This document shows positions 1-64,000 of a stretch of 64,000 nucleotides of DNA, one piece after another. The notes below the pieces were generated by a model that was not told the DNA's origin, made no database searches, and saw nothing but the letters and a program-made list of their open reading frames with translations. The stretch covers positions 8,229-72,228 of the IMG/VR virus record IMGVR_UViG_3300047160_005605, one strand, 5' to 3'. A program made the translations under genes and the position numbers. The first letter of the stretch is position 1. Every line of letters starts with the position of its first letter. The stretch is from a virus (taxonomy: Duplodnaviria; Caudoviricetes).

Positions 1-2
1 CG

Positions 3-224
3 AAAGGCAAGACGGATCTGGTGATGATTACCGACGCGATCTGTCATCTGGATGCTGGCGAGATTGCAAGGTTCAACGATTGGAGAAAGGAGGAGAAGGT
101 TCACTCAATCGCTCTTATCATCGGCAGGGAAGCGGGTGATCTGAAGCAGGTATGTGATGAGGTCTACTACCAAGCGCAGCTTGGAGTAGAGAACGAAGGT
201 GTGGAAAAGTGTCTCTCTATTTGA
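3..224 (+). CDS. C-terminal fragment of a probable vWA-domain protein (truncated by window start)
   Basis: Frame is open from base 3: KGKTDLVMITDA...SIALIIG...LKQVCD resembles the DhhhITD strand and C-terminal strands of phage vWA proteins. Confidence 0.5.
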   Translation, partial: KGKTDLVMITDAICHLDAGEIARFNDWRKEEKVHSIALIIGREAGDLKQVCDEVYYQAQLGVENEGVEKCLSI

Positions 225-321
225 AAGGGAGGCTGACGATCCCCATTACCGGGCCTGTCGTGCCGCAGGCCCGGACCTGGTGACCGTTTGTCTATTGTGT
301 CTCAACGAAAGGAGCTATGTT

Positions 322-1473
322 ATGACCGCCTCTATTCAGACCAACGAGAAGGGCTCGAGGAAAGGTCGGCGAGCCGCCGCCATCAAGGAGTTGTCGGAAG
401 GCAAGTCGCGCTTCCTCGGAGAGTTAGTCATACTCTCCACGGGGACGGGTAAAAAGCACAAGCTGAAGGAGATTATCTCCGCGCTTGAGTCCTGCGACCT
501 CAACAAAGAGGTTGCCAAGGAGCTTTCCCCGCGGGCTGCCTTCACCCGTGCCGCACGCGAACTGGCAGACGAGAGGGTTATCGACATCCTTCGGGATGAA
601 ACGGACCACATCACCTTCCAGTTCACGGCGAAGGCGATGAAGGACTCCGAGTGGAAGTATTCCAAAGAGACCAACGTCGTTCTGGACAAGATCAGCGGCA
701 AGGTGCGCTGCCCCTCTTCAAATATCGAAGAATTGGCGCAGAAGGCACTGGACCGCGCTCTTGAGGAGCGGGGCACGTCGGATATCACCGAGATGGTGAA
801 GCGTTTGTTCAGCGAGAACGGTGATATCATCTCGGCTCGGGATGAGGGTGGAGTGTACTTTGTGCCGGAGCCCTATCGGGCATTCTCCGACAAGGTGCAG
901 GACTTCCTCAAGCTGCTCGGACGGCGTATCAATCGCTGGCCAATCCCGGCTGGTGAGGATCGCGCGGACGAGTCCGTGCAGGACGTGTGCACTTCCTACA
1001 TCCAGAGGCTGTGCGAGCAGCTGGACGTTGCCATCAGCGGGTTCGGTACGAGCACCCGGGCGACGACCATCGAAGCGACTGCCGCTCATATCAATGAGTT
1101 GATGGTAAAGGTTGAGGCCTTTGCCAGCTACTTCGGCGATATGAAGGAGAGCAGTCTGGCGTTGGTCGCTTCCAAGCAGAGGATGCTGGCAGAGCAGGTC
1201 GATAAGATCGCCGACCTGAAAGCGTCAGCACCTCCGGGCACGAACGGGAGCGGCAAGAAGGTGGGTATCATCGCCGCAATCATCGAGGTACTGGAAAGCG
1301 CCAGTGCCAAGAAGCCGGTGACGCGCGATGAGATCCATGCCAAGTTGGTCGAGAAGTTCCCCGAGCGCGACCCGAAGGGTATGCGCAATACCGTCATGTC
1401 TCAGGTTCCCGGTTGCCTTCTCAAGGAGAAGGGCATCACCGTGAACCGCAATGATCGTGGTTACTGGCTGTAA
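322..1473 (+). CDS. DUF6744/DUF3150-like phage protein with C-terminal winged-helix-like domain
   Basis: RBS GGAG 7 nt before ATG 322; AFTRAAREL and GGVYFVP motifs; last 72 aa are 41/72 identical (ungapped) to the C-terminus of ORF 10136..10663. Confidence 0.7.
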   Translation: MTASIQTNEKGSRKGRRAAAIKELSEGKSRFLGELVILSTGTGKKHKLKEIISALESCDLNKEVAKELSPRAAFTRAARELADERVIDILRDETDHITFQFTAKAMKDSEWKYSKETNVVLDKISGKVRCPSSNIEELAQKALDRALEERGTSDITEMVKRLFSENGDIISARDEGGVYFVPEPYRAFSDKVQDFLKLLGRRINRWPIPAGEDRADESVQDVCTSYIQRLCEQLDVAISGFGTSTRATTIEATAAHINELMVKVEAFASYFGDMKESSLALVASKQRMLAEQVDKIADLKASAPPGTNGSGKKVGIIAAIIEVLESASAKKPVTRDEIHAKLVEKFPERDPKGMRNTVMSQVPGCLLKEKGITVNRNDRGYWL

Positions 1474-1531
1474 AAGGATTGCACTCCGGCCAAGGAAGGC
1501 CTTCTCTTGTCTCAAGTGAAAGGAGCTAACT

Positions 1532-1639
1532 GTGGCTGAACCATTGCGGACTCCGAGGGAACGGCGGGAATATAACTCCAAGCTGACGGTTACCCTCAAC
1601 GGCACTAGGGAAAATCCGTACCACAAGTGGGGATTCTAA
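1532..1639 (+). CDS. small hypothetical protein (35 aa)
   Basis: AAGGAG RBS then GTG; fills the gap before 1641; below the ORF-track size cut-off. Confidence 0.4.
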   Translation: MAEPLRTPRERREYNSKLTVTLNGTRENPYHKWGF

Positions 1640-1640
1640 C

Positions 1641-1808
1641 ATGAAACTCAACCTGTTAGCAGCAGATCCCATCCCCGATACGGATTACATTCGTAAGACC
1701 CTTGCCGGTCTCTTCTCGGAGGAGTTCATCGACCTCTGCTGCAAGAAGTTCGTGCCCGGAAGGGTTATCAAGTTCGACGTTTACTTCAACGATGAAGGAA
1801 AGGAGTAA
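1641..1808 (+). CDS. small hypothetical protein (55 aa, MKLNLLAADP...)
   Basis: Read by hand; its TAA overlaps the ATG of the next gene (TAATG). Confidence 0.55.
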   Translation: MKLNLLAADPIPDTDYIRKTLAGLFSEEFIDLCCKKFVPGRVIKFDVYFNDEGKE

Positions 1809-2053
1809 TGGACAAGTTCATGCTTCGCTTCACCTATAAGGTTCACGGTGAGGACTGCACCGGCGGACCTTATAGGGTCTCTGCAACATCATTGCAAGAT
1901 GCCGTAGCGAAACTCCATACCGCGCTGCTTATGGTAGCGCGATGGAGCGACAACTATTGGCACGGCTGTTATGCCTTTGCCAACTACCAAGTCTCAAAGG
2001 CACTGGATGACAGCGAGTACACGGAAGATGAGTTGGACAAGTATCTCAAGTAA
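1808..2053 (+). CDS. hypothetical protein
   Basis: ORF with AAGGAG RBS and coupled start. Confidence 0.7.
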   Translation: MDKFMLRFTYKVHGEDCTGGPYRVSATSLQDAVAKLHTALLMVARWSDNYWHGCYAFANYQVSKALDDSEYTEDELDKYLK

Positions 2054-2208
2054 AGGAAAGGAACCTGGAGCTACGTGGAACAACTTCCTACCACCGTTAT
2101 GGCTAGAGAGCCTGAAGATCGCCGCCTTAGTGATGGTGGGTTTTGAATTGTTGGTCATGGTGGGGACGACGGTCTGGATCTATCTGTCCCCAGTGTAAGC
2201 CGTTCGGG

Positions 2209-2240
2209 CAATAGGGGGAGGATTCTCGCTTCCCCTATTG
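2209..2240 (+). terminator. hairpin, possible intrinsic terminator
   Basis: CAATAGGGG...CCCCTATTG 9-bp inverted repeat between genes; weak U-tract. Confidence 0.45.
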
Positions 2241-2282
2241 CATTGGTTTCGTTAGCTTGCTAAGCTATGTTAGAAAGGAGCT

Positions 2283-3224
2283 TTGCCGATGCGAATCAAT
2301 GACGTGGCACCGAAGTTCTTTACGGATGAACTTTTACGGTGCGCCAAACTTGACCGCAACTGGATAGAGGTCATCTCGGGTTTCCCGATGACTCTCCATG
2401 CAAATTACCAGGCGCGAGTCAAGCCGGGTATCAAGACATGGGTAGAGAAGGCGTGGGAGCAAGGATCTGACGCGCTGTCTATGAAGGCGTTGTCTTGGTG
2501 GCTGCTAGATGGCCCAAAGGTCTTTGTACCGACCAAGATACAATGCCAGGCGATGGAGCACATAGAGATTAACCTGCCCGTCGCGGATTACAGCCAGCCC
2601 TATCCCGCCATCATGATTGACCTGCGGAGCATGGGCTATTGTCCATTCGAGAGCGTCCTAGCGTGCCATGACTTCTCCGGAGCGCATTGTGTCATCACCT
2701 GTTGCATCAATTCGCATGACCACCTCAATGATATTGCCACTACGGTTGGCAGGACCGACTGCATGATTGAGGAATCCGTGCGGAAGTTCGACGCTAACAT
2801 AACAGAGGACGAGAGCAGCTTGGCATGCAAAGTGCTGCGGATAGCGCTCAATAGCTGTCTGGCACTGAGCCACTATGGCAATCACATCGAGTACCTCTAC
2901 CCCAAGGAAGTGGACAGCGACCGCAGACTTGCCAGAGAGTACAGCGAGCGTGGCAAGAAGGCACGCCAGCGCCTGTCCCTTGCCGTGCAAAAGATCAGCT
3001 TCGATCAGGAGGTTAGGCTGCACCGTGTAGTCCACAAGCGAGTGGAGCCCGGCGAGCCGACGGGCCGCGAGATGCCCCCGCACTGGCGGTCTGGGCATTG
3101 GGCGATGCAACCCTATGGGCCTACACAGTCGCTCCGCAAGCGAATCCTACGTCCGGGAGTAATGGTTCGCCGGGATCTGTTTCTCGGTGACGATTCTGAT
3201 AGTTCAGCAACCTACCGAGGGTAG
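2283..3224 (+). CDS. hypothetical protein with C-terminal HWRxGHW motif
   Basis: AAGGAG RBS; PPHWRSGHWAMQPYG motif of a type recurrent in uncharacterised phage early proteins. Confidence 0.8.
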   Translation: MPMRINDVAPKFFTDELLRCAKLDRNWIEVISGFPMTLHANYQARVKPGIKTWVEKAWEQGSDALSMKALSWWLLDGPKVFVPTKIQCQAMEHIEINLPVADYSQPYPAIMIDLRSMGYCPFESVLACHDFSGAHCVITCCINSHDHLNDIATTVGRTDCMIEESVRKFDANITEDESSLACKVLRIALNSCLALSHYGNHIEYLYPKEVDSDRRLAREYSERGKKARQRLSLAVQKISFDQEVRLHRVVHKRVEPGEPTGREMPPHWRSGHWAMQPYGPTQSLRKRILRPGVMVRRDLFLGDDSDSSATYRG

Positions 3225-3302
3225 GGAAAGGAGTTAGTGTGAGACCGACGAATGACGTGGCGTTACCCAGTGTCCTTGTCGATGATGTAAGGAGGACTGC
3301 TC

Positions 3303-3467
3303 ATGACCCCGCGTGAATGGGAGACTTTCTTCGCACTGCTGGAGAAGATCGTCAACGCTCCCGAAGGCACCTATAAAGAGAAGGCTGCTTCCGTGATGCT
3401 TCAAGCCAAGAATCAAGGCTCGGAAACGGAACTCAATGAGTTCGCTTCTTGGTTCCAGGAGGGCTAA
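3303..3467 (+). CDS. small hypothetical protein (54 aa)
   Basis: AGGAGG RBS, ATG 3303; TAATG coupling to the next gene. Confidence 0.6.
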   Translation: MTPREWETFFALLEKIVNAPEGTYKEKAASVMLQAKNQGSETELNEFASWFQEG

Positions 3468-3661
3468 TGGACGAACTACTCAAGCAAGTGGAGCGAGTCT
3501 GGAAAGCCCTCCTCGAGTATGGGCCGCTTGACGATGGCACTCCTCAAGGAAAGGAGCTAGAAGATGCCATCATCGATCTGAGGAAGGCTTCTATCCCTTT
3601 CAAATTGCGAAGGAGTAAGCGTGTTAAGAAACGCCATAACCGAAACCTACGGAGAGGTTGA
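3467..3661 (+). CDS. hypothetical protein
   Basis: Start coupled to the previous stop (TAATG). Confidence 0.6.
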   Translation: MDELLKQVERVWKALLEYGPLDDGTPQGKELEDAIIDLRKASIPFKLRRSKRVKKRHNRNLRRG

Positions 3662-4115
3662 TAAGCTCTTGCACTTCACGGTGCACAAGTTTATCCGTAA
3701 GTATGGCGGGGATTATGATACGCTGAGAGCCGATGCCAACTGGCATTTTCTCTCAGCGTATCTATCCTTCAAGCCATCGAAGTCAAAGTTTTCCACTTGG
3801 GTGAGCTATAGAGTCCACATGGGACTGTTGGCGAGCAAGCGCGACGATAAGAAGCGCGCCCACTATCTCAAGCCGCTACCAACTAAGCTGTACGCTCGCA
3901 CGGAGAGCACTGCAAGGCAGCTTGCGCGGGACTTGTCAGATGATGCCGGCGCGATCATACGCTTGGTGTTGAATATTATCCCTGCCAGCTTCTTTCGACG
4001 GCGGCATAACAAGCGCCAAGCGCTAGTTGAATACCTAACTGGCTTGGGTTGGTCTGAGGCTAAGATCGAGCGTAGCTTCGCCGAGCTAAGAGAGGAGCTA
4101 TGTACTCAAACCTAA
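3621..4115 (+). CDS. compact ECF-like sigma factor
   Basis: Region-2-like SFKPSKSKFSTWVSYRV; region-4-like LGWSEAKIERSFAEL; AAGGAG RBS before GTG. Confidence 0.65.
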   Translation: MLRNAITETYGEVDKLLHFTVHKFIRKYGGDYDTLRADANWHFLSAYLSFKPSKSKFSTWVSYRVHMGLLASKRDDKKRAHYLKPLPTKLYARTESTARQLARDLSDDAGAIIRLVLNIIPASFFRRRHNKRQALVEYLTGLGWSEAKIERSFAELREELCTQT

Positions 4116-5539
4116 TGCGCAGAGCGAGAGGTCTTGGCAATGGTGTCATGCAGTTGGTGAGGTGGACCGATCCTATCACCAACAAGACTATTACCAAGCC
4201 GCATGAGTTTCAAGCATGGGCAGTCCGCAAGCTGCACAGGTGGGGCGGGCGGGGATTGCTTGCCGATGACATGGGTTTGGGCAAGACGGTCGAAGCGCTT
4301 ATCTATGCCCATGAGGTTCCAAAAGCAAGACCCGCTCTAGTTATTTGCCCTGCCTTTCTCAAGTTCAATTGGGAGCGCGAAGCAGCACGCCATGTAGGTA
4401 TGCGAGCGGAGATACTCGACGGGACGAGAGTGCCGAGGAGAGGGATACTCCCCCCAGCACCTTTGTCTATTATCAACTACGAAATACTAGGACCATGGAT
4501 GGAATGGCTGATGGCGATGAAATTCAAGCTTATCATCCTAGACGAGTGCCAGTACGTCAAGAGCCGCAAAGCTAAGAGGACTAGGTATTGCCGACAGCTT
4601 TGCTGGAATGCGCCAAGGGTAATCGCTCTGAGTGGTACGCCGCTCACCAACCGACCCGAAGAGTTGTGGTCGATCCTGAATATGATACGGCCAGACCTCT
4701 ACTCAGAGTTTATGCCGTTCGCGTTCAAATACTGCAAGCCGCAGCATTCGCCGCATGGATGGTTGTTTCCGGGCGCTGACAACCTTGACCACTTGCATCA
4801 CAAGCTGAAAAAGCAGCTTATGATACGCCGGAAGAAAAGCGCCGTCATGCCTTTCTTGCCGAAGAAAGTGCACTCGGTCATACCTGTCAAGATCACCAAC
4901 CTCAAAGAGTATGTCCATGCCAAAGAGGACTTCTTGGGTTGGCTGTACTCTGTGAGTCCCGAGCGTGCACGTACGGCAGCTAGAGCCGAAGGGCTAGCGC
5001 GCTTGGGATACTTGCTCAGGCTCATTGGAGAAGGCAAGCGTCAAGCTGTCTCCAAGTGGATTGAGGACTTCTTAGGCGCAACCGACGATAAGCTCTTAGT
5101 CTTTGGTCGGCATGTTAGCGTAGTCACTGGCCTCCACAATGATTTTCCCAAAGAATCTGTGGTCATCTATGGCGCTGTCTCTAAGAGTGAGCGTAACAAG
5201 CGCGAGCATGAGTTCCAGAACAACCCCAAGATAAGAGTCCTCATAGGCAACATACAAGCTGCTGGCGTAGGTCTAAACCTCACAGCCGCAAGCTATGTAG
5301 GCTTCGCTGAGTATCCCTGGACTCCGGCCGAGCTTAACCAAGCGATAGACAGAACGCACCGAATAGGCCAGACCAAGCAAGTTAGCGTTTACTATCTTAC
5401 TGCCATCAACACCATAGAAGAAAGGATGGTGAAGCTGCTACAAAAGAAGCAAGGGATCTTGAGTTCCATTCTCGACGGGAGAAGGGATCGTTCCGATGTT
5501 AGTGTGTATGACCAACTCATAAAGGAGATGCGAAAGTGA
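4100..5539 (+). CDS. SNF2-family (HARP/SMARCAL1-like) helicase
   Basis: LADDMGLGKT, IILDECQ, LSGTP, AAGVGLNLT and QAIDRTHRIGQ motifs. Confidence 0.93.
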   Translation: MYSNLMRRARGLGNGVMQLVRWTDPITNKTITKPHEFQAWAVRKLHRWGGRGLLADDMGLGKTVEALIYAHEVPKARPALVICPAFLKFNWEREAARHVGMRAEILDGTRVPRRGILPPAPLSIINYEILGPWMEWLMAMKFKLIILDECQYVKSRKAKRTRYCRQLCWNAPRVIALSGTPLTNRPEELWSILNMIRPDLYSEFMPFAFKYCKPQHSPHGWLFPGADNLDHLHHKLKKQLMIRRKKSAVMPFLPKKVHSVIPVKITNLKEYVHAKEDFLGWLYSVSPERARTAARAEGLARLGYLLRLIGEGKRQAVSKWIEDFLGATDDKLLVFGRHVSVVTGLHNDFPKESVVIYGAVSKSERNKREHEFQNNPKIRVLIGNIQAAGVGLNLTAASYVGFAEYPWTPAELNQAIDRTHRIGQTKQVSVYYLTAINTIEERMVKLLQKKQGILSSILDGRRDRSDVSVYDQLIKEMRK

Positions 5540-5757
5540 TTAACCACAAGAAGTCTTTCCCAGTGAAAGGCAAGAAGAAAGGAGAAGGCATCCTGTTCAT
5601 CAGGAACCTCCCAGAAGAGGACCACCGCCTGTTCAAGGCGTGGTGTGTGCGACGCGGCTGGACGATGACGGCAGCGATCCGTCACTTCATCCGCGAGTGT
5701 GTTCGTGGTTCCGAGCAAACCCACAACCCAGGAAAGGGAAAGCGAAATGACGTGTAA
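5536..5757 (+). CDS. ribbon-helix-helix DNA-binding protein
   Basis: LFIRNLPEEDHRLFKAWCVRRGWTMTAAIRHFI matches the Arc/RHH pattern. Confidence 0.65.
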   Translation: MINHKKSFPVKGKKKGEGILFIRNLPEEDHRLFKAWCVRRGWTMTAAIRHFIRECVRGSEQTHNPGKGKRNDV

Positions 5758-5998
5758 GGAATTCCGGAAGGTAGTCGATGGCAGCTTCCTCGAGACCACA
5801 AGAGCCGAGCGCTGCGCCATCGTCGAGCACCGAAAGGTGTGCAGGACTTGCGATGAATATCTCACTAATATTAGTCTGGAAAGCATCAAGGGATTGAAGG
5901 AGAGGCTTCCTTCGCCCCTCTATGAGTTGGCGGTGCTAGCCCTATGGGGCGCTGCCAGTACGATCCGCAAGCAAGACGTGGAGGACCCCGAGACATGA
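5747..5998 (+). CDS. zinc-binding anti-sigma (ZAS/zf-HC2)-like protein
   Basis: MTCKEF start and H-x3-C-x2-C motif (HRKVCRTC). Confidence 0.6.
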   Translation: MTCKEFRKVVDGSFLETTRAERCAIVEHRKVCRTCDEYLTNISLESIKGLKERLPSPLYELAVLALWGAASTIRKQDVEDPET

Positions 5999-6870
5999 CC
6001 TTTGCAGAGATTCTCGACCATTATGGTGTGCACTACGAAACCGAGGGCAAGCACACCCGGCGAGGCTGGGTACAACTCGATTGCCCTTGGTGCAGCGGCG
6101 AGCTTTACTTGGGTTACAACATCGCCGGCAATTATTGCAATTGCTGGCGCTGTGGTAGCCACAGCACGCTGGACGTGCTAGTATCAGTGACCCGAGCGAA
6201 CTACCCCGCAGTGATCGGGCTTTACAAGCAATTAGACAGAGCAGACTATGAGAAGCCTCACACCGTAGTCTGCGGCAAGCTGCTAGTGCCTCAAGCTTCA
6301 TTCCTGGAGAAAGCGCATGTCAAGTATCTCCATGAAGTGCGCGGCTTTCGGCATAGCGAGATTAACGAATTGGTTAAGTTATGGAAGATCAGAGGCATTG
6401 GTCCCTTCGCTCCGAAGCTGACTTGGCGCATTTTAATCCCCATAGAGTATAGGAGCGAAGTGGTCAGCTGGACCACGCGCAGCATCGGCGAGTTTACGAG
6501 CGTGCGCTATGTGTCGGCGTCTCCTTCCGAAGAGAGGATGCACCACAAGCACTTGCTCTATGGTGAGGACTATGCCAGAGCGTCTATCATCGTCTGCGAA
6601 GGCCCTATAGACGTGTGGAAGATCGGGCCCGGCGCTGTTGCTACGCTTGGCGTAGGCTATACGGGGGAGCAGCTTTTGCGCATGAGCCGCTACCCTCACC
6701 GTGCGATCTGGTTCGACAATGAGCCTGACGCTCGCCAGCGCGCTCGACGGCTTAGAGATGATTTAACTGCATTCCCTGGGACAACCTATGTCATCATGAG
6801 CGATGCGAAGGATGCGGGATCCGCCAAACGCTCAGAGATAGCAGAGGTCAGAAGGAGATTCTTGTTATGA
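5995..6870 (+). CDS. DNA primase (zinc finger + TOPRIM)
   Basis: CPWC...CWRC zinc domain; IVCEGPIDVWK, AVATLG and WFDNEPD TOPRIM motifs. Confidence 0.9.
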   Translation: MTFAEILDHYGVHYETEGKHTRRGWVQLDCPWCSGELYLGYNIAGNYCNCWRCGSHSTLDVLVSVTRANYPAVIGLYKQLDRADYEKPHTVVCGKLLVPQASFLEKAHVKYLHEVRGFRHSEINELVKLWKIRGIGPFAPKLTWRILIPIEYRSEVVSWTTRSIGEFTSVRYVSASPSEERMHHKHLLYGEDYARASIIVCEGPIDVWKIGPGAVATLGVGYTGEQLLRMSRYPHRAIWFDNEPDARQRARRLRDDLTAFPGTTYVIMSDAKDAGSAKRSEIAEVRRRFLL

Positions 6871-7154
6871 CAGAAACGGCGTGGCGATGGCATATTATGG
6901 ACCTAGAGATTGGCAGTGAAGAGACTTTTCGCTGCCAAGGGTGGGAGTTGCGAGTGAAGCGAGTTCGCCAGGAGCTACATACGCTTTGGTTGAGCCGGCC
7001 TAATATCCTCCGAACACGGTATTTCACGCATCGCGCAAACCTCCTGAATTTCGGTAGAAAAATGTTTTTCAAAGAATTTGTAGCGTTGAACCAAAGTTCG
7101 CGCAATAATAAAGTGAGAGACAAAGCACGGCAATATTGGGAGATACCAACATGA
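6867..7154 (+). CDS. hypothetical protein
   Basis: ATGA overlap with the primase stop. Confidence 0.6.
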   Translation: MTETAWRWHIMDLEIGSEETFRCQGWELRVKRVRQELHTLWLSRPNILRTRYFTHRANLLNFGRKMFFKEFVALNQSSRNNKVRDKARQYWEIPT

Positions 7155-7156
7155 AT

Positions 7157-7746
7157 GCAGGCAAGCTGCTCAGCAGACGGACGAGCTGGCGAGCCTGCGC
7201 CTCCCAATTTGGGGTAGGATGTATAGGAGAGCCGAACGGGATTCGGTTGCCGCAGGCGGCAGACAACTCTCTGAAGGAGGTCCGAAGATCGTCCCTGCTG
7301 ACTCATGTTCCCGGCATGTGCATTTCGACTGCACTGCGTGGCGGTGACCTCACCGCTGACAATGGGGCTGGGGGATACGAAGTATCCCCGAGCACTGGGC
7401 ATTCTGAGCTGGGTCGCCAAGCCCATTGTACCGGCCGCACTCCGGGCAAGCACCACAACGTCCGTGATGGGGTGAACCAGATACCAACGCAACTGGAGGG
7501 TCATACAAGCGGCTCCTCCGAGCGTGCGCTAGCTCCGCTATCTGGGTGCCGCAAGCACTTATGCGGGGGGCCTGGACTTCTCGTCACAAGGGCAGGGACT
7601 ATCACTCTAAAGGTTGCCATTCGACACATCAACACTGCCTTGTCACCACGATGTACTACTACCCTATGGATGGTCCTGGGTAGCAAGTACATCTACCGTG
7701 CTCGATGAGTATTGCTAGCGCAATACCCATCTCACAGTAAGTGGTG
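7157..7746 (+). ncRNA. candidate large structured non-coding RNA, class not recognised
   Basis: Many nested stems, e.g. 7359-7366/7422-7429, GGGGATAC-GAA-GTATCCCC (7371-7389), 7650-7657/7686-7693, 7704-7715/7720-7731, 7644-7649/7741-7746; the overlapping ORF is not protein-like; strand inferred from context only. Confidence 0.5.
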
Positions 7747-7815
7747 GTTAAGGAGAAGCCGGAGGCTGCAGGAAGTTCCTAGATGATCCTTTTGTCTCAT
7801 TTTCGGGAGGAAACC

Positions 7816-7863
7816 ATGGGCAAGGCAGAACAAACTCTCCAGGCATGGAGGCATCTTATATGA
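7816..7863 (+). CDS. 15-aa leader ORF (MGKAEQTLQAWRHLI)
   Basis: Strong GGGAGG RBS 5 nt before ATG; its TGA overlaps ATG 7860 (ATGA). Confidence 0.45.
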   Translation: MGKAEQTLQAWRHLI

Positions 7864-8375
7864 CCCCGTTTATGCCGTGGCAGGAACTGCGTCAGGACAA
7901 GTCCAAGCGTAAGCTTGATCCGCAGGTCAAGGATGTGCTCGATAGCGTCTTGCAGCTTGACTGGCCCGCGGGCAGCGACCAGCAAGTGTTGCCTGTGCTC
8001 ACTAAGAGCTTGCGAGCGTACAAGAGCTTTCGGGAGCAATTCGCAGCGATGGACAAGCGCTTGCGCGAGCGAGCGCTGGCACTCCGGGCAGAAGCGAAGC
8101 AAGCAGATTTGCCAGAACGCAAGACCAAAGAGTTGCACTTGCTCTATCGGCACATACGCCTGATCGAGCACCTCCGCAACTACTTTGCACCAAGCCATAT
8201 GTTTATGAAAATCTGGATGACGCACGTACAGAGAGAAGCCAAGTACAGGGGAAATAACTTACGCAAGCTTGCCTTCTCTACAAAGTCGCCACTTTTCACA
8301 AAGCTAGGGCGACAATGGACTTACGAGTATTGCCATCAGTCTTATTGGTTTGACCAACTTCTCGAAGAACTTTAG
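7860..8375 (+). CDS. hypothetical protein (replication module, between primase and helicase)
   Basis: ORF coupled to the leader ORF; no motif recognised. Confidence 0.7.
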   Translation: MTPFMPWQELRQDKSKRKLDPQVKDVLDSVLQLDWPAGSDQQVLPVLTKSLRAYKSFREQFAAMDKRLRERALALRAEAKQADLPERKTKELHLLYRHIRLIEHLRNYFAPSHMFMKIWMTHVQREAKYRGNNLRKLAFSTKSPLFTKLGRQWTYEYCHQSYWFDQLLEEL

Positions 8376-8383
8376 GAGGGGCT

Positions 8384-8659
8384 ATGACCTGTAATGAGTT
8401 TCAGATTACCTTTGGGCAGGTTCATCCCCTGCAAGCAACATCCCCAATGATCCTTGCGATGGCCATTCACATGAAGGAATGCCCATCGTGCAAGAAATGG
8501 ATGCGTCAGGGAGAGGATCCAGACGAAAAACAGCATCCACTTATGACGTTTGCCTTGCAGAGAAAGGCCCGCATGGCATTGAACGATTGCCAGACTGATC
8601 CCGAATTGCGCCAGCAGATGGAGGCATACGATGCGCTCAAGCGTAAGGAACGAAAGTAA
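8384..8659 (+). CDS. second ZAS/zf-HC2-like protein
   Basis: AGGAGG RBS; MTCNEF start; HMKECPSC motif. Confidence 0.6.
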   Translation: MTCNEFQITFGQVHPLQATSPMILAMAIHMKECPSCKKWMRQGEDPDEKQHPLMTFALQRKARMALNDCQTDPELRQQMEAYDALKRKERK

Positions 8660-10028
8660 GACGGAGAGGCGAGTCCTCACCGGCATGATTACGGATAAAG
8701 ATGTCCTTGCGCGCATCGCTCCGAAGTGGGACAAGGACCTCTTTCGGTCGAAGTTCTCGAACATCGTCGGTGGCTGGTGCGTATCTTACTTCAACAAATA
8801 TGGCAAAGCGCCCGAGAGACACATAGAAGGGTTGTTTGAGACTTGGGCGACAGCGAGCAAGGACAAAGCCACAGTCGAGACCATAGATGAGTTTTTAAGT
8901 GGTTTGTCCGATGAGTATGCGAGTCTCCGCAAAGCCAAGAACAGCGAGTATGTCCTAGACCTAGCTTCTACACACTTCAACGAAGTGAAGGCGTCTAGGC
9001 ACGCCGAGCAAGTGCAGGGCTTTGTAGACAGTGGCAACCTTGACCAAGCGAAGAAAGCCATCAATACCTATAGCGATATCCAAATCGCATCGGGAGATGG
9101 CATAGACGTTCTCACGGACCATGCCGCTATCCAAAAGGCGTTTGAGGACAAGAAGGAGCCGCTAATCTCCTATCCCGGTGCTCTTGGCAGCTTCTTCGGT
9201 GATGTATTAGAACGCGATGGACTGGTTGCCTTCATGGGTCCTGAGAAGCGAGGTAAGACGTGGATGCTCATAGACGTAGCTTGGGTGGGAATGCTGCAAC
9301 GTCGTAAGGTTGCCTTCTTTGAGGTTGGTGATATGAGCCAGAGTCAAATCCTGCGGCGCTTTATGACCAGAGCGAGCAAGCGACCACTTACCGCGAGAAG
9401 TGTACTCTATCCACGCTCGTTGACGCACGACCTAGACGAGCCATTCGCTGAGGTGGTCCAAGAAGAGAGGGAGTTCACTAAGCCGTTGCACTGGAAGACG
9501 GCCTGGAAAGCTTGCCAGAAGATCCTGAAGGTGGACCTACGGAGCAAGCATTCTTACCTCAAGCTGTTTTGCTATCCTAACTCTTCTATTAACATCTTAG
9601 GTATTAGAGATGTGCTGCACCAATTAGAAAGGCTAGACTGGACTCCTGATATAGTGGTGCTCGACTACCCGGACATACTCGCACCTTATCCGGGCTACAT
9701 GGAGAGCAGAGACCAGATCAATGCGACGTGGAAAGCCATGCGGGCTATAAGTCAATCCTACCACTGCCTCTTCGTCACGGCGACGCAGAGCGACGCAGCA
9801 TCCTATGAAGTGATGACACTACACCGAAAGCACTTCGCCGATGATAAGAGAAAGTACGCGCAAGTTACCGATATGATTGGCTTGTCGCAGACCGAAGATG
9901 AGAAGAAGCGGGGTATCTTACGTCTCAATCATCTGGCTTTGCGCGAAGGAGCCTATAGCGAGAGCCATTGCGTGCACGTCGCGGGTTGCTTGGCGATAGC
10001 GAATCCCTGCATACTTAGCACGTTCTAG
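8631..10028 (+). CDS. dnaB: DnaB-like replicative helicase
   Basis: Walker A FMGPEKRGKT, Walker B VVLDYPDIL, SF4-like FVTATQ; next to primase. Confidence 0.85.
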   Translation: MRSSVRNESKTERRVLTGMITDKDVLARIAPKWDKDLFRSKFSNIVGGWCVSYFNKYGKAPERHIEGLFETWATASKDKATVETIDEFLSGLSDEYASLRKAKNSEYVLDLASTHFNEVKASRHAEQVQGFVDSGNLDQAKKAINTYSDIQIASGDGIDVLTDHAAIQKAFEDKKEPLISYPGALGSFFGDVLERDGLVAFMGPEKRGKTWMLIDVAWVGMLQRRKVAFFEVGDMSQSQILRRFMTRASKRPLTARSVLYPRSLTHDLDEPFAEVVQEEREFTKPLHWKTAWKACQKILKVDLRSKHSYLKLFCYPNSSINILGIRDVLHQLERLDWTPDIVVLDYPDILAPYPGYMESRDQINATWKAMRAISQSYHCLFVTATQSDAASYEVMTLHRKHFADDKRKYAQVTDMIGLSQTEDEKKRGILRLNHLALREGAYSESHCVHVAGCLAIANPCILSTF

Positions 10029-10061
10029 GCAGGAATGACAAGGAGTTTAATCCAGGCATAC

Positions 10062-10091
10062 TTGACATGCCGCATGCCGCAATACTAAGAT
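10062..10091 (+). promoter_or_regulatory. sigma70-type promoter
   Basis: TTGACA-N18-TAAGAT upstream of the gene at 10136 and the que operon. Confidence 0.6.
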
Positions 10092-10135
10092 AGTAGAACA
10101 AAGCGAGTCACACAACCTTGAAAGGAGGTTCGTTC

Positions 10136-10663
10136 GTGAAGATCAGGCAAGTCGCTCTAGTGTCGTTGTTCCAAGAGTTAGGTTTCGCCAACGCCGAGAG
10201 TTGGGAAGTCTCGAAGCTCCAGAGCCGAGCCCAGAAAATCCAATCTCTGCTCGATGACGAAACGGGTCCCAAGACTGCCAAAGGCCGCAAGCTCTGTGAG
10301 GAGCTGGTCAAGGCCGTCGAAGCTGAGGAGGAAATCGAAGTTATGGCAAGTGCTGCGTCTACCAAAACCGCCCCCGCGAAGGGGAGTAAGAAAGGCTCGA
10401 AAAAGGCCCCGAAGGCCGCCGCGAAGCCTAGCAGCAACGGGCCGCGCAAGGTCGGTGTCATTGACACCATCATTGAATGCCTCAAGAAGGGCAGTGCCAA
10501 GAGCCCTGTCACGAAAGAGGACATCCTCAAGGCTCTCGTCAAGAAGTTCCCCGACCGCCGGCCGGAGGCAATGAAGAACACGGTCTCCGCCCAGGTGCCC
10601 ACGCATCTCCGTATCGAGAAGAACATTACGGTCAAGAGCAACGACAACGGCTACTGGCTGTAA
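10136..10663 (+). CDS. basic DNA-binding protein: Lys/Ala-rich linker + winged-helix-like C-terminal domain
   Basis: AAGGAGG RBS before GTG; KKGSKKAPKAAAK linker; C-terminal domain paralogous to that of 322..1473. Confidence 0.75.
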   Translation: MKIRQVALVSLFQELGFANAESWEVSKLQSRAQKIQSLLDDETGPKTAKGRKLCEELVKAVEAEEEIEVMASAASTKTAPAKGSKKGSKKAPKAAAKPSSNGPRKVGVIDTIIECLKKGSAKSPVTKEDILKALVKKFPDRRPEAMKNTVSAQVPTHLRIEKNITVKSNDNGYWL

Positions 10664-10690
10664 TCGCCCTTTCCACGCTGCCACAGCGCT

Positions 10691-10770
10691 GAGAGGAGCA
10701 CGCTCTTATGTCCCCTTGTTAGGCTGCCAGTTCAGGACATAGGAAAACGGCTCCTCTCTCCTTTTTGGAG
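10691..10770 (+). promoter_or_regulatory. structured leader upstream of queD
   Basis: GAGAGGAGC/GCTCCTCTC closing stem, inner TATGTCC/GGACATA stem, then a U-run and CTCC that can pair with the GGAG RBS. Confidence 0.45.
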
Positions 10771-10775
10771 ACGCC

Positions 10776-11225
10776 ATGATTATCACTCGCCGTTTTGAGT
10801 TTGACGCTGGGCACAGAGTCTTGGGTCATACTGGCAAGTGCCGGCATCTGCATGGCCATCGCTATGCCGCTGAAGTTACCGTCCAAGCAAATGAGGTCAA
10901 CGAGCTAGGCATGGTGATGGACTTCTCGGATATCAAGGTCCTAGTGGGCAATTGGATCGACAGCAATTGGGATCATAATATGATCCTCAACAGCGATGAT
11001 CCGGTGCTACTCTACCTCTGCAAGGACGAAGCGAACGAGCGCAAGCCCTACATCCTCACCAAAACCAATCCAACCGCAGAGAACATGGCAGAGCACTTGT
11101 GGGAAGCTGTCCACATGCTGCTCAAGGGCTATAACAAAAAGAATCCGGGCCATTATGTGGGGGTGGTGAGAGTACGTCTCTATGAGACGCCGAATAGCTG
11201 GGCAGACGCGGACCATCGGCACTAA
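10776..11225 (+). CDS. queD: 6-carboxy-5,6,7,8-tetrahydropterin synthase QueD
   Basis: FDAGHRV, HLHGHRY, NPTAENMA, VRLYETP motifs. Confidence 0.95.
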   Translation: MIITRRFEFDAGHRVLGHTGKCRHLHGHRYAAEVTVQANEVNELGMVMDFSDIKVLVGNWIDSNWDHNMILNSDDPVLLYLCKDEANERKPYILTKTNPTAENMAEHLWEAVHMLLKGYNKKNPGHYVGVVRVRLYETPNSWADADHRH

Positions 11226-11266
11226 GCGCTCGCAGTGCCCAATACTAATAAGAGAGGAGCTATTGC

Positions 11267-11989
11267 ATGGTGAAAAAGCGTATTGCTCTGAACGTGCAAC
11301 CCGTGGAACCTCCACGCGCCCAGAATGACCCGCTGGAGGTCATCAAGATATGGACTACCATTCAGGGCGAAGGCCCGCTTGTAGGCATGCCTGCTGTCTT
11401 TGTGCGGATGGCAGGCTGCAATCTCAAATGTCCGCAGTGTGACACCGACTACACTTCTAACCGTCAATACTTTGATGCAAACGGACTTATCAAGGCGGTT
11501 CAAGCCGAGATTCGCAGGAACCTATTCTCACAGCGCCACCTTGTTGTCTTTACGGGTGGGGAGCCGTTCAGGCAATACTTAACCCCCGTCGCATTCGATT
11601 TAACTGCTCTTGGGATCCATGTGCAGATCGAGACGAATGGTACCTTCTTTCTGCAAGACTTCCCCTACCAAGAAGCCACTATCGTCTGCTCGCCCAAGAC
11701 TGCCAAGATCCATCCGTCTTTGTTTCACTTCACCGACGCATGGAAGTACATCATCGAAGAAGGTGGAGTGGATCCTGATGATGGGTTGCCGACGCGCGTT
11801 CTCGGAGCTAACGTCCGCGTAGCGCGTCCTCCCGAAGTTACTCACAAGACGCGCATTTACGTCCAGCCGATGGATGACCGCAAAGACCCCAAGCGGAACA
11901 AAGCACACATGGATACCGCCGTGAAGGTGGCTGTGAAGTACGGCTATATCCTGAGTCTGCAAACTCACAAATACATGGGATTGGAGTAA
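11267..11989 (+). CDS. queE: 7-carboxy-7-deazaguanine synthase QueE (radical SAM)
   Basis: TIQGEG, GCNLKCPQCDT, VFTGGEP, IETNGT, LSLQTHKY motifs. Confidence 0.95.
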   Translation: MVKKRIALNVQPVEPPRAQNDPLEVIKIWTTIQGEGPLVGMPAVFVRMAGCNLKCPQCDTDYTSNRQYFDANGLIKAVQAEIRRNLFSQRHLVVFTGGEPFRQYLTPVAFDLTALGIHVQIETNGTFFLQDFPYQEATIVCSPKTAKIHPSLFHFTDAWKYIIEEGGVDPDDGLPTRVLGANVRVARPPEVTHKTRIYVQPMDDRKDPKRNKAHMDTAVKVAVKYGYILSLQTHKYMGLE

Positions 11990-11992
11990 CCA

Positions 11993-12676
11993 ATGAAGAA
12001 ACGGATTGTACTCGCGCTCAGCGGGGGGATGGATTCATCTTCGCTGCTTGGTACCATGCTCGGGAATGGCAACGAAGTGACCTGCGTCAGCTTCCGCTAT
12101 AGCTCAAAGCATAATCCCTATGAGCTACGCGCAGCGAGAGGGATCGCCGATCACTATCGCGTGCCGCTCGTTGAGATCAACCTCACCGGAGCGTTCAACA
12201 GCTTTGAATCTGCTTTGCTGACGCAATCTCACAAGAGGATTCCTGAAGGTCACTATCAAGCCGAAACGATGAAGCTAACCGTAGTGCCTTGCCGCAATGT
12301 TATCTTTATCGCAACGCTCACGGGCTTCGCCGAGTCTATCAAGGCGAGCGTAGTAGCGATCGGCGTCCACGCTGGGGATCACGCGATCTATCCAGATTGC
12401 CGGCCACCTTTCATTTTCGCTATGCGCGACGTAGTGGATAAGGCGACCGAGGGGCGTGTTGAGCTAGCTGCGCCTTTCCTTTATCGTACCAAAGCGCAGA
12501 TTCTCGAAGGTGGTTTGCAGAGAAAAGTCCCCTACCAGCTAACGCGCACTTGCTACCAGAATCAAGAAGTCGCGTGCGGTCGCTGCGGGGCATGCCAAGA
12601 GCGCTTAGAAGCCTTTGAGCTAAGCAAGACAATGGACCCATTGGATTATGTGTCGCGCGAGATTATGCCGAAGTGA
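11993..12676 (+). CDS. queC: 7-cyano-7-deazaguanine synthase QueC
   Basis: LSGGMDSS PP-loop, VPCRN, YPDCRP, and TCY...CGRCGAC zinc site. Confidence 0.95.
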   Translation: MKKRIVLALSGGMDSSSLLGTMLGNGNEVTCVSFRYSSKHNPYELRAARGIADHYRVPLVEINLTGAFNSFESALLTQSHKRIPEGHYQAETMKLTVVPCRNVIFIATLTGFAESIKASVVAIGVHAGDHAIYPDCRPPFIFAMRDVVDKATEGRVELAAPFLYRTKAQILEGGLQRKVPYQLTRTCYQNQEVACGRCGACQERLEAFELSKTMDPLDYVSREIMPK

Positions 12677-12679
12677 ACT

Positions 12680-12767
12680 AGCGGGGGTGGCAAGCCTCAC
12701 TGCTCTAGCTCCCAGTGATGGTTAGGTAGGTGCGAGTTACACCTGCCTACGCCACCCCCGCTCTTTT
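12680..12767 (+). promoter_or_regulatory. three-way-junction RNA element with U-tract between queC and folE
   Basis: 12-bp closing stem AGCGGGGGTGGC/GCCACCCCCGCT enclosing hairpins 12697-12718 and 12723-12749, followed by CTTTT and the folE RBS. Confidence 0.55.
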
Positions 12768-12777
12768 GAGGTTTGCA

Positions 12778-13332
12778 ATGGATATCATTCAGTCTTTGAA
12801 TGCCATTAAACTGGTGATTCGCTCGATGGGAGACGACCCCAACCGAGAGGGTTTAGCGGATACTCCCAGCAGAGTCCTCGCCAGCTACCAAGAGCTATTC
12901 TCGGGGTATGAGGATGATCCTGTATCCGTAATGCGCATCTTTGAGGATGGAGCGTGCGACGAAATGGTAGTCCTCAAGGGTGCTGAGATATACTCCACAT
13001 GCGAGCATCACCTGTTACCATTCTTTGGTATTGCTCATATCGCCTATCTGCCCAAGGGCAGAGTCATCGGCATATCGAAGCTTGCTCGCCTCCTAGAGAT
13101 ATACGCGCGTAGGCTGCAAATCCAAGAGCGTCTGACGCAACAAATCACAGCAGCATTAGACGAGCACTTGCAGCCTCTAGGCAGCGCTTGCGTGATTGAA
13201 GCGAAGCACTTGTGCATGATCGCCAGAGGGGTGCAGAAACAACACTCCACTATGATTACATCAAGCCTCACGGGCGAGTTCCGCGACGACAAAGCCGTAC
13301 GGCAAGAGTTTTTCAACCTCATAAGGAGTTAG
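12778..13332 (+). CDS. folE: GTP cyclohydrolase I FolE
   Basis: REGLADTPSRV, STCEHHLLPF, GISKLAR, LQIQERLT, HLCM motifs. Confidence 0.96.
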   Translation: MDIIQSLNAIKLVIRSMGDDPNREGLADTPSRVLASYQELFSGYEDDPVSVMRIFEDGACDEMVVLKGAEIYSTCEHHLLPFFGIAHIAYLPKGRVIGISKLARLLEIYARRLQIQERLTQQITAALDEHLQPLGSACVIEAKHLCMIARGVQKQHSTMITSSLTGEFRDDKAVRQEFFNLIRS

Positions 13333-13334
13333 CA

Positions 13335-14036
13335 ATGACCAGTGCCATAGAAGATACCATCAATGCTGCGGCCACCAACGACGAACCAAACCCGCCAGAG
13401 TTTTTTGAGAACTGGTTGGGTTTGAAGCTTGAGGGCATGGACGAGCAAAAGCGCGGGATGCTCCTCAGCTTCGCATGGGACCGCTACAAGCAGAACCGAG
13501 TTAGGCCGACCATTCAACAGCTTCGGGTGGACTTCAAGCGCATGGTCGCTCATAACGTCAGCCAGGAAGAGCAAAGGAAAGCCTTCGAGAAAGCGAACCG
13601 CGAGCAGGGAGGGACGAAGCTAGGCATTACCAAGTTGGGCGAGCGCGTGCCATATCAGCTTCACTCGCCAAACGTCGCCATGCTTGAGACGTTTCCTAAC
13701 CCCGCGAAGAATCCCTATCTCGTTGAACACACTTCGGCTGAGTTTACTTCACTTTGTCCCAAGACAGGTCAACCTGATTTTGGTACAATTCTCATTCAGT
13801 TTGAGCCGCATTTGCGCTGTGTGGAGAGCAAGAGCCTCAAGCTCTACCTCTTCGCCTACCGCAATACGGGAGCGTTCATGGAACAGATTGTCAACCAGAT
13901 CCGAGATGATCTGGTAGAAGCGATGGAGCCGCTATCGCTCATAGTGCGTGGAGAGTTCAAACCCCGTGGCGGGATCCTAACTGTCGTGACTGCCAAGTAC
14001 GCAAAGGAGCAAGATGAAACGGTTACTGATGCTTGA
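13335..14036 (+). CDS. queF: preQ0 nitrile reductase QueF with ~95-aa N-terminal extension
   Basis: EFTSLCPKTGQPDF, QueF motif VESKSLKLY, and F.PRGG. Confidence 0.92.
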   Translation: MTSAIEDTINAAATNDEPNPPEFFENWLGLKLEGMDEQKRGMLLSFAWDRYKQNRVRPTIQQLRVDFKRMVAHNVSQEEQRKAFEKANREQGGTKLGITKLGERVPYQLHSPNVAMLETFPNPAKNPYLVEHTSAEFTSLCPKTGQPDFGTILIQFEPHLRCVESKSLKLYLFAYRNTGAFMEQIVNQIRDDLVEAMEPLSLIVRGEFKPRGGILTVVTAKYAKEQDETVTDA

Positions 14037-14069
14037 CTCCGGCACTTTTCCTGCAAAGGACATAACAAG

Positions 14070-15113
14070 ATGCAAAGAAGGCTAATACTAGACTCTGGAG
14101 CATATTCTGTTTGGGCACAGGGACAGACTGTGGACCTGGACGAGTACATAGACTTTTGCGCAGCGTACCCTGCCATCGACTACTACGTGGCGTTAGACGT
14201 GATACCGGGCCAACCAAACGTCAAGCGCTCGCTGCGTAATGCCGAAGAGTCATGCCAAGCGAGCTGGCTCAACTATAAGGAGATGATCGCCTATCTGCCG
14301 ATGGAAAAGGTCATCCCCGTCTTCCATCAGCATGATTCTTTCCGGTGGCTGGAGCGCTATATCAAATCTGGAGCGCAATACATAGGCATCAGCCCAGCCA
14401 ACGACCGCACCACCACGCAGAAGCTAGCTTGGCTCCGTCAAGTGCGTCCCCATGTCTTTTTCCCGAGCGGAGAAGCGCGAGTCAAGACGCATGGCTTTGC
14501 CGTCACTTCCTTTGACCTCATGCGCTACTGGGACTGGTACTCTGTTGACAGTGCGAGCTGGAAAGTCGCGGCGGGCTGGGGCGTGATCTATGTACCAAGA
14601 CAGACGAGAGGTAAATGGGATTACTCACGCTCTCCCTATGCGCTCACCGTCTCGCCGCGCACAACCCATAAAAAGCAACGCCAGACCAGCTATGAGGCGC
14701 TCTCACCTCATGTCAAGGAGATAGTAGATCGCTACCTTGCCGAGAGTGAGATGCCGCTAGGGAAATGGGCAGTAGGTAAGCGCAGTGGGGACCGTGTAGA
14801 CGGCAGAGAGATCCTCTGGTTCGACCGCAAGAAAGACACCGTGATCCGAGTGGAAGAAGAAGGCGTGGCTACCATGCACGTCCACCGCTATATTGCCAAT
14901 GTCCGCTTCATGCAGCAAGCCGAGAAAGTGCTGCCGCTCAAGCATTTGTATCTAGCTGGCGCTCCTCTACCTCCCGTGCATCGAGAGGTCGAGCTGCGCT
15001 TTGGCAAGCGACTGCTTTCGTATCTGGTCGTCGGGACAGGCAAACGACCACCATTAGCGTTCAGGGACCACTATCATGAAAGGGAGCTAGTCTGTGAACA
15101 AAGTAAACCGTGA
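14070..15113 (+). CDS. dpdA: DpdA-like DNA 7-deazaguanine transglycosylase (TGT fold)
   Basis: LDSGAYS, LDVIP, IPVFHQ, HGFA, SVDSASW motifs; last gene of the que/fol operon. Confidence 0.8.
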   Translation: MQRRLILDSGAYSVWAQGQTVDLDEYIDFCAAYPAIDYYVALDVIPGQPNVKRSLRNAEESCQASWLNYKEMIAYLPMEKVIPVFHQHDSFRWLERYIKSGAQYIGISPANDRTTTQKLAWLRQVRPHVFFPSGEARVKTHGFAVTSFDLMRYWDWYSVDSASWKVAAGWGVIYVPRQTRGKWDYSRSPYALTVSPRTTHKKQRQTSYEALSPHVKEIVDRYLAESEMPLGKWAVGKRSGDRVDGREILWFDRKKDTVIRVEEEGVATMHVHRYIANVRFMQQAEKVLPLKHLYLAGAPLPPVHREVELRFGKRLLSYLVVGTGKRPPLAFRDHYHERELVCEQSKP

Positions 15114-16116
15114 ATCATTGTTGCAAGTGCTAGAGCTAGTCCGGCCTGGTCTGTCTGCAAAAGAGATTGAGGAGCAATCATCGTGCTTTGTCTTTAAGGA
15201 TGGGCGAGTGGTTACCTTCAATGATGAAATCTCTTGCTCGCACAAGAGCCCGATGAACTTCGAGGGAGCGGTGCCGGCGAAGTGCTTTCTTGAGTATCTC
15301 CAGAAGTCGCCAGACGTAGACCTAGATGTGGAAGAGGATGACGACGAACTTATCCTTGTCGGCAAGAAGCGCCGCACCGGCTTCACGATGGAGCGCGAGA
15401 TTATGCTGCGGGTAGACCTTGTCGAAGAGCCTGGGGAATGGAAGCCGCTCAAGCCAGACTTCCGCGAAGCGATAAGCATAGTGGAGCAGTGCGCCGGCAA
15501 AGATGAATCCAAATTCAAGCTGACTTGCGTGCACATTACCTCCAAGTACATCGAAGCATTTGACAATTACCAGATGGCACGCTATCTCATCAAGGTGCCA
15601 GTGACCGATGAGTTTCTCGTTCGCAGGGATGCAATCAAACATATTATCGCCTTGGACATGGTGGAACTCAGCGAGACAGCGAGTTGGATACACTTTCGCA
15701 ACAGTGCTGGCCTCATCATCTCCTGCCGCCGCTACGATGAGAAATACCCCGCTATTGGGAAGTATCTTGACGTTAATGGGCGGCCCGCAGTGCTACCCAA
15801 AGGACTTACTGAGGTCTTAGAGCGTGCCGGGATCTTCTCAGAGGAGAAAAAAGACGCCGACGTTATCCGTGTCGAGATGCAAAAGGGCAAGGTCCGCATA
15901 CGCGGGCAGGGTAGCATCGGCTGGCACAGCGAAGTCCGCAAGATCAAGTATGAGGGACCGCCTCTGACCTTCTATATCGCTCCCAAACTTCTGGCAGACA
16001 TTACCACGAAGTATAACCAATGTGAGATAACCTCAGAATACCTGAAGGTTAGCAATGGCAAGTTTACCTATATCAGCACATTGAGCGAAAGTGAGGATAA
16101 CCATGCTGCTGAGTGA
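15094..16116 (+). CDS. dnaN: DNA polymerase sliding clamp (beta-clamp-like)
   Basis: 340 aa; VNRESLLQVL...FVFKDGRVVTFNDEI...YP pattern of beta-clamp homologues; dnaX nearby. Confidence 0.7.
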   Translation: MNKVNRESLLQVLELVRPGLSAKEIEEQSSCFVFKDGRVVTFNDEISCSHKSPMNFEGAVPAKCFLEYLQKSPDVDLDVEEDDDELILVGKKRRTGFTMEREIMLRVDLVEEPGEWKPLKPDFREAISIVEQCAGKDESKFKLTCVHITSKYIEAFDNYQMARYLIKVPVTDEFLVRRDAIKHIIALDMVELSETASWIHFRNSAGLIISCRRYDEKYPAIGKYLDVNGRPAVLPKGLTEVLERAGIFSEEKKDADVIRVEMQKGKVRIRGQGSIGWHSEVRKIKYEGPPLTFYIAPKLLADITTKYNQCEITSEYLKVSNGKFTYISTLSESEDNHAAE

Positions 16117-16363
16117 AGCAGGTATAGATATCCTGTTGTTGGTCATCCAACACGATGAGGAAGGGAGGTATCCTATCGCCGAACGAATTGTGCGATACCT
16201 AATAGGTAAACAAGAGTGGAGCTATCCATGCCAGTCTAAGAGCCGGGCAATGAGCCGCTTCCGGCGTATCAATGATTGGTCAGGTCTACTGCGAACACTT
16301 TATGATCTTCGCAGTGGCTCTGGAATGAGATGGTCGAGCGATCACGAACGATTCTGGCATTAA
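16103..16363 (+). CDS. hypothetical protein
   Basis: GAGG RBS before ATG 16103. Confidence 0.55.
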   Translation: MLLSEAGIDILLLVIQHDEEGRYPIAERIVRYLIGKQEWSYPCQSKSRAMSRFRRINDWSGLLRTLYDLRSGSGMRWSSDHERFWH

Positions 16364-16376
16364 AAGGAGGACAATC

Positions 16377-16571
16377 ATGCCACTGAATGATCTTCTGCCC
16401 ACCGCTATTGGCACCAAAGGTATTCATGTATCAGCGGAGTTGCGCGTCAGTGCCATGCACCTTCAAGACATCGGCTGGGTAGCTCAGTTGATGGAGCGAG
16501 CCGCGACGCACATCGACGCCCTAGAGAATCTGGTCAGTGAACTCAAAGCGAAAGAGAAGATAGCATCTTGA
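16377..16571 (+). CDS. hypothetical protein
   Basis: AGGAGG RBS. Confidence 0.65.
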   Translation: MPLNDLLPTAIGTKGIHVSAELRVSAMHLQDIGWVAQLMERAATHIDALENLVSELKAKEKIAS

Positions 16572-16612
16572 GATCCCGGTCCCTTACCCCTTTAGAATAA
16601 GGAGGACGTACC

Positions 16613-16837
16613 TTGTTACCATCGAAAGAAAATGCCTTGCAAGCGAATGGCGCTTTGCAGAGGATCACCGATGACCACGTGTCGCGGGACTTTACCTTTG
16701 TCCGTGACTTTCTGGAGGCCGCCGAGCGCAAGCTGCCCTATGAGAAGTCCTTCGCCAAGAAGGCGGCCAAGAAGGCGGCCAAGAAGGCGGTCAAGCAGGC
16801 TGCCGAGAAGGGCTTCGGTCTGAGCGAGAAAAAGTGA
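16613..16837 (+). CDS. small basic protein with AKKA repeats
   Basis: AAGGAGG RBS; 12-bp unit GCCAAGAAGGCG x3 at 16754-16789. Confidence 0.6.
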   Translation: MLPSKENALQANGALQRITDDHVSRDFTFVRDFLEAAERKLPYEKSFAKKAAKKAAKKAVKQAAEKGFGLSEKK

Positions 16838-18033
16838 TGAAAGGTTTCTTCCAACCTTCGCAGTTAATCTCTAAGCCCCCTGCCTCCTTGGTTCCGAAGT
16901 GTGGTGCGTGTGGGCTGTTTAAGACGTGCCATTCTCCCAAGATGGAACCGAGCGGCAGGGGGATTAAGAAGATCCTAGTGGTCGGGGAAGCGCCGGGTGC
17001 CACCGAAGATGAAGAGGGGTTGCAATTCGTCGGTGAAGCGGGAGAGACATTAGATAAATACTTCCGCAAATGCGGCATAGACATGCGCAAGGATTGCCTG
17101 ATAACCAATGCCCTCATCTGTCGTCCGCCAGCGAACAAAACACCAACCGACAAGCAGATCGACTACTGCCGGCCCAACCTCCTAAAGACCATGAAGCAAT
17201 ATGATCCGAACATCATCATCTTGCTTGGAGGCGTTGCCACTGAGAGCTTCATAGGTTATTACTGGAAGCAGCATAGCGGGGGGATAGGCCGATGGGCTGG
17301 CTTTATCATACCTTCGTATCATCCTAACGCTTGGGTCTGCCCAACCTATCATCCGTCTTACCTGAACCGCATCAACAACCCCGTGGCAGACTTGCTCTTT
17401 GAGCGACACCTAAGGGCGGCGCTCGCGTGCAAGGGCAAGCCGTGGGATACGATCCCGATGGCGGAAGTCAATCGCATCTATGACGATAGCGAAGCCGCAG
17501 CCGCTATACGCTCATTCTGCAAAGGCCGCTACGCTGCATTTGACTATGAGACGAATATGTTAAAGGCAGACAGCGAGCAAGCGCGCATAGTCTGCGCGTC
17601 TATATCAGATGGTAAGCGCACGATAGCATTCCCATTCGATGGCAAAGTCATCCCAGCAATGAGTGAGTTTGTCATCTCCGATTGCTTGAAGATAGCCGCT
17701 AATCTAAAGTTCGAGACCAGATGGAGTATCGCCAAGCTTGGAATCAGCCCAAGAAATTGGTGGCACGATACGATGTTAGCGGCGCATTGGCTAGACTGCC
17801 GACCAGACATAACCGGATTGAAATTCCAAGCGTATACTCGCCTGGGGGTACTATCCTATGACGATCATATCCGCCCCTTTCTGAGAGAGAGTGAAGGCAA
17901 CAAAGTCAATCGCATTAAGGATATAGCGATGAAAGACTTACTCCTCTACTGCGGAACCGATAGTCTTCTTGAGTACAGGTTGGCATTCAAGCAGAGGGAA
18001 CAACTTGAAACCAGCGACGATGGAAGCGTATAA
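16834..18033 (+). CDS. DNA polymerase N-terminal subunit: family-4 uracil-DNA glycosylase-like domain + 3'-5' exonuclease
   Basis: CGACGL, VGEAPG.EDEEG..FVG.AG, CRP, YHPSY (UDG4); FDYET, NLKFE, DTML, YCGTD (ExoI-III). Confidence 0.9.
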   Translation: MMKGFFQPSQLISKPPASLVPKCGACGLFKTCHSPKMEPSGRGIKKILVVGEAPGATEDEEGLQFVGEAGETLDKYFRKCGIDMRKDCLITNALICRPPANKTPTDKQIDYCRPNLLKTMKQYDPNIIILLGGVATESFIGYYWKQHSGGIGRWAGFIIPSYHPNAWVCPTYHPSYLNRINNPVADLLFERHLRAALACKGKPWDTIPMAEVNRIYDDSEAAAAIRSFCKGRYAAFDYETNMLKADSEQARIVCASISDGKRTIAFPFDGKVIPAMSEFVISDCLKIAANLKFETRWSIAKLGISPRNWWHDTMLAAHWLDCRPDITGLKFQAYTRLGVLSYDDHIRPFLRESEGNKVNRIKDIAMKDLLLYCGTDSLLEYRLAFKQREQLETSDDGSV

Positions 18034-19393
18034 GCTGCTGCACGATGGGTCGATAGCGCTCGCCAGAGTGGAAGCCAATGGCATGCGCATCGACATGCGA
18101 CACCTAGAGAACACAGCAAGGCGAGCGACGTTCCGTGCCAAGTTCCTCACTGAGCTATTAGAGAAGGACCCTATCTATGGTAAGTGGCGTGCGCGCTTTG
18201 GTCGCAGTGCGAGCCTCACCAAGCGCCAGCAATTCGCCTATGTGCTGTTTGATATCCTCAAGTATGAGTGCCGAGCGAGAACAGCACCGACGGCAGCGTA
18301 TCCTTTGGGCCAACCCAAGACCGATAAGAAAAGCCTAGCCCACATAGACTCGGAGTTCGTGCAAGACTACTTTCGCCTGATGAAATACCTTAGGATTAAG
18401 AGCACCTTCTTAGAGGGGATAAAGAGAGAAGTGGTCAATGGCTTCTTGCATCCCATCCAGAATCTTAACATAGCGCGCACTTACAGGGGATCGAGCGATC
18501 ACCCCAACGGACAAAACTTCCCCGTGCGCGATCCTGAAATGGGCAAGATGATCCGTCAGTGCATCATCCCGCGCAATAAGAACTACGTCGGCGTGGAGTT
18601 TGACTTCAAAGGTATAGAGGTCGCGGTCGCTGCTTGCTACTGCAAGGATCCCAATCTCATATCCTATGTGAGCGATCCGTCAAAGGATATGCACCGAGAT
18701 ATGGCGGCGCAATGCTATATGTTGCCGCCAGACAAGGTGAGCAAGTACCTAAGATACTGTGCCAAAAATCAATTCGTCTTTCCGCAATTCTATGGCGACT
18801 TCTATCCTCACTGCGCCAGAGCGCTTTGGGAATCTCTAGACCGCGAGCCAGAAGTCAAGGGTTATCTTGCGAGCAAAGGCATCCGCAAGCTTGGCAAATG
18901 TGATCCTCAAATAGACCCCGTGAAGGGAACCTTTGAATATCATATCAAAGAGGTAGAAGCAGACTTTTGGGGTCGCAGGTTTGAGAAGTACGCTCAGTGG
19001 AAGAAGCGACAGTGGGAGCAATACCAAGAAGAAGGTGGGTTTAACTTCTTCACGGGCTTTGCCGAGACGGGCATATTCTCGCGCAATGACGTTACCAATC
19101 ATCGGATTCAAGGTAGCGCTTTTCATATCCTCTTGTGGACTCTGATACAGACCGACAAGTGGCTGCGGCAACGGAGAATGCGCAGCAAGATCATCAACCA
19201 GATCCATGACAGTATGATGATGGACGTGCATAGGAGCGAGTACCAAGAAGTGCTTGCCAAAGTGATCCGCATAGCTACTATCGAAGTGCGCGAGCATTGG
19301 CCTTGGATTATCGTGCCTCTAACCATTGAGGTCGAGAAGTACAAGACCAATTGGCATAACAAGAGACCCGTTAAACTGGAGGCTGTAGCATGA
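18005..19393 (+). CDS. polA: family A DNA polymerase catalytic subunit
   Basis: TTG start after GAGGGA; RGSSDHPNGQN, motif A EFDFKGIE, motif B RYCAKNQFVFPQFYG, IQGSA, motif C QIHDS. Confidence 0.92.
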   Translation: MKPATMEAYKLLHDGSIALARVEANGMRIDMRHLENTARRATFRAKFLTELLEKDPIYGKWRARFGRSASLTKRQQFAYVLFDILKYECRARTAPTAAYPLGQPKTDKKSLAHIDSEFVQDYFRLMKYLRIKSTFLEGIKREVVNGFLHPIQNLNIARTYRGSSDHPNGQNFPVRDPEMGKMIRQCIIPRNKNYVGVEFDFKGIEVAVAACYCKDPNLISYVSDPSKDMHRDMAAQCYMLPPDKVSKYLRYCAKNQFVFPQFYGDFYPHCARALWESLDREPEVKGYLASKGIRKLGKCDPQIDPVKGTFEYHIKEVEADFWGRRFEKYAQWKKRQWEQYQEEGGFNFFTGFAETGIFSRNDVTNHRIQGSAFHILLWTLIQTDKWLRQRRMRSKIINQIHDSMMMDVHRSEYQEVLAKVIRIATIEVREHWPWIIVPLTIEVEKYKTNWHNKRPVKLEAVA

Positions 19394-19758
19394 GAATTGC
19401 ATCCGCACTTCTGCTTATCGTGGTGGTTGGCCAAGTTAAGGCTGGGCAAGACGCGCTAGATGAAGTGAATGCCGCGAGAGCGAGACGTGGCCTGCTTCCT
19501 TACGTCCGTGATGCCGGGTTGACAGCAGGAGCAATCTGCGTGGCAGACTTCCGGGCACAGCGCTTAATCTCCGGCCATACCGGGAATGACTTTAGAGGAC
19601 TGCCTCCAGGCGTCAATGCCAGAGTGTCAGGTTGCGCCGCCTGGGAGCCGCACATGGGATGGGGAGCCTGCTGCACGTTTGAGCGCTGGCATTACGCTGG
19701 CGCTGCATGGTCAATGGGTCGGGATGGGCGAAGATACATGCAGCTATTCTGCCGGTGA
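19390..19758 (+). CDS. secreted short CAP/SCP-domain protein
   Basis: Signal peptide, then ALDEVNAARARRGL.P...D..L, GH, and GAAW...DGRRYMQLF. Confidence 0.7.
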   Translation: MRIASALLLIVVVGQVKAGQDALDEVNAARARRGLLPYVRDAGLTAGAICVADFRAQRLISGHTGNDFRGLPPGVNARVSGCAAWEPHMGWGACCTFERWHYAGAAWSMGRDGRRYMQLFCR

Positions 19759-19761
19759 AAT

Positions 19762-20109
19762 ATGTGGCTGTGCAACAAATGTAACAAGGTCAACAATCAG
19801 AAAGGACATCCGGGCATCTGCTCTGTCTGCAAATGCCCAGAACATCGGCACGTAGAAAGGAGTTACGTATCCGCACAACGGAGATTGACAGAGCGCGAAG
19901 AGAAACCGAAAATCAAACGTAAAGGATTTATGGATGAGCGAACTTTATCGGAAGTATCGGCCAAAAGAGTTCGGTGGCGTCCTCGGACAGGACACAGCGG
20001 TGAGGATTGTTACGTCGGCGTTGAAACAGAGGAGGGTCCCGCATTCGATTTTGTTCACTGGTCCTCCTGGTACGGGGAAGACCACTATGGCCCGTATTTT
20101 GACAGCTAA
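19762..20109 (+). CDS. small zinc-ribbon protein (3' end uncertain, overlaps dnaX)
   Basis: CNKC...CSVC at the N-terminus; 176-nt overlap with the next gene lowers confidence. Confidence 0.4.
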   Translation: MWLCNKCNKVNNQKGHPGICSVCKCPEHRHVERSYVSAQRRLTEREEKPKIKRKGFMDERTLSEVSAKRVRWRPRTGHSGEDCYVGVETEEGPAFDFVHWSSWYGEDHYGPYFDS

Positions 20110-20851
20110 GCTGGAATGCTCTAGCCATGACTATTACGAGAAAAACTCGGCGGACTTTCGCGGCATCGACACGGTTAGAGATATGCGCAAGCTGCTCTAT
20201 CTGTCTCGCCGCGGAGGCAAGAATCGTGTCTTTGTACTCGATGAAGTGCACAAGATGACCAACGACGCGCAGACGGCGCTGCTCAAGATGCTAGAAGATA
20301 CGCCGCCACACGTCTATTTCATGCTTTGCACTACCGAACCAACCAAAGTCATAAGTGCCATACACTCGCGCTGCACGGAGATAAAGCTTAGTCCCGTAGC
20401 CGACAGCGTGCTCGGGAAGTTAGTGCGCACTATCGCTGCCAAAGTAGGCTGCAAGCACACCGACAAAGTATATGATCGCATAGTCGAAGTCGCCGAAGGT
20501 TCAGCGCGCAAGGCATTAGTGCTTCTGCAAGCCACCCTAGACTTTGAGGATGAAGAGGAATGCCTCAACTCGATACGCTCTACCCAAGCGAAGCAAGATG
20601 CCATTGAAATAGCCAGAGCGCTTATCCGTGGCGCATATTGGAAGGACCTGGCGAAGATCCTCAAAGAGGTTGATGAGGAGCCAGAGACGATTCGCCATCT
20701 AGTGCTTGCCTATGCCACCACTGTGCTGCTCAATGGAGGGGGAGCAGCGCCTAGGGCATTCTTCGTTGTCAACGCATTCCGAGACAACTTCTTTGACAGT
20801 AAGAAAGCTGGCTTAGTGGCAGCTTGTTGGGAGGTATGTGGTCGTAAATGA
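19934..20851 (+). CDS. dnaX: clamp loader, DNA polymerase III gamma/tau-like AAA+ ATPase
   Basis: LYRKYRP..F..VLGQ, GPPGTGKTT, VLDEVH, ALLKMLED, SRC motifs. Confidence 0.93.
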   Translation: MSELYRKYRPKEFGGVLGQDTAVRIVTSALKQRRVPHSILFTGPPGTGKTTMARILTAKLECSSHDYYEKNSADFRGIDTVRDMRKLLYLSRRGGKNRVFVLDEVHKMTNDAQTALLKMLEDTPPHVYFMLCTTEPTKVISAIHSRCTEIKLSPVADSVLGKLVRTIAAKVGCKHTDKVYDRIVEVAEGSARKALVLLQATLDFEDEEECLNSIRSTQAKQDAIEIARALIRGAYWKDLAKILKEVDEEPETIRHLVLAYATTVLLNGGGAAPRAFFVVNAFRDNFFDSKKAGLVAACWEVCGRK

Positions 20852-20872
20852 GCGCATGCCACAATAATAATA

Positions 20873-21061
20873 GTGAGGGATGCTATGTTGCGCTTCGATC
20901 AATGGCTTTTGATTGTGGTGGTGGTTCTGTTCATGTATTTCTTGGCTAGGATCCTGTTCTTTATAAGTAGGGCAAAGGAGACCGATCGTGAAGAAGAAAA
21001 AGAATCAGAACAGCCAGACGGGTTTGGAAGGTATTTTCAATCTGAAGAGGACAACTCTTGA
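20873..21061 (+). CDS. small membrane protein
   Basis: One hydrophobic helix (WLLIVVVVLFMYFLARILFF) and a charged tail. Confidence 0.5.
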   Translation: MRDAMLRFDQWLLIVVVVLFMYFLARILFFISRAKETDREEEKESEQPDGFGRYFQSEEDNS

Positions 21062-21479
21062 CGAAGAGTGGATCCGTCAACCGGCGCTCTTTCACAAGCA
21101 CGCCATGAAGCTCGTGGATGCTCGGGAAGAGCTAGAGCGCGCCAAAGCCGACCTGCTGCTTATCGAAGCAGAGATGGATCAGAACATCCGTCTCAAGCCG
21201 GATAACTTCGGCATCGACAAGGTGACCGAAGGCGCGATCAAGAATGCCATTCTCGTTCAACCTGAGTACCGAGATGGAGCCGAGCGCATCATCAAGGCCA
21301 AGCGCCGCGTCGGTGAAGAGGAAGCCATGTGCGACGCGCTCGACCATCGCAAGAGAGCGTTAGAGAATCTCGTTATGTTGGAAGCCAGAGATTACTTCGC
21401 AGTCCCTAGAGTTAAGGAGGATGCCGCGCGTGAGCATGTCCACAAGATGGAGCAGGGATCCGCCCGCACTGCCTTATGA
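20988..21479 (+). CDS. UvsY-like recombination mediator
   Basis: Helical protein with LDEEW..QP.LF, KVTEGAIKNAI and RKRALENLV patterns; upstream of SSB and RecA. Confidence 0.6.
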   Translation: MKKKKNQNSQTGLEGIFNLKRTTLDEEWIRQPALFHKHAMKLVDAREELERAKADLLLIEAEMDQNIRLKPDNFGIDKVTEGAIKNAILVQPEYRDGAERIIKAKRRVGEEEAMCDALDHRKRALENLVMLEARDYFAVPRVKEDAAREHVHKMEQGSARTAL

Positions 21480-21491
21480 GAGGAGGCCACA

Positions 21492-21683
21492 ATGAGAGAG
21501 TGGGTTGCTGCCTTTGGCATCACCATTGCGCTGTTACCCATTGTTGTCTACTTCTGTGTGAAATTGGGTACCTACGCATTTTTACGTGCAAGGTATTTGT
21601 TCGAGCAAAATCATCCCAAAAGGAGAGAGACCCATGACGGTACGTTCTCGGAAGAAACAGGAAGAGAGGAAAGTGTCGGCTGA
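21492..21683 (+). CDS. small membrane protein
   Basis: AGGAGG RBS; single TM helix. Confidence 0.55.
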   Translation: MREWVAAFGITIALLPIVVYFCVKLGTYAFLRARYLFEQNHPKRRETHDGTFSEETGREESVG

Positions 21684-22980
21684 GCGGCGCTTGAAGGAGC
21701 ATCGCAGCGGCTTTAGTGCCACGTCGCTCAAGATTCCCGATGGCACCAACATCCTTTCGGTGAAGAAAGAGGGCAACATTAGCATGGATGTTATCCCCTA
21801 CACAGTGGGCAAAGGCAACCCCTACGCCGACGAAGGCGAGTTATACTACGAGCGCACTTACTGGTGCCATCGCGGCGTTGGTCCGAACAAGGACAGCTAC
21901 ATCTGCATGGCAAAGACCTTCGGGAAAAAGTGCTTCATCTGCGATTACCGCAGCAAGCTGGCCGCCGACCCCGAGTCCGACGAAAAGCTGGTGCGTTCGC
22001 TCGCTCCCAGCGAGCGCCAGCTTTGGAACGTGCGCCTGACCAAAGAGCCTGAGAAGATTTACCTTTTCGATTACTCGTGGTGGCTCTTCGGCAAACATCT
22101 CGACAACAAGATCAATAACGCTGAGGACAAGGACAAGGATCGCTACAAGCTGTTCGCCGATCCCGAGGTCGGGCGCACGCTCAAGATCGGCATCACCAAA
22201 GACGAAGGCGGCGGCATGACCTCCTACACCATGTCCGATATCGAGTTGCGCAAGCGTGAGGAAGCGCTCCCCAAGGACATTCTCGAATCTGCGCTCTGCC
22301 TTGACGACCTGCTGCGCGAAGTCACTTACTCTGACCTCAAGCAAGCATTCTTGCAAGCCGAGGATGCCGACGAGCGCGACGGGGATGGCGAGGAAGAAGA
22401 GGACGAGGATGAAGAAACTTCAGAAGAGGAGGACGAGGATGAAGATGAGGAGAAGGACGAAGATGATGACGTGGAAGAGGAGGATGAAGAGACTGGAGAG
22501 GGAGGCAACGAAGAAGGCGAGGAAGAAGAAGAGGACGACGACAACCGAGACGAGCCCGAAGAATCCAAAGCCTCCGACTTCGATATCGAAGAAGGCTCAC
22601 TTGTAAAGCATCCTAAATTCGGTACGTGCGAAGTCTTTAAGGTCAGCCGCGATGGGACCTCCCTCACCCTAGAGGACAAGAAAGGCAAGATGCACACAGC
22701 GGTCGCTCCGGATGAGGTGAAGCTCGTCAAGGCCGATGAGCCGAAGAAGCCCACCTCCAAGAAGCCGTCAACTTCCACCAAAGACACTCCATTCGATGAG
22801 GAGGACGAAGATGAGAGCGGCGAAGAGGATGTGGAAGACAGCGATGGCGAAGAAGAAGAGGTGGAAGAAGAGGAAGGCGATGACGATGGAGAAGGCGAGG
22901 AAGATGAGGGAGACGAGGAAGAAGTGAAGCCCAAGCCGAAGCCCAAGTCCAACAAGAACGTCCGCAGGGGCAAGAAGTAG
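21634..22980 (+). CDS. gp32-like single-stranded DNA-binding protein with very long acidic tail and embedded Tudor/SH3-like domain
   Basis: H-R-G...C...C-x2-C zinc ligands and aromatic-rich core; two Glu/Asp tracts flank GSLVKHPKFGTCEV. Confidence 0.75.
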   Translation: MTVRSRKKQEERKVSAERRLKEHRSGFSATSLKIPDGTNILSVKKEGNISMDVIPYTVGKGNPYADEGELYYERTYWCHRGVGPNKDSYICMAKTFGKKCFICDYRSKLAADPESDEKLVRSLAPSERQLWNVRLTKEPEKIYLFDYSWWLFGKHLDNKINNAEDKDKDRYKLFADPEVGRTLKIGITKDEGGGMTSYTMSDIELRKREEALPKDILESALCLDDLLREVTYSDLKQAFLQAEDADERDGDGEEEEDEDEETSEEEDEDEDEEKDEDDDVEEEDEETGEGGNEEGEEEEEDDDNRDEPEESKASDFDIEEGSLVKHPKFGTCEVFKVSRDGTSLTLEDKKGKMHTAVAPDEVKLVKADEPKKPTSKKPSTSTKDTPFDEEDEDESGEEDVEDSDGEEEEVEEEEGDDDGEGEEDEGDEEEVKPKPKPKSNKNVRRGKK

Positions 22981-22992
22981 CCACCTTCCCTA

Positions 22993-23024
22993 GCAGAGGT
23001 CAGGGATGACCTCTGCCCTTCTTT
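22993..23024 (+). terminator. intrinsic terminator
   Basis: GCAGAGGTCA-GGGA-TGACCTCTGC 10-bp stem followed by CCTTCTTT. Confidence 0.7.
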
Positions 23025-23036
23025 CTGGAGTGACCC

Positions 23037-24083
23037 ATGACAAGCGACTTGGCTAAGGCTCTGAAGAATGACAAAGCATCGCCGAATAGCCTGCTCTCTT
23101 CTGGCTCCTCTCTTCTCAATCTATGCTGCTCGGGTAGAGTCAACGGCGCTATCCCCAAGGGCGCTTACGTGCTGTTTGCAGGTCGTACAGACAGCGGGAA
23201 AACGTGGCTAGCTCTGCAAGTGCTCGCTGAGGCCTGTGCGAGCAAGCAATTCGCCGATTATGAGATACACTTCGATAATGCCGAGAATGGCGCGCTGATG
23301 GACATCGCTCACTACTTCGGCAAGAAGCTAGACGAGCGCATGAAGATTGACCACAAGTCGGTTTACCTTGAGGAGTTTTACGACCACCTTGACGATATCA
23401 TCAAGCGTAAGGTGCCGTTTGTATATGTCTTGGACTCTATGGATGCGCTGGTCTCCAAAGCAGCCCAAAAGCAATATGACAAGGAGAAAGCTGCACGCAA
23501 GAGCGGAGACAAAGTGAGTGGAGATTATGGTACAGCGAAGGCTAAGATCAACTCAACTTCGCTGCCGCGTATCAATGCGGCATTGCAACGCTCTGGCTCA
23601 ATCCTTATAATCATCTCTCAGGCGCGAGACAACATAGGTATTGGAGCACAATTCAATCCTGATACGCGGGCTGGAGGACGCGCATTGTCTTTCTACGCTC
23701 AGATGGAGCTATGGTTCAAGCCTATCGGCGAGCTAAAGCGAACCGTGCGCAAGAAGGCTCGCCAAGTGGGCAACATCTCCCGCATAAAGGTCAAGAGGAC
23801 GCGCGTCACCGGCCGTCGCCGGCAAATTGATCTTCCCATTTACCACTCTTTTGGTGTCGATGACGTGGGTAGTTGTATTGACTTTTTGACAGAGGAGTGT
23901 CACTGGACTGAGCGTGATGGGAAGGTCGATGCTAAGGACTTCAACTTTACCGGACCGAAGGAGAAGCTGATCCAGAAGATAGAGGCAGAAGGATTAGAAA
24001 AGGAGCTTCGCACGCTGGTAGCTAGTCTCTGGAACGAGATTGAACAAGCTTGCCAGATCAAACGTAAAAGGAGGTACACGTAA
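23037..24083 (+). CDS. recA: RecA/UvsX-like recombinase
   Basis: SSGS.LLNL, AGRTDSGKT, VLDSMDAL, IISQ.R, GGRAL.FYA motifs. Confidence 0.92.
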   Translation: MTSDLAKALKNDKASPNSLLSSGSSLLNLCCSGRVNGAIPKGAYVLFAGRTDSGKTWLALQVLAEACASKQFADYEIHFDNAENGALMDIAHYFGKKLDERMKIDHKSVYLEEFYDHLDDIIKRKVPFVYVLDSMDALVSKAAQKQYDKEKAARKSGDKVSGDYGTAKAKINSTSLPRINAALQRSGSILIIISQARDNIGIGAQFNPDTRAGGRALSFYAQMELWFKPIGELKRTVRKKARQVGNISRIKVKRTRVTGRRRQIDLPIYHSFGVDDVGSCIDFLTEECHWTERDGKVDAKDFNFTGPKEKLIQKIEAEGLEKELRTLVASLWNEIEQACQIKRKRRYT

Positions 24084-24268
24084 TGTTAGTATTGACTCGG
24101 CACGAAAAGGAAAGTATCAAGATCGGCGATAACGTGATCGTGAATGTTGTCAAGATCACTAGAGGCAAGGTGACGCTAGGCATAGAAGCGCCAAAGAACA
24201 TCACCGTACTCCGCAGTGAGATTGCCCACAAGTATGAGACACCAAATTTTCCAAGCCTGGAGCAATGA
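24083..24268 (+). CDS. csrA: carbon storage regulator CsrA/RsmA homologue
   Basis: MLVLTR..ESI.IGD.V.V.V......V.LGIEAP..I.V.R.EI signature. Confidence 0.92.
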   Translation: MLVLTRHEKESIKIGDNVIVNVVKITRGKVTLGIEAPKNITVLRSEIAHKYETPNFPSLEQ

Positions 24269-25104
24269 TGCACAAGACTTGGTTGATTATAGATGGCGAC
24301 AATTGCGCTTGGCGCAACTTCTACGCGATGGGAGGATTGTCCTATGGCGGCGAGCCGACTGGAGCGATATTTGGCTTCTTCCGGGATATACTTGACCTCC
24401 AAGATACATTCTGCACACCTAACATTGCTTTCTGTTTTGATTCGGGTCCGAGCCTGCGCACGCAGCTTCTACCTGACTATAAATCATCTCGCCGAACAAG
24501 GGAGAGAATACTCCCGAGAGAGCAGAAGCGCGCTCTTAAAGGCCTGCGCTCGCAGCTTGACAAGCTGTGCTGGGAGCACTTGCCAGCCATTGGTTTCAAG
24601 AACGTCTTTTGCGAGAAAGGGTACGAAGCGGACGATTTGATCGCTTCGCTCGTCCGAGACATAGAGGATTATATCATCATTGTTAGTACCGACCATGACC
24701 TCTACCAGCTTCTCGATGATAGGGTGATTGTCTATGACCAGCGCAAGAAAAAAGCCATTTCCCGAAAATCCTTTATCGAGCATTACGGAGTGGATCCCTA
24801 TACATGGGATCTGGTCAAGGCAATCACAGGCGATACGACAGATGATATTCCGGGTATCCGGGGCATCGGCGTCAAGACGGCGTGCAAGTATGTCGCAGGT
24901 AAATTGCCCGAAAAGGATAAAAGGTTCGCTATAATCGAAAAGGATTTGAATGCGATCAAGCAGCGGACCATCCTCACTCGGATACCTTTCAGAGGAACTC
25001 CTTCCTTTCGTTTAGAGAAGGATAATGTATCATGTGAGAAGTGGCGTAAGGTACTCGGGAAACTAGGAATGGACAGTTTACTTCGGAGAGTACCTCCATC
25101 ATAA
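24265..25104 (+). CDS. 5'-3' exonuclease / flap endonuclease
   Basis: LIIDG, YK..R, YEADDLIA, STDHDL.QL, GDTTDDIPGI.GIG.KTA motifs. Confidence 0.93.
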   Translation: MMHKTWLIIDGDNCAWRNFYAMGGLSYGGEPTGAIFGFFRDILDLQDTFCTPNIAFCFDSGPSLRTQLLPDYKSSRRTRERILPREQKRALKGLRSQLDKLCWEHLPAIGFKNVFCEKGYEADDLIASLVRDIEDYIIIVSTDHDLYQLLDDRVIVYDQRKKKAISRKSFIEHYGVDPYTWDLVKAITGDTTDDIPGIRGIGVKTACKYVAGKLPEKDKRFAIIEKDLNAIKQRTILTRIPFRGTPSFRLEKDNVSCEKWRKVLGKLGMDSLLRRVPPS

Positions 25105-25116
25105 AGGAGATTGCTC

Positions 25117-26073
25117 ATGCCGCTGTCAACTGGAAAGAACCTCACTCTCATTCCTGCTGCCGGTTCTGACTGGCTGCATTTGTTCGAGGATCCGGATACT
25201 TGGCCGAATTGTCGCTCACAACTCGGCATGATTCAAATCTCTTATCAATCCCTCTGGAACCAGAAGTCGATGCCTTGGTTCGGTCCGAACGTCTGGCCGA
25301 ACATCGAAGCAGAAGGTGTGGTCGAGAAGTGTCAATCTTGGAATATCGACCTATCATTCTTCACGGGGATCTGGAAACCGCAATACTTGCAAGATCCCAA
25401 GATTGCCATTCGAGACGCCAAGCAATGCTGCGATAACCTCTTCAGCGCCGGAGCGTTCTCAGTCATCGCCGATATTGACGAAGGCTTTTACGGCGCTAAG
25501 CAATTAGGTGTCATGGATCTCGCAACGCAAGCGGGCAGGATTGCCGACTTCTACAAGTCGCTCAAGACCTTCTATGGAGACACCTTTGGTCTGGCGATTA
25601 CTGAACCGTATCCCCCGCCCGGCCTCTCTCTAGAGGAGATCATCGCCGCCCTCACACAACTCCAAGAGCTAGAAGTGTCCATAGAGTGGTTTGATATTGA
25701 TATCAATCACCGATGGATTTACCATTTCAATAACCCGCCGGCTCTGATAAGGCAACGACAATTCCACGAAGATATGCCGAAGCTAGCGGCGTGGTGCAAG
25801 GCAGCGAATATCCCGTTTGGCGTGATCTTCTGGCCGGGATGGGACAACCAGACAACCAATCAGATGTATTGCGAGAACACGCTTGGATTTGTCGATGATT
25901 GGCTCGCCCTGGGGATGGAGACGCCCTCCCGCCTAGTGAGCGAATGCTGGGTATTCAGCGACGAAGCACATACGCAGAAGCTAGTGCCGTCCAATCCGCC
26001 CGAAGATGAAACCTTTACCCATACGTGGTTGATCCGTGAAATCGCTTCCCGCTTCGGCTGGGGAGCAGTATAA
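25117..26073 (+). CDS. putative TIM-barrel glycosidase-like protein, paralogue of the tail-fibre domain at 31023-31922
   Basis: Shares G.WKPQY, IDEGFYGA, EPYP, IPFG.IFWP, TNQ.Y and WVFSD with the tail protein; enzymatic function is inference. Confidence 0.75.
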   Translation: MPLSTGKNLTLIPAAGSDWLHLFEDPDTWPNCRSQLGMIQISYQSLWNQKSMPWFGPNVWPNIEAEGVVEKCQSWNIDLSFFTGIWKPQYLQDPKIAIRDAKQCCDNLFSAGAFSVIADIDEGFYGAKQLGVMDLATQAGRIADFYKSLKTFYGDTFGLAITEPYPPPGLSLEEIIAALTQLQELEVSIEWFDIDINHRWIYHFNNPPALIRQRQFHEDMPKLAAWCKAANIPFGVIFWPGWDNQTTNQMYCENTLGFVDDWLALGMETPSRLVSECWVFSDEAHTQKLVPSNPPEDETFTHTWLIREIASRFGWGAV

Positions 26074-26083
26074 GGAGATTGCC

Positions 26084-26290
26084 GTGACAGTGAAAGACCT
26101 CAAGCAAGTACCACCGAAACCAGAAACAACCGCCAGCGCTTGGCATCCAGGTGATACATCATGTGGTATCTGCATTTACTTCGATACTGGCGGAACTTGT
26201 CGATACGATCCTCCCGATGTAACGGGGAACTGGCCTCCCGTTGGGACAGATGATTGGTGTGGTAAGTGCATCAGGAAATCAGGAGAATGA
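26084..26290 (+). CDS. small Cys-rich metal-binding protein
   Basis: AAGGAG RBS; CGIC.YF...C...PP...WP.V...DWCG.C. Confidence 0.65.
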   Translation: MTVKDLKQVPPKPETTASAWHPGDTSCGICIYFDTGGTCRYDPPDVTGNWPPVGTDDWCGKCIRKSGE

Positions 26291-26406
26291 AACCCTTTCT
26301 GAGGTTCCTTGATACGCTTCTCTGGGCATTGTTCAGCAGCGTGGTTTTGCTGCTGGGTGTTTCGGTACTCTGGATCATTCTTTCCTCCCTGGGGATCGTC
26401 CGATGA
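26287..26406 (+). CDS. 39-aa membrane peptide
   Basis: Read by hand (MKPFLRFLDTLLWALFSSVVLLLGVSVLWIILSSLGIVR); ATGA coupling at both ends. Confidence 0.55.
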   Translation: MKPFLRFLDTLLWALFSSVVLLLGVSVLWIILSSLGIVR

Positions 26407-27185
26407 GAACGCTATTGGGGTTCGAGCGATTGGAAGACCGGCTGACTCCCTCAACAGTTGTCGTGGACCAATTGCTCGGCCCCAATTTCACGATCCAGGC
26501 CGGCATCGACCAAGCGCATCCGGGCGATATCGTCCGTGTCGATGCCGGCCTCTATGGCGGCGCTGTCGTCAATAAAGCCCTTACTCTGGAAGGATTACCA
26601 GGAGCCGTCATCCAGAGTCCTTTGTTGATGGGCGGCGTCGCCATAGGTTTGTTGGTGTCTGGGCAGGGCACCACTGTCAGCAGCCTGGCTATTCAGGGAA
26701 TCCACGGCGCACTCGGTTCCATCGGCGTGTGCTGCTACCCGGGTAGCCAGGCTGTTCTTGCTGGTCTTACTATCAGCGATGTTAGCGGAGGCTACGCTTA
26801 TGGCGTGTGGGTACACGAAAGCACTGCTACGCTCGCGGGCTGCAAGATAGAAGGTGTGATTGGTGCCGCTGTCAAAATCGGTGGAGTTGCTGTCACCTAC
26901 GCCACTATCGACGGTTGCGACCTGTCAGGAACAATGGCTGTGCAAGTCAGTGGCTATTCCCAAGTCTCTGGCAAGGGAAACATACTCAGGGGCAATTTTG
27001 GTGTCTTTGTCGATGAATACTTTATAGGTGCTTTGAGTGTCTGGGAATCGGACTTTGCGCGAGCCACAGCGCCAGCCGTCAATCAAGCAGACAGAGGCAT
27101 TATCCTAGAGTACGACTGGTGGGGAGGACCTCCTCCTGTGCTCGCGCAGATCGACAATATGAACCCTCTTGCGGAGGCTCCATGA
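26403..27185 (+). CDS. secreted right-handed beta-helix (pectin-lyase-like) protein with planctomycete-type export motif
   Basis: N-terminal FERLEDRLTPS; TIQAGID.A..GD.V.V..G.Y beta-helix cap followed by PbH1-like repeats. Confidence 0.8.
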   Translation: MRTLLGFERLEDRLTPSTVVVDQLLGPNFTIQAGIDQAHPGDIVRVDAGLYGGAVVNKALTLEGLPGAVIQSPLLMGGVAIGLLVSGQGTTVSSLAIQGIHGALGSIGVCCYPGSQAVLAGLTISDVSGGYAYGVWVHESTATLAGCKIEGVIGAAVKIGGVAVTYATIDGCDLSGTMAVQVSGYSQVSGKGNILRGNFGVFVDEYFIGALSVWESDFARATAPAVNQADRGIILEYDWWGGPPPVLAQIDNMNPLAEAP

Positions 27186-27541
27186 AGCGCAGCAGCATCT
27201 CCGCCACACAGCGCACGCTTAAGGAAATGAGACGTTTGGGATACCGCACGGCGATAGTCGAGAAGTGGAATCCTCATGCCTTTGTCCGACAAGACTTGTA
27301 CGGCATTATTGACGTGCTGGGAATAAAGGCGAGAAAGATCCTCGGCATCCAGTCTACTACCCGAGCGAATACAGGGGCGCACGTCCACAAGCTGCTAGAA
27401 GATAATAGGCAGGCGCTCTCTGACTGGCTAGACGCAGGAGGTTTATTTGAGCTATGGTCATGGGCGAAGGTGGGCGCAAAGGGCAAGCGCAAGCATTGGG
27501 AAGTAGCCAGACGGACTTTTACAATGGATGACTTGTGCTAG
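27182..27541 (+). CDS. PD-(D/E)xK nuclease, Holliday-junction-resolvase-like
   Basis: RTL..MR..GY...IVE...DL.G.ID.LGI....LGIQST pattern. Confidence 0.65.
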   Translation: MKRSSISATQRTLKEMRRLGYRTAIVEKWNPHAFVRQDLYGIIDVLGIKARKILGIQSTTRANTGAHVHKLLEDNRQALSDWLDAGGLFELWSWAKVGAKGKRKHWEVARRTFTMDDLC

Positions 27542-28443
27542 AAAAACTCACCATCCGCAACTTCCAGAAGCATAGAAAGCTAGAGGTAGACTTTGACCGA
27601 TTCATCACAACTCTCGTCGGAGCAAACGACGCAGGAAAATCAGCCGTCATTCGAGCGTTACGATATCTCGCGCTTAATCGAAGCCCTAAAGGTCATTTCG
27701 TACATAGTGGCACTGAACAGGTTTCAGTATCTCTACTTCTGGACGAAGGATCATCCGTTCAGAGGAAGCATGGGAAGGGACGGAACCTATATAAACTGGA
27801 CGGACGAGTATTTTCAGCGACCAGTAATAAGGTTCCCGAAGCGGTAGCCAAGCTGCTCAACGTCGGAGACGTGAACTTTCAAGGGCAGCATAACTTACCC
27901 TTCTGGTTCAGCGAGACGCCAGGTCAGGTCGGCAAGAACCTCAACGCCATTATCAACCTGGATGTCATCGACAAGACTCTTGCCTCTATCAACTCTATCG
28001 AGCGCAAGGCAAAAGCGAAGGTTGAACTAACGCAAGACCGGCTTAAAGAAGCTCAAGCCCGGCGACGGAAGTACGGTCCAGTTCGCCTTATTGCAGACTC
28101 TTTGGCAGACTTAGAGAGGCAATCTAGCCAATTAGAGCTATTGCGAAAAAGGCGTCTTAGGTTAAGCGAGTTGGTGAAAGAGATACAGGCCCTAAGAAAG
28201 ACTCTCAAACAAGCTGCCTGGGGCGATCTTGCTAAAGCAATCGCACGTCTAGAGAAGCAGGCGACGGCGCTAAAGCAGCTTAGCGAGCAGCGAGACGCAC
28301 TAAACATAATTACACTACGCTTGGCAACACTGAGGAGAACAAAATGCCAGAGTCAAGAGTCAGCCATCGCAGCCGAAAAGAAACTTCACCAGTTGTGCAA
28401 AGGGAGGTGCCCGGTGTGCGGTTCAGAGGTCAAGAAGTTCTGA
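27535..28443 (+). CDS. sbcC: SbcC/Rad50-like ATPase, N-terminal half
   Basis: L.IRNFQKH, Walker A GANDAGKS, Q-loop, coiled coil ending in CPVCG zinc hook. Confidence 0.85.
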   Translation: MLEKLTIRNFQKHRKLEVDFDRFITTLVGANDAGKSAVIRALRYLALNRSPKGHFVHSGTEQVSVSLLLDEGSSVQRKHGKGRNLYKLDGRVFSATSNKVPEAVAKLLNVGDVNFQGQHNLPFWFSETPGQVGKNLNAIINLDVIDKTLASINSIERKAKAKVELTQDRLKEAQARRRKYGPVRLIADSLADLERQSSQLELLRKRRLRLSELVKEIQALRKTLKQAAWGDLAKAIARLEKQATALKQLSEQRDALNIITLRLATLRRTKCQSQESAIAAEKKLHQLCKGRCPVCGSEVKKF

Positions 28444-29342
28444 GCATCCACGTCTCGGATTTACACTTATCGCATATCCCTCCCATCGCTCGTTCGGCAG
28501 AGATGAATTGGTACCGGACGCAAGCGGATTACCTCCACCAACTTAGGGCAATGCAGGATTTGTATTCGGCCCCTATCATCGTCGCGGGAGACATATTCAA
28601 TTCCTATAAGGAACCCGCCGAGTTGGTCAATTATCTCATTGACGTTATGCCTATCGTCCATGCGATTCCCGGCCAGCATGATTTGCCCTTTCACCGTCTA
28701 GAGGATATCCACAAGAGCGTCTATTGGACGCTAGTTAAGGCAGGAAAGATCAAGAACCTCTCTGCGGTTCCCATGAGGGTGTCCGATAGACTCTGGGCTA
28801 TGGGATTCCCTTATGGAGTGAAAGTACATCCCCTAGAAGGTTATGGGCAACCGTGTGTGGCAGTTATCCATTCTTACGTCTGGATCAAGGGCAAATGCTA
28901 TCCCGGCGCACCAAAAGAGCGCAGACTCGCTCGCTGGGAGGAATGCCTCAGGGGTTACTTCGCCGCAGCGTTCGGCGACAATCATCAAGGATTCATCTCG
29001 CACATAGGTAAGACCTCCGTCATCAATTGTGGTACATTCATGCGGAGAAGGATAGATGAGATAGACTACAAACCGCAAGTGGGGTTATTGCTTAGCTCGG
29101 GCAAGTTCGTCTGGACACCTTTGCAAGTCAAATATGACAAGTTCATTGATAACGTCATACTTACCAACCTCCTGCGTCACCATGAGAATGATCCCAAGCA
29201 GATTCAAGACCTAGTGAAGGAACTTAAAGAAGCGGGCGATAGCGCTGAGGACTTTATCTCCTTTGTGAGGAGGTGGCTTGAGCGAAAGAAGATACCGCGC
29301 GACGTGAAGAATACCATCCTACTAGCTATGGAGGCAACATGA
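28416..29342 (+). CDS. sbcD: SbcD/Mre11-like metallophosphoesterase nuclease
   Basis: SDLH, AGDIF, IPGQHD, GDNH motifs; GTG 28416 chosen from the GGGAGG RBS. Confidence 0.88.
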   Translation: MRFRGQEVLSIHVSDLHLSHIPPIARSAEMNWYRTQADYLHQLRAMQDLYSAPIIVAGDIFNSYKEPAELVNYLIDVMPIVHAIPGQHDLPFHRLEDIHKSVYWTLVKAGKIKNLSAVPMRVSDRLWAMGFPYGVKVHPLEGYGQPCVAVIHSYVWIKGKCYPGAPKERRLARWEECLRGYFAAAFGDNHQGFISHIGKTSVINCGTFMRRRIDEIDYKPQVGLLLSSGKFVWTPLQVKYDKFIDNVILTNLLRHHENDPKQIQDLVKELKEAGDSAEDFISFVRRWLERKKIPRDVKNTILLAMEAT

Positions 29343-29590
29343 CCACGCTCGAAAGACTTGCTGCCCTAAAGAACGACATTGGAAAGTACAAAGCGCAGGC
29401 TGACCGCGCCATGGGTGCGATCAATCAGTTAGAGCAACAATTAGACAAAGAGTTTGGTTGTTCTGTGCGTGAAGCGGCGAAACGCTTGAAGGTTATGGAA
29501 GGCCAGATCAGGGAATTAGACGAAGAGATGAACGAAGGTCTGAACAGCCTGTATGAGGAATGGACTAGATTCAAAGGAGGGATTACATGA
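29339..29590 (+). CDS. short coiled-coil protein
   Basis: Heptad pattern; GGAGG RBS. Confidence 0.7.
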   Translation: MTTLERLAALKNDIGKYKAQADRAMGAINQLEQQLDKEFGCSVREAAKRLKVMEGQIRELDEEMNEGLNSLYEEWTRFKGGIT

Positions 29591-29991
29591 AAACGTCCCC
29601 AGCCAAGCATGGCGACAAATGGACTCTGCATGACCTCAATATCCTTTGGGCTATTCGTATGCGCTCGCATAACCCAGACGGAGATTGGGGAGCAATGCGA
29701 GCGGCGACGGGACATGGCATCAAGGCGTGCTATAACGCTCTCTACCGCTGCTATCGCTGCGACAGCGGTACAGGTAAAGTCTACTGGGACAGCCCGCCTT
29801 TCAGTGACGTGGTCTATATTCATTATGCCGAGAAAAACTTTAGTGCCTTTGAGGATAAGGTCCTGAAAGAGCATGATTGCCCAGAGATAAGGCTAATCTA
29901 CCTCCTTAACAGACCGCTAGAGGAAATCCAGAAGCGCAAGAAGTTCCTCAAGAGCTATGGCCGCAAACCCTTCTTCCCAGAACTTGAATAG
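29587..29991 (+). CDS. hypothetical protein with two Myb/SANT-like HTH repeats
   Basis: KWT.HDL.IL...W..M...GH...C and FS..ED..L...LLNRP...I..R patterns. Confidence 0.55.
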   Translation: MKTSPAKHGDKWTLHDLNILWAIRMRSHNPDGDWGAMRAATGHGIKACYNALYRCYRCDSGTGKVYWDSPPFSDVVYIHYAEKNFSAFEDKVLKEHDCPEIRLIYLLNRPLEEIQKRKKFLKSYGRKPFFPELE

Positions 29992-30550
29992 CCTCCGCAA
30001 GGAGGTGGACAAGCTGTTCGCCGAATACTTGCTAGCTCGCCAGCAGGTCCGAGACGAAAAAACGGCTCTAGAAGTCGCTCAGCGCGAGCACAAAGCAGCA
30101 CAAGAGGGGCGTCTAATCTTGCAGGAAGCAGCGCAGGCTATGCAGCAGCGAGCACACAAGCGCATTGCGGAGATAGTCTCGAAATGCTTGGAAACCGTCT
30201 TTGCACAACCCTATGAGCTAAGAATCGCCTTTGAGCGCAAGCGAGGCAAGACCGAAGCTAGACTATCTTTCTGGCGAGATGATTTAGAAGTAGACCCCCT
30301 AGAAGGAGCGGGCGGCGGCATTGTTGACGTGGCAGCCTTTGCTTTGCGCTTGGCTTGCCTAGTGCTAAGCAAACCATCAAAGCGCATGGTGCTTATCTTA
30401 GACGAACCATTCAAGGGCGTAGACGTAGTGAATCGCAAGAAGGTCCGCGAGATGATGAATCAGCTAGCTCGCCAGATGCACATCCAATTCATAATGGTAA
30501 CGCAGATCGCTGACATGGGTCTTGGCAAAGTGATCGAATTACCATCCTAG
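29957..30550 (+). CDS. sbcC: SbcC/Rad50-like ATPase, C-terminal half
   Basis: Coiled coil, signature-like GAGGG, Walker B/D-loop LILDEPF.GVD, H-switch position VTQ. Confidence 0.85.
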   Translation: MAANPSSQNLNSLRKEVDKLFAEYLLARQQVRDEKTALEVAQREHKAAQEGRLILQEAAQAMQQRAHKRIAEIVSKCLETVFAQPYELRIAFERKRGKTEARLSFWRDDLEVDPLEGAGGGIVDVAAFALRLACLVLSKPSKRMVLILDEPFKGVDVVNRKKVREMMNQLARQMHIQFIMVTQIADMGLGKVIELPS

Positions 30551-33500
30551 CTCATGTCCACCATGAACGCTGCCCGGCTGTGCTGGTACAGGAGGCACAA
30601 TCACTTGCACAGTCACGCCTGGAGATAGTGTACCGTCTGCCGTGCGATAAAGAGCTACCAAGACGTTATAAATGCCGGGCGTATAACCATTGAGCACAGT
30701 CGCTAAATGCGGACCTTTGACGTTGACGATAGCCTGAGGAACAGTGGTTGTGTCGGGTAGCGCAGGATCGAGCGTTGTCCAAACCCTCCACTTATCAGCG
30801 GGATAGGGGTCTGTTTTGACAGTGGGATAAATCGCCGTGACGCGAATCTGTCCTTCTCCCAGATAGAATACCTTAACCTCAGTAGGAGCAGCCATGGGCG
30901 GCAGGACCACGCTGCCGGTAGGATCAACCGTGATCGTTGTGGCCTGCTGGTTCTGGGAAACCAGACCATAACTATCTTGCTTCCTGATAACGAAATAGAA
31001 GGTTGTACTGGATCGCGCCCCCACACCACGGCGCACGATGCCTGTCATCGAAGTTACATCCGTATCAGGTAGGTTGGTTGGGATACCCTTCTGAGTCAGA
31101 GCCACGTCGCTGAACACCCAACTCATATAAATGCTATCCGGCAACATGCCAATGTTGTTCCCCACCTGATTCAGGAACTGGAAGGTTCGATCATAGTAAA
31201 TTTGATTGGTCGGGCAGGGTTCTATATCCGGCCAGAAGATGATGCCGAAGGGAATGGATAGACCGGCGAAGTAGGCTTTCAGAGTCAGCATATCCGCATA
31301 GAAAGCAGCCTTGCCAGCATCTGTCTGGTTAATCAATTCCCAATTCGCATCTATGTGGACAAAGGCTGGAGCCGTCGTCAAGGCACCGACCGCAGCCTCT
31401 ATCTGGGCCACCGAGAGTGACGGATAAGGCTCGATCAGTCCGACCTTGACGGCTCCGGCCGTGTAGGGCGAGGTGATGCCGGAGACGAATTGATTCATCC
31501 TTGTGGCTTGCGTGGTAAGGCTCGTAATGCCGCAAGACGCATTGGCTCCATAGAACCCTTCATCAATGGCTATAAGCACTTGCGTCAAACCGGCTCCGAA
31601 CACATTGTCTACGGCCTGCTTGGCATCGGATACAGCCTGCACGGCTCCCGTATCGCTGCAATACTGCGGTTTCCAAACCCCCGAATAGAAGCACAGCTTG
31701 ATACCCCAAGTATTCAGCTTGCTAATCATGCCGGCAGTGTTGAGCGTTGTCCACGTGTTGTTGCCGGGACCGGGAGGGGGTGCTCCATTCCATAGACTCA
31801 GGTAACTCAATTCCAGAACATCCAGAGAATCTCTAGCTGTTGCCCACTGCGCAGGATTGGTAAACAAGTTGGGCAAATCTGTAGAACCAGGAGCCGGAGC
31901 CATGAAAATTCTCGTTCCCTTGGGTGGTAGCGAAGGAATAGGGAATGAGAAAGGCAGCGTCGGACTCGATAAGTATGGTACGACAGACAAATCAGGAGGC
32001 GCATTTTCCCCCATGTAGATCAAATACAAATCCTGCGTAGGATCCTGAATCCTGTATTTACCTTTCTGTTCTAGTGTAAAAACAAGCGCCGGGATCCCAT
32101 GCAAGAAAGCCGTGCGCAGATACCATATCGGATTGTGCCATACTTCAGGCAGCGGGAAGAAGGGAATATCCGGTCGCCTGAGAGCAACATCGGGGGCTAT
32201 GGTGGGGATCTGCACCCTCACCTTCTTGAGATAGTCGTAGGCGAGTGTCGAAGGAGGTTCGTCGTAATATCTGGCAATGTTGAAGTTGGGCCTGGCCGTG
32301 GGCTTATCGGGAAACAGCAGCTTGTATATCCGCTGATAGTTCTGCGCCGCCCAGGGAGGTTCCGGAGGCACAAAGGTTATGGCCTGCCGAGTAGGCGGAG
32401 GCTGCTGACCAGGAATGGTATGGACACCACCCGGTGTGGGTATTCGACTTGGAGGCCGCAGCCACCATGATTCAAACTCAGGCAATGGATAAAACCATTG
32501 TTCCTTTTCCCTTGTGTGAGTAGGCGGAGGTTGTTGAGCGGGCATGATCGCCGTAGACAACCCATATTCCCATCTCGGGAAAGTCCAGTACCAAGAGTCA
32601 TACTCAGGCAATGGAATCCATGCTGCTATCTGCTCTTTCTCGCGGGTATGCGTGGGAGGAGGATCTTGCCCTGGCATGTTGGTCGGTCCCATGCCCTCCC
32701 ATCTTGGAAACGTGTAATAGTAGGAATCATATTCAGGCAAGGGATAAAATATCTGCTCTTTCTCTCTGGTGTGCAAAGGAGGCACGTCCAGAGAAGCGAG
32801 CATCGCTGCCGACATGCCTTCCCATCTTGGGATGACGTAGTAATAGCTTTCTAACTCTGGCAAAGGATAGAATGTCTGCTCGCGTTCGCGCGTATGCAGC
32901 GGTGGTGTATCGGGGGGCGGGGGCGGGAAGTAATAAACCACCTTGCGATTGGGAGCCGTCCATAGATCGTAAGGTTTCACAAAGTCCGCCATCACTTCGG
33001 ATGGAGTGACGGCGCGATTGTAAACCCTTACATCGTTGATGTTGCCGTCAAACCATTCGGAATTAGCCCCGTCGCCAATCTCTACCGGATCACCCGTCTG
33101 CGTATTGCTTACCGGCACCATCGTACCGGAGAAGCTAGCTACCGGGACTCCATTGAGGTACAGGAACACTTGCCCCAAGTTACTATCCGAAGTGACGAAT
33201 ACTCGATACCAAGTGCCTACAGAAATACCGCCAGCGCTGAGGTTGGTGGCGGCACCCGCGTCGTCATTACGCCATCTGAAGGTTATGGAATTGACGAGCC
33301 CTCCATAATTCGCATTGTTGTTCGATAGGAGTATTCTTGCACGGACTGCAAAGGTCGCATTCTTGGATTCCCAATAGATCGACCTGGCACCTGTGTTCTG
33401 GTTCGTATCACCAGAGACAGGTAGAGAGGCTGCTTGAAAGCTGGCGGCAAGCGAGTAAGCAGTCAATCCTCTGATGGAAGCAGCATTGGCTCCTGCCCCG

Positions 33501-33772
33501 CAATTCACCATCGACTTGCCGGTAACCTGAGTGAAGTTGACCGCCTTCCCCTTCAGACCGGTAGTCCAGGTAGGCAGAACTCCGCCTGTATCGAAGTTGA
33601 AAGCGGCGTTGAACTTCTGCCCGGCTATACCGTAGCACTTGCAAGGTGTCCCCATGCCCTCATTCAAGGGCCAGTAATACAGCAACCCCATCGCCAAAGG
33701 ATGAGCGTAATTGATCTGCGCTCCGGGAGGAGGTTGAGTGCGTCCCCAGGGAGGATTGAGAATACCTAGCAT
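30539..33772 (-). CDS. tail fibre / receptor-binding protein: LamG domain + Pro/aromatic repeats + glycosidase-like domain + C-terminal beta domain
   Basis: YWPLNEG...W..V....LYLNG...FDGNINDVRVYNRA (LamG); last gene of the tail module. Confidence 0.75.
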   Translation of the reverse strand: MLGILNPPWGRTQPPPGAQINYAHPLAMGLLYYWPLNEGMGTPCKCYGIAGQKFNAAFNFDTGGVLPTWTTGLKGKAVNFTQVTGKSMVNCGAGANAASIRGLTAYSLAASFQAASLPVSGDTNQNTGARSIYWESKNATFAVRARILLSNNNANYGGLVNSITFRWRNDDAGAATNLSAGGISVGTWYRVFVTSDSNLGQVFLYLNGVPVASFSGTMVPVSNTQTGDPVEIGDGANSEWFDGNINDVRVYNRAVTPSEVMADFVKPYDLWTAPNRKVVYYFPPPPPDTPPLHTREREQTFYPLPELESYYYVIPRWEGMSAAMLASLDVPPLHTREKEQIFYPLPEYDSYYYTFPRWEGMGPTNMPGQDPPPTHTREKEQIAAWIPLPEYDSWYWTFPRWEYGLSTAIMPAQQPPPTHTREKEQWFYPLPEFESWWLRPPSRIPTPGGVHTIPGQQPPPTRQAITFVPPEPPWAAQNYQRIYKLLFPDKPTARPNFNIARYYDEPPSTLAYDYLKKVRVQIPTIAPDVALRRPDIPFFPLPEVWHNPIWYLRTAFLHGIPALVFTLEQKGKYRIQDPTQDLYLIYMGENAPPDLSVVPYLSSPTLPFSFPIPSLPPKGTRIFMAPAPGSTDLPNLFTNPAQWATARDSLDVLELSYLSLWNGAPPPGPGNNTWTTLNTAGMISKLNTWGIKLCFYSGVWKPQYCSDTGAVQAVSDAKQAVDNVFGAGLTQVLIAIDEGFYGANASCGITSLTTQATRMNQFVSGITSPYTAGAVKVGLIEPYPSLSVAQIEAAVGALTTAPAFVHIDANWELINQTDAGKAAFYADMLTLKAYFAGLSIPFGIIFWPDIEPCPTNQIYYDRTFQFLNQVGNNIGMLPDSIYMSWVFSDVALTQKGIPTNLPDTDVTSMTGIVRRGVGARSSTTFYFVIRKQDSYGLVSQNQQATTITVDPTGSVVLPPMAAPTEVKVFYLGEGQIRVTAIYPTVKTDPYPADKWRVWTTLDPALPDTTTVPQAIVNVKGPHLATVLNGYTPGIYNVLVALYRTADGTLSPGVTVQVIVPPVPAQPGSVHGGHELGW

Positions 33773-34260
33773 TAGGCTGCCTGAGTCTGGATGCCCTGAT
33801 AGGTAACCGAGTGATTAGCTGGTGTAGTGTCTAGCACGCTACCGCTCTTGTTCTCGATGACGATGCCCCACTTGGCAGGTAGAATTCCACCAAATCCCAA
33901 AGCCACCGAGAAGGGACCACCTATATCAGAGGCGGCAGTAGCATTGAGGTTGATAACCCCTATGAGTCTCAGGTTATTCGGAGTGACTGCGGGGCTAAGA
34001 GTGCCGTCGCTGCCAGTGCAGTTAGCGGTATAGGTAGTACCTCCATCGACGGTACCGTAGGCATAGACGTTGATCGTGCCTGTGGCGCTGACACCCGAAG
34101 CTCCTGCCTTGATCTTGACAGAAACCAGAGCATCCAGAAAGAGATTGGTAGTGTTGTCAACGGCAGTGCTCTGCTGCAATACGGCATTGCCTAAGGATGC
34201 TAAGGTAATGGTGATAACTTGACCTGATGCACCGTAAAGGGCTTTATTTGTAGTAGCCAC
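33772..34260 (-). CDS. probable virion structural protein
   Basis: Thr/Gly/Ala-rich beta protein in the tail operon. Confidence 0.65.
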   Translation of the reverse strand: MATTNKALYGASGQVITITLASLGNAVLQQSTAVDNTTNLFLDALVSVKIKAGASGVSATGTINVYAYGTVDGGTTYTANCTGSDGTLSPAVTPNNLRLIGVINLNATAASDIGGPFSVALGFGGILPAKWGIVIENKSGSVLDTTPANHSVTYQGIQTQAA

Positions 34261-34261
34261 A

Positions 34262-34846
34262 TTATCCTCTTAGGTTAAAGAGTTTACGTGGACTCCCGAG
34301 ATTGTAAGGAACCGTACGGCCGTCTTTGTAGGTCAAGAGGACGTGCTTGTTCACAAAGAAGTCATAATCCTGTGCCTTGATTTTGATCGCTGCGGCGACG
34401 ATCTTGGCGGTTTGGCAAGTCATCTTGATGCGGTCGGTCCAGTCGAAGAAGAGATAGACTAATCCTTTGCTACCTTGCTTGCCAATATCACTGCCCAAAT
34501 GGAACTTCGATTGCTCTAGCTCTATGCCGGCAGGATCAATGACCATGGGCTGTTTCGAGAGAGGGATACTCCGTGCTGCTTCATCTAGAGTTTCGCCAAA
34601 GATATAGGCTTCCTGCCAAACCATAGGAAAGGTATCCATCTTGCGCGGGAAAATGAGCAGAACCTTTGCCTCATCGTCAAATACCTCTATGCGGATATTA
34701 TCCTTCTCAGGAGGAAGCGTATTGGCGAAAGGGATGCTGGGAGCGAGACCGAAAGCGCTGGGCTTGGCGACTTCAGGATGCTCGCGCTGCCTCTGCTTCT
34801 GATCCCATAGTTGCCGCATCCTTCGAGCACGGTTTGCACCGTTCAT
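34262..34846 (-). CDS. hypothetical protein
   Basis: GAGG RBS; ORF in the tail operon. Confidence 0.7.
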   Translation of the reverse strand: MNGANRARRMRQLWDQKQRQREHPEVAKPSAFGLAPSIPFANTLPPEKDNIRIEVFDDEAKVLLIFPRKMDTFPMVWQEAYIFGETLDEAARSIPLSKQPMVIDPAGIELEQSKFHLGSDIGKQGSKGLVYLFFDWTDRIKMTCQTAKIVAAAIKIKAQDYDFFVNKHVLLTYKDGRTVPYNLGSPRKLFNLRG

Positions 34847-35323
34847 CTATGCCAACTCCTCAAACACGCAATCAGAGGTAATGGTGATCGACGCGCCGGG
34901 AGCGACCGGGAATTTGACGCCGACAATGCTCGCCGCGTCAATGTACTTGTACTCCTTCGGAGATGGGACGTACTGCCAACCGTTGAGGTAGTTCCACACG
35001 TCTTGCCCGATGATGTTGGAGTCAGTGCCTTCGGCGGTCGCATTCGTGCCAGTCGCTGTCGTCCCTCCCGCAGCGCTCGCCGCAGGATCCGTAGCAGGAC
35101 CCGTGGTAATGGGCGTGAAGGACGTTACTGTGGCGGCACCAGACTTGCGGCAGATTTGTACGGATAGCTGGGTCGAGGTTGTGGAGCTACTCTGAGCGAC
35201 TACGCAGCGAACGATCTGGAGTGGTACAGTCGCACCTGCCTTGATCTGGATGATCGTGATGGCGGCAGTTACCGCCACGCGGGTCATGGATACGACATAC
35301 ACACGGCTCGCGGCTGCTGCCAT
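34847..35323 (-). CDS. probable virion structural protein
   Basis: AAGGAG RBS; Ala/Thr-rich beta composition. Confidence 0.65.
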   Translation of the reverse strand: MAAAASRVYVVSMTRVAVTAAITIIQIKAGATVPLQIVRCVVAQSSSTTSTQLSVQICRKSGAATVTSFTPITTGPATDPAASAAGGTTATGTNATAEGTDSNIIGQDVWNYLNGWQYVPSPKEYKYIDAASIVGVKFPVAPGASITITSDCVFEELA

Positions 35324-35347
35324 AATTCGTCTCCTTTGTTAAGGACC

Positions 35348-35683
35348 TTACTTGTGGTATTCCAATTCGTGATCCTCTTCCAGCCGTTTTGCTAGATCCT
35401 TCATCTTCTCCTCAATCGCCATCTCGGCGATATGGCGCGACGTTCCGGCAGGAACCGAAACGGCGTCATGGATCGTGTCCACTTTGTCGGTAACCTTCTT
35501 CTCGTACTTGATATCCGGAGGATGTGTCGTGGGCAGGATCATGTGATGGACGATCTTGCAATTCTTGAGGTGAACCGTGATGTCATAGTAATCTACCCCA
35601 AGTTCATCACCCTCCACCTTGCGCGGACCCTTCACTTCATGCGTGAATTGAATCTTGGATGGAGGCGCTTCTTTCTTAGCCAC
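35348..35683 (-). CDS. hypothetical protein
   Basis: AAGGAG RBS. Confidence 0.65.
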   Translation of the reverse strand: MAKKEAPPSKIQFTHEVKGPRKVEGDELGVDYYDITVHLKNCKIVHHMILPTTHPPDIKYEKKVTDKVDTIHDAVSVPAGTSRHIAEMAIEEKMKDLAKRLEEDHELEYHK

Positions 35684-35696
35684 GAGAATCTCCTTT

Positions 35697-36737
35697 CTAG
35701 GCCGCAGCCGATGTACGAAGCCAATTGATGTTAGATGGAATACAAACCGCCCCAGCAGGAACTTGTCGCATCATCCAAATGCCTATCTGCTGGTTAGGAT
35801 ACAGTGTCCCTATGATTGCTCCCGTGGGTCCCGTGATCCCAGCAAACCACGTGACACCAGCGGGAGCGGTTGTATCGTTGGGGATCGTCGCAATGGGCGA
35901 ACCCGATGCTTGAATACCATTCACGTCTAGTCCTATCGCAATACCCGGCACAGCATTGATGATGTCCGTAAATGCGCCAGCGCTCGCTGTAGTGCCTAGT
36001 AATCCTCTGCCTGCCGCTGGCACGGACAGCGAAGTGTCAGTCCGAATCGAGTAATAGACTATCTCGCGCAGAGTGCCGCCAGAGGTCTGAATATTGCAAT
36101 ATCCTCTAGACGGCCAGCTAGCGAAGGAGCCTGTGGTGATGATGGTCCCTGTTCCCGATGCAGGCAAGAACCCACCGAAAGAAGCCTGCTGCACACCGAG
36201 CGTATGCAGGAAGCGCTGGATGTTATAGACGTTTCCCACTGCTTCATTGCGCAGGATCGACGCACGGTAATTGGTCTGACCTGTCTCTACGCCGTCCCCA
36301 AAACCAAAGTAATTGTTAAAGACTGGATGCAAAGTGACCGTCGCAGCGCCCAAGGCATTGCCACTGGTGATATTCGCTGTCGATGTTCGCCGCACGCGCA
36401 AATACGATGCTGGTCTGCCTTTGGTCTCTACTATACCGGTAGAACCTTTATTAGGTAAGTTGCAAACCTCACCCGGTACGCCTCCCGAGTCATTCCATTG
36501 CAGATTGTTGAATCTATCGCAACTCAGCGCGCCGTTACCTTCGAGACAGCCTCCCGAAGCGAAGTCGATCACCACGCCGAAAAGCATGTTCTCAAGGTAG
36601 ATACCATAAGTGAATGCCTCTTGACTAGAACGATAACCCCCGAGGCAAAGGGTAGGGACAATCTGCGTTCCACCATCGCTGCTAGCGCCAGTGAAATACT
36701 CTCTCAGTGAATCAGCCCTTGTCTGCACGGCTGGCAT
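35697..36737 (-). CDS. minor tail protein
   Basis: Gly/Thr/Ser-rich ORF with GGYRSS motif, in the tail operon. Confidence 0.65.
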   Translation of the reverse strand: MPAVQTRADSLREYFTGASSDGGTQIVPTLCLGGYRSSQEAFTYGIYLENMLFGVVIDFASGGCLEGNGALSCDRFNNLQWNDSGGVPGEVCNLPNKGSTGIVETKGRPASYLRVRRTSTANITSGNALGAATVTLHPVFNNYFGFGDGVETGQTNYRASILRNEAVGNVYNIQRFLHTLGVQQASFGGFLPASGTGTIITTGSFASWPSRGYCNIQTSGGTLREIVYYSIRTDTSLSVPAAGRGLLGTTASAGAFTDIINAVPGIAIGLDVNGIQASGSPIATIPNDTTAPAGVTWFAGITGPTGAIIGTLYPNQQIGIWMMRQVPAGAVCIPSNINWLRTSAAA

Positions 36738-37273
36738 TACGCGGCGCTCACAGTCACCATATGGGTCGTTGGATTATACGTCACTGCAACATCACCTGCC
36801 TTGAGCAGCGGCGGCGTTACTACAAATTCGTCAAACTCCATCGGTGTCGAAGGTTCCATTGCTTTGCTCAGCGCCATCACCTGAAACCTATACGAAGTCT
36901 CATCCGCTAAAAGCGGGGTGATGTAAGTATACACGGGAAGGGTGCCCGTCTCAACTATACTTGTGATCTTCACCCAATTGCCTGACTTGCGTTCATCGAC
37001 TTCATACATGAAACAACCGACAACATCGTACCATTGCATAGTGAGATAGGGCGGGTATAGCTCGGATAGTGCCAGCGTACTCCCCTCGGCAATTTCTAGA
37101 GAAGGAGGGAATTTCTCGTAATGCGGCAGGTTGAAATTATAGGTTGGACTCGTTAGCTGACCACTAATCTGCTTGCCGTAAAGGATAACGCGATAGTAAG
37201 GCGCTGCCGTGGGAGTCCACGTGAATTGCCAGCTACCATTGCTTTGCTGCACGATACTGGTGAAGTAGATCAC
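36737..37273 (-). CDS. minor tail protein (fibronectin-III-like)
   Basis: W.P....YRV.L and Y.FQV.A beta-sandwich patterns. Confidence 0.55.
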   Translation of the reverse strand: MIYFTSIVQQSNGSWQFTWTPTAAPYYRVILYGKQISGQLTSPTYNFNLPHYEKFPPSLEIAEGSTLALSELYPPYLTMQWYDVVGCFMYEVDERKSGNWVKITSIVETGTLPVYTYITPLLADETSYRFQVMALSKAMEPSTPMEFDEFVVTPPLLKAGDVAVTYNPTTHMVTVSAA

Positions 37274-37638
37274 TTCTTTGCCTCAAAAGACGGACAACCG
37301 TGACAGCAAGCGAGCCCAGCTTCCATAAGCAGTGTGCACCTCTCGTACACTTCGCACGCAAATACTTTGAGCCTTACTCCTTGGCATGTCAAGCAATCTC
37401 TTAACTCACCCGTCGGCTCGCCCAGATGTACGCAGACAGGCAACGTCTTGCCCGTCCTCTTGTCAAAGATCAAGCGGGGCGGGGGTCTGTCCGAATAGGG
37501 ACAATGCTTGCAATTTGACCATGTTACTCCTCTCAGATCACTATTGATGAGCTTCGTGGAATAGCAGGGATAGCGCTGATGCTCGTTGAGCCGACCACGA
37601 TCTTTACAGGGGGGTAAAACTAATTCCAGAGCGATCAT
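37270..37638 (-). CDS. Cys-rich hypothetical protein
   Basis: ATGA-coupled start at 37638; 12 Cys including CKHC, CLTC and CCHGC. Confidence 0.6.
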   Translation of the reverse strand: MIALELVLPPCKDRGRLNEHQRYPCYSTKLINSDLRGVTWSNCKHCPYSDRPPPRLIFDKRTGKTLPVCVHLGEPTGELRDCLTCQGVRLKVFACEVYERCTLLMEAGLACCHGCPSFEAKK

Positions 37639-38507
37639 ACCGGTTCCACAAGCAATGTAGGACTTGAGAAAGCACACAAAGGCGATCCAGGTACAGGTTG
37701 AGTATACAATTCCATGTTAAAGAAATTAGGACCAGTGCAATTGAACTCCGATGCGGGGATATGGTCACTAAGGGCATAAGTCTGCGACCAGAAAGGGTTG
37801 CCTCCACCACCTACAAGATTTATATCCCATGAAGGACCTCCCGCGAAGTTCCTATCATAGTTGAGTTGATAATAGGCGAAGGCACCTGTCGCAACATCCG
37901 TTACGACCGTTTCAGACCGCCAACCGCACTGAACAGGATTGATGAATAGACTACCATCTCCTTGTAAAATCGCATTGAGGGTAAAGGTATGGTTCAAGTT
38001 CACACATTGGTTATAAAGACTATTGCCCCATCCCATCCCCGCTGACAGTGCTTTCCAAACCAGAGTCACTTGCTCGCAGCAACAATTCCAATTCTGTGCA
38101 AAGCAATCGGGAGGAGGACAAATATCGGTGATCGTAATGGAGATAGTATCCGAGCAACAACTGGTCAGAGCAATGCCAGTAAAATCCAATCTGAATGGCT
38201 GGCATGTGCACGAAGTGGGATATACTACAACCGTATCGCTGCCGCAGGAGACGATCAGCTTGTAATTCAGGCAACCAGGAGGGGTTTTGGTTGTATCGCA
38301 TAACAGGATCAATGTAAGGTTGCCGCAACTCAGTATGGCCGAGCCACTCCACTGCCCACCCGCAGGAGGCATGTGAATAACCTGCTTGTCCATGCATACA
38401 CCACAACCCCCTGGAGCGGAGACATAACCACACAACTCTCCAGCTGGAGGAGGTTGACAACATTGGTTCGGACCACAGCATTCACAATCGACCGCATAAT
38501 CAGGCAC
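37635..38507 (-). CDS. Cys-rich tail-region protein
   Basis: DCECCG..CC...; more than 20 Cys, concentrated in the N-terminal half. Confidence 0.7.
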   Translation of the reverse strand: MPDYAVDCECCGPNQCCQPPPAGELCGYVSAPGGCGVCMDKQVIHMPPAGGQWSGSAILSCGNLTLILLCDTTKTPPGCLNYKLIVSCGSDTVVVYPTSCTCQPFRLDFTGIALTSCCSDTISITITDICPPPDCFAQNWNCCCEQVTLVWKALSAGMGWGNSLYNQCVNLNHTFTLNAILQGDGSLFINPVQCGWRSETVVTDVATGAFAYYQLNYDRNFAGGPSWDINLVGGGGNPFWSQTYALSDHIPASEFNCTGPNFFNMELYTQPVPGSPLCAFSSPTLLVEPV

Positions 38508-40008
38508 CGATCACTCCATTGGTGCATTGTTTCGTACTGTAACTGATTTTCCCATTCACACAGGTAATGGGATGAATAGGAATCGCCCCGCTGTACCCTA
38601 TCGTATCGACCAGCACCTCTCCTCCACCAAGATCCGTGACCTGAAAGCGCACATTCCTGAAGGAAATCTTCTTGACCCCGCTGATCCAAGGGCCGCCTTC
38701 TATGCCTACAGATAGAAGCTTGTTACTATTAAAAGTGACCTTTGCTATGTCAGGACTACTGCCAGGAGCGACAGTAAACTCTGGTCCACTGAACTCCAGC
38801 GCTGTCGAATCTACTGACCCACCACCATCATCGGACACCGTATAGAAAAAGCGGACTAGCGCTTCATTGATTCCTCCCTGATCGACTATGAAATTATCGC
38901 CATTGAAGGTAATGGTTTGGGTTGGCACAACCGTCGTCATGTCATCTTGCACAGTCAATTGCCACACCATGTCAGGCGTGGGAGTGAACTTGACGTGAGC
39001 CGTGAAGCCCGTCGCCGTCACCGAGAATTGCGGGGAGTCAAAGACGAGCGCCGTTGAACTTACCGACCCTCCAGCACTGTCCGAAACCGGGTAGAAGAAG
39101 TGGACCCCAGCACATTGATTGGCCAATTCCTCAACCCAAAAATTCTTGGGGCTGAAGCACATACTTATGGAGTTTACAGTGGTGAAAGTATCCGAGACAG
39201 GATAGTAAAAACCGATATGGGCTCCTATGAGTAAACCAGTAACATCCAAGATAGAGGTCACTATGAAGTTCGACCCGGCAAACTTCATGAATTGTGAATC
39301 CACTTCAGGACAATCGCAATCATCCGAGACGGGGTAAAAGAAGTCCACTACCGCCTTATGCTCTCTACCTGGAACTGGATCACGGATAACGATGAAATTA
39401 CAATCGCAGAAACCCAATTCGTTGACATTGACAACAATTATCGGCTCGGGAGAAAGATCCTCTTTCTTCACACGTTCGACAGTAAGATTACCTGTTCCCG
39501 ATCCTCCTCCTCCATCATTGGGGAGTTCCATCCAGACGATAGGCTGTCCATCAGGATCCTTATAGCCTGTTGGACAGCGCCTGGCGACGATGATATCCCC
39601 AGCTTGTAACGCCTTGATGTTAGAAACGGGTGGATTGTCTGCCTGCTTCCAAACGTCAGGTTGATTATGGTAAGCTCGCGCTACAAAGAACTTTTGGTTA
39701 TCCGGTATCTTCTTAACACGGTTAGCATCAAAGATAAGCGGACTCCCGGGAGGATACGTCCAGTTCGCACATTGGACGATATTGTAATAGTCCTGAATGA
39801 CTAGGCAATCCTTCAGGACGAGCGAGCTAAACATCGGTATGATATTCTGCGAGACGATGAAGCGGTTGCCGAACTTCTGGAGGTTAGTACCCCCACCATC
39901 ACCAGTGACTTGACGAATCAGCGCATCCTGCAAATTCTGCATTTGGGTAGCGCTGAGTTGTGTATCGCCTTTGCGGGGAGCACGGTAAGATTCGCGTAGG
40001 TCCGGCAT
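38500..40008 (-). CDS. tail tip/fibre protein with FxY(P/T)VSD repeats
   Basis: Four ~40-85-aa units ending FFYPVSD / FYYPVSD / FFYPVSD / FFYTVSD. Confidence 0.7.
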   Translation of the reverse strand: MPDLRESYRAPRKGDTQLSATQMQNLQDALIRQVTGDGGGTNLQKFGNRFIVSQNIIPMFSSLVLKDCLVIQDYYNIVQCANWTYPPGSPLIFDANRVKKIPDNQKFFVARAYHNQPDVWKQADNPPVSNIKALQAGDIIVARRCPTGYKDPDGQPIVWMELPNDGGGGSGTGNLTVERVKKEDLSPEPIIVVNVNELGFCDCNFIVIRDPVPGREHKAVVDFFYPVSDDCDCPEVDSQFMKFAGSNFIVTSILDVTGLLIGAHIGFYYPVSDTFTTVNSISMCFSPKNFWVEELANQCAGVHFFYPVSDSAGGSVSSTALVFDSPQFSVTATGFTAHVKFTPTPDMVWQLTVQDDMTTVVPTQTITFNGDNFIVDQGGINEALVRFFYTVSDDGGGSVDSTALEFSGPEFTVAPGSSPDIAKVTFNSNKLLSVGIEGGPWISGVKKISFRNVRFQVTDLGGGEVLVDTIGYSGAIPIHPITCVNGKISYSTKQCTNGVIGA

Positions 40009-40017
40009 GAGCCACCT

Positions 40018-40938
40018 CTAGAAGTCGAATACGGCTTCAAAAAAGTCGTCGTAATCTACATCATCCAAATACTTAATCAGCTTATACCCTTTATTCTCGA
40101 TAAGAGCGGGCGGGGGACGGCCATAGCGCTGGTCGATAAAGACTGCGTAGGTATCCCAACCGAAGGGATTATTCTGGAACTCATAGTGGTACTTGTAACG
40201 GTTTTCCTTGACGACCTCCCATTGTACTTCGGTACAAAGCCACGTGCGATCAGGCTGCCCGCGCCATTCTCCTTTGTTGAGTTTGGCAATAATCGCTGAT
40301 TCATACTGCGATGGAAAATCCGTGTCGATGTAACCTTCCAGGATGAGCGAGCGCATCGGCACCGTCGCTTGAATCTCGCCTCCTTGCGTGATGGTCTCTC
40401 CCGAATAATCCTTATCTGCAGGACGAATCACACCATTCTCATCAAGGTATTCATTCGTCCCATCTGGGAAGGTGTGTTCGACAGTGATTGGCTTTTGGAC
40501 AGGAGGATCTTGTGAATAATCCAGATAGAAGTTGACTGGAAATTGCTGAATAGAACAGCGCGATTTGGTATAAAGGACACCCGGAATAATGGCCCGGGGA
40601 TCGGGTAGCTCTTGTGTGCCTTCAAGAACGTGGCGATAGGTGCACGTTACGTCAAAGCAGCTAGGATCACCCTCTACAATCTTGACACTGCGCTCATCGA
40701 GCATCAATGGTTCAAAACCATCGCCTGTAACCGTATCTGGGATGGTAGGGACACCCGCTGTCTCTAGAGCAATCTTTAGGTTCTGGTATGCCGTGAAGGG
40801 GTCGGCATCTGTAGGCTGGTATACATTCACCACGCGAAACAAGCGCGTCAGCGAGCGTAGCGCACCACCTCTCTCTTCAGCAGCAACGGTATCAACATGG
40901 TCTATAAAGGCAACTGAATCCGTCAAATCGGCTGACAT
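40018..40938 (-). CDS. tail hub / distal tail protein
   Basis: Directly after the tape measure gene; G.WRG...RTWLC motif. Confidence 0.6.
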   Translation of the reverse strand: MSADLTDSVAFIDHVDTVAAEERGGALRSLTRLFRVVNVYQPTDADPFTAYQNLKIALETAGVPTIPDTVTGDGFEPLMLDERSVKIVEGDPSCFDVTCTYRHVLEGTQELPDPRAIIPGVLYTKSRCSIQQFPVNFYLDYSQDPPVQKPITVEHTFPDGTNEYLDENGVIRPADKDYSGETITQGGEIQATVPMRSLILEGYIDTDFPSQYESAIIAKLNKGEWRGQPDRTWLCTEVQWEVVKENRYKYHYEFQNNPFGWDTYAVFIDQRYGRPPPALIENKGYKLIKYLDDVDYDDFFEAVFDF

Positions 40939-40946
40939 GGTATCTC

Positions 40947-43778
40947 CTAATGAGTCACCACAGACTTATCCTGGCCTGTGAACACGCCATAAATCTTCTC
41001 AAGCCAATCATGCGTCTCTGGATCCGATGTATTCTGCTTGCGCTCGATATCAAAGCCACGCGACAACCCACCTGGACCTTCTAGGATAAATTGCTTGAGG
41101 TTGATGGCGCGAAAATCAGTGCCTACCGCCGTGCGCATCAGTGGGCTCTTTGTCAGATCCTCCATGCCCTTGATAGCTCCCATAAGCGTGCCCTTGAAGG
41201 TGCCACGCTCTAGCACTTTCTCCATTTCAGAGGCCTTAGGAGCGAGTGCAGCTTGTATCAATCCTCCTGGTCCTGGCATTCCCATTCCTTGTATTGCTCC
41301 TCCCAGCGCCATCATGGCTCTACCCGCTCGGGGATCGAAAGGCAATGTCAAGTTGAGAGTAGGGAAAGGCGCTCGTAATCCCATCCCTGTCGTTATTGGA
41401 ACCAATTCCTTTCGGCGCTGCTCGATAATCTCATTGAACTTGTCAATGTCTATCCTCTCGAATGGTCTCATGGGAAAGCGCTTCTCAAACTCCGTTTCAG
41501 CTTTCTTTTCCGCAAAGCGAAGATCGCCTAATTCAATGTCCCTATAAACCTTGTATAATCCTCTCAAACCCCTGGGATCAAAAGGATTCTTCATAAAGGC
41601 ATCGAGAGCCGATTGCAAGGCTGTAAATTCAGCACCGATCCTCCTGAAGATCGAATCAAATGCAGCATGGAAAACTGCCGTGAGCAAATCCGTTATGGGA
41701 CCCCAGTTGATCTTGATCCATTCCTTAATCAGATCAAAGGTCGTCATAAAACCAACCATGAGATTCTTGGTGAGGTTCTTGATGAATGTCCAGGAATTGG
41801 TCCCCATGTCCTCTAGCAGAACATCCCAATGATCGCCAATCCATGTCATCAGCTTTGCCCAATTCTCACGGAAGTTGTAGAAGAAACCGAATGCTGCGGT
41901 TACGAGATCCTTGAATCCTTTCCACATGGCTGCGAAGTCGATTTTACCCATTAGCAGAAATAAACCAACAAGTCCCCCGACCACGAAAACTAACGGAGCA
42001 ATTGCTATTAAGGTGCTCGCTAAGGACATGAGACCACTTAATAGCGAAGGAATCAAACCAATAAGGCCTGTGAACAGTGAAGTAAGCGCTGTGAGAGGTG
42101 CGGTCACAAGCCCAACAATAACCGAAGCAAGCGAAGTGAAGGCCCCAGCAATTCCTGTTATCAATGACCACAGCATTTTGAAAGGAGCTATGACCACCGA
42201 AAGGAGTGACGTGCCAATCCCTAGCATAAATTTGGTGAAGCCAACAATACCAGAAAAAACGGCTCCAAGTACGTTAAAAACCAATGTGATCGGAGAAACC
42301 ATAAAATTAAAGAATGCCGTAACAATTCGCATAGCCCCGCCAAGTAGTGCAAGCGAAGCAATCAATCCTATGACTGACATGGTCATCACTTTGATGGTCG
42401 GGTCCATGACATCGAACCAAGTGATTCCTATCTTGATGTAGTCGATGAGCGCATTCAAGGCGGGCAAGAGTAGCGTCACCAGCGAGTAGCCAACCGCATT
42501 GATATTGTTCAGGAGGATGCGCATACGAGCACCAAGACCCTCAACACTGCGAGCGGCCATGTCTTGCATCCCCGTGAACATTTTCAATTCATCCTCTATC
42601 TCCTTTAGTTCTTTCGAGTAACCAATGAGAGGCAGCAAGACGCGCTGGATGCGCATATCGAAGCCGGCCATCAACTCATTGAGTTTGTTTTGCCTGTCTG
42701 ACCCAGTCCCTATTACCTTCTCGATGTTCCCGACGATCACTGAGAAAGGAAGTAGCTTTCCCGTCGCAGTGTCATACATCTGGAGTCCAAGTTCATCCCA
42801 AGCATTGCGATACTGGTTGACGGCTTTCGTACCCGCTATCGCTCCTCCCGTAACATGGGTATGGATCCCTTGACCCATAGAGGAATGGATCTTCATCTGC
42901 CCCACCATCTTCTGACCCGTCTGCTGGATTCCCATCCCCAAGGCTTTCCATCTCGAATCGCTCTTTTCGGCAGCGGTACCGAGAGCATCAACGGCATAGC
43001 GCAATCTATCTCCGGCGGCAACCCCTGTAATCCCTTGCTTTGAGTAAACGGCGAGAATAGACGCACTTTCTTCCAAGGACATATTCACCTTGCGTATGAG
43101 GGGTGCGGCCCTCACGAGGCCCTCTACAAGCGTCTCCGTGTTCGCTGCTGCTCCCCCTAGCACCCCCGCACCCGTCATAACTTGAGCTATTCGCCCCAGG
43201 CTTTCGATATTCTTACCCGCGTCAGCAGATCGCATACCCAGGGCTGCCTGCGCTTCTGAGAGCGATTTTACAGCTTGCTGGAGATCGAGCGTATTGGCGA
43301 GAGCGAATGTCTCAACTGTCCGTAAAGCGCCGAATGCGGAAGCAGCATCATAGCCCGTTCTGCCGAGCGTGCCCAGAGCTATTGCTAGCTCGTTTGCCGT
43401 GAAGGTGCTGCGCTTGGATATGTCGATGAGGCGCTCCTCTATCTCCGCACGCGCTCGGCTGCGATAGTCCGTGAACCCACCTGGTTGCGTGAAGGCGGCT
43501 CCTTCTGACACTTTGCGAAACTGCGCGAATTGGTTCATGCTGTGTGCTACGGCATCGTCTAGCTTGGCAAAGTTGCGTGTCCACAAGCCAGCCATAAGCG
43601 TGAGAGGGATTGCAAAGGAAGAAGTTACCGCTCGTCCATAAAGGAAGGTTTTCTTAGCGAGCCAATTCATGCGTGCGTCGGCATTGGCCGTCATTTTCAT
43701 AAAGCTGGAATCATCGCCGATCAGCCTCACGACTAGGTTTTGCAACGTCAGGGTTGGTGCCATGCCGACGCCAGCCAT
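40947..43778 (-). CDS. tape measure protein
   Basis: 943 aa; TP901-type core (F.A.E.A.AL..L...G) and hydrophobic amphipathic repeats; follows the tail chaperones. Confidence 0.9.
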   Translation of the reverse strand: MAGVGMAPTLTLQNLVVRLIGDDSSFMKMTANADARMNWLAKKTFLYGRAVTSSFAIPLTLMAGLWTRNFAKLDDAVAHSMNQFAQFRKVSEGAAFTQPGGFTDYRSRARAEIEERLIDISKRSTFTANELAIALGTLGRTGYDAASAFGALRTVETFALANTLDLQQAVKSLSEAQAALGMRSADAGKNIESLGRIAQVMTGAGVLGGAAANTETLVEGLVRAAPLIRKVNMSLEESASILAVYSKQGITGVAAGDRLRYAVDALGTAAEKSDSRWKALGMGIQQTGQKMVGQMKIHSSMGQGIHTHVTGGAIAGTKAVNQYRNAWDELGLQMYDTATGKLLPFSVIVGNIEKVIGTGSDRQNKLNELMAGFDMRIQRVLLPLIGYSKELKEIEDELKMFTGMQDMAARSVEGLGARMRILLNNINAVGYSLVTLLLPALNALIDYIKIGITWFDVMDPTIKVMTMSVIGLIASLALLGGAMRIVTAFFNFMVSPITLVFNVLGAVFSGIVGFTKFMLGIGTSLLSVVIAPFKMLWSLITGIAGAFTSLASVIVGLVTAPLTALTSLFTGLIGLIPSLLSGLMSLASTLIAIAPLVFVVGGLVGLFLLMGKIDFAAMWKGFKDLVTAAFGFFYNFRENWAKLMTWIGDHWDVLLEDMGTNSWTFIKNLTKNLMVGFMTTFDLIKEWIKINWGPITDLLTAVFHAAFDSIFRRIGAEFTALQSALDAFMKNPFDPRGLRGLYKVYRDIELGDLRFAEKKAETEFEKRFPMRPFERIDIDKFNEIIEQRRKELVPITTGMGLRAPFPTLNLTLPFDPRAGRAMMALGGAIQGMGMPGPGGLIQAALAPKASEMEKVLERGTFKGTLMGAIKGMEDLTKSPLMRTAVGTDFRAINLKQFILEGPGGLSRGFDIERKQNTSDPETHDWLEKIYGVFTGQDKSVVTH

Positions 43779-44586
43779 TATTTCTTATCCTTTCTCATTC
43801 TCTCTTGTGCGGCGCGCTTTCGGAGCACTCCCGGATTTATTGGTTTCCTTCCCTTCCCTACAAACTTACCTTCTGCGTCCAGACCCGCAGCAGGGAACCA
43901 GGCAGCTTTCGATTGCTCGGCTCGTCTCTTGCGTTCTTCTGGGGTAATAGGACCAGGCTTTTGAGGTTTCTTTGCCTCAAATTTCAAGATGAAGTCTTTG
44001 GCTGTTTTCTTGCTGGAGAGCATAGCAGCGATTTGGGCAAGGTAGTAATCAATGCGATGGAAGTGGTTTACCTCCTCAGCGAGAAATACCCTCCATAACA
44101 TAAATTCCCTAGGGGAAACCTTCTGTTTCGCTTCCCTTAGGGACCATCCCTGCCGGAGACACAGAGTCATCCACTCTAGTGTGTCTCCTTCGTAGAGTCT
44201 TTTTTTGCGGCTTCCTCCGCCACCTCGTCAAGCGCTGCCATCTTCTGACAACGCTTGAACAGAACATCCTGCACGCGCGGAGGCCACGTCTGCACTTCTT
44301 TCGGATCAACGTGCTTCCCCGTCTCCTTGTCGAAAAGGCACTTGCTGATGAGGAACGAGAAAAGACCGTCGATGTTTTTCATGCCGATGGGGCGGCCTTG
44401 CATGTCCACCTTCTGCCGTGCTGCAAGCTGATTGAGAAAGGCGTCCCGGTCCGTACTCTCGGGCTCGCGGAGAATGTAATCCTTTGCAATCCCCTTGCGC
44501 TTGACGCGGATCGGGAATTCGGCAAGATCCGCGTCAAACTCTTCCACTTGGGGTTCACCGTTGTCGCGCTCGCTGTCCATCTGCAT
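43778..44586 (-). CDS. tail assembly chaperones G (44176..44586) and G-T via -1 programmed frameshift
   Basis: Slippery GCA AAA AAA G (44199-44208); the -1 frame reads RLYEGDTLEW directly into ORF 43778..44170. Confidence 0.85.
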
Positions 44587-44591
44587 TCTCC

Positions 44592-45119
44592 TTAGGGGAA
44601 GGTGTAATTGGTATCATCGTACACAGGAGGAGTAATCTCGAAGTGGTCGGGAACAAGGGACGTTCCCGCAATCACTTCCAGGTTGGAAATGTGGAGCGTT
44701 AATTCAGCCATCGGCTGCTCGCCTTCCTTGAACTCGCGCGGCTTGAAATCTTCGATCCATCCCATGACCTCAAGCGTCGTGAAGTCGGGGAAATTGATGG
44801 TGATCCTCTGATTCACACCGATCATCCCCATGACACCCGCGTAGGTTACATCCGGCGTTGTAGTAGCAACACTATCGTCATAGGATGAGGTAGCGAAGGC
44901 TCCGTTCATCGTGATGGCTTGCGCTGTCTGGAGCGACTTCGGCCACGCCGTACGCCAGGTGTCGTTGTACATCGTGGTGGTGTTGATAGGTCCTTCACCT
45001 GTGACTCCGGGGGGAGTGACTTCCTTTTCAAAAAAGGAAATGTCGGGACCTAGCTCGAACGTGACAACGGTACTAAACCCGTCGGTCAAATAGTCCAATA
45101 GCACTGGTGATACCGGCAT
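44592..45119 (-). CDS. major tail (tube) protein
   Basis: Position between tail terminator and chaperones; TPPG..G...I.TTTM.N..WRT..PK.L motif. Confidence 0.75.
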   Translation of the reverse strand: MPVSPVLLDYLTDGFSTVVTFELGPDISFFEKEVTPPGVTGEGPINTTTMYNDTWRTAWPKSLQTAQAITMNGAFATSSYDDSVATTTPDVTYAGVMGMIGVNQRITINFPDFTTLEVMGWIEDFKPREFKEGEQPMAELTLHISNLEVIAGTSLVPDHFEITPPVYDDTNYTFP

Positions 45120-45134
45120 TGCTTCTCCTTTCTG

Positions 45135-45590
45135 TTAATTCAGTTTGCGATACATGGTCAGGTAGTAATTCATCACGTAACTTACACGTCGTTCCTGTAC
45201 CTCCTCTCCCATCGGTAGAATACCCGTCCTTCGACAGGCGCTACGGATAATATACTTGTTAGTTCCATCCATGTCCACCACTGCCAAGTAAAGCTTCTCC
45301 ATGAACCCAAGGTTATTAGGTTCGCCAACTAGATCAACCAGCTTGTCATAGGCAGTCTTGGGATCCGTCGCACGCAGGTGCATATGGATCCCCTGATGCT
45401 CGATCACAGCGCCGTTCTTTTGGATTCTCCCTTGCAGATAGGAGCTGGCACTGTAGATCACCAGAATGTTGTCAGGATCCGTAGGCAGAGCAGACACATA
45501 AGCAGGCCATGCCTCATTCGCTGATGGCATTGTGAATAAGCCACCATCGACAAGGCATTTTCTCAGAACGTCTGGTGCCCCGTAGTTCAT
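45135..45590 (-). CDS. tail terminator / completion protein
   Basis: Synteny; P..PD....IY...G.I...G..IEH.GI...LR pattern. Confidence 0.65.
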   Translation of the reverse strand: MNYGAPDVLRKCLVDGGLFTMPSANEAWPAYVSALPTDPDNILVIYSASSYLQGRIQKNGAVIEHQGIHMHLRATDPKTAYDKLVDLVGEPNNLGFMEKLYLAVVDMDGTNKYIIRSACRRTGILPMGEEVQERRVSYVMNYYLTMYRKLN

Positions 45591-46072
45591 GGGTTCTTGC
45601 GCGATGAGGTCAAATCCCTCACCATATTAAGGTAAATGAACATAGCAAGCGAGCCATCAGCAACTATGCGATTCACCGGATCCTCAAGATACTTGTATTT
45701 CTCGCCCGGTCTCCTCATGTGATCTTTGCCTGCTGCGATTCGCGCAGCGTATTTGACGTTATAGGCTTCTCCGTGTGCTATGCCAAACATCTCATGGACA
45801 TAGACGGCATATTCTTGAGCGGGAGAATTAGGGTTGCCATACCCCGCTGTCACCACTGTTTTGAATCCCTGCCCCGTGCGCAACACTCGACGGCTGCGCC
45901 ATAGCTCCCCTGTATCAATGGGAACCTCTTTATCACTCTCCCGTAGGATGAAGAATCCCGCTTGCCGTAGCACGACATAGAACCGATATTGATAGCGATT
46001 GTATCCTTGATTGATGGACTGGATCACCTTGTCCATCCCTTGAATATCAATGTAGAGCACTTCCCCAGCCAT
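45587..46072 (-). CDS. neck protein (HK97 gp10-like)
   Basis: VPIDTGEL.RS and YA.YVHE motifs; TGATG-coupled start. Confidence 0.75.
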   Translation of the reverse strand: MAGEVLYIDIQGMDKVIQSINQGYNRYQYRFYVVLRQAGFFILRESDKEVPIDTGELWRSRRVLRTGQGFKTVVTAGYGNPNSPAQEYAVYVHEMFGIAHGEAYNVKYAARIAAGKDHMRRPGEKYKYLEDPVNRIVADGSLAMFIYLNMVRDLTSSRKNP

Positions 46073-46425
46073 CAGACTATCGCCGCTTTGAGGAACTTTT
46101 GGGCATTGTCTATCTCGGGAATCCTTTCGTACTTCTTGACCTCCCACGTATTCGGGTTCGCAAAAGGATTGATCGGGTCGCTAAGCTGGCTGACAGGACC
46201 GAGCGACAATACGCCCATCGGCGCAACATCGGTGTCCACATAAACGATTGCCCTTGAGACAAACTCACGACCTTTGGCATCGACATAGAGGGTGGCTTTA
46301 TCCTCCCATCGACAATTGATCTGCACGACGGTTCCCCAGGTAGGTCTGCCGTAATCATCGTTCCCGGTCGGTGCCCAATAGGCAGCGACTTGATGAAGCT
46401 CCACATAGTCGGGTATGCTGCTCAT
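46072..46425 (-). CDS. head closure protein
   Basis: YW......D.YGRP......I.CRWE pattern; synteny. Confidence 0.7.
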   Translation of the reverse strand: MSSIPDYVELHQVAAYWAPTGNDDYGRPTWGTVVQINCRWEDKATLYVDAKGREFVSRAIVYVDTDVAPMGVLSLGPVSQLSDPINPFANPNTWEVKKYERIPEIDNAQKFLKAAIV

Positions 46426-46871
46426 TCGGTAAACAACCACCACCAAGGGAAAACGTACATGAAATTGCTCGGGATTGGACCGTTGTAGTACGTCATGGAA
46501 AACATCTCGATCTTCTTCCAGATAGCTCCCTTCTTGGCAGAAGCATCGAGACGCGCCAGCCCGCCGGCCGTATCGAGACGCATGGCAGTCTGACCGTAGA
46601 AATTCGCACCAAAACCTTGATCGGACTTATTCATCCCTTCATAAGTTCCTGAGGAGGCTCCTGTGCGCTTGGAGATAAAGCGCGGCTTATAAACGTGATA
46701 AAAGAATGCCGCGAGCCACCTCTCGATCAATTCAAGGTCTGCGGTCACGTAATCAGGGTCGGTGCAGACCCTAATCACCAGATTGTCGGCAGTATCAATG
46801 AATGGGGTAAGATCCGTCGTCTGATCCCATTGAATGATGCTCTGCACCAATTCCGGCGTTGTCAGAGGCAT
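46422..46871 (-). CDS. head-tail adaptor
   Basis: PFI.TA..LV...C.......L..IERWLAA...YGQ.A..LD..G.L pattern. Confidence 0.7.
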   Translation of the reverse strand: MPLTTPELVQSIIQWDQTTDLTPFIDTADNLVIRVCTDPDYVTADLELIERWLAAFFYHVYKPRFISKRTGASSGTYEGMNKSDQGFGANFYGQTAMRLDTAGGLARLDASAKKGAIWKKIEMFSMTYYNGPIPSNFMYVFPWWWLFTE

Positions 46872-47333
46872 TTAACGCCTCTTCTTCCTGTGAGCTAACT
46901 CAGCGAGAAAAGGATCGACACTCGCCCGCTTGAGAGGTTCCTCATTGAGAGGAACATCTCGCTTACCTTTTGGAAAGACGTAGAAGCCCTTGGATCCTTT
47001 GTATATCTGCACCCCCAGGGTGCGACAACGGGGGAAAAGGTCGCTAACTTCCGTGACCTTTTCCCTCTCCTCTTTTGGGTGGGCTTTCTCCTCAGCCATG
47101 TGCCTCTGATCGTCCAGATCATGCACGCCGACGGGAGCGGGAACGTCAGGAGTTGCATCCGTGTCCTCATCCTCCTGCTTGTCAGACCAGATGCGCTTGA
47201 ACTTGTTGACGAAGCGCGTCAGGTCGTCCTTCGATTCGACAATATCTCCTTTCGTATAGATTTTGCCGCCTTGGATATGCGTGCCGTTGAGGAGGCGGAA
47301 CCTCATCACGTCAGATTCTTTTTCTTTCGCCAT
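46872..47333 (-). CDS. hypothetical head-associated protein
   Basis: Immediately downstream of the major capsid gene. Confidence 0.65.
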   Translation of the reverse strand: MAKEKESDVMRFRLLNGTHIQGGKIYTKGDIVESKDDLTRFVNKFKRIWSDKQEDEDTDATPDVPAPVGVHDLDDQRHMAEEKAHPKEEREKVTEVSDLFPRCRTLGVQIYKGSKGFYVFPKGKRDVPLNEEPLKRASVDPFLAELAHRKKRR

Positions 47334-47351
47334 GACAATTCTCCCAGAGGT

Positions 47352-48518
47352 TTAGCTGAAGTGGATGATTCCGCTGTTGCTGTTGATATCGCTGCGCAGC
47401 TGGGGAACGAGAATGCACAGGACCTTGAAGTGAAGATCCATGCCGCCTTCCGTCTCCCACTGGATCGTCGTGATATCCATCCCGACGACAAGGCGAACCA
47501 CATCCGAAGTCTGCTGGACGAGCACCAAATCGAAAGCGGGATTCGCAGCCGTGCCCTGCGGGAAATAGTCAAGAGTGCGCACGTCAATGAGGTTGTCGAT
47601 GCGACGGAGACGATCGCGCAAGGTCATTGCCGTCCCGGTCGATACGTTCGTGCCGCCAACGCCCTGAATGTTGATGTAATCAGCATCCATGTACTGATCC
47701 CACGCGAGACCGCAGTAGAGGATCCAGGGGCCGTAGTGCAGCGCCGTCTGCTGGCTCTGCGTTTTCATGGCGAGGACATCATTCAGCGTGACAAGCGGAT
47801 TCCAGGCAGTATTCGCAGCGCTCGCCACAAACGGCTTTTGCGTCAGGTTGCCCGTGATGCGGTCGGGGAAGTTCGTCAGACCAAAGACAGAACCACCACC
47901 GAAGTTGTAAGCGGTAGTAGTGCCCAAATAGAGTTGCTCGATCACTTCCGCCACGCGACGGCCGGCGAGTTCTGCTGTGGTGGTATCTAACGGCGAGCCA
48001 CCCGTGCGCGATGCCATTAGCTGCCGCAGATCATAGGAGAAATCTTTGTGAGCGATGGGGAGCGGCAGATTGTTGAGGTCGAACATCGGGCGGTCTTCTT
48101 CGGACTTGCGCAGCCCGCTCATACTCAGAGTAGCGGGCGTGATATCCGACTGACGTTCGTGCTGCAGGATGACCTTCGCCATGCCGTCGGGGATAGTGTA
48201 TTCCAACCCAGCACTGCGAAGATCCGCGACAGCCCGGAGACGCGGCTTGGCCGCCTTGAGCACCGCCATGTCGATGGTCAGCCAATCATTCTTGCGCAGC
48301 AAGCCCTGGGCGATAGGTGCATTCTGCACGATGGCTTGCGGCACGCGCTCGCCGTTGTCATTGACGGTATAGCGAGTGATGTAGGTCCGCCCGTCCTTAC
48401 CCAAATAAGGACGCCGAACCGCTAAATCGAAATTGCTGGCCATGAGGTCAGCAGCGACGTTGCCGGTGATTTGACCGTTGAAAACAAAGTCAAACCCCAC
48501 GTCAGATGGCGCATACAT
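47352..48518 (-). CDS. major capsid protein (HK97 fold, encapsulin/linocin-like family)
   Basis: 388 aa; LR..DW..ID..V, PLPI.HKDF....RQL.ASR, V.E.IE.L.L.G motifs; synteny. Confidence 0.88.
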   Translation of the reverse strand: MYAPSDVGFDFVFNGQITGNVAADLMASNFDLAVRRPYLGKDGRTYITRYTVNDNGERVPQAIVQNAPIAQGLLRKNDWLTIDMAVLKAAKPRLRAVADLRSAGLEYTIPDGMAKVILQHERQSDITPATLSMSGLRKSEEDRPMFDLNNLPLPIAHKDFSYDLRQLMASRTGGSPLDTTTAELAGRRVAEVIEQLYLGTTTAYNFGGGSVFGLTNFPDRITGNLTQKPFVASAANTAWNPLVTLNDVLAMKTQSQQTALHYGPWILYCGLAWDQYMDADYINIQGVGGTNVSTGTAMTLRDRLRRIDNLIDVRTLDYFPQGTAANPAFDLVLVQQTSDVVRLVVGMDITTIQWETEGGMDLHFKVLCILVPQLRSDINSNSGIIHFS

Positions 48519-48558
48519 TCAAGTTACCTCCTTAGGGCAAGAGAGAGTTTCCAACGGT

Positions 48559-49041
48559 TTAGTAAACGTGCACGCGAAGCCAAGTCTTGTCGGCACCAGC
48601 GGTATTGTTCTTTGCCTCGAGAGCGTGCCCGACGAGAGCCGGAGCCGTACCGCTAGAGGCAATGAGAGTTCCGTCGCCATTCGACATGAGGGTTGCCATA
48701 AAGGCGATATTGCCCGGCGAGCCATTGGGGATCATAAAGTAGAGTTCGTCCCCCGGCAAGTAGAGCATAACGGGATTGCCCGCGCTGCCAACGACGGCCG
48801 GCGTGGCAATCGTCTGCCCCAAGTTCTGCCCGTAGGGCTGTTCGAGAGCGATGGTGCGCTCAAAGGCTCCGCCTGACGTGGAATGGGGACGGAAGTTGAG
48901 GACGCCCGAATTGCTGTAATGCTCGACAAGCATTCCAGGATAGAAAGCGACTCCGCAGATACCCTCATCGTACCGCCCCTTGCTCTTGAGGGCGATACGG
49001 TTGGGGCCAGCAAACGGAGGACCCGCAAGCGTAACAGTCAT
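48559..49041 (-). CDS. head decoration / cement protein
   Basis: 160 aa immediately upstream of MCP; PGMLVE and L.SNGDGTL patterns. Confidence 0.7.
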   Translation of the reverse strand: MTVTLAGPPFAGPNRIALKSKGRYDEGICGVAFYPGMLVEHYSNSGVLNFRPHSTSGGAFERTIALEQPYGQNLGQTIATPAVVGSAGNPVMLYLPGDELYFMIPNGSPGNIAFMATLMSNGDGTLIASSGTAPALVGHALEAKNNTAGADKTWLRVHVY

Positions 49042-49068
49042 TGAAAAATCTCCTTTGTCAAGAGTAGG

Positions 49069-51030
49069 TTACTTCTTGGCGAAGTTCATGGTCGGCATCG
49101 GTAGTGGCTCTTCGACAGCGGTATTGGTCTCAACCCGACCCGCACCCTGACCCGCGTAGTTCGGGCGGCTGCGCTGGGGTTGAGCGAGAGCGGCCATCGC
49201 CCGCAGATCCTTGATGGGGAAGGCGTCGTCAAGGAGGCGATCTTCGGGGTAGGTCTCAGCATCATAGCCCTTGCTGTTCTTGATGAGTTCCACCAAGCGC
49301 AGCTTCTCCTGATCGAGCGCTTCCATGCTGTTGACGATGACCTCCCGAATGCGCGGCGGAGCATTGCGGATATAGTCGTCCACCGAGAGCACCTGATTCT
49401 TGGCCATCCTTTGCTTGTCTTTCTTCTCCTCCTCTTCCTCCTCCGTGTCGTCCTTGCCGTTGCCGTTCTTGGCATTCTTCGTCGCCTTCTTGCGCTCTTC
49501 CATATCCTGATCGGTCTCGGTCTCTTCCTCCGTGTCCCAGCGCTTCCTCTTCGCGCCCTTGGTAGCGGGGCCCTTGATGTTCGTACCCTTCCCTCCCATT
49601 TCAGAGAGTTGCTGGATTCTCGATTCATCGAGACTCTCCAGCCATTCTCGGTCTTCCTCTCCAAACGCCGAGTTGGCGAGTAGAGCATCGACCATTTCGT
49701 TCTTGGTCATGAAATCCTCCTTCTGGTTATAGGTAGCATGACCCACATAGGAACCATCGCTCACTCGGCGATATTCTGAATGTCTGTCAACCGATTCGCG
49801 CTTGCCCGTGTGCTTGACGTTGCCCCCGTCCATCTTGTAGGGCTGCTTGTGCATCTTGCCAGTTCTACCATCCCGAGCCACGTAGAAGTCATCATAGACA
49901 TCCATTACCGAACTAGGATAGTAGTAACTCTCGTTGCTATCCGCTCCCGCCTTCGCGTCATCGGCAAGTTTTTGATTGATCTTGTTTCGGATCTTCTCAT
50001 GCGACATTTTGCTACTGGCGTTGTCAATGGGGTAAACGGGGTCCTCCATCTCGTTCTTCGTCGTGCGCCAGCTATCAGGAAGTGTGAGGCCTTTGCGCTT
50101 GGCGATGGCAACCACCTTGCGGCGCACAGCTTCGGGATTGTCTGCATGGTGCAGCAGGCTCGCCGCAGATTGCACGTCCTTCTGACTCTCGATGGGGAAC
50201 GATTGGTGCGGCCCGGCGAAGCTGCCTTTGTCTAGCTTGTCGCGGCGAGACTTCGGCCAGCGGTCGGATAATTCTTGCAACTCATTCCAGAAAGCCTCTT
50301 CGTCCTCTTCGTTAGCGAGCAGCCCGGCCCCGTCCTTGATAGAGCAAGCGCCCACCTTATCGGGAAGCACTGCGAGATGATCGGGACCGTGATCGCGGGC
50401 GATAGCCTTGTAAGATTCATCATTCCAGGTACCTTCGGTCTGCTCATTCTCGGTAAACAGTCCCGTAGATACTTCCATCTTTTCGTTCTTCTCGATGGCA
50501 TCGCGGACGCGGGGATCGACCTTGTCCATACGGTCTACGTCGCACCACGCTTCGGCGATGAGTTTGCCTCTTCCCTTCTCCTCCTTGTATTGCGTGTTGA
50601 GGATAATGCCGATCTTGCGGACGGCGAGCACTTCGGGAGTGCACGCAGACGTGCCCTTGCCATTCTCTTCGGGATGGTAAACGACAACGGGCTTGTGGTT
50701 CCAAAGCATAGGCCGACGACTCAACTCTTCTTTCGGATAGTAGAGCGGGCCTTTCGAGCCTTGATGCACGCCTTCCGTAAGCATCACCATAGGCGCGACT
50801 AAATAGCGTCGCCCCTCCAAAGTCTCATAGCGAGCACGGCCAGCAAGGTTGACGGTCAGCCGTTCAAGCGTGCGGTCCATGTTTTGGGTTCCCTTTTTCT
50901 TGTCTTGGGATTTGAAGTATTCAACCTCTGCCAATCGCTTGTGCGCTTCGTGTTTGCTTTTGTAGGGACCTCCGAGATGCTTACCTCCCTCACTCTTCAC
51001 CGACCAACCACCTTTTTCCCTGACGATCAT
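49069..51030 (-). CDS. DUF2213-like prohead protease with scaffold region
   Basis: P.V.YHP, E.STG, DHLA.LPD..GACS..DGAG motifs; charged C-terminal scaffold. Confidence 0.8.
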   Translation of the reverse strand: MIVREKGGWSVKSEGGKHLGGPYKSKHEAHKRLAEVEYFKSQDKKKGTQNMDRTLERLTVNLAGRARYETLEGRRYLVAPMVMLTEGVHQGSKGPLYYPKEELSRRPMLWNHKPVVVYHPEENGKGTSACTPEVLAVRKIGIILNTQYKEEKGRGKLIAEAWCDVDRMDKVDPRVRDAIEKNEKMEVSTGLFTENEQTEGTWNDESYKAIARDHGPDHLAVLPDKVGACSIKDGAGLLANEEDEEAFWNELQELSDRWPKSRRDKLDKGSFAGPHQSFPIESQKDVQSAASLLHHADNPEAVRRKVVAIAKRKGLTLPDSWRTTKNEMEDPVYPIDNASSKMSHEKIRNKINQKLADDAKAGADSNESYYYPSSVMDVYDDFYVARDGRTGKMHKQPYKMDGGNVKHTGKRESVDRHSEYRRVSDGSYVGHATYNQKEDFMTKNEMVDALLANSAFGEEDREWLESLDESRIQQLSEMGGKGTNIKGPATKGAKRKRWDTEEETETDQDMEERKKATKNAKNGNGKDDTEEEEEEKKDKQRMAKNQVLSVDDYIRNAPPRIREVIVNSMEALDQEKLRLVELIKNSKGYDAETYPEDRLLDDAFPIKDLRAMAALAQPQRSRPNYAGQGAGRVETNTAVEEPLPMPTMNFAKK

Positions 51031-51054
51031 ATCTCACCTGAAGGAGAGGGTCAA

Positions 51055-51093
51055 GAGAAAATGGAGAGAGGGGTGGACAAGGCCCCTCTCTCC
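51055..51093 (-). terminator. intrinsic terminator ending the secreted-protein cassette
   Basis: GGAGAGAGGGG/CCCCTCTCTCC 11-bp stem followed on the minus strand by ATTTTCTC. Confidence 0.7.
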
Positions 51094-51123
51094 TCTCCGA
51101 CAGGGCCGGGCTGCACCCCAGCC

Positions 51124-51720
51124 CTAACGCCAGTAGTAGGGATTCTTCGTATAGGTTGTATATCCACTGCGGAAGTTGCCGCCGAATCCGAAACTACCCG
51201 ACACGGGCAGGGGCGCGACGATAGGCTGCACAGGCGCGATCGGCTGGACCGGCACGCCGCCGCCCCAAATCGGCTGCGTCGGTAGCACAGGCGGACTAAA
51301 GATCGGCTGCGTCGGAATGCCTGGACTCCAGATTGGCTGCGTCGGTACACCCGGTCCCCACGCTGGCAACTGTCCGGGCAGTCCCGGCTGATTGAATATA
51401 GGCTGGTCGATTCCCGGGCCGCCACCTGGACCCGGATTGACGATGGGGTTATTGATGATCGGGTTAGCAGGAGCAGGAGGCGGCGTCGGCTGCGGACCCC
51501 AGCCGGGACCGAAACCTCCGCCAGCATTCAGTCGTTCAAGGAGTAACCGCAGACGCAGGCACTCACCTTCACGTCCACCATCACCCCCACCTTCCCGCAA
51601 GCTGCGGAGCAGGCCGAGGCAGGTCGGATTGTAAGTGTAGTAAGGTCGATAGCTGTAGTATTGTGCCTGACTTTGTACCGCCAAGGCACCGAGGATCACA
51701 AGTGAGAGAATTGCTTTCAT
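51124..51720 (-). CDS. secreted Pro/Gly-rich low-complexity protein with QPI repeats
   Basis: Signal peptide ending SQA-Q; six QPI units; aromatic termini. Confidence 0.75.
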   Translation of the reverse strand: MKAILSLVILGALAVQSQAQYYSYRPYYTYNPTCLGLLRSLREGGGDGGREGECLRLRLLLERLNAGGGFGPGWGPQPTPPPAPANPIINNPIVNPGPGGGPGIDQPIFNQPGLPGQLPAWGPGVPTQPIWSPGIPTQPIFSPPVLPTQPIWGGGVPVQPIAPVQPIVAPLPVSGSFGFGGNFRSGYTTYTKNPYYWR

Positions 51721-51730
51721 GATTCATCTC

Positions 51731-52414
51731 CTAGCGGCAGAGGCCGCAAACCTTGGCTGGAGTGTAGGGAACCGGGGGAATGGGATTAGTCGTCGGCCAG
51801 CGGACAGGAGGATTGACGAGCATCTGCTGAATGCCAATGTCGCCGCGTATTCCTCCGAACCCTCCGCTGCCGATACTGAGACTGCCTTGACCACCGAAGC
51901 CGCCAATGCTCAGACTGCCGCCAACTGACATGGGCACCGGAGCAGGACCGCCAATCGGCAATTGAATGGGTATTTCAGGAGGAGGACCGCCAACAATCGG
52001 GAAAGACGGAAAGCCGCCTCCTGGAAACACTGGCAATTGAATCGGTAGGTTGCCGCCCCCGCCAAGACGCGGAGGAACAATCACAATCGTCATCGGTAAC
52101 TGATCGACCGGGACCACTGTCACGTTGCCGCTACCGCCGCCTCCGCCCGGAAACACCGGCAGCTGGCCAGACAGCAGACCATTCCAGCCGATGTTGGGAT
52201 TGGGATTCAGGTTGATGTTCGGATTGAAGCCGAGGCCGCCCCCCAGCTGGAGTTGACCTTGCCCCGGCCATGAGGAGGGCGTGCGATACTCGCTGACCAT
52301 CGGCCTCTGGTAGTAAGGACCGGCCATTTGCGTCAGGGAGTAAGTCTTGACATACTGTGCCTGGGCAGCGGATGCGAGCAGCAGAATCAATGGTGCGAAC
52401 AGAAGTCGGTTCAT
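51731..52414 (-). CDS. secreted Pro/Gly-rich low-complexity protein
   Basis: AAGGAG RBS; signal peptide ending AQA-Q; QLPVFPGG repeats. Confidence 0.75.
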   Translation of the reverse strand: MNRLLFAPLILLLASAAQAQYVKTYSLTQMAGPYYQRPMVSEYRTPSSWPGQGQLQLGGGLGFNPNINLNPNPNIGWNGLLSGQLPVFPGGGGGSGNVTVVPVDQLPMTIVIVPPRLGGGGNLPIQLPVFPGGGFPSFPIVGGPPPEIPIQLPIGGPAPVPMSVGGSLSIGGFGGQGSLSIGSGGFGGIRGDIGIQQMLVNPPVRWPTTNPIPPVPYTPAKVCGLCR

Positions 52415-52424
52415 GATGATCTCC

Positions 52425-53117
52425 TTAGTAACCGTATAGGTTGTATCTGGCACTATGCCATCCCATTCGTTGCAAGAAGGCTCCGATAGCCTCATGGCTG
52501 GTGTAAACACCCGGACCACCTCTTGGATCTCCCTGGACAGCGAAGCGGCCTGGACCCTGATAACCGCCGCAGACACCAACAAGCAGGCCGGTTCTAGGGT
52601 CAATCAAGGCCCCTCCGCTGCGTCCATGCCACGGAGGCTCTTGCGTCATCGTCACCCACAGCGAGTCCGAACGCTGAAGTACATGGGCAGGACGAACCAC
52701 GGCGGGGAACTTCATTTCGTCATATCCGACGGACCAGTAGTTGCCGGGTTGTGTGTGGCCGAAGGAGGCTCCGGCAACTGGACAGACGAAAGGCCGTGGT
52801 CCGTCCCTGATCTCGATGAGCGATAAGTCATGTCGTGGATCTCGGCCCCATATTATTTGCTGGCAACCGGGGCGGAACGGGCTCCATCCTGGAGCAGATG
52901 GCATATCAAAAGTCATCCTTTTGTGGAGCATATCCTGCCCGTTCTCCGGATCAAACATATGGGAGCAACCGAGAAGAAAAGTCCGCCCTTGCTCGGTATG
53001 GATGACCGTCGCAGAGACGCCATGCGACGGGATACGCACTACGGCATCCATAGGCCCAGCCAGGGCGGATTGCGGGAGCAGGAACAGGAACGTAAGGAGC
53101 AAGCGTCTCATGGTCAA
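52425..53117 (-). CDS. secreted trypsin-like serine protease
   Basis: Signal peptide; catalytic triad LGCSH / HDLSLI / GRSGGAL. Confidence 0.85.
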   Translation of the reverse strand: MTMRRLLLTFLFLLPQSALAGPMDAVVRIPSHGVSATVIHTEQGRTFLLGCSHMFDPENGQDMLHKRMTFDMPSAPGWSPFRPGCQQIIWGRDPRHDLSLIEIRDGPRPFVCPVAGASFGHTQPGNYWSVGYDEMKFPAVVRPAHVLQRSDSLWVTMTQEPPWHGRSGGALIDPRTGLLVGVCGGYQGPGRFAVQGDPRGGPGVYTSHEAIGAFLQRMGWHSARYNLYGY

Positions 53118-53311
53118 CTCTTTAGTTTGAGGCCCATCACCTGTGCGGCCAATCGTGTGCAGCGCTCAAGCATGTCGAAACCTCTGGCGAAGTGCTGCGA
53201 GGCAGCGTCGATCTTGCTCGGAGGAGTGGAGGTGAATATGTCGAAAAGCTCACCGACTCCATAAGCATAAGCCTGGATCAGAGCGTGGCGTTTGACATCC
53301 GTGTAGCTCAT
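53114..53311 (-). CDS. hypothetical protein (65 aa)
   Basis: GAGGAG RBS before ATG 53311. Confidence 0.6.
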   Translation of the reverse strand: MSYTDVKRHALIQAYAYGVGELFDIFTSTPPSKIDAASQHFARGFDMLERCTRLAAQVMGLKLKS

Positions 53312-53373
53312 GTCCTCCTCACTCTTGGGCGGGGCTTCACCACCATCATCAGGGCATGGCTCGCAGTCGGCCA

Positions 53374-53766
53374 CTACCGAATCCTCCCCACCAGGATCGT
53401 CCCGGTCCACGGCGGGGCCATCTTGGCCGACCAGCGACCGTTGACACGGAGATGATATTGGTTGGTATCCTGGTTCCAGATCGCCAGGACATCGTTCCCG
53501 TCCTTGTCGTACCACCAGCCATTGTTGCCTTTCTCCCAGCGCTTAACCTGCGTCGGCATGGTCTGCTGCGGCTGCGGCACATACTGCGGTCGATAGATGG
53601 GCTGAACGCCCAGACCTCCGAGGAACGGTTGCTGCATCATCATCGGAGCCATACTGGCTCCCCCGCTGTAGAAGCCTCCTCCACCACCAGAGAAGCCTCC
53701 ACCGCAGGAGCCGCCTCGTCACTGACCAATACTCAAGGCACCGATCAGCATTAGTGTGTGGATCAT
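53374..53766 (-). CDS. secreted Gly-rich protein with in-frame TGA at codon 16 (Sec/readthrough candidate or pseudogene)
   Basis: ATGA-coupled start; MIHTLMLIGALSIGQ-TGA-RGGSCGGGFSGGGGGFY... continues in frame into ORF 53374..53652. Confidence 0.6.
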
Positions 53767-53957
53767 TGTTTCAGTTTCTCCCGCCGCATCTTGGCCTTTT
53801 CTTCAATCGTGAGACCAAAGACTTGATCCTCCCAACTCTCATACCGCCACATATCGTAGAATAGGATCTTGCCCGCCAGTCCGCAGATGAAGCCGAAACA
53901 CCAAGAAGCGGCTAACAACACGAAGATACACCACGTCGGCACTCCATCCTCGTTCAT
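53763..53957 (-). CDS. small membrane protein
   Basis: ATGA-coupled at both ends; one TM helix and a basic C-terminus. Confidence 0.6.
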   Translation of the reverse strand: MNEDGVPTWCIFVLLAASWCFGFICGLAGKILFYDMWRYESWEDQVFGLTIEEKAKMRREKLKQ

Positions 53958-54280
53958 GGTCGAATCGGCCTCCCCGGTGGTTTGAGATCCGGCCGGTCCG
54001 GAGGTTTCACCTCGGGCGGCTTTACTGGAGGAGTCCCCACACTCGGCGGGGTCGCTGGGCAACTGCATGTAGGACACACACACACGCCGCAGGGACAGCA
54101 TGGCCGGACGGAGTAGTAGCAGCAACCTCCGTTATAGCAACCTCCGCAACCATTGCCACAGCAATCGCCGCAGCCACCTCCTCTACAGCGCCCGCCACCA
54201 CGACGACCAAACGCTTCGGTAGGAGAGACCAATACAAGTAACCAGAGGGCGATGGCAACGAGCATCAAGATCCGTTTCAT
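53954..54280 (-). CDS. secreted Cys/Gly-rich protein with Pro-rich tail
   Basis: GGAGG RBS; signal peptide; 15 Cys in ~45 aa; KPP repeats. Confidence 0.75.
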   Translation of the reverse strand: MKRILMLVAIALWLLVLVSPTEAFGRRGGGRCRGGGCGDCCGNGCGGCYNGGCCYYSVRPCCPCGVCVCPTCSCPATPPSVGTPPVKPPEVKPPDRPDLKPPGRPIRP

Positions 54281-54291
54281 TGCAAACCTCC

Positions 54292-54624
54292 TTAGTCGGC
54301 ACGGAAATAACCCCATCGTGGGGGAACATTGATATTGGCGAACGGAGCCTGCACCGAGACACCCGGACGGAAACCGTATCCCCAAGGTCTATTCCAACCC
54401 CAAGGTCGGCCATATCCCCACCAGGGGTTGGGTTGAAAGGCCCATGGATTAGATTGCAGCGCCCATGGATTGCAAGTGGGCGAGCAACCGAAGGGTCCGC
54501 AACAGCCGTTGGGACCGCAGGATGTGCCGGGGGCACAACCGTTAGGACCACATTGAGCTTTGCTTGGGAGGGCGAAGGTAATAAAGATGATGGTCGTTAA
54601 GCCACATAGGCTGAGAAATTTCAT
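54292..54624 (-). CDS. secreted Cys/Gly/Trp-rich protein
   Basis: Signal peptide; CGPNGC x2; NPW and RPWG repeats; GVSVQAPF. Confidence 0.75.
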   Translation of the reverse strand: MKFLSLCGLTTIIFITFALPSKAQCGPNGCAPGTSCGPNGCCGPFGCSPTCNPWALQSNPWAFQPNPWWGYGRPWGWNRPWGYGFRPGVSVQAPFANINVPPRWGYFRAD

Positions 54625-54770
54625 GCCTTCTCCTTTAGCAGTAGAGTATGTTTCTTCTGGCGGGATGATCCTTTTTGCCGCTGCACGGGTTCTTCCTTCT
54701 TTTCCTTCTTTTCCTTCTTCGTCGTGTGAGCATGGGAGGTATGTCCGTGCCCATGTGTCTCCTCAGTCAT
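54621..54770 (-). CDS. small His/Lys-rich peptide
   Basis: GGAGG RBS; HGHGHTSHAH followed by a Lys/Glu run. Confidence 0.45.
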   Translation of the reverse strand: MTEETHGHGHTSHAHTTKKEKKEKKEEPVQRQKGSSRQKKHTLLLKEKA

Positions 54771-54858
54771 AATGACCTCCTTTCGGAAGAGAGTTAATGG
54801 GTCGTGGTGGTGTAGCGAGAGGTGATTGTCTGTGTTGTAACGAATGCGCAAATGTTTG

Positions 54859-55290
54859 TCAAGGAGGCGATGGCTCGATGGAATCATAGCGACACACATA
54901 GTTGGGTTGTTTCATTAGCTCTTTCTCCTCATCGTAGGCGTCGAGAATGACTTGCCGTAGGATATTGCGACACTCTTTGGTGATGGGGTGAGCGATATCG
55001 GCATAGAGCTTGATCTGCCCGTCGCGTGTGAGTTGATGCTCGGCTCGGTTCGGGTCTAGTCGGCGGCCACAATCATTACAGAAGCGTGCTCGGAGATGGT
55101 TCTTGTGGCTGCAATAAGGACAATGGTCTATCCGCTTGCGCGAAGGCATCGACACGAATAGACCATTGTTGCCATTGATGATCTTGATATCCCTTACCAC
55201 AAACTCATCAGCAAGGGTTATCGAGCAGAAGGCAAGGAGACGTTCGTTATCCTCTTGCATGACTTTTACTCGGACGTCCGTAATCTCCAC
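54859..55290 (-). CDS. spoVG: SpoVG homologue with zinc-ribbon insertion
   Basis: MEITDVRV...LLAF.SIT..D.FVVRDIKII.G..GLFVSMPSRK and DIAHPI; CPYC...CNDC insert. Confidence 0.92.
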   Translation of the reverse strand: MEITDVRVKVMQEDNERLLAFCSITLADEFVVRDIKIINGNNGLFVSMPSRKRIDHCPYCSHKNHLRARFCNDCGRRLDPNRAEHQLTRDGQIKLYADIAHPITKECRNILRQVILDAYDEEKELMKQPNYVCRYDSIEPSPP

Positions 55291-55299
55291 AATAGCCTC

Positions 55300-56145
55300 C
55301 TAGGAAGCAAGCACCCAGCTACATCGACACTGAGGATGTAGCGGTATGACGCCCCGGGCTTCTTCGATGGGGAATACCTCACCTGCCATTGCTGCGCACT
55401 TTGGGCAGGGATCTTCCATTGTCTTCCATTCCACGTCAAGCCGTAGTCTGTCTGCTCCTAGGTTCTCGAATCCATCCAGTTCGCCGTCTGCATGAAAACG
55501 GACGACTTCTGCATGGGAGAGTGGAATGCCTCTCTTCTTTAGGCTCCTTTCTAGATTGGCAGCGAGCGTTCTAGCGAGCGTCCGCGGCGCTACGTTACGG
55601 TGAAGCGCGTCTATGACAATGCGACCGCTCTGTGAGGACAGAGAGGACGCGATATCCGCAAAGTTATGTTCTATCCCTTCGCGCAGCATCTCGAGGCGGC
55701 GGAGGATCTTGCGCTGCTTTAGCAGTGCATCAGCATAACTAGCCGGACCGTGAAGGGAGAAAGGAAAAGACAAGAGCCCGGTGTCTCCCAAAACCAATTG
55801 GGCAGTAGGGTCGAGTATTTCACGTCGGGATTCGTGGTAGGCTCTAAGAACACCGGATTTATACCCCCGATTGACATAATCAACCCACCAGGGGTTTCCA
55901 GTGGCGTCGGTGCGCATAAAGGCATCATCGAGCAGCTTCTCCAGCCAAGTCTTGAATTGTTTGACTCTGGTGGCGTGGCTCTCAAAGACGGTGGCGGGCA
56001 TTCCGAGCCGAAATGCGCCACCAGAGATTTCGGATAGGATTTCTTTCTCTATCGCCGCGTAAACCTTTCGGATCTGCTTTTCAAAGGAGTCTCTGAGGAA
56101 CTTCGTGTGCGAAGGGTCCAGCTTCAAGGCATTCTTGACTAGCAC
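55300..56145 (-). CDS. head morphogenesis protein (SPP1 gp7 / Mu F-like)
   Basis: C-terminal CPKC...IP.HPQCRC motif; follows the portal. Confidence 0.85.
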   Translation of the reverse strand: MLVKNALKLDPSHTKFLRDSFEKQIRKVYAAIEKEILSEISGGAFRLGMPATVFESHATRVKQFKTWLEKLLDDAFMRTDATGNPWWVDYVNRGYKSGVLRAYHESRREILDPTAQLVLGDTGLLSFPFSLHGPASYADALLKQRKILRRLEMLREGIEHNFADIASSLSSQSGRIVIDALHRNVAPRTLARTLAANLERSLKKRGIPLSHAEVVRFHADGELDGFENLGADRLRLDVEWKTMEDPCPKCAAMAGEVFPIEEARGVIPLHPQCRCSWVLAS

Positions 56146-56342
56146 TTTAACTCCACTGAGCGCATCTCGCGCCGGACTATCGCAATCGCCTCCTTTTGAC
56201 TGAATTGCTCGCCATGTCTCGTCCAGATCGCAGGACCGTCTCTTGGGCGTGAGAAGATCCTGAACTCGAACTTTCGCAGCGTTGTATCATCGGGATGTAT
56301 ATCACGGTTTTCAGTGGTAAGGTCAGATGACTGCGCCACCAC
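56139..56342 (-). CDS. hypothetical protein
   Basis: GGAGG RBS; lies between portal and head morphogenesis genes. Confidence 0.5.
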   Translation of the reverse strand: MVAQSSDLTTENRDIHPDDTTLRKFEFRIFSRPRDGPAIWTRHGEQFSQKEAIAIVRREMRSVELKC

Positions 56343-57930
56343 TAGCCTCCCTTATTCCTCTGGCGACGGCCCGTGAGGCGTCGATAGCCGCCGTTGCCCT
56401 AGTAGAACCAGGTCCCGTTCCCGTGATGCCCTTCTGTGGCTTTTGCTGCTTGCCCTTGCCGTTAGTACCACCACCACCATTAGTGCCTTGCAAGAGTTGA
56501 GCATTCATCTTCTTCATTTGGGTCTGGAAGTCGCCTGACTCTAGGATCGCTTCGGCTTGCTCGGGCGTCATCCCAAGCAGCACGGTAAAGAACTCATAGG
56601 GAGGGACAAGGTTATACGCTCCCGAAGTGACGTACTGAACGATGGCTTGCGTGCGCGTGATTCCTAAATTAGCTTTGTCTTGGTCAGTAGGCTTATTAAG
56701 ATCGGGCCAGTTCACTATCACTCTGTCATCGGGTTCGGGCAGAACGCCTGTGTAGATAAGCCGATTAGCAAACGGCTTAATCAGCATCGGCGTAAGGTAT
56801 TTGTGTTGCCGCTTGCGCATTCTTTCGTTCCACGTCCTTTTATTCATCGCCGACGCTAGCTTGCCTTCTTCCATACCAAGAAGTAAAGGCAGAGGGCAAC
56901 CGATGCTCGCCGCGATAGCTTGCAATTGTTCGTTGATGTGATAGCGCGGCGAGGCTACCTGCGGAGCAAGCGACTTCGCTTTCATGCCAACCATCGGCAG
57001 GTAACGCATCAACCCTGCCTGGAATGCTTCTAATTCCTGTCGCGTGCCTTCACGGTCAAATTCTGCTTCGCTCGCTATCTCAGGGTCAATCTCAAAAGAA
57101 TAGCCCGGGAAAGCACCCTTCCAGAACATTTCGGCGCTGCCGCCAAGCAGCTTGCGCAAGTCTATGAGTCTATTCAACACCGGCCGCATTCTCGGTACGC
57201 CAAAGACTTCACCCGACTTGCGACAATCGGCGACATGGATAATGCGCGACCAGTGCACCCTGCGAAAGTAATTGCCGGCGACTAGCACGGCTTCGGGAAT
57301 GCCCGTTGTCACATCTACAAAGCGCACGGAATAGAAGTTTGGCGTCGCATAGCGCGGGTTGTAGCGGTCCTGCTCGAAGGCTTGCACTCTGACTTGGGTT
57401 TCGTCAAAAGCCCGCAAGTACACTATGCCCATATTGGGATCGGCTTTGCCATTGGGCCTGCCTTGCTCGTCTATGCCGTCTACAGGGTCCCATAGCTCTT
57501 TGCCGTCATTGAAGCCGATGAGAATCACCCCGTAGAAGCCGATCCCGCTAAGCTGGTCGATGCGATGGAGATAATGGTAGATATCGTGCTGGTCGCACAG
57601 ATCGCGCCAAGCACCCTCAAACTTCGTTTCCTTCCTGCCTTCGCTCTCCACTAGCTCGGGATCCTCTGCCCAACATTCGTCAGGCATGATATCGACTACG
57701 CGCGTGGCGATGCCTTCCCGGTCATACATACGGCGATACTGATAAGGCGTGAACTCGATGGGATAGCCGCACTCACGGTCGATATCGTGCTTGAGGTCGA
57801 TCATACGGTCGAGAAGAGATGTCCGCGCGATCAGCGAGTAGGTCTGGAAGAATGATTCGTAGTTGTTGACCATCTCGTTTTTGGTCAAGCGCTCAAGGGG
57901 AATAGCAGGAAGCATCTTGGGACGTGGCAT
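56323..57930 (-). CDS. portal protein (DUF1073/HI1409-like)
   Basis: Y.R.GIA.RVVD..P...W, IHWSRIIH, G.P.MRPV.NRL.DL.K..GG.AEMFW motifs; follows TerL. Confidence 0.88.
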   Translation of the reverse strand: MPRPKMLPAIPLERLTKNEMVNNYESFFQTYSLIARTSLLDRMIDLKHDIDRECGYPIEFTPYQYRRMYDREGIATRVVDIMPDECWAEDPELVESEGRKETKFEGAWRDLCDQHDIYHYLHRIDQLSGIGFYGVILIGFNDGKELWDPVDGIDEQGRPNGKADPNMGIVYLRAFDETQVRVQAFEQDRYNPRYATPNFYSVRFVDVTTGIPEAVLVAGNYFRRVHWSRIIHVADCRKSGEVFGVPRMRPVLNRLIDLRKLLGGSAEMFWKGAFPGYSFEIDPEIASEAEFDREGTRQELEAFQAGLMRYLPMVGMKAKSLAPQVASPRYHINEQLQAIAASIGCPLPLLLGMEEGKLASAMNKRTWNERMRKRQHKYLTPMLIKPFANRLIYTGVLPEPDDRVIVNWPDLNKPTDQDKANLGITRTQAIVQYVTSGAYNLVPPYEFFTVLLGMTPEQAEAILESGDFQTQMKKMNAQLLQGTNGGGGTNGKGKQQKPQKGITGTGPGSTRATAAIDASRAVARGIREASGGAVI

Positions 57931-57938
57931 AACTCACC

Positions 57939-60166
57939 CTATAAAGGACCTACTCGCAAGCGGGCTTTGCTGAGTATTGTAAAGGCACCCGAAGCAGCGT
58001 CAACTTGGTCAGCATACTTCCCCACTGGGAAATAGGTCAACTCGCTGATGAACTCCTCAATCCAGGGCGCACCTTCGATAAGGTAGACGTTGCCCATATT
58101 GACCTGCGTACTGAATGGATCGGCACGAATCACCTTGCTTCCCTGCGAGCCCGTGGGTCGGACAATGCGCGTATGGTATCCCGACAACCTTCTGGCCGTT
58201 CCTTCTGCTGATTCTTTGCCTCCTGATCCTGGCTCTTGCTCGATTCCGACGTAGACTAGCTTACCGTCATTCTTGGCAGTCTGCAAGATGAGTTTCTCCC
58301 TGATCGCCGAATCAACCTGTACTCTGATGATATCGAGCACCCAATAGACGATTTCCATCGTCACGCCCATGAGACAGCCTACGGTATAGGCTCCTCCGCC
58401 CATGGTATTGTGAACGAGTACCCCATTGGCAAAAAATTCATGCTCTTTTCTGACCTCAAGATTGTAGACGGGCACGCTTCCTTGCCTGACGGCCGCATTG
58501 ATGCGAACAATATCGGATTGCACACACGTCGGTATGCCGAGACTCGAAAGTTTCGCCGCAGTACGCACAGACATATTGTTGGTAAGTACGATTCTGCCAA
58601 AGCTTCCGCGCCGCCCTACTGAGCATCTTTCTAAAGGCAGGTTGCTTTGTGTGGATAGCACGATGCTTCTTTCGCGGGAGGCATTCAAGGTTCGACAGAG
58701 CGTGGTTATCGTGGTTTCCGTCCTTGTGATGGATATGATGGCCGTCGGGTATATCGCCTCGAAAAAATCTCCACTTAGCTTGCTGCAAGGTCTCGTTACG
58801 GTATGAGCCGTTGAAGTAGCGCATGGTCTCGAAATACTTCCTCCCTGGGCGTCGGCGGTACCTGATGCCGTTGAACACAATAATCTCCGTGTCCTTATAC
58901 GCTTTCGGTCCTCGCATAGCTGTCTCCTCGAAGTTAGAGCACGGTGGTTATCACGAAGGCTATCAATCGCCGTCCAGGTATCTCCTCCCGTGTAAAGAGG
59001 ATGATCGTTGGTACCCCAGAGAACCACTCCATTGCTGAATAAAACCCCCCATACCTCATCGACAAAGCCAGAAACCCCTGCCCAATGAACTTCCTGATAA
59101 CCGTTGCGAGTTAGGACAAGATCACCAGTCCGAATGCTCGCAATAGGTTTTTGACCATAGGGTGTATCAATTAGTGTACATTCGTACAGGCAAGCCGCCT
59201 TGTCCCAATACCTCACCATACGACGGAAGTTCTTGGGGCGAATGCCATAGCGAAATCTGTCCGTCTTGAACATGCCCCCGCCGGGAGGCGAAGGCGTCTG
59301 CTGAAACTGTCCTGCATAGCCGTAAGCGCCTAATTCTCTATAAGCCTCTCTGAGGATAGACTTAGAGAGCCGTATCGGATCTAAAAGGTTGTCTGTGTAG
59401 TGTTCTTTTGCCGAGGGTGGGGAAATATCTTCGCTCAATTCGGCCGGTAAGCAGATATGCCGGAGACCAACCTGTTCTTCTTCCGTATCAGCAAGTTGCC
59501 AGACGGGTCGTTCTGGTGTAGTCTCTGCATTATCAAAATCAAAGGTGATACGGCTTTGTCCACTTTCCTTTGACTGAGTTGCTGGCCCATCCATTGGTTG
59601 ACCTCCTTGAGTCTTGCCTCTGATAAGACTTCAAGCGGATCTATCGGATCGTCCACTATCAAGAAATGGCCGTGCATCCCGAGAACACTACCGCCTACAC
59701 CGACGGAGAATCTATCCCCTTGCTTGTAATTGGCGAAGTAGCCCTTCGTATCTTGGTCACTTCTAAGCTTTATGTCTGGGAACGAGTTGCGGTACCTATC
59801 TGAGCGTATCACATCCCGGCATTTGCGGCTTAGGTCTAGCGCCAATCTATCAGCATAGGACCCGCAGATGAAGCGACAATGCGGCATGCGCGTCCAACAC
59901 CAAGCAGGGAACATGATAGAGCACACTGTGCTCTTAGTAGTTCCCGGAGGGACGTTAATGAGGAGGTCGTACTTACGGGGCAGCCCTCTAAACACGCGAT
60001 CGGCGAGAGTTTGCAACTCTTGACAGATGTAGGGGATGTGCCAGTTCCAGACGGGTTTTTCGGAGGAGACTTCATACCAGAACTCCTTCACAAAGTCGAA
60101 GAGGGACTCCCGACATATAGAGGCGAGTAAATCCTTTTCTTCCAGCTGGTAGTTCTTATGCGCCAT
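57939..60166 (-). CDS. terL: terminase large subunit, in two frames (59435..60166 then 57939..59594) and intein-containing
   Basis: Walker A INVPPGTTKST, Walker B LIVDDP, coupling motif IMQRLH; nuclease RYWDKA, EQEPGSGGK, YADQVDA; frame change needed between 59500 and 59462. Confidence 0.9.
58407..59192 (-). mobile_element. intein (262 aa) in the TerL nuclease domain
   Basis: Block A CLYECTLIDT, block B TNDHPL, blocks F/G VYNLEV..HEFFANGVLVHN, +1 Thr; excision restores WDKAA-TMGGGAYTVG. Confidence 0.93.
58456..58917 (-). CDS. HNH homing endonuclease nested in an alternative frame within the intein
   Basis: GAGGAG RBS 6 nt before ATG; HIHHKDGNHDNHALSNLECL..KKH HNH motif; CAYC...CSHQC zinc finger. 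Confidence 0.88.
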   Translation of the reverse strand: MRGPKAYKDTEIIVFNGIRYRRRPGRKYFETMRYFNGSYRNETLQQAKWRFFRGDIPDGHHIHHKDGNHDNHALSNLECLPRKKHRAIHTKQPAFRKMLSRAARKLWQNRTYQQYVCAYCGETFESRHTDVCAIRYCSHQCGRQARKRARLQS

Positions 60167-60169
60167 GAT

Positions 60170-60418
60170 TCACTGCGCAATAACATCCATACCGATGAGG
60201 ATGATTACTTCCAGGTCGCCAAGACCCGCCTTTTTAAGCGCTTCCTGGATATTTGCTTTCAGAGCGTCTACGCCGCAGTCTATGACTTCTTGGGCGTATT
60301 CGTCTCTGACGGATAAGATCAAAGCCCGCGTCTTGTCCGTGACGTGCACCATGCTACCAAGCCACGGGACGGCCGTAGCTATCCGAGAGAACTCGCGGCG
60401 TGATAAGTGTACCGACAT
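60170..60418 (-). CDS. hypothetical protein with twin-arginine-like N-terminus
   Basis: GGAGG RBS; MSVHLSRREF. Confidence 0.55.
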   Translation of the reverse strand: MSVHLSRREFSRIATAVPWLGSMVHVTDKTRALILSVRDEYAQEVIDCGVDALKANIQEALKKAGLGDLEVIILIGMDVIAQ

Positions 60419-60429
60419 AAGCAGCCTCC

Positions 60430-60516
60430 AAATAAAAAGGCGGGAAGAACAGGAAACCCCCATCGCAGCCCAGGACGCCAGTTCCGGACTTGAGAGATCC
60501 CATTACTTCCCGCCTT
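60430..60516 (-). promoter_or_regulatory. long-loop stem with U-tract before an RBS
   Basis: AAGGCGGGAAG/CTTCCCGCCTT 11-bp closing stem (60506-60516/60437-60447), then TTTATTT and GGAGG. Confidence 0.5.
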
Positions 60517-60519
60517 GCG

Positions 60520-60708
60520 TTAGAGCATCGTCGTCAAGGCTTTCAGGTGGGCCATTTGCTCGACGCGCTTCATGAGCCGGCGAAGCCGCCCCACCTCCTT
60601 ATGGAGAGACTTCACCTGCTCGCGCAGATCGCGGTTTTCATGCCAAAGCTGCGAACAGCTTTTGCAACCGACGTGCCTATCTGCACTGGTGAAGTTTTCC
60701 ATTACCAC
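60520..60708 (-). CDS. small protein, CxxC + coiled coil
   Basis: AGGAGG RBS; CKSC then a heptad pattern. Confidence 0.6.
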   Translation of the reverse strand: MVMENFTSADRHVGCKSCSQLWHENRDLREQVKSLHKEVGRLRRLMKRVEQMAHLKALTTML

Positions 60709-60751
60709 CTCCTACTCTCATACCGTTGTCCCGTGTTCATGGCTGTCCTCT

Positions 60752-61627
60752 CTACGATGTAAATTCGGCGTCTATCACTTCGGCCGCCGACTTAGCCTTA
60801 TTGTCTAAGTGTTGTATATTATCTTCTTGATGCGAGATTGCAAGGGGATGTTGCGTCCCATTCTTTTCCCGTATGGCTTCAAGCACCTGTCGCTTGAGGT
60901 CTAGAGGCAAATCTTCTAACGTCAAATGCGCGTGGGCATGGGCGTGATCGACTTTGCCTTTGACATTGAGTTCCACCCGAGAATCATAGCCGCGACCTTT
61001 GTTAAAGGTGCGATTAGCAAAGATGGTAGCTGCGCCGTCGCCTTTGCGGACTAAATCTATCAAAGCACCCTCAAAGAAGTCGCCTTTGATGGTGTTAATC
61101 TCTCTTACCAATGCCAAGAAGTCAGGATCTTCGTCGCCCCAGTGCTTGACTTCGGTGCTTTTCACGCCCACCTTACGACATGCTTCACTGACCATAAAGT
61201 TAGAGTGGAAGAGGGCGTATAAGAATAAGTGCTGCCTTGCCTTCTTCCCGGCATCTTCCAGCATACTTTCTATCCGGCGAATGTCGTTGGTAGTCTCTTC
61301 GCACTCGTTTATCTCAGACCAAAGTCTTTGCAGTCTGGGGTCTAACCTGCCGAAGATGAACTCCTTCAGAGTGAGCGCATGCACGCCCATCTTATCGGTG
61401 CGGCGTGCTTTTCTAAGTGCTTCATCTAAGCCGGGATGCTCTTTGCGCCAGACTAAGAACCTATGCAAGGTGACACCTAAGGCTCGCGCTATCTGGATGT
61501 CTACCAGGCCGCTGCGGGCAAGCTCATAGCTCTTGAGGATATGCCTCTCATCCCAATGGTACTTCTTGTACCTGTGACCAGAGGGGGCGGGCCGCAACCT
61601 CTTGCGCTTGCGATACTCTACTACCAT
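60752..61627 (-). CDS. terS: terminase small subunit
   Basis: Two HTH-like segments, AATIFA..T...RGY and a VDH/HAH tail; upstream of TerL. Confidence 0.75.
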   Translation of the reverse strand: MVVEYRKRKRLRPAPSGHRYKKYHWDERHILKSYELARSGLVDIQIARALGVTLHRFLVWRKEHPGLDEALRKARRTDKMGVHALTLKEFIFGRLDPRLQRLWSEINECEETTNDIRRIESMLEDAGKKARQHLFLYALFHSNFMVSEACRKVGVKSTEVKHWGDEDPDFLALVREINTIKGDFFEGALIDLVRKGDGAATIFANRTFNKGRGYDSRVELNVKGKVDHAHAHAHLTLEDLPLDLKRQVLEAIREKNGTQHPLAISHQEDNIQHLDNKAKSAAEVIDAEFTS

Positions 61628-61644
61628 AATTTACGCCTTTCTAC

Positions 61645-61845
61645 TTACGGAGGTCCGCTCATGGGTGGCAATCCCATGTTCGTCAACACTCGATTGATCG
61701 CCGTACCCACCGTCACACGATCCTCATCGCAGAGGTGCATAGACACGGTCCAGTATTCCTTTTCGACTCCCGATAGGGTGATGGTGGTCGTGACGACCGG
61801 AACATCTGTGCTGTTCGGTCTCTGGCACTTGTCGCAAACCAGCAT
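61645..61845 (-). CDS. small hypothetical metal-binding protein
   Basis: CDKC ... HLC. Confidence 0.6.
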   Translation of the reverse strand: MLVCDKCQRPNSTDVPVVTTTITLSGVEKEYWTVSMHLCDEDRVTVGTAINRVLTNMGLPPMSGPP

Positions 61846-61857
61846 GGAAAGTTACTC

Positions 61858-62430
61858 CTAAAGCTGCGGCGGGCGATCCCGCCAGGATTGTGGTCGCAAG
61901 TCCTTCCACTTGTTCAGATTACGCTGAGCCTGCTCGCAGATCGCCCGATCCGCTTCCTGCCAAGTCGGAGACTCCCGCCAGGATTTCTTGGGATCAGGTA
62001 GACGGTATACGTCCTGACCAACATGCTCCACCTGGTCCTCCGGCTCCTGCCCGTAGCGAAGGCCGCTTGGTGATTCTCGCCAGGTAGACTGGACAACGCC
62101 ATCTCTTATCAGATGACCATGTTCCCGAACCACGCGGCACTCTCGCCAGCTGGCTCGCCACTTCTTCATCTCGCCCGTCAGCATGTCCGGTCCTATGACG
62201 AACAGCGGATGCTCCTTGCATAGATCGCAGTTGCAGACGTACATCTGCTCTGCGAATTGACGCTCACGCGTCATTGCCTCCTGGGAATCTGGCACCATCA
62301 GCCGCTCGATAGCGTCGCAGACGGAGTTCATTTTCTCGGTTGTCATATACGGAATGATGACATTCCGACGTGCTTGAGTCATCCATTCCTGCACCACCTT
62401 GACCGCTTCCTCACGTGTACCTTGCCACAT
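61858..62430 (-). CDS. hypothetical protein
   Basis: AAGGAG RBS before ATG 62430; C.CDLC; repeated (S/T)WR(E/D) motif. Confidence 0.65.
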   Translation of the reverse strand: MWQGTREEAVKVVQEWMTQARRNVIIPYMTTEKMNSVCDAIERLMVPDSQEAMTRERQFAEQMYVCNCDLCKEHPLFVIGPDMLTGEMKKWRASWRECRVVREHGHLIRDGVVQSTWRESPSGLRYGQEPEDQVEHVGQDVYRLPDPKKSWRESPTWQEADRAICEQAQRNLNKWKDLRPQSWRDRPPQL

Positions 62431-62453
62431 AGTCTTCTCCTTTCGGCACCATT

Positions 62454-62663
62454 TCACATCTCCCAAATATAGATTTTCCTGGCAAGGGAAAGCAAATACT
62501 GCGCTAAGGTCACTGCCTCCTTTCGCGTGTCGAAGAGGCGGTCACCATACGTCCCGTCGGCAAACTCGGCTCCGACTATCCAAAGGTCAGAGCCCGTGGC
62601 CGGGAAATGGATGTCCACCTTCCTGCCATTCCTGAGCACCAGCCTAACTCGGTGCATCTTCAC
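62454..62663 (-). CDS. hypothetical protein
   Basis: GGAGG RBS region upstream. Confidence 0.6.
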   Translation of the reverse strand: MKMHRVRLVLRNGRKVDIHFPATGSDLWIVGAEFADGTYGDRLFDTRKEAVTLAQYLLSLARKIYIWEM

Positions 62664-62677
62664 TCTCTATATGCCTC

Positions 62678-62716
62678 CTAACTCAACTTCCTAACTCAAC
62701 TTCCTAACTCAACTTC
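62678..62716. repeat. 13-bp tandem repeat x3 (CTAACTCAACTTC)
   Basis: Exact copies at 62678, 62691 and 62704. Confidence 0.95.
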
Positions 62717-62979
62717 TCCTGCCTTAGCCTCCAAGCGAGCAAGGCCATCTCCTTGTACGTCCTGGCCTTCGCCGGTTCTATGCCTCCTGACTCAACCGGC
62801 AGCTTCCTGATCGCCTTCTCCCCCAGCCTGACGAGCGCTTGGAAGTTCATCTTGTCCGCTGCCTCCAGCTTGTCTAGGAAATCCACCAGCCTATGTGCCT
62901 CCTCTAGCACCTTCTTTGCTCGCCTGAGCGTCCTGTCCACTATCCCGTCCAATGCCCTTGAACTCAATTCCTTGGTCAT
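62704..62979 (-). CDS. hypothetical protein (first gene of the minus-strand arm)
   Basis: GGAGG RBS. Confidence 0.65.
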   Translation of the reverse strand: MTKELSSRALDGIVDRTLRRAKKVLEEAHRLVDFLDKLEAADKMNFQALVRLGEKAIRKLPVESGGIEPAKARTYKEMALLAWRLRQEKLS

Positions 62980-63140
62980 GGCTAAACCTCCTATGTTCTG
63001 TCAATACATAGCAATTCTCCTTATGCCATGTCAAGGCGGAGCGAAAAAAACAAGCACATTCGCCAGCCAAGGGACATAGTGCTCTGCTATGTGCTGCCAG
63101 ATATGATTTATACCACCGGAAAAAATTTTTGCCAACACCT

Positions 63141-63219
63141 AAAAATTTCTAGGAGGTTTAACCGGAAAAAATTTCTAGGAGGTTTAACCGGAAAAAATTT
63201 CTAGGAGGTATTAACTGGA
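63141..63219. repeat. 26-bp tandem repeat (iteron-like), two exact copies and one degenerate
   Basis: AAAAATTTCTAGGAGGTTTAACCGGA at 63141 and 63167; variant at 63193; partial copy near 63115. Confidence 0.92.
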
Positions 63220-63237
63220 TGTCAAGGCCCGAACGTT

Positions 63238-63905
63238 TGTTCAGTGCACAACTGTACACTGCGCGACCGTACACCTATTTGAGAGTTTGCCGATCGCAAT
63301 TGTCTCTGACATTTGAGACATGAAATATCTCAATTGTCGCTGACAATTGAGAGTGAGATTATCTCACAATGACAGCGCCATGTCATTGCCGAACATTTGA
63401 GATAGAGATAGTCTGAATATCGCAATTGTCGCTCTCTCGCAGCAATGTTAGACAATTGGGATTGAAAGAGTAGAGATATCTCAAATATAGCGTAAACACT
63501 CGTTTATATGTCGATGCACTTATGCGAGCACAGAGCTAGAGCTTTGTATAAGCTTATGCTTATACGTTTAGGCGAGATTAGAGATAGCAGATAGTAGTTA
63601 TTGCAATGCGCCATAGAACAGCAGTGCATAGCAGCGCTCGCAGTGCTCGCAGAGCAGAGCATATACAGCACAAAACAAAGCACTTGGGCAGAGCGTCGAG
63701 CAGAGCGAGCGAGTGAGAGCGAGAGCGACAGTGACAGCGCCATGTCAATTCAGAGACATAAACATATGCTTATGCTTTGCGAGTGACGGCGCTTGACGTG
63801 TGCTCTGTGCTGTCGCTCTTGCAGCTTACTTAGCGCGCTAACTATTTTTCGCTCGATCTTGAATAAATTTTAAGTGCTTGCGCTTGCCGAAGTTGTGTTC
63901 AGTGC
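63238..63905. repeat. non-coding array of short palindromes and direct repeats
   Basis: CAATTGTC/GACAATTG x5 (63297, 63331, 63342, 63423, 63451); TGACAGCGCCATGTCA x2 (63370, 63732); TGTTCAGTGC x2 (63238, 63896). Confidence 0.75.
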
Positions 63906-64000
63906 GAGCGACTGACAAAGTATTAGCAGTGTATGCTCTGCTATCTTGCATACGCTCTCACAGTGTTGTGAGAGCACTTGAAAACTAGACTTGAGTTGCT

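Follow-up and report, generated by a model that had tools for sequence, protein, structure and literature searches.

The DNA between the primase and replicative helicase genes of this phage (positions 7155-7815 of the window) is a real non-coding region in an unusual place. One structure in it, a Y-shaped three-way junction near its 3' end, is clearly non-random. A new densely structured RNA of 600 nt, as proposed in a preliminary description of the sequence, is not supported. The block 7045-7815, which joins this spacer to an AT-rich tract on its 5' side, is tentatively read as a replacement origin or a cis-acting replication-control region on evidence that is positional, and a functionless recombination scar is nearly as likely.

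Layout of the Locus

The window is the whole stretch of DNA analysed, 64,000 nucleotides from a 72-kb uncultured virus record (IMGVR_UViG_3300047160_005605) that is 89% complete according to CheckV. All genes around 7155-7815 lie on the + strand, and the location between primase and helicase genes, which had been read from the letters alone, is borne out by matches to phrog_47 and phrog_19. The features of the locus are as follows.

4100-5539, + strand: SNF2 helicase
5944..6870, + strand: DNA primase (Toprim), the upstream neighbour; phrog_47 DNA primase at E 2.3e-24, Toprim_2 match weak
6867..7154, + strand: o95, an orphan 95-aa ORF whose start codon shares ATGA with the stop of the primase gene
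7045..7137: AT-rich tract (GC 0.33) within the 3' part of o95 and immediately before the spacer; candidate DNA-unwinding element
7151..7708, + strand: ORF of 185 codons spanning most of the spacer, judged not to be a gene
7155..7815: GC-rich non-coding spacer of ~660 nt (GC 0.57-0.62), specific to this phage lineage
7359..7429, + strand: two-hairpin domain, including an 8-bp GGGGATAC/GTATCCCC hairpin
7460..7593, + strand: multibranch domain with weak support
7644..7746, both strands folded: Y-shaped three-way junction of two imperfect palindromes
7805-7810, + strand: Shine-Dalgarno (SD) sequence GGGAGG, read from the sequence
7816-7863, + strand: 15-codon upstream ORF, read from the sequence, whose stop codon shares ATGA with the start of o176
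7860..8375, + strand: o176 (171 aa), the C-terminal domain alone of a two-domain family; the database gene call starts at 7860
8384..8659, + strand: o91, a small Cys/His protein by its translation, the downstream neighbour
8631..10028, + strand: DnaB-like replicative helicase, phrog_19 at E 1.6e-22

In addition to the SD of the upstream ORF, o176 has a GGAGG of its own at 7847-7851. The Pfam search of o91 gave no match. A minus-strand ORF at 6848-7504 was rejected as a gene, having an antisense-like composition and no domain match in Pfam or PHROG.

Coding Potential of ORF 7151-7708

The preliminary description had called the region intergenic. Against this wording, ORF 7151-7708 fills most of the stretch; in its favour, that ORF is almost certainly non-coding and not a gene. 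As a protein query against 5.8e9 clustered proteins it found itself alone, and there were zero Pfam or PHROG matches. Its codon score was 0.002 per codon, compared with at least 0.17 in real genes, and its GC content was flat across the three codon positions (0.59/0.57/0.59). The GC content of the second position exceeded that of every ORF in the genome with 250 or more codons. Structure prediction gave a pLDDT at the floor (ESM Atlas 0.26, AF2 31; AF2 value for o95, 58), and the AF2 model had no secondary structure over residues 1-150.

ORF 7151-7708 could alternatively encode a real orphan protein whose translation is coupled to that of o95 by the ATGA overlap, so that most of the stretch would be coding, but this is very unlikely. 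The 185 open codons compare with a chance expectation for the region of roughly 0.1 (hand estimate), the first ATG falls on the o95 stop as ATGA in the same way as at the primase/o95 and upstream-ORF/o176 junctions, public gene callers predict the ORF on 15 contigs, and flat codon-position GC is also seen in some true structural genes of the same phage. Set against these points are the absence of homologue and domain matches, a codon score of about zero that lies under every real-gene window, a second-position GC (0.57) above every long ORF of the genome, and a pLDDT of 26-31 where the equally orphan o95 reaches 58.

Folding of the Spacer

All of the stems named in the preliminary description are present, in place or displaced by 1-2 nt. 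The stem 7157-62/7193-98 had a pair probability of 1.0, and the stem 7359-66/7422-29, which encloses GGGGATAC-GAA-GTATCCCC, had probabilities of 0.96-1.0. The CCGAA/TTCGG stem was located at 7232-36/7242-46 and the GGCGGTG/CACCGCT stem at 7340-46/7351-57, and the stems 7650-57/7686-93, 7704-31 and 7644-49/7741-46 were confirmed in the sequence and in the pair-probability set. The segments CCAGATA/TATCTGG and 7586-95/7635-43 are complementary, but fall outside the MFE structure and the high-probability set.

The whole spacer (7155-7814) folded with z = -3.40 relative to 60 dinucleotide shuffles. Values from -3.3 to -4.9 were obtained for 4 of 19 control windows of 660 nt from the same phage, and comparable z-scores were found in ordinary coding windows of the genome. 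Within the spacer, 200-nt windows gave z from +0.8 to -1.9, similar to the flanking genes, with the exception of 7601-7800. The spacer has the GC content of third codon positions (0.62), and from that alone stems are expected to be plentiful. What had been termed densely structured is therefore only partly so: the stems are real, but a whole-spacer score matched by 4 of 19 genome controls is not distinctive, and only the ~100-nt Y domain and, to a slight degree, two middle domains exceed the background. A single densely structured RNA of ~600 nt does not agree with this distribution.

The Y junction is the sole strongly non-random structure of the spacer and is not due to chance. For 7640-7750, z was -5.7 on the + strand (-47.4 kcal/mol) and -9.0 on the - strand (-58.8 kcal/mol), and 0 of 200 shuffles folded as well. 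The junction (103 nt) is built from palindromes at 7650-7693 and 7694-7739 closed by a 6-bp CACCAC/GTGGTG helix; on the - strand, where two A-C mismatches turn into G-U pairs, it ranks 4 genome-wide. A single-sequence covariance model of the Y domain found no second copy in 110 loci and 4 genomes.

Of the two middle domains, 7355-7433 had z -3.5 on the + strand and -2.35 on the - strand, and 7460-7595 had z -2.4 and -0.2, respectively (-58.0 vs -44.3 kcal/mol). Over the whole spacer, the + and - strands folded with -267.7 and -265.1 kcal/mol and 21 G-U pairs each, and such equal folding of both strands is as expected for DNA-level palindromes. G runs of at least 4 favoured the + strand, 5 to 1, and no G-quadruplex motif was found.

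With third codon positions at 62% GC, any non-coding stretch of this genome will look GC-rich and filled with stems, and from about ten listed stems one domain alone outlasts the comparison with genome background. Outside the window, genome positions 540-2150 contain the three most stable GC-corrected 110-nt windows, on both strands, with z from -5 to -7.

Homologue and RNA Family Searches

The RNA class of the stretch had not been recognised in the preliminary description, and the Rfam check agrees that no known family matches. Covariance models of Rfam 15 matched neither strand of 6500-8500 at E up to 1, and gave 0 matches at gathering score over all 64 kb, GOLLD, ROOL, OLE, riboswitches and ribozymes included. 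No tRNA or tmRNA was found in the stretch. GOLLD, ROOL and group I/II introns are comparable to the spacer in size class and phage location, but the spacer matches no Rfam model at permissive thresholds. Since no known family matches, an RNA encoded here, if real, would be new.

No homologue of the spacer was found by blastn (word size 7) and nhmmer against 33 related loci, by blastn against INPHARED phages, or by BLAST against three related virus records and one MAG, and two exact-pattern scans of IMG/VR found none. Searches with the primase and DnaB in IMG/VR, JGI metagenomes and GTDB genomes returned nothing above 50% identity, the primase identity of the closest phages being 42-50%, and searches of IMG/VR with o176 and its family member P0015 found none. 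The spacer is identical in 15-17 metagenome assemblies of this phage; since the flanking small genes are identical as well, this identity carries no weight either way. The stretch is non-coding and unique to this phage lineage.

Ribosome-Binding Region and the Proposed Switch

A conformational switch acting on the 15-aa leader ORF had also been proposed, and its alternative pairings proved to be at chance level. The 12-mer match between 7287-98 and 7592-7603 is present (11/12 bp), and two or more 12-mers complementary at 11/12 occurred in 10% of shuffles (p = 0.10). Pairing of the spacer with the ribosome-binding region 7795-7870 was no better than that of shuffled spacer (p = 0.44), the duplex energy being equal to the median of shuffles and of 80 unrelated target windows. 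In the MFE structure, 7302-7313 pairs with 7804-7820 and covers the SD and AUG of the upstream ORF (P 0.8-0.94). Region 7750-7870 alone was unstructured (z +0.86).

In such a switch, 7592-7603 would alternate between 7287-7298 and the loop 7669-7677, and long-range helices would mask the leader SD and AUG and thereby control o176 and DnaB. The named pairings do occur in the sequence, the MFE structure does cover the leader SD and AUG at the probabilities given above, and an ATGA overlap links the upstream ORF with o176. With 12-mer pairs of this kind in one shuffle of ten, an element-to-ribosome-site energy at the median of controls and a leader region that by itself has no structure, the switch is regarded as highly improbable.

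Hairpin modules between genes in the early region of the same phage (GATCCCCATTACC, hairpin, GACCTGGTGACCGTT, TGTGTCTCAA, AAAGGAGCTA) share with the spacer the succession of a hairpin-rich stretch, TGTCTCA (at 7793), SD and ATG, but their conserved flanks are absent at the spacer and the SD context differs. TGTCTCA at 7793 was rejected as an early-gene leader box (9 found vs 9.4 expected; conserved flanks absent). An ECF-type promoter GGAAGTT-N16-GTCTCA, with a single occurrence in the genome, was likewise unsupported. A sigma-70 consensus scan gave weak sites only, from a consensus that may not fit the promoter types of host or phage, and no promoter or terminator bracketing the stretch was identified. 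The 10-mer GGAAGTTCCT has three + strand copies compared with ~0.1 expected (genome positions 2240, 5413 and 15999, the last being window position 7771), and two of the three continue as RAACTC.

The Initiator Slot in Related Phages

The order SNF2 helicase, primase, one gene of 330-420 aa and DnaB was observed in the related loci L003, L005, L006, L021 and L035. In L006, the gene in this slot matched phrog_391 'replication initiation O-like' (E 4.5e-14) and HTH_36 (E 6e-14), and on these matches the slot gene of the relatives is a lambda-O-like initiator. It encodes a winged helix followed by the N domain of a family that also has stand-alone members of 250-270 aa (N+C), and the slot gene of L003 carries the C domain as well. 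Tandem repeats of 20-33 nt, in 2-3 copies each, were found between the winged helix and the N domain in the slot genes of four of the five relatives:

L006:6375-6446
L003:6281-6370
L021:2099-2218
L035:5421-5509

By analogy with lambda, these in-gene repeats would be an origin embedded in the initiator gene.

In the present phage, o176 matched the C-domain HMM at E 6e-34. Its 37 relatives, mostly 240-290 aa, align with it over the last ~150 residues only. The N domain was sought by HMM in all frames of the window and not found, and neither phrog_391 nor HTH_36 matched anywhere in the 72-kb record. The missing winged helix, iterons and N domain thus appear to be replaced by o95 and the spacer. 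Proteins consisting of the C domain only (150-175 aa) occur elsewhere (P0008, P0015, P0024 and P0035). The two-domain family of o176 had no Pfam match, and its profile found nothing among PDB sequences. The family (P0006-P0041) is unannotated, and its N domain is also found in O-like initiators of related phages.

The slot varies among the relatives. In L005, an 86-aa GIY-YIG nuclease ORF (L005:3460-3720; Pfam E 7e-12) lies between primase and initiator, which indicates that genes for mobile endonucleases enter the slot; in L021 and L017 the slot has an additional ORF of 212 aa, and the initiator genes of the relatives differ widely. Judged from these sequences, the slot appears to be a recombination hot spot. 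The L035 locus (QMSR01000001.1, labelled as a Thermoplasmata MAG) is a 36-kb contig with the SNF2-primase-initiator-DnaB block and queuosine-pathway-like neighbours; it probably derives from a phage and entered the archaeal MAG through binning.

For o95, no homologue of similar length was found in 5.8e9 proteins. The single-sequence AF2 model had a pLDDT of 58 (70-79 in the core) and ESM Atlas gave 0.57; the predicted fold is a helix and a four-strand beta meander followed by helices, and from these models o95 is probably a real small protein. Structure searches gave no significant match, the best being YkuJ at Z 6.1, below the noise guide, and rows for the single-strand binders PUR-alpha and Whirly were sub-threshold (Z 3.8-4.5, Foldseek E 0.5). 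A likeness seen by eye (W...FFKEF) between o95 and the N domain of the family was rejected (HMM ~1 bit, hhalign probability 0.2), and BLASTP of o95 against syntenic proteins was non-significant.

A self-splicing intron or mobile insertion could in principle have split one initiator gene into o95 and o176. The two proteins add up to 266 aa, within the 250-270 aa of the N+C family, they share a reading frame, and the slot attracts homing-type nucleases in relatives. The group I model RF00028 gave no match in the 72-kb genome at E up to 10, with controls that respond and divergent subgroups that can escape the model; with the group II model RF00029, 3 candidates were scored in the same genome and none reached E up to 10. 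GTGYG, corresponding to the group II 5' end GUGYG, does not occur at 7150-7170. With these intron models and the full Rfam scan of 6500-8500 empty and no GUGYG, with an o95 that is not homologous to the N domain (~1 bit; hhalign 0.2) although o176 is the C domain, with an SD and upstream ORF belonging to o176 itself, and with C-domain-only proteins occurring elsewhere, a split of this kind is the least probable of the explanations considered.

A Possible Origin or Replication-Control Region

Among the 80-nt windows of the 72-kb genome, the tract 7045-7137 ranks second in AT content; a GC this low is reached by 0.07% of windows. The tract codes for the low-confidence tail of o95 that AF2 leaves unfolded. 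Iterons or repeated boxes in 6871-7850 reached 2-3 weak copies at most, equal to shuffles, and the slope of the cumulative GC skew showed no change at the spacer.

As a replacement origin or cis-acting control region, the block 7045-7815 would have arisen when the winged helix, iterons and N domain of an O-like gene were lost and the C domain survived as o176, and the gap would have been filled by o95, the AT-rich tract and the GC-rich spacer ending in the Y double palindrome. The duplex would open at the AT-rich tract 7045-7137, and the GC-rich palindromic flank, together with read-through of the +-strand primase-to-DnaB operon, would aid opening or priming, on the model of lambda transcriptional activation and of the R-loop origins oriF/oriG of T4. 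The last ~60 nt would be an ordinary translation start (SD, 15-codon ORF and ATGA coupling) re-expressing the truncated o176. Both transcription across the spacer and any role of the block in replication are what we infer here.

The ssiA and ssiB sites of RSF1010, single-strand initiation hairpins beside a plasmid origin, are separate sites on opposite strands. The two adjacent ~45-nt imperfect palindromes resemble RSF1010 ssiA/ssiB and G4-type ssi sites in lying near an AT tract, on a replicon with primase and helicase genes of its own; here, however, the palindromes form one three-way junction, and the likeness is one of arrangement, known in this phage from its sequence. The origin of lambda lies in the middle of gene O and has four 19-bp iterons (PMC3985674). 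Like oriLambda, the spacer occupies the initiator slot between primase and helicase, with an N-terminal ORF on one side and the surviving C domain on the other; the relatives have iterons inside an O-like gene at this place, the AT tract adjoins the spacer, and operon transcription would cross it. Unlike oriLambda, the spacer is non-coding, GC-rich, 660 nt long and without iterons, and no winged-helix initiator was found in the record.

RNA II of ColE1 is a non-coding transcript of ~550 nt with multiple hairpins. A likeness to it and to T4 oriF/oriG lies in a design that needs neither iterons nor a sequence-specific initiator and combines an AT-rich unwinding element with transcription, and in the G runs and strand bias of the spacer. 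The differences are that, on the + strand, the AT tract lies upstream of the GC-rich part and not downstream, that no promoter was identified here, and that the spacer is known from sequence alone. The T4 origins oriF and oriG consist of a promoter and an AT-rich unwinding element and work without sequence-specific iterons (PMC3016281), a precedent in favour of the origin reading.

Weighing of the Explanations

The origin reading draws on synteny, the block occupying the slot that in relatives holds an O-like gene with iterons; on the reduction of o176 to the C domain alone, the N domain being absent from the window and phrog_391 and HTH_36 from the record; and on the second most AT-rich window adjoining the spacer. 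The non-coding nature of the spacer, folding without overall strand asymmetry and the 5-to-1 bias of G runs of at least 4 to the + strand are also consistent with it. The suggestion of a structured replication origin made in the preliminary description thus gains indirect support for its position from synteny and the AT tract, but none from the stems. Against the origin reading stand the lack of iterons or repeated boxes above chance in the spacer and o95, the unchanged GC-skew slope, the absence of an identified promoter in the sigma-70 scan, and a spacer that is GC-rich, unlike classical origins, with a GC content of 0.59-0.61, about that of third codon positions (0.62) and the value expected of drifting neutral DNA. 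In addition, a better-looking iteron array is located at the AT maximum of the genome (63141-63219) and could be the real origin, and since the record is 89% complete, an initiator could sit in the missing part. A functionless scar with an ordinary leader is only slightly less favoured than the origin reading. In this case the 5' two-thirds of the initiator gene would have been exchanged by recombination, with neutral DNA left behind, and function would be limited to the final ~60 nt (SD, upstream ORF and o176 SD). GC content and chance would account for the stems, and the Y palindrome may be a remnant or a minor signal for processing or termination. In agreement with this, structure apart from the Y domain is not above genome background, the alternative pairings are at chance level, GC equals that of the third positions of genes and is flat across codon positions, no homologue was found in any search, and the slot appears to be a recombination hot spot, with the GIY-YIG ORF of L005, the 212-aa ORF of L021 and L017 and the divergent initiators. 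However, 660 nt of useless DNA would be unusual in a tight phage operon with ATGA gene overlaps, chance does not account for the Y domain (z -5.7 and -9.0), and the adjoining AT-rich extreme is left unexplained.

A new large structured non-coding RNA of ~550-650 nt, free-standing or cis-acting, and in one version an origin transcript similar to RNA II, is unlikely. The stretch is non-coding with an overall z of -3.4, three domains on the + strand have z from -2.4 to -5.7, two of them folding 8-14 kcal/mol better on that strand, and the G-run bias favours a G-rich + transcript. These observations are countered by the lack of any homologue, an overall energy and G-U count that are equal on both strands, a strongest domain that folds better on the opposite strand, similar z in ordinary coding windows, and the absence of a promoter or terminator at the borders of the stretch. 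More doubtful still is a combined form, in which a structured G-rich transcript of ~650 nt and the AT tract would replace the lambda-type origin, with o95 and o176 acting as a split initiator; if true, it would be a solution similar to RNA II and T4 oriF with a new RNA.

If 7045-7815 is an origin, it would represent a natural swap of origin design inside a conserved SNF2-primase-DnaB module, and since the relatives keep the iteron design, origin exchange would be open to study by comparison. If it is a mere scar, the value of the case is cautionary.

Other Repeats in the Window

Further tandem repeats were observed far from the spacer. At 63141-63219, a 26-nt unit is repeated 3.0 times with 96% identity in the most AT-rich 80-nt window (GC 0.30), and ~450 nt upstream a perfect 13-nt unit is repeated 3.2 times (62676-62716). 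From their sequences, these two arrays, both close to the right end of the record, are together a candidate for an iteron origin or an operator array. At 16754-16811, the 12-nt unit GCCAAGAAGGCG is repeated 4.8 times with 86% identity, and probably encodes an Ala-Lys-Lys-Ala repeat.

Follow-up and report, generated by a model that had tools for sequence, protein, structure and literature searches.

Mycobacteriophage LysA/LysB/holin lysis cassettes include an extra non-muralytic hydrolase suited to an unusual outer envelope layer; this enzyme, LysB, is a lipolytic esterase working alongside a true endolysin. In Planctomycetota of the Gemmataceae type, peptidoglycan synthesis is eroded and the wall contains Cys-rich proteins. 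Pro-rich, periplasm-spanning linkers are known from proteins of the TonB type. An example of LysB is given in PMC13578437, and the holin-endolysin-spanin cassettes of diderm phages, such as lambda S/R/Rz/Rz1, are covered by a spanin survey (PMC6139136).

Here, we describe a viral gene cassette that resembles the diderm-phage cassettes in being compact, co-directional, and late, and in combining small membrane proteins, a predicted exported hydrolase, and Pro-rich/coiled-coil periplasmic proteins, whereas its enzyme is an HtrA-type protease rather than a peptidoglycan hydrolase. In comparison with LysA/LysB, the constant enzyme is the protease and no recognisable muralytic enzyme is present; lipolytic-type genes are also carried in the same slot by two relatives, namely Lipase_3, a class-3 lipase, in locus L005 and a class-3-lipase-like protein (GHSLG, recognized by eye) in L024, where an exported nuclease-like protein was also recognized by eye. 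No Pfam, PHROG, or NCBIfam family covers the cassette and no published description was found, in line with an earlier sequence-only reading of this DNA, which knew of no such phage module.

Organization of the cassette

The analyzed window, a 64,000-nt stretch of a Caudoviricetes genome, contains nine coupled genes on the minus strand at 51124-54770, with SpoVG on one side and a prohead protease on the other. Every element of the cassette described by the sequence-only reading, including the repeat proteins and the TM peptide, was recovered:

c1, 54621..54770, minus strand: 49 aa, His/Lys-rich; opens the cassette; GGAGG 5 nt upstream; TGA overlaps the c2 ATG
c2, 54292..54624, minus strand: 110 aa, predicted signal peptide ...SKA|QCGPNGC, 8 Cys, NPW/RPWG repeats
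c3, 53954..54280, minus strand: 108 aa, predicted signal peptide, 15-Cys cluster, Pro/Lys-rich tail
c4, 53763..53957, minus strand: 64 aa, single TM segment, highly charged C-terminus
c5, 53374..53766, minus strand: 130 codons if TGA 53719-53721 is read through; 92 aa (53374-53652) from ATG 53652
c6, 53114..53311, minus strand: 65 aa, without signal peptide; stop 2 nt ahead of the c7 ATG
c7, 52425..53111, minus strand: 228 aa, predicted exported HtrA/DegP-type S1C serine protease domain
c8, 51731..52414, minus strand: 227 aa, Gly/Pro-rich, signal peptide AQA|QY, QLPVFPGG motif
c9, 51124..51720, minus strand: 198 aa, signal peptide SQA|QY, QPI repeats; family A
Intrinsic-terminator-like hairpin, 51053..51093, minus strand: 11-bp stem, 9-nt loop, U-rich tail; closes the cassette

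The cassette is set inside the late operon, between the terminase, portal, MuF-like, and SpoVG genes and the prohead protease and MCP genes. Two of the neighboring labels proposed earlier stand in a weaker form: the head-morphogenesis gene has a MuF match, but one below the Pfam cut-off (E = 0.0012), and the prohead protease label is based on phrog_760 (function unknown) plus a weak match to a head-maturation-protease PHROG. The spacing between consecutive genes from c1 to c9 is -4, 11, -4, -4, 62, 2, 10, and 10 nt, with ATGA overlaps at three junctions, and no promoter of the cassette's own was found in the window. The terminator ascribed to the cassette is a strong one: its perfect, GC-rich 11-bp stem (51083-51093 paired with 51063-51073) is followed by AUUUUCUCUU, and its fold was matched by none of 200 shuffles; the hairpin was overlooked by the automatic terminator scan because of its 9-nt loop.

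Signal peptides were detected by a simple heuristic in five of the nine cassette genes and in one of the remaining 68 genes of the window (Fisher p = 3.6e-5). The sequence-only reading had counted six; five are clear, and the sixth, in c5, occurs only upstream of an in-frame TGA. Coating of virions, one of the roles suggested for these proteins, is unlikely: five, possibly six, products are predicted to be Sec-exported, whereas virions assemble in the cytoplasm. No lipobox was found in c8 and c9, and none of c2 (SKA|QC), c8 (AQA|QY), and c9 (SQA|QY) has a Cys at position +1; together with the lack of an embedded or overlapping spanin gene pair in the cassette, this sets the locus apart from the holin-endolysin-spanin cassettes.

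No sequence homologs were found for c1, c2, c3, c4, and c6, and c1 and c4 have no family match in Pfam or PHROG. Given that c1, c2, c3, and c6 lack homologs in any search and that overlapping ORFs exist in other frames at the cassette, these four could be chance open frames in GC-rich DNA, with only the protease, c8, c9, and c5 forming the functional set. This explanation has very little probability in our view: a Shine-Dalgarno-like site, or else an ATGA overlap with the neighboring gene, is present at each of the four, the strand is filled gaplessly, and c2 and c3 start with canonical signal peptides of the kind so rare elsewhere in the window. Analogous proteins, compositional analogues only, lie beside the protease in L010, L002, and L005, which argues in the same direction. 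The analogue of c2 is an exported (N/S)PWG-repeat protein (L010 6701-7051) beside the L010 protease and family A genes, and those of c3 are CxCxxC clusters inside family B or A proteins of L002, L005, L008, L024, and L034.

The HtrA-like protease

The protease c7, previously read as an intact trypsin-like enzyme, indeed matches Pfam Trypsin_2 at 31.1 bits (cut-off 27.6) and has the catalytic triad His53, Asp97, and Ser167 in chymotrypsin order. Asp97 and Ser167 are invariant among 30 aligned family members, of which 90% or more have His53; the GxSGG motif (G[RQ]SGG) occurs in 232 of 234 members, and an N-terminal hydrophobic segment in 136 of the 139 members with complete N-termini. For the AF2 model of c7 (pLDDT 85), the top Foldseek matches are DegP, DegQ, and DegS (probability 1.00, E about 7e-9, TM about 0.6), Rv3671c is matched as well, and a profile match links c7 to HtrA1 (E = 2.6e-5).

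The shared features of c7 and HtrA/DegP/DegQ/DegS (MEROPS S1C; PDB 3OTP, 3STJ, 2QF0), as well as Mycobacterium tuberculosis Rv3671c (3LT3), are the chymotrypsin fold, the His-Asp-Ser triad, GxSGG, and periplasmic export, the last being predicted for c7. In contrast to these HtrA-type proteins, with which its sequence identity is 14-19%, c7 is phage-borne, is paired with a family A protein, and has no PDZ domain detectable with Pfam, the 228-aa protein stopping after the protease domain; lacking PDZ, c7 is better described as an HtrA-like protease domain than as a classical HtrA. A further difference concerns the protease family, in which 71% of members, c7 not among them, carry a family-specific C-terminal Cys-Pro tail. 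On sequence and model evidence, c7 is thus an intact HtrA-like serine protease with predicted Sec export.

At 50% identity, the family forms at least 245 clusters, which come mostly from Gemmataceae/Planctomycetota prophages and viral contigs. In P0169, the protease is naturally fused with a holin-like domain, and in P0117 with 'CPDGRC-LPWR' together with a coiled coil and collagen repeats.

Recurrence of the gene pair in related phages

Roughly two dozen related phages and prophages share the cassette core. In 24 of the 27 evaluable loci, a family A gene is found downstream of the protease at a distance of no more than 4 kb, and the order protease-B-A is common to the window, L002, L004, and L005. 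The synteny comparison suggested earlier therefore speaks against random assortment of the pair of protease and Pro-rich exported protein. Family A proteins consist of a signal peptide, Cys-LPWR, a coiled coil, Pro repeats or collagen, and a YxRY tail. In the window, c9 combines a signal peptide with a conserved Cys, a short coiled-coil-like segment, and QPI repeats, has GYTTYTKNPYYWR as its C-terminal tail, and is matched by BLAST to L005 11548-12315 (6.5e-10) and L010 5941-6549 (2.8e-7). Judging from these sequences, c7 and the rod-like, predicted exported c9 are a gene pair kept in the phages and prophages of the host clade.

Set against the i-spanin layout of an N-terminal TM anchor and a periplasmic coiled coil, the family A proteins of relatives have a membrane domain plus a coiled-coil-like segment, whereas c9 has a cleavable signal peptide only; prophage-type loci encode an extra protein, about 75 aa long, in which a TM segment is combined with a coiled coil. 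With TonB-type linkers, the relatives' proteins share an inner-membrane anchor, an extended Pro-rich repeat in which K/R and D/E alternate, and, at the C-terminus, a short conserved element, but they have neither the TonB C-terminal domain nor homology to it, and c9 is without the anchor. The predicted exported protein c8 has no homolog in the database search, and its only link to family B, of which it would be a divergent member, is through motifs (VPVDQLPMTIVIVPP and, near the C-terminus, PPVRWPT); these motifs are specific, yet they were chosen after the fact and the family B HMM gives E = 1.3.

The repeat proteins contain tandem near-identical decapeptide units, e.g., GGPPRQDIPL, with P-I, P-L, or P-V in each repeat. 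HtrA proteases favor aliphatic P1 residues. Families A and B and c2 could accordingly be precursors cut by the HtrA-like protease, or in relatives by a C39-like one, into many short Pro-rich peptides, serving as signals or as antimicrobials directed at competitors; a C39-like peptidase domain (the bacteriocin leader peptidase fold) is fused to the protease in six family members, the match being weak (E = 0.0039). We see little probability in such processing. The repeats vary freely between phages, the conserved parts of family A being Cys-LPWR, the coiled coil, and the YxRY tail, and in L017 and P0117 true collagen G-X-Y repeats take the place of the mid-region, which is more suggestive of a structural spacer than of peptide cargo; furthermore, neither immunity nor export genes were identified.

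A holin-like 2-TM domain, absent from the window, is present in 16 of the 27 loci, often fused to family A; it lies downstream of the protease in most loci and upstream in L004 and L016. Six of 11 copies match phrog_297 'holin' (best E = 9.5e-4) and others match other holin PHROGs, the holin assignment being weak (PHROG E-values from 1e-3 to 0.3; Pfam Phage_holin_1 0.084). Its topology is N-in/C-in, as in class II holins, and in relatives it adjoins the enzyme. In relatives, the c7-c9-type pair is thus joined, as far as sequence similarity tells, to a class-II-type holin-like domain, either as a neighbor or as a fusion. The 64-aa c4, with one hydrophobic segment and the C-terminal end EEKAKMRREKLKQ, fits the small-TM/charged-tail holin architecture and matches no described holin family in Pfam or PHROG; by architecture alone, it is a candidate holin.

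The planctomycete connection made by the sequence-only reading holds for the host clade of the relatives, as 9 of the 12 genome loci reside in Gemmataceae or Planctomycetota MAGs. Among five such MAGs, none has a PBP transpeptidase match and the Mur-ligase yields at most one weak match, a pattern that agrees with a review of the subject (PMC12673574). No Phage_lysozyme, Amidase_2, SLT, M15_4, GH25, Amidase_3, M23, or NlpC/P60 domain was detected in the contig of the window (GH19 was also searched, its control being silent), and these endolysin families are likewise missing from five related protease-bearing genomes, three of them complete. This lack does not discriminate, because 12 head-module relatives (at least 90% complete), which have no protease, papain C1, lysozyme, Amidase_2, or SLT, are also without recognisable endolysins.

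A possible protease-based opening of the envelope

Among the envelope-related roles put forward by the sequence-only reading, breach or non-canonical lysis is favored by the late-operon setting, the conserved pair, the holin-like links, the planctomycete clade, and the absence of a covering family or paper. The recurrence of the core in relatives, often fused to a holin-like membrane domain, indicates that the cassette is probably an undescribed means of protease-based envelope opening. We put at about even the chance that it is a late-expressed lysis or envelope-breaching module of this kind, directed at a peptidoglycan-poor, protein-walled host of the Gemmataceae type. We know of no lysis enzyme of the HtrA type.

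A point against lysis is that the cassette is placed differently in different phages, as morons are. In the window and L010 it lies upstream of the prohead protease, in L002, L004, and L005 downstream of the MCP, and in L127 at a prophage end. The same shifts would suit envelope remodelling or superinfection exclusion, in which the protease trims receptors or wall proteins while the Pro/Gly/Cys-rich proteins mask the envelope, guarding the infected or lysogenic cell or keeping progeny off debris. The cassette's own terminator, its absence from the 80 closest MCP relatives, and the lineage-variable accessory members also fit this role, and the composition of c9 is like that of structural matrix proteins (ESM Atlas score 0.78, only a lead). 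Nevertheless, we regard such a role as unlikely: translational coupling into the late structural operon without an own promoter differs from typical conversion morons, and masking would hardly account for the protease-holin fusion or for the recurrent linkage to a holin-like domain.

In the lysis reading, the exported protease would enter the periplasm and degrade wall or envelope proteins, replacing or supplementing a muralytic endolysin, with timing or completion provided by a small membrane protein (c4 in the window, the KPGWKTSEFW domain in relatives). Family A, as a coiled-coil plus polyproline or collagen rod, would span or organise the wide periplasm and may anchor the protease by a disulfide that links its own Cys preceding LPWR to the Cys-Pro tail at the C-terminus of the protease family, a tail that c7 does not have. 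c8, c2, and c3 would act as lineage-variable exported Pro/Gly/Cys-rich accessories, and c5 may supply a redox-active Sec-x4-Cys peptide against disulfide cross-links.

The order of elements in c5 is a short signal-peptide-like leader (ATG 53766), the in-frame TGA 53719-53721, RGGSC, a Gly-rich and then a Q/P-rich stretch, and a small W-rich beta domain, which also occurs as an insert in protease P0001. The leader-TGA-x4-Cys layout is found at the same place in all four phages compared (the window, L002, L004, and L005), and the L005 counterpart has no in-frame start for 56 codons past the TGA. GU-loop hairpins lie 15-35 nt downstream of the TGA in all four, with z-scores of only -0.25 to -1.8 and a weak consensus structure; no SECIS match was obtained with Rfam, and no tRNA was found in the window. 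SelA is encoded in all five Planctomycetota MAGs carrying the protease module (three with E about 1e-145, two about 1e-90). With these features, c5 is a candidate exported selenoprotein.

It is conceivable, if doubtful, that phages of peptidoglycan-poor, protein-walled Planctomycetota lyse by a chemistry unlike that of all studied phages, in which an exported HtrA-like protease on a coiled-coil/polyproline rod would be combined with an exported peptide carrying selenocysteine (signal peptide, Sec-x4-Cys), whose task would be to reduce or shuffle the disulfide cross-links of the Cys-rich wall. If so, c5 would be the first phage-encoded, Sec-exported selenoprotein.

Cassette architecture and the late gene run

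The window covers bases 8229-72228 of a 72,228-bp IMG/VR viral contig, which belongs to the linear class and is ~89% complete. Its plus-strand arm (1-30550) carries replication genes together with GTP cyclohydrolase I (FolE), QueC, PTPS/QueD-like, radical-SAM, and QueF-like proteins, a set that probably constitutes a 7-deazaguanine DNA-modification pathway. The minus-strand gene run spans 30.5 to 62.7 kb and includes the nine-gene cassette (c1-c9).

Genes flanking the cassette, all on the minus strand and in minus-strand order
Terminase large subunit, intein-bearing; first in order
Portal, next after the terminase (Phage_portal_3, E = 1.3e-21)
MuF-like protein, after the portal (E = 0.0012, under the Pfam cut-off)
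54859-55290, SpoVG homologue, after the MuF-like protein (E = 3.2e-28)
51124-54770, cassette c1-c9
Prohead-protease/scaffold-like protein, 653 aa, after the cassette (phrog_760, E = 1.3e-24)
160-aa protein, between the prohead-protease/scaffold-like protein and the capsid gene
DUF6260 major capsid protein, last in order

The SpoVG homologue contains a zinc ribbon (DZR, E = 1.4e-5) inserted in the middle of its fold. All nine cassette ORFs were confirmed as coupled and tightly spaced, three junctions being ATGA overlaps and the remaining gaps mostly 2-11 nt. The terminator that the sequence-only reading had placed at the end of the cassette is indeed present after c9 as a GC-rich stem of 11 perfectly paired bp followed by a U-rich tail; 200 shuffled sequences gave no fold as good. 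Immediately past it lies a promoter-like site, TTGACC-17-TATGAT (10/12 matches; 51026-51054, minus). The -10 hexamer of this site shares bases with the ATG annotated as the start of the prohead protease ORF, so that translation may in fact begin at the internal Met51. Alignments with prohead protease homologues start only at residue 55, and the N-terminal 50 aa (50881-51030, minus; GGWSVKSEGGKHLGGPYKSKHEAHKRLAEVEY), which we take to resemble a DUF2188-type small domain, may have been fused to the ORF or may form a small gene of their own.

A single simple rule applied to every gene of the window assigned signal peptides to five of the nine cassette genes (c2, c3, c7, c8, and c9), compared with 1 of the 68 other genes (Fisher p = 3.6e-5). 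The one strong signal peptide outside the cassette belongs to a 122-aa gene of the replication arm (19390-19758, plus; MRIASALLLIVVVGQVKA followed by GQ). Six signal peptides had been claimed for the cassette; five stand, and the sixth is a 15-codon leader (MIHTLMLIGALSIGQ) cut off from the remainder of c5 by an in-frame TGA. Since Sec signal peptides are carried by five, possibly six, of the products, the earlier proposal that these proteins coat released virions was rejected; envelope remodelling or superinfection exclusion by the same exported proteins is a less likely rival to the lysis reading developed below.

The unusual composition ascribed to the cassette proteins holds: c3 contains 15 Cys, c2 contains 8 Cys and 17% aromatic residues, and c8 and c9 consist of 15-18% Gly and 15-17% Pro. 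The 64-aa c4 is the sole membrane protein of the window's cassette. Membership of the cassette proteins in the spanins was rejected because a lipobox is absent. Searches of all nine proteins against Pfam, PHROGs, and NCBIfam produced Trypsin_2 as the one match, a DNA search of the phage collection gave no match, and scans of viral contigs with single proteins detected no relative. A second, improbable rival explanation is that the cassette is partly non-coding.

The protease family and its conserved partners

The claim that c7 encodes a trypsin-like protease was borne out, as the protein passes the Pfam Trypsin_2 threshold. The AlphaFold model of c7 (pLDDT 85, pTM 0.83) is nearest in structure to DegP, DegQ, DegS, HtrA, and Rv3671c (14-19% identity) and has no PDZ domain. 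Word-sharing homologues of c7 number 112 (~45% identity), and many are encoded on contigs 40-78 kb long. Among 1.84 billion representative proteins, a profile search reached 245 clusters at E <= 1e-30, a number that rises to 1549 when the limit is relaxed to 1e-10. In a 30-member alignment Asp97 and Ser167 do not vary and at least 90% of the sequences have His53, and the G[RQ]SGG motif is retained in 232 of the 234 collected members. Nearly all members with complete N-termini (136/139) start with a hydrophobic segment. A Cys-Pro tail (CPT or CPGG[ST]) ends 71% of the family, e.g., at L023 836-1579 and L034 8004-8741; c7 itself is without it.

The protease profile identified 19 loci in IMG/VR and 12 in GTDB genomes, nine of the latter coming from Gemmataceae or Planctomycetota MAGs, where some are prophages within contigs of 0.15-1.9 Mb. 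Twenty-seven loci were evaluable once redundant and truncated ones had been dropped. A gene of an exported protein family (family A) follows the protease within 4 kb downstream and on the same strand in 24 of these 27 loci, so that the synteny check proposed for planctomycete phages and host genomes came out in favour of a kept gene order. Family A proteins open with either a signal peptide or a membrane domain, followed by a conserved Cys that is mostly adjacent to LPWR, a coiled-coil-like region rich in Q/L/R, a rod of variable make-up, and a short conserved tail (such as GYxRYTxW...R). The rod is built of QPI repeats, PxQxxP[IL]xG decapeptides, PPYVPPA repeats, or true collagen G-X-Y repeats. 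The member of the window is c9 (BLAST E = 6.5e-10 to L005 and 2.8e-7 to L010), for which the ESM Atlas gave only sub-threshold arthropod cuticle look-alikes driven by composition.

Three other phages (L002, L004, and L005) have both a DUF6260 capsid and the protease, and in all three a second exported protein, family B, is encoded between the protease and family A. Both signature motifs of family B occur in c8 in the conserved order, and this pair was found in just 4 of 10,111 six-frame ORFs, namely c8 and the family B proteins of the three phages. Given that the motifs were picked after the sequences had been seen and that the family B HMM was not significant on c8 (E = 1.3), we consider c8 only a probable, divergent member of the family. 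A large protein search with c8 returned the query alone. The layout of L010 parallels that of the window (portal, protease, family A, an exported (N/S)PWG-repeat protein, scaffold), the repeat protein being the analogue of c2, and c3-like Cys clusters are located within family A or B proteins of several relatives. Prophage-type loci have a four-gene block composed of a ~75-aa protein that combines a TM segment with a coiled coil, the protease, a fusion of a holin-like domain with family A, and an MEKL-starting protein of 110-145 aa; the block is situated just upstream of ParB-like and, by eye, apparent packaging genes, or at the prophage end.

The holin-like domain has two TM segments (KPGWKTSEFW...YIKSRxxLK) and was observed in 16 of the 27 loci, either as a protein of its own or as an N-terminal part of family A. 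It is mostly downstream of the protease (upstream in L004 and L016) and was not found in the window. Six of 11 copies match the 'holin' family phrog_297 (best E = 9.5e-4) and further copies match four other holin PHROGs, the Pfam Phage_holin_1 score being 0.084 at best and each similarity weak singly. Its charges are distributed in a way that points to an N-in/C-in topology, the arrangement of class II holins.

Direct fusions were observed between the same components. P0169 joins the protease to the 2-TM domain. P0117 is a fusion of the protease with family A, in which '...GCPDGRC-LPWR' leads into a coiled coil and then collagen repeats. The Cys-Pro tail of its protease part is immediately followed by the Cys-LPWR of family A, and this contact suggests that the two proteins, where encoded separately, are linked by a disulfide. 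Six further members (P0185, P0188, P0218, P0142, P0118, and P0178) carry a C39-like papain-fold domain (Peptidase_C39, E = 0.0039) after a Q/P-rich linker. Other hydrolases in protease clusters include a class-3 lipase in L005 (7131-7892; Pfam, E = 1.9e-24) and, as recognized by eye in L024 (3888-4505 and 4744-5565), a class-3-lipase-like protein with a GHSLG motif and an exported nuclease-like protein. The combination of a protease with exported repeat proteins can also be read as a precursor-plus-protease peptide factory, a third and improbable rival.

The in-frame TGA of c5

The c5 gene is interrupted by an in-frame TGA; elsewhere in the cassette TGA is an ordinary stop. The same layout, a hydrophobic leader of 12-19 codons, TGA, four residues, and Cys, is present in all four DUF6260-type phages with the protease.

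In-frame TGA sites
Window, 53719-53721 (within 53374-53766, minus)
L002, 5098
L004, 9197
L005, 9612

The sequences after the TGA in the four phages read U-RGGS-C, U-GGGS-C, U-GSGG-C, and U-HGGG-C, and c2 has Cys-x4-Cys at the matching post-signal position. In L005, 56 codons past the TGA contain no in-frame start. A small beta-sheet is modelled with confidence for the last 45 residues of c5 (AF2 pLDDT ~88 over residues 39-78) and has no clear structural match (VIA-align best not above Z = 4.4). Sequences that precede the protease in L002, L004, and L005 encode the same domain, which also forms an insert inside the protease P0001. Hairpins with GU loops occur 3' of the TGA and are statistically undistinctive against the GGN-rich sequence; Rfam detected no SECIS element at c5 and no tRNA was found in the window. 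SelA is encoded in all five related host MAGs. A large protein search with c5 read through the TGA returned the query alone, and a search for additional leader-TGA c5 genes via family B in IMG/VR and metagenomes led to the same contigs only; the c5 alignment was too poorly conserved for a scan. We lean slightly towards site-specific recoding of this codon, either as selenocysteine or by read-through, for which the conservation in four phages is new evidence; decoding as selenocysteine would make c5 one of the few phage genes in which a codon is recoded.

Host walls and the envelope-breaching reading

To our knowledge, all studied tailed phages exit the host by cutting peptidoglycan. No Phage_lysozyme, Amidase_2, SLT, M15_4, GH25, Amidase_3, M23, or NlpC/P60 domain was detected in the window's contig, nor GH19, for which the control was silent; the same families except M15_4 had no matches in five further viral genomes with the protease, of which three are complete. 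The protease is mostly absent from the 80 closest capsid relatives. The expectation that relatives without the protease carry a normal endolysin failed in 12 of them that share the DUF6260 head module (at least 90% complete; including G012 and G019, with L115-L121), where neither the protease nor papain C1, lysozyme, Amidase_2, or SLT was found; in two whose genes were all inspected, no cluster rich in signal peptides is present. The lack of recognisable endolysins is thus not discriminating.

The loss of wall genes on the host side is more telling. Most mur genes, mraY, ftsI, and ftsW have been lost in the planctomycete lineage, and among five Planctomycetota MAGs of 6-8 Mb that contain the module none has a PBP transpeptidase match and Mur-ligase gives at most one weak match. 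Studies of the cell walls of Rhodopirellula, Gemmata, and Tuwongella have reported Cys-rich YTV proteins (PMC12673574). A wall of this kind could plausibly be attacked with an exported protease. Pfam gave no YTV-domain match at E <= 0.1.

The best-supported reading of the cassette is that it breaches the envelope late, by means of the protease, as a lysis module specific to planctomycete hosts. What is shown is limited to the anatomy of the cassette, its conservation, the fusions, and the host association, whereas the enzymatic target, the timing, and the parts played by the individual low-complexity proteins are inferred. Family A could act as a rod that spans the periplasm or tethers the protease, and the small membrane proteins might trigger the breaching. 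No published description of such an HtrA-like protease cassette was found in the literature. If the lysis reading is true, the protease, rod, and holin-like module would offer a concrete, testable lysis mechanism for Planctomycetota and an independent probe of the stress-bearing component of their walls. It would also be a source of envelope-opening enzymes and an aid to the genetics and cell biology of these hard-to-handle organisms.

Follow-up and report, generated by a model that had tools for sequence, protein, structure and literature searches.

A terL intein with a predicted HNH homing endonuclease gene in an overlapping reading frame

Introduction

Can an intein and its homing endonuclease be two separate genes on one stretch of DNA? 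The question is raised by the terminase gene terL of a phage (Duplodnaviria; Caudoviricetes), of which positions 8,229 to 72,228 of IMG/VR record IMGVR_UViG_3300047160_005605 were analyzed (64,000 nucleotides, hereafter the window). A preliminary description of the window had proposed that TerL contains a complete intein, that the slot usually taken by an endonuclease is mere filler in the intein frame, and that the same DNA encodes an HNH endonuclease in another frame, so that splicing and homing would be translated independently. We consider it likely that the locus carries a class-1 intein that is mobile and interrupts the active-site strand of the TerL nuclease, its homing endonuclease being a separate gene overprinted at offset +2.

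Results

The terL gene contains a class-1 intein

The TerL intein is 262 aa long, is encoded on the minus strand and lies exactly where it had been placed (Table 1); all the parts first assigned to it, C1, TxxH and HN/T, were recovered at their positions. It starts with Cys1 (59192..59190, CLYEC), block B reads GTNDHP (T61-N-D-H64), and the C-terminal end is followed by Thr as the +1 residue. Cys1, T61, H64 and N262 are invariant across 28 aligned inteins. The class-1 features present are the N-terminal nucleophile, the block B TxxH, His-Asn plus Thr, the Hint fold and a conserved in-frame site. The N-extein ends in VRYWDKAA, and the intein splits a strand of the TerL nuclease between WDKAA, whose Asp belongs to strand 1 of the RNase H-like nuclease domain, and T; directly past the intein the Terminase_6C match resumes at profile position 10. 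In the TerL frame Pfam detected Hint_2 (9.8e-07), the C-terminal block of Intein_splicing and Terminase_6C, and the PHROGs matches were consistent with this assignment.

The AF2 model of the intein has a pLDDT >90 at residues 1-95 and 230-262. Among PDB structures the gp41-1 mini-intein matches it best (6qaz, TM 0.85 on target length), and Foldseek returned the gp41-1, MchDnaB-1 and RecA mini-inteins at E values from 6e-7 to 1e-5. The slot between the two halves has no recognisable fold in the intein frame and is predicted to be disordered (pLDDT <50 at residues 106-224), and Ser, Thr and Arg make up 39% of the filler vs. 19% of the splicing parts, as expected from its earlier description as Ser/Thr/Arg-rich. 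An Rfam search gave no match and thus nothing to suggest a group I or II intron; with blastn, the terL region had no match among the GenBank phages.

Table 1. Features of the terL locus (coordinates of the window).
Feature	Coordinates	Strand	Basis
Class-1 intein in the TerL frame	58407..59192	-	sequence, Pfam, AF2, PDB match
N-extein junction W-D-K-A-A	59193..59207	-	sequence, Pfam, relatives
N-terminal splicing region: intein residues 1-91, blocks A and B, TerL frame only	58918..59192	-	AF2 pLDDT 90-98
Filler: intein residues ~92-228, HNH-gene DNA read in the TerL frame	58509..58917	-	stop-free, S/T/R-rich
C-terminal splicing region, blocks F and G, end VLVHN	58407..58508	-	sequence, AF2
C-extein, remaining TerL nuclease domain, start TMGGGAYTVG	57939..58406	-	Terminase_6C 1.8e-06; phrog_38 3.2e-30
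Predicted HNH_3 and zinc-ribbon endonuclease gene, 153 aa	58456..58917	-	Pfam, PHROGs, alignment, AF2
GAGGAG Shine-Dalgarno-like motif	58924..58929	-	sequence
TerL ATPase domain, separate 243-aa ORF, out of frame with the rest of terL	59435..60166	-	phrog_4758 7.7e-47; phrog_38 4.9e-45
-1 frame-break zone in terL, between ..GNLLIRKK and VGLRHICLPAEL	59465..59495	-	relatives' alignment

A separate HNH gene overlaps the intein

The HNH ORF runs on the same strand from an ATG (58917..58915) to a TGA (58458..58456), offset by +2 from the intein frame (677 mod 3 = 2; 'frame 3' in the literature). The GAGGAG motif precedes the ATG with a 6-nt spacer, and the HNH frame has a stop, TAA, 11 codons 5′ of this ATG; the extent and signals originally listed for this ORF are exact. 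At its other end, the last ~17 HNH codons and the stop overlap the first codons of the C-terminal splicing region, with the TGA sitting within the block F codons (N-L-E-V).

The HNH frame matches HNH_3, its sole Pfam family (2.2e-11, residues 49-86), and phrog_15471 (3e-18). H63, H64, N76 and H85 are invariant in the alignment of the HNH family, and the window's protein has all of them, plus four invariant Cys. The top Foldseek match in the PDB of its AF2 model (pLDDT 87.6) is I-HmuI (1u3e; probability 1.0, E 4e-3), with a TM score of merely 0.36 because the HNH protein is extended; its sequence profile gave only marginal zinc-finger matches against the PDB.

A Shine-Dalgarno-like core was found upstream of 53% of this phage's ORFs of ≥100 aa vs. 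16% of all ATGs, and it lies 6-10 nt upstream of 23 of 47 related HNH starts. Conservation with the HNH of the nearest element (L012) starts right at the start codon. A promoter and terminator scan detected neither a sigma-70-like site ahead of the HNH gene nor a terminator, and the promoter type of the host may differ. The gene callers of other assemblies do call the HNH ORF, and independent ENA assemblies have an identical HNH protein. The HNH protein would probably be translated separately, from an internal start.

The layout recurs in related phages

The survey of homologues proposed with the preliminary description covered the 80 nearest HNH relatives in IMG/VR, of at least 479 relatives. 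The layout recurs in 64 of them, which are nested in TerL inteins with the same offset; of the others, one (L085) has the other offset and 15 are free-standing, and an in-frame HNH does not occur among the 80. The nested relatives have TerL plus Hint as host ORFs. In environmental phages, most members of this HNH_3 clade have the out-of-frame form. A search for longer (fused or in-frame) HNH relatives found none, which is weak as evidence. The isolated phages phiCDHM19, TJE1 and LS06-2018-MD07 have a hidden frame +2 HNH beneath a single annotated terL, and in phiCDHM19 and TJE1, which are viable, the nested layout sits in their only terL, which is indirect evidence for splicing. In annotated isolates, among them phages of Clostridioides difficile and of Tetrasphaera, the HNH beneath terL had been left unannotated. 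One locus (L026) resembles a broken, split-intein-like form of the HNH family.

Two compensating indels in the assembly could conceal an ordinary intein with an in-frame HNH, and such indels had been named from the outset as what would overturn the two-frame reading. Logan contigs from four other soil runs match positions 57900-60200 with 0 substitutions and 0 gaps and span both ends of the HNH ORF, which means that compensating indels are absent. Nothing beyond the a priori possibility favours such an artefact; the stop 11 codons 5′ of the ATG, the same offset at 64 independent loci and in finished isolate genomes, and the lack of any in-frame member among the 80 nearest IMG/VR relatives also argue against it, and we regard it as extremely improbable.

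Selection acts differently on the two frames

The chance that one frame stays open across the overlap had been put at 0.0006. The arithmetic is right for uniform codons, but the chance of a stop-free intein frame given the HNH protein is P = 0.12-0.23 for the window's element; taken by itself, the window is thus weak evidence, and the case depends on comparison across the family. The host-type frame has 0.10 stops per 100 codons in nested genes vs. 4.77 in free-standing genes, and the third frame 8-11 (10.8 in free-standing genes). Thirteen divergent elements each have 0 stops in the host frame, with P between 0 and 0.2 for each. This comparison indicates that the intein frame is kept stop-free by selection across the family.

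Six independent close pairs were used to count substitutions at each host codon position: the flanks gave 54/32/185 and the slot 49/170/59 (chi-square 159, p = 2e-35). Within the slot the periodicity becomes that of the HNH frame, and the substitutions in the relatives concentrate there on the second codon position of the TerL frame. A dN/dS comparison of both frames had been suggested as a check on dual coding; the periodicity in these other family members indicates amino-acid constraint on the HNH frame of the slot and not on the intein frame, where the filler appears free to vary. We conclude that the layout is real and is kept by selection in many phages.

The evidence for selection comes from other family members, since the window's copy has no close relatives that would permit such a measurement. 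The HNH ORF might accordingly be an inactive relic in this phage, the element being a fixed mini-intein with a long junk linker that has lost homing. It is the shortest of its family (153 aa vs. 168-272 aa) and has a single zinc ribbon, and the open frame is not significant for the window's copy alone. Every invariant catalytic and zinc-binding residue of the family is retained, however, in an intact ORF with a Shine-Dalgarno-like motif and an ATG at which conservation with L012 begins; the AF2 model is confident, and the HNH frame of the relatives is under clear purifying selection. Such a relic is unlikely.

The insertion site suggests mobility

The motif R[YF]WDKA[GA]T runs on without an insert in all 76 TerL relatives with a readable site, whose ATPase parts are 50-66% identical. 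L012 occupies the same insertion site with an HNH that is 48% identical. Related elements occupy at least four TerL sites. Across the family HNH identity and splicing-part identity are related by a rho of only 0.12, which 216 of 2000 Mantel permutations reach; with so weak a correlation, inheritance of the two as a single unit may not extend deep into the family. The sporadic distribution of the intein supports the predicted cleavage of the insert-free allele and homing.

HNH proteins assist cos cleavage in HK97-like phages, and by this model the HNH protein might act as a terminase-associated packaging nuclease, not or not only in homing. All the HNH relatives found are nested in terL or lie between terL and the portal gene, as would be expected from a packaging role, and the authors of the Brucella phage study proposed the same link (PMC4422536). 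The fold and family, however, are those of I-HmuI-type homing nickases (HNH_3) and not of the small PF01844 packaging HNH proteins; the 76 insert-free relatives indicate that the insert is dispensable for that terminase family, and unrelated TerL families have insertions at several of their catalytic motifs, a pattern typical of homing elements. A packaging nuclease is thus very improbable, and homing remains our preferred function for the HNH protein.

The terL gene is broken upstream of the intein

The ATPase part of terL is in a different frame from the nuclease part (Table 1), which raises the question whether full-length TerL is made in this phage. All 80 relatives are contiguous at the position of the break. 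The break was reproduced in contigs of three other runs, and sequence that includes it was found in contigs of several soil samples and studies. Neither an X XXY YYZ slippery heptamer (by eye) nor a downstream RNA fold better than shuffles (z = 0.38) was detected at the break, and when the ATPase ORF was used to look for close relatives with the same break, the next best match was only 61% identical. The TerL of locus L021 was rejected as a reference for locating the break, its ATPase part being unrelated. The nuclease-frame ORF is preceded by a strong AAGGAGG, 7 nt and an ATG, with a TTGA start/stop overlap at the ATPase stop, so that a two-piece terminase would be possible.

If terL were a pseudogene in a defective phage or a prophage remnant, the intein and the HNH gene would be dead cargo here. 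The frame difference, the contiguous gene in all 80 relatives, and the lack of a slippery heptamer and of a stable downstream structure point in this direction; a second essential gene, polA, also appears to be split by one base. Against it, the break-bearing sequence recurs across soil samples and studies, the portal gene next to terL is intact, as are the intein and HNH frames, and the start and overlap signals permit a two-piece terminase. We consider a dead terL unlikely. A further reading, of somewhat lower probability, is that the HNH protein, whose clade occurs only within terL inteins or just downstream of terL, was recruited as a terminase-associated nuclease; the overprinting would then be a stable, selected means of co-expression with TerL, in this phage beside a two-frame terminase.

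Discussion

The dual-coded selfish element originally proposed fits the folds, the recurrence, the selection on the relatives and the insert-free sites, and is supported by them. We infer splicing, internal initiation, target cleavage and homing, which could proceed as follows. Ribosomes on terL would read through the slot and produce a ~135-residue unstructured, unconstrained linker between the Hint halves; these would fold and, by splicing, link WDKAA directly to TMGGG, so that TerL is restored. Other ribosomes would start at the internal GAGGAG/ATG and make the 153-aa I-HmuI-like HNH protein with its C-terminal zinc ribbon, ending at the TGA formed by the block F codons. In a mixed infection, the HNH protein would nick or cut an intein-free terL near the WDKA[AG]T codons, and recombinational repair would copy the intein and the nuclease gene together.

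Elements of this kind show that one stretch of DNA can hold two genes, one for an intein and one for its homing nuclease, which supports the view that inteins gain nucleases by capture of free-standing homing endonuclease genes. For annotation, gene callers split terL in two or overlook the nuclease. Three points were not found in the literature searched: (i) the HNH_3 form is common rather than rare; (ii) the preferred offset is the frame with the fewest stops arising from coding sequence (4.8 vs. 10.8 per 100 codons in free-standing genes); and (iii) the stop codon of the nuclease is supplied by the conserved block F codons. These comparative points leave the published basic picture unchanged.

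Comparison with known systems

The layout itself is not novel. Earlier reports of alternate-frame endonucleases had been suspected and were found: an intein with an out-of-frame nuclease is already published for Brucella phages (2015; PMC4422536) and for actinophages (2025; bioRxiv 10.1101/2025.01.02.630785), and the actinophage element ShiLan (2025; PMC11855218) has an out-of-frame HNH without an intein. The window's nuclease differs from those of the published out-of-frame intein cases, being HNH_3 only and neither endonuclease VII-like nor PF01844.

In Brucella phages Tb and Pr (Perisivirus; JN939331 ORF07/ORF08, Virol J 2015), as in the window, the terL intein holds, on the same strand but in a different frame, a complete HNH gene with zinc ribbons, and no stop interrupts the TerL frame. 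Unlike the window's HNH, Tb ORF08 belongs to PF01844, has its zinc ribbons first and the HNH last, and aligns to the window's protein only over the motif; its offset is +1 vs. +2, and the host of the Brucella phages is an alphaproteobacterium.

The actinophage elements share with the window a same-strand 'frame 3' nuclease in the slot, often of terL, and an unstructured in-frame translation of that slot, and their proposed origin is the invasion of an intein by a free-standing HEG (bioRxiv 10.1101/2025.01.02.630785). Their nuclease, however, is endonuclease VII-like, and they were reported to be rare and confined to actinophages, whereas the HNH_3 form predominates in its clade. The window's HNH had no match at E ≤ 1e-6 among Mycobacterium or Gordonia phages, nor in any actinophage of the published sets.

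ShiLan likewise has a zinc-finger HNH in the third frame of an insertion that is stop-free in the host frame (Arsenault et al., Genes 2025), but no splicing domain is detectable there and the host gene is a DNA methylase, whereas complete Hint halves flank the slot in the window. The dCTP deaminase intein of cyanophage vB_AphaS-CL131, whose splicing was shown in E. coli, also combines Hint and HNH_3, although there HNH_3 is an in-frame intein domain in another extein (PMC6293099).

Fractured genes (Dassa et al., 2009; PMC2677866) have a separately translated HEG that lies between an intein's N part and its C part, an arrangement also predicted for the window. In that case the host gene is in two ORFs, splicing occurs in trans and the nuclease is Vsr-like, while the intein frame of the window is continuous. 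Finally, I-HmuI, the intron HNH homing nickase of Bacillus phage SPO1 (1u3e), shares the HNH_3-type core and an extended DNA-binding tail with the window's HNH protein; it is intron-encoded, shares only 23% identity with that protein across 109 columns, and has no counterpart of the zinc ribbon that the window's protein has.

A homing-type HNH gene occupies a second frame of the terL intein

The genome, a single 72,228-bp contig with 52.9% G+C, is evidently that of a phage. Its terL gene carries a 262-aa class-1 intein, flanked by VRYWDKAA and TMGGGAYTV, and an HNH ORF is nested in the endonuclease slot between the Hint halves. When the sequence was re-read, the intein ends and junctions of the preliminary description were recovered exactly. 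The HNH frame is closed by a TAA 11 codons ahead of the ATG, and GAGGAG precedes this ATG with a spacing of 6 nt; in this phage an SD-like motif stands ahead of 53% of long ORFs vs. 16% of all ATGs. Scans of the locus revealed neither a promoter-like site nor an Rfam family, and the HNH protein would likely be translated from the late terL transcript by ribosomes that initiate internally.

Features of the terL locus (window coordinates) and of isolated phages with a hidden HNH relative; offsets are counted from the TerL-intein (host) frame
Feature	Coordinates	Strand	Remarks
TerL ATPase ORF, 243 aa	60166..59435	minus	ATPase domain (Pfam and PHROGs)
551-aa ORF	59594..57939	minus	Hint_2 residues 135-174; Intein_splicing C-terminal block 371-396; Terminase_6C 400-535
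Intein	Cys1 at 59192 to Asn262 at 58407	minus	block B GTNDHP; C-terminal VLVHN
HNH ORF, 153 aa	ATG at 58917, TGA ending 58456	minus	inside intein, offset +2; HNH_3 2.2e-11; phrog_15471 'HNH endonuclease' 3e-18
Portal	57930..56323	minus	
Clostridium phage phiCDHM19 (L174)	LK985322 443-2842		one long terL annotated; HNH relative beneath, offset +2
Tetrasphaera phage TJE1 (L175)	HQ225832 13379-15565		one long terL annotated; HNH relative beneath, offset +2
Rhodobacteraceae phage LS06-2018-MD07 (L176)	OP947163 20470-22518		one long terL annotated; HNH relative beneath, offset +2

The HNH-in-intein layout is not an artefact. At least 22 soil-metagenome runs, spread over 17 studies, contain the stretch 57900-60200. 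Logan contigs from four runs besides the probable source bridged both ends of the HNH ORF and showed 0 substitutions and 0 gaps over this stretch; they are separate assemblies, but possibly from one sampling campaign, and rare variants are hidden in contigs. These gap-free contigs contain no compensating indels that would undo the layout first described. An identical HNH protein is found in two ENA assemblies, where the gene caller retained the HNH gene and cut terL around it.

The slot is constrained in the HNH frame

The chance of the double open frame had been put at 0.0006. This figure holds under uniform codons, but when the HNH protein was held fixed and its synonymous codons were shuffled or redrawn, the intein frame was stop-free in 12-23% of trials. 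For this reason the double open frame is not convincing for the window's element by itself; it is convincing for the family. In 13 divergent elements the host frame had 0 stops in 13/13 cases (individual probabilities 0 to 0.2), with 5-24 stops in the third frame. The host-type frame contains 0.10 stops per 100 codons in nested genes vs. 4.77 in free-standing relatives (8.3 and 10.8, respectively, in the other frame). These family stop densities show that the intein frame is maintained open by selection. The preferred offset is also the one requiring fewest changes.

For six independent close-relative pairs, substitutions were counted by host codon position (1/2/3). They fell chiefly at the host third position in the splicing domains and exteins (54/32/185) and at the host second position, which is the HNH third position, in the slot (49/170/59; flank vs. 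slot, chi-square 159, p = 2e-35). The slot substitutions thus follow the HNH frame, as dual coding would have it: the HNH gene is under purifying selection, and the linker is constrained to the absence of stops and nothing more. The window's copy retains every invariant residue of the HNH alignment: HH, N, H and four Cys.

Structure prediction agrees with HNH as the coding frame in the slot. The HNH-frame model is confident (pLDDT 87.6) and has the homing nickase I-HmuI as top PDB match, and the intein-frame model consists of two confident Hint halves, matching mini-inteins such as gp41-1 (TM 0.85 on target), around ~125 residues with pLDDT <50. Stop densities, slot substitutions and predicted folds support the original reading of a splicing domain and a nuclease in separate frames.

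The layout recurs among TerL inteins of other phages

A search with the TerL ORF first found L001, a related locus in another phage genome that encodes a 1142-aa TerL (1711-5139) with two inteins 4 residues apart. Both are at the Walker B motif (AW/CDEL/CKW; slashes mark insertion points), each with its own offset +2 HNH ORF (2370-3188 and 3459-4181). Searching with the HNH protein yielded two loci (L012 and L013) sharing the WDKAA/C...HN/T site, with HNH proteins 45-48% identical, and one (L007) with another insertion site; the host frame is open in all three.

A profile search of IMG/VR with the HNH gave 479 confirmed relatives, and the best 80 were taken as the census. The preliminary description had suggested such a survey, and the layout does recur: 64 of these best 80 (55 unique) lie within a longer ORF at the same offset as in the window, 15 are free-standing, one has another offset and none is in frame. 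In the sole exception (L085, 880-3156) the HNH_3 gene (2459-2968) within the TerL intein has offset +1, not +2, and the host frame remains open. The host ORFs sampled encode TerL of the Terminase_6 or Terminase_3 type and match Hint and Intein_splicing. A 1122-aa TerL (L064, 3-3368) combines a canonical LAGLIDADG intein (Hom_end residues 210-271) with a second intein containing an out-of-frame HNH.

Across relatives the HNH start codon is almost always ATG, with an SD-like motif 6-10 nt ahead in 23/47. The stop lies 13-30 codons ahead of the intein end and in most cases arises from conserved codons of block F (V-Y-N/D or V-E/D); the nuclease tail therefore overlaps the beginning of the C-terminal splicing region. 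Insertion sites include WDKA/, HDD/CD, DH/C.DA.RY and Walker B CDE, all TerL catalytic motifs. In GenBank, phiCDHM19, TJE1 and LS06-2018-MD07 are without an annotated HNH gene. Since these phages were isolated and propagate with a single annotated terL, TerL-intein precursors with a nested HNH presumably yield working terminase.

Among 80 sequences related to the ATPase part of the window's TerL (48-66% identical), R[YF]WDKA[GA]T was uninterrupted in 76/76 with a readable site; the insert is therefore sporadic, as would be expected of a homing element. Free-standing HNH relatives are located between terL and portal. In L023 (659-3133) a TerL mini-intein near the C-terminus is directly followed by a free-standing HNH relative, a possible intermediate between the free-standing and nested states. 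L026 (1030-3314) uses one frame for the N part of TerL plus N-intein, another for the HNH gene and a third for the C-intein plus the C part of TerL; this arrangement resembles a split-intein ('fractured gene') variant of the HNH family or a decayed or broken copy. A 745-aa TerL relative (L117) has an intein-like insert at another site (PYGY/CTPGF), upstream of the WDKA site.

The window's terL contains a frame break

A -1 shift in reading frame (59435-59600, minus) separates the ATPase motif ..HQNDPSGNLLIRKK of the window's terL from its continuation. The ATPase ORF ends in ..GNLLIRKKNRLVSGISAYRPN-stop; VGLRHICLPAEL, the conserved continuation, is read in the -1 frame. Three other soil runs have contigs with an identical break, and terL is contiguous in 80/80 relatives. 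At the break, neither a slippery heptamer nor a homopolymer was found, nor a stable RNA structure downstream. A strong AAGGAGG with a 7-nt spacer (59592-59611, minus) precedes the ATG at 59594, the start of the nuclease-frame ORF within the ATPase ORF, and a TTGA start/stop overlap is present at the ATPase stop (59435-59438, minus); either could permit separate translation of the TerL nuclease part. The break may mean that the terminase is made in two pieces, that an unusual recoding event takes place or that the genome is defective. A DNA polymerase I-like gene (16834-19393, plus) also consists of two overlapping ORFs (16834..18033 and 17969..19393), with an offset (+1) in the opposite direction to that of terL.

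Comparison with known out-of-frame elements

HNH_3 inteins with an in-frame nuclease exist and splice (PMC6293099). Our literature search found no paper on the out-of-frame HNH_3 form, nor any linking inteins with phiCDHM19 or TJE1. Since 2012, Brucella phage genomes have carried the annotation 'intein present' for terL together with a nested HNH gene (PMC4422536); that HNH is PF01844 at offset +1, and aligns with the window's HNH over the motif only. A frame-3 (offset +2) HNH with zinc fingers is known from a methylase insertion without splicing domain (Arsenault et al., 2025; PMC11855218). Actinophage inteins, many in terL, carry a 'frame 3' gene of endonuclease VII-like type, and antisense LAGLIDADG and Vsr-like genes occur too (Gosselin, Arsenault and Gogarten, 2025, preprint; bioRxiv 10.1101/2025.01.02.630785). 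The preliminary description had likewise mentioned alternate-frame endonucleases in some actinobacteriophage inteins. The same authors termed out-of-frame elements rare and proposed capture of free-standing HEGs. The series from free-standing genes through L023 and L026 to nested genes appears to fit this published view, in which inteins are invaded by free-standing endonuclease genes. The kind of element seen in the window is already published, and this one adds a member with a different nuclease family.
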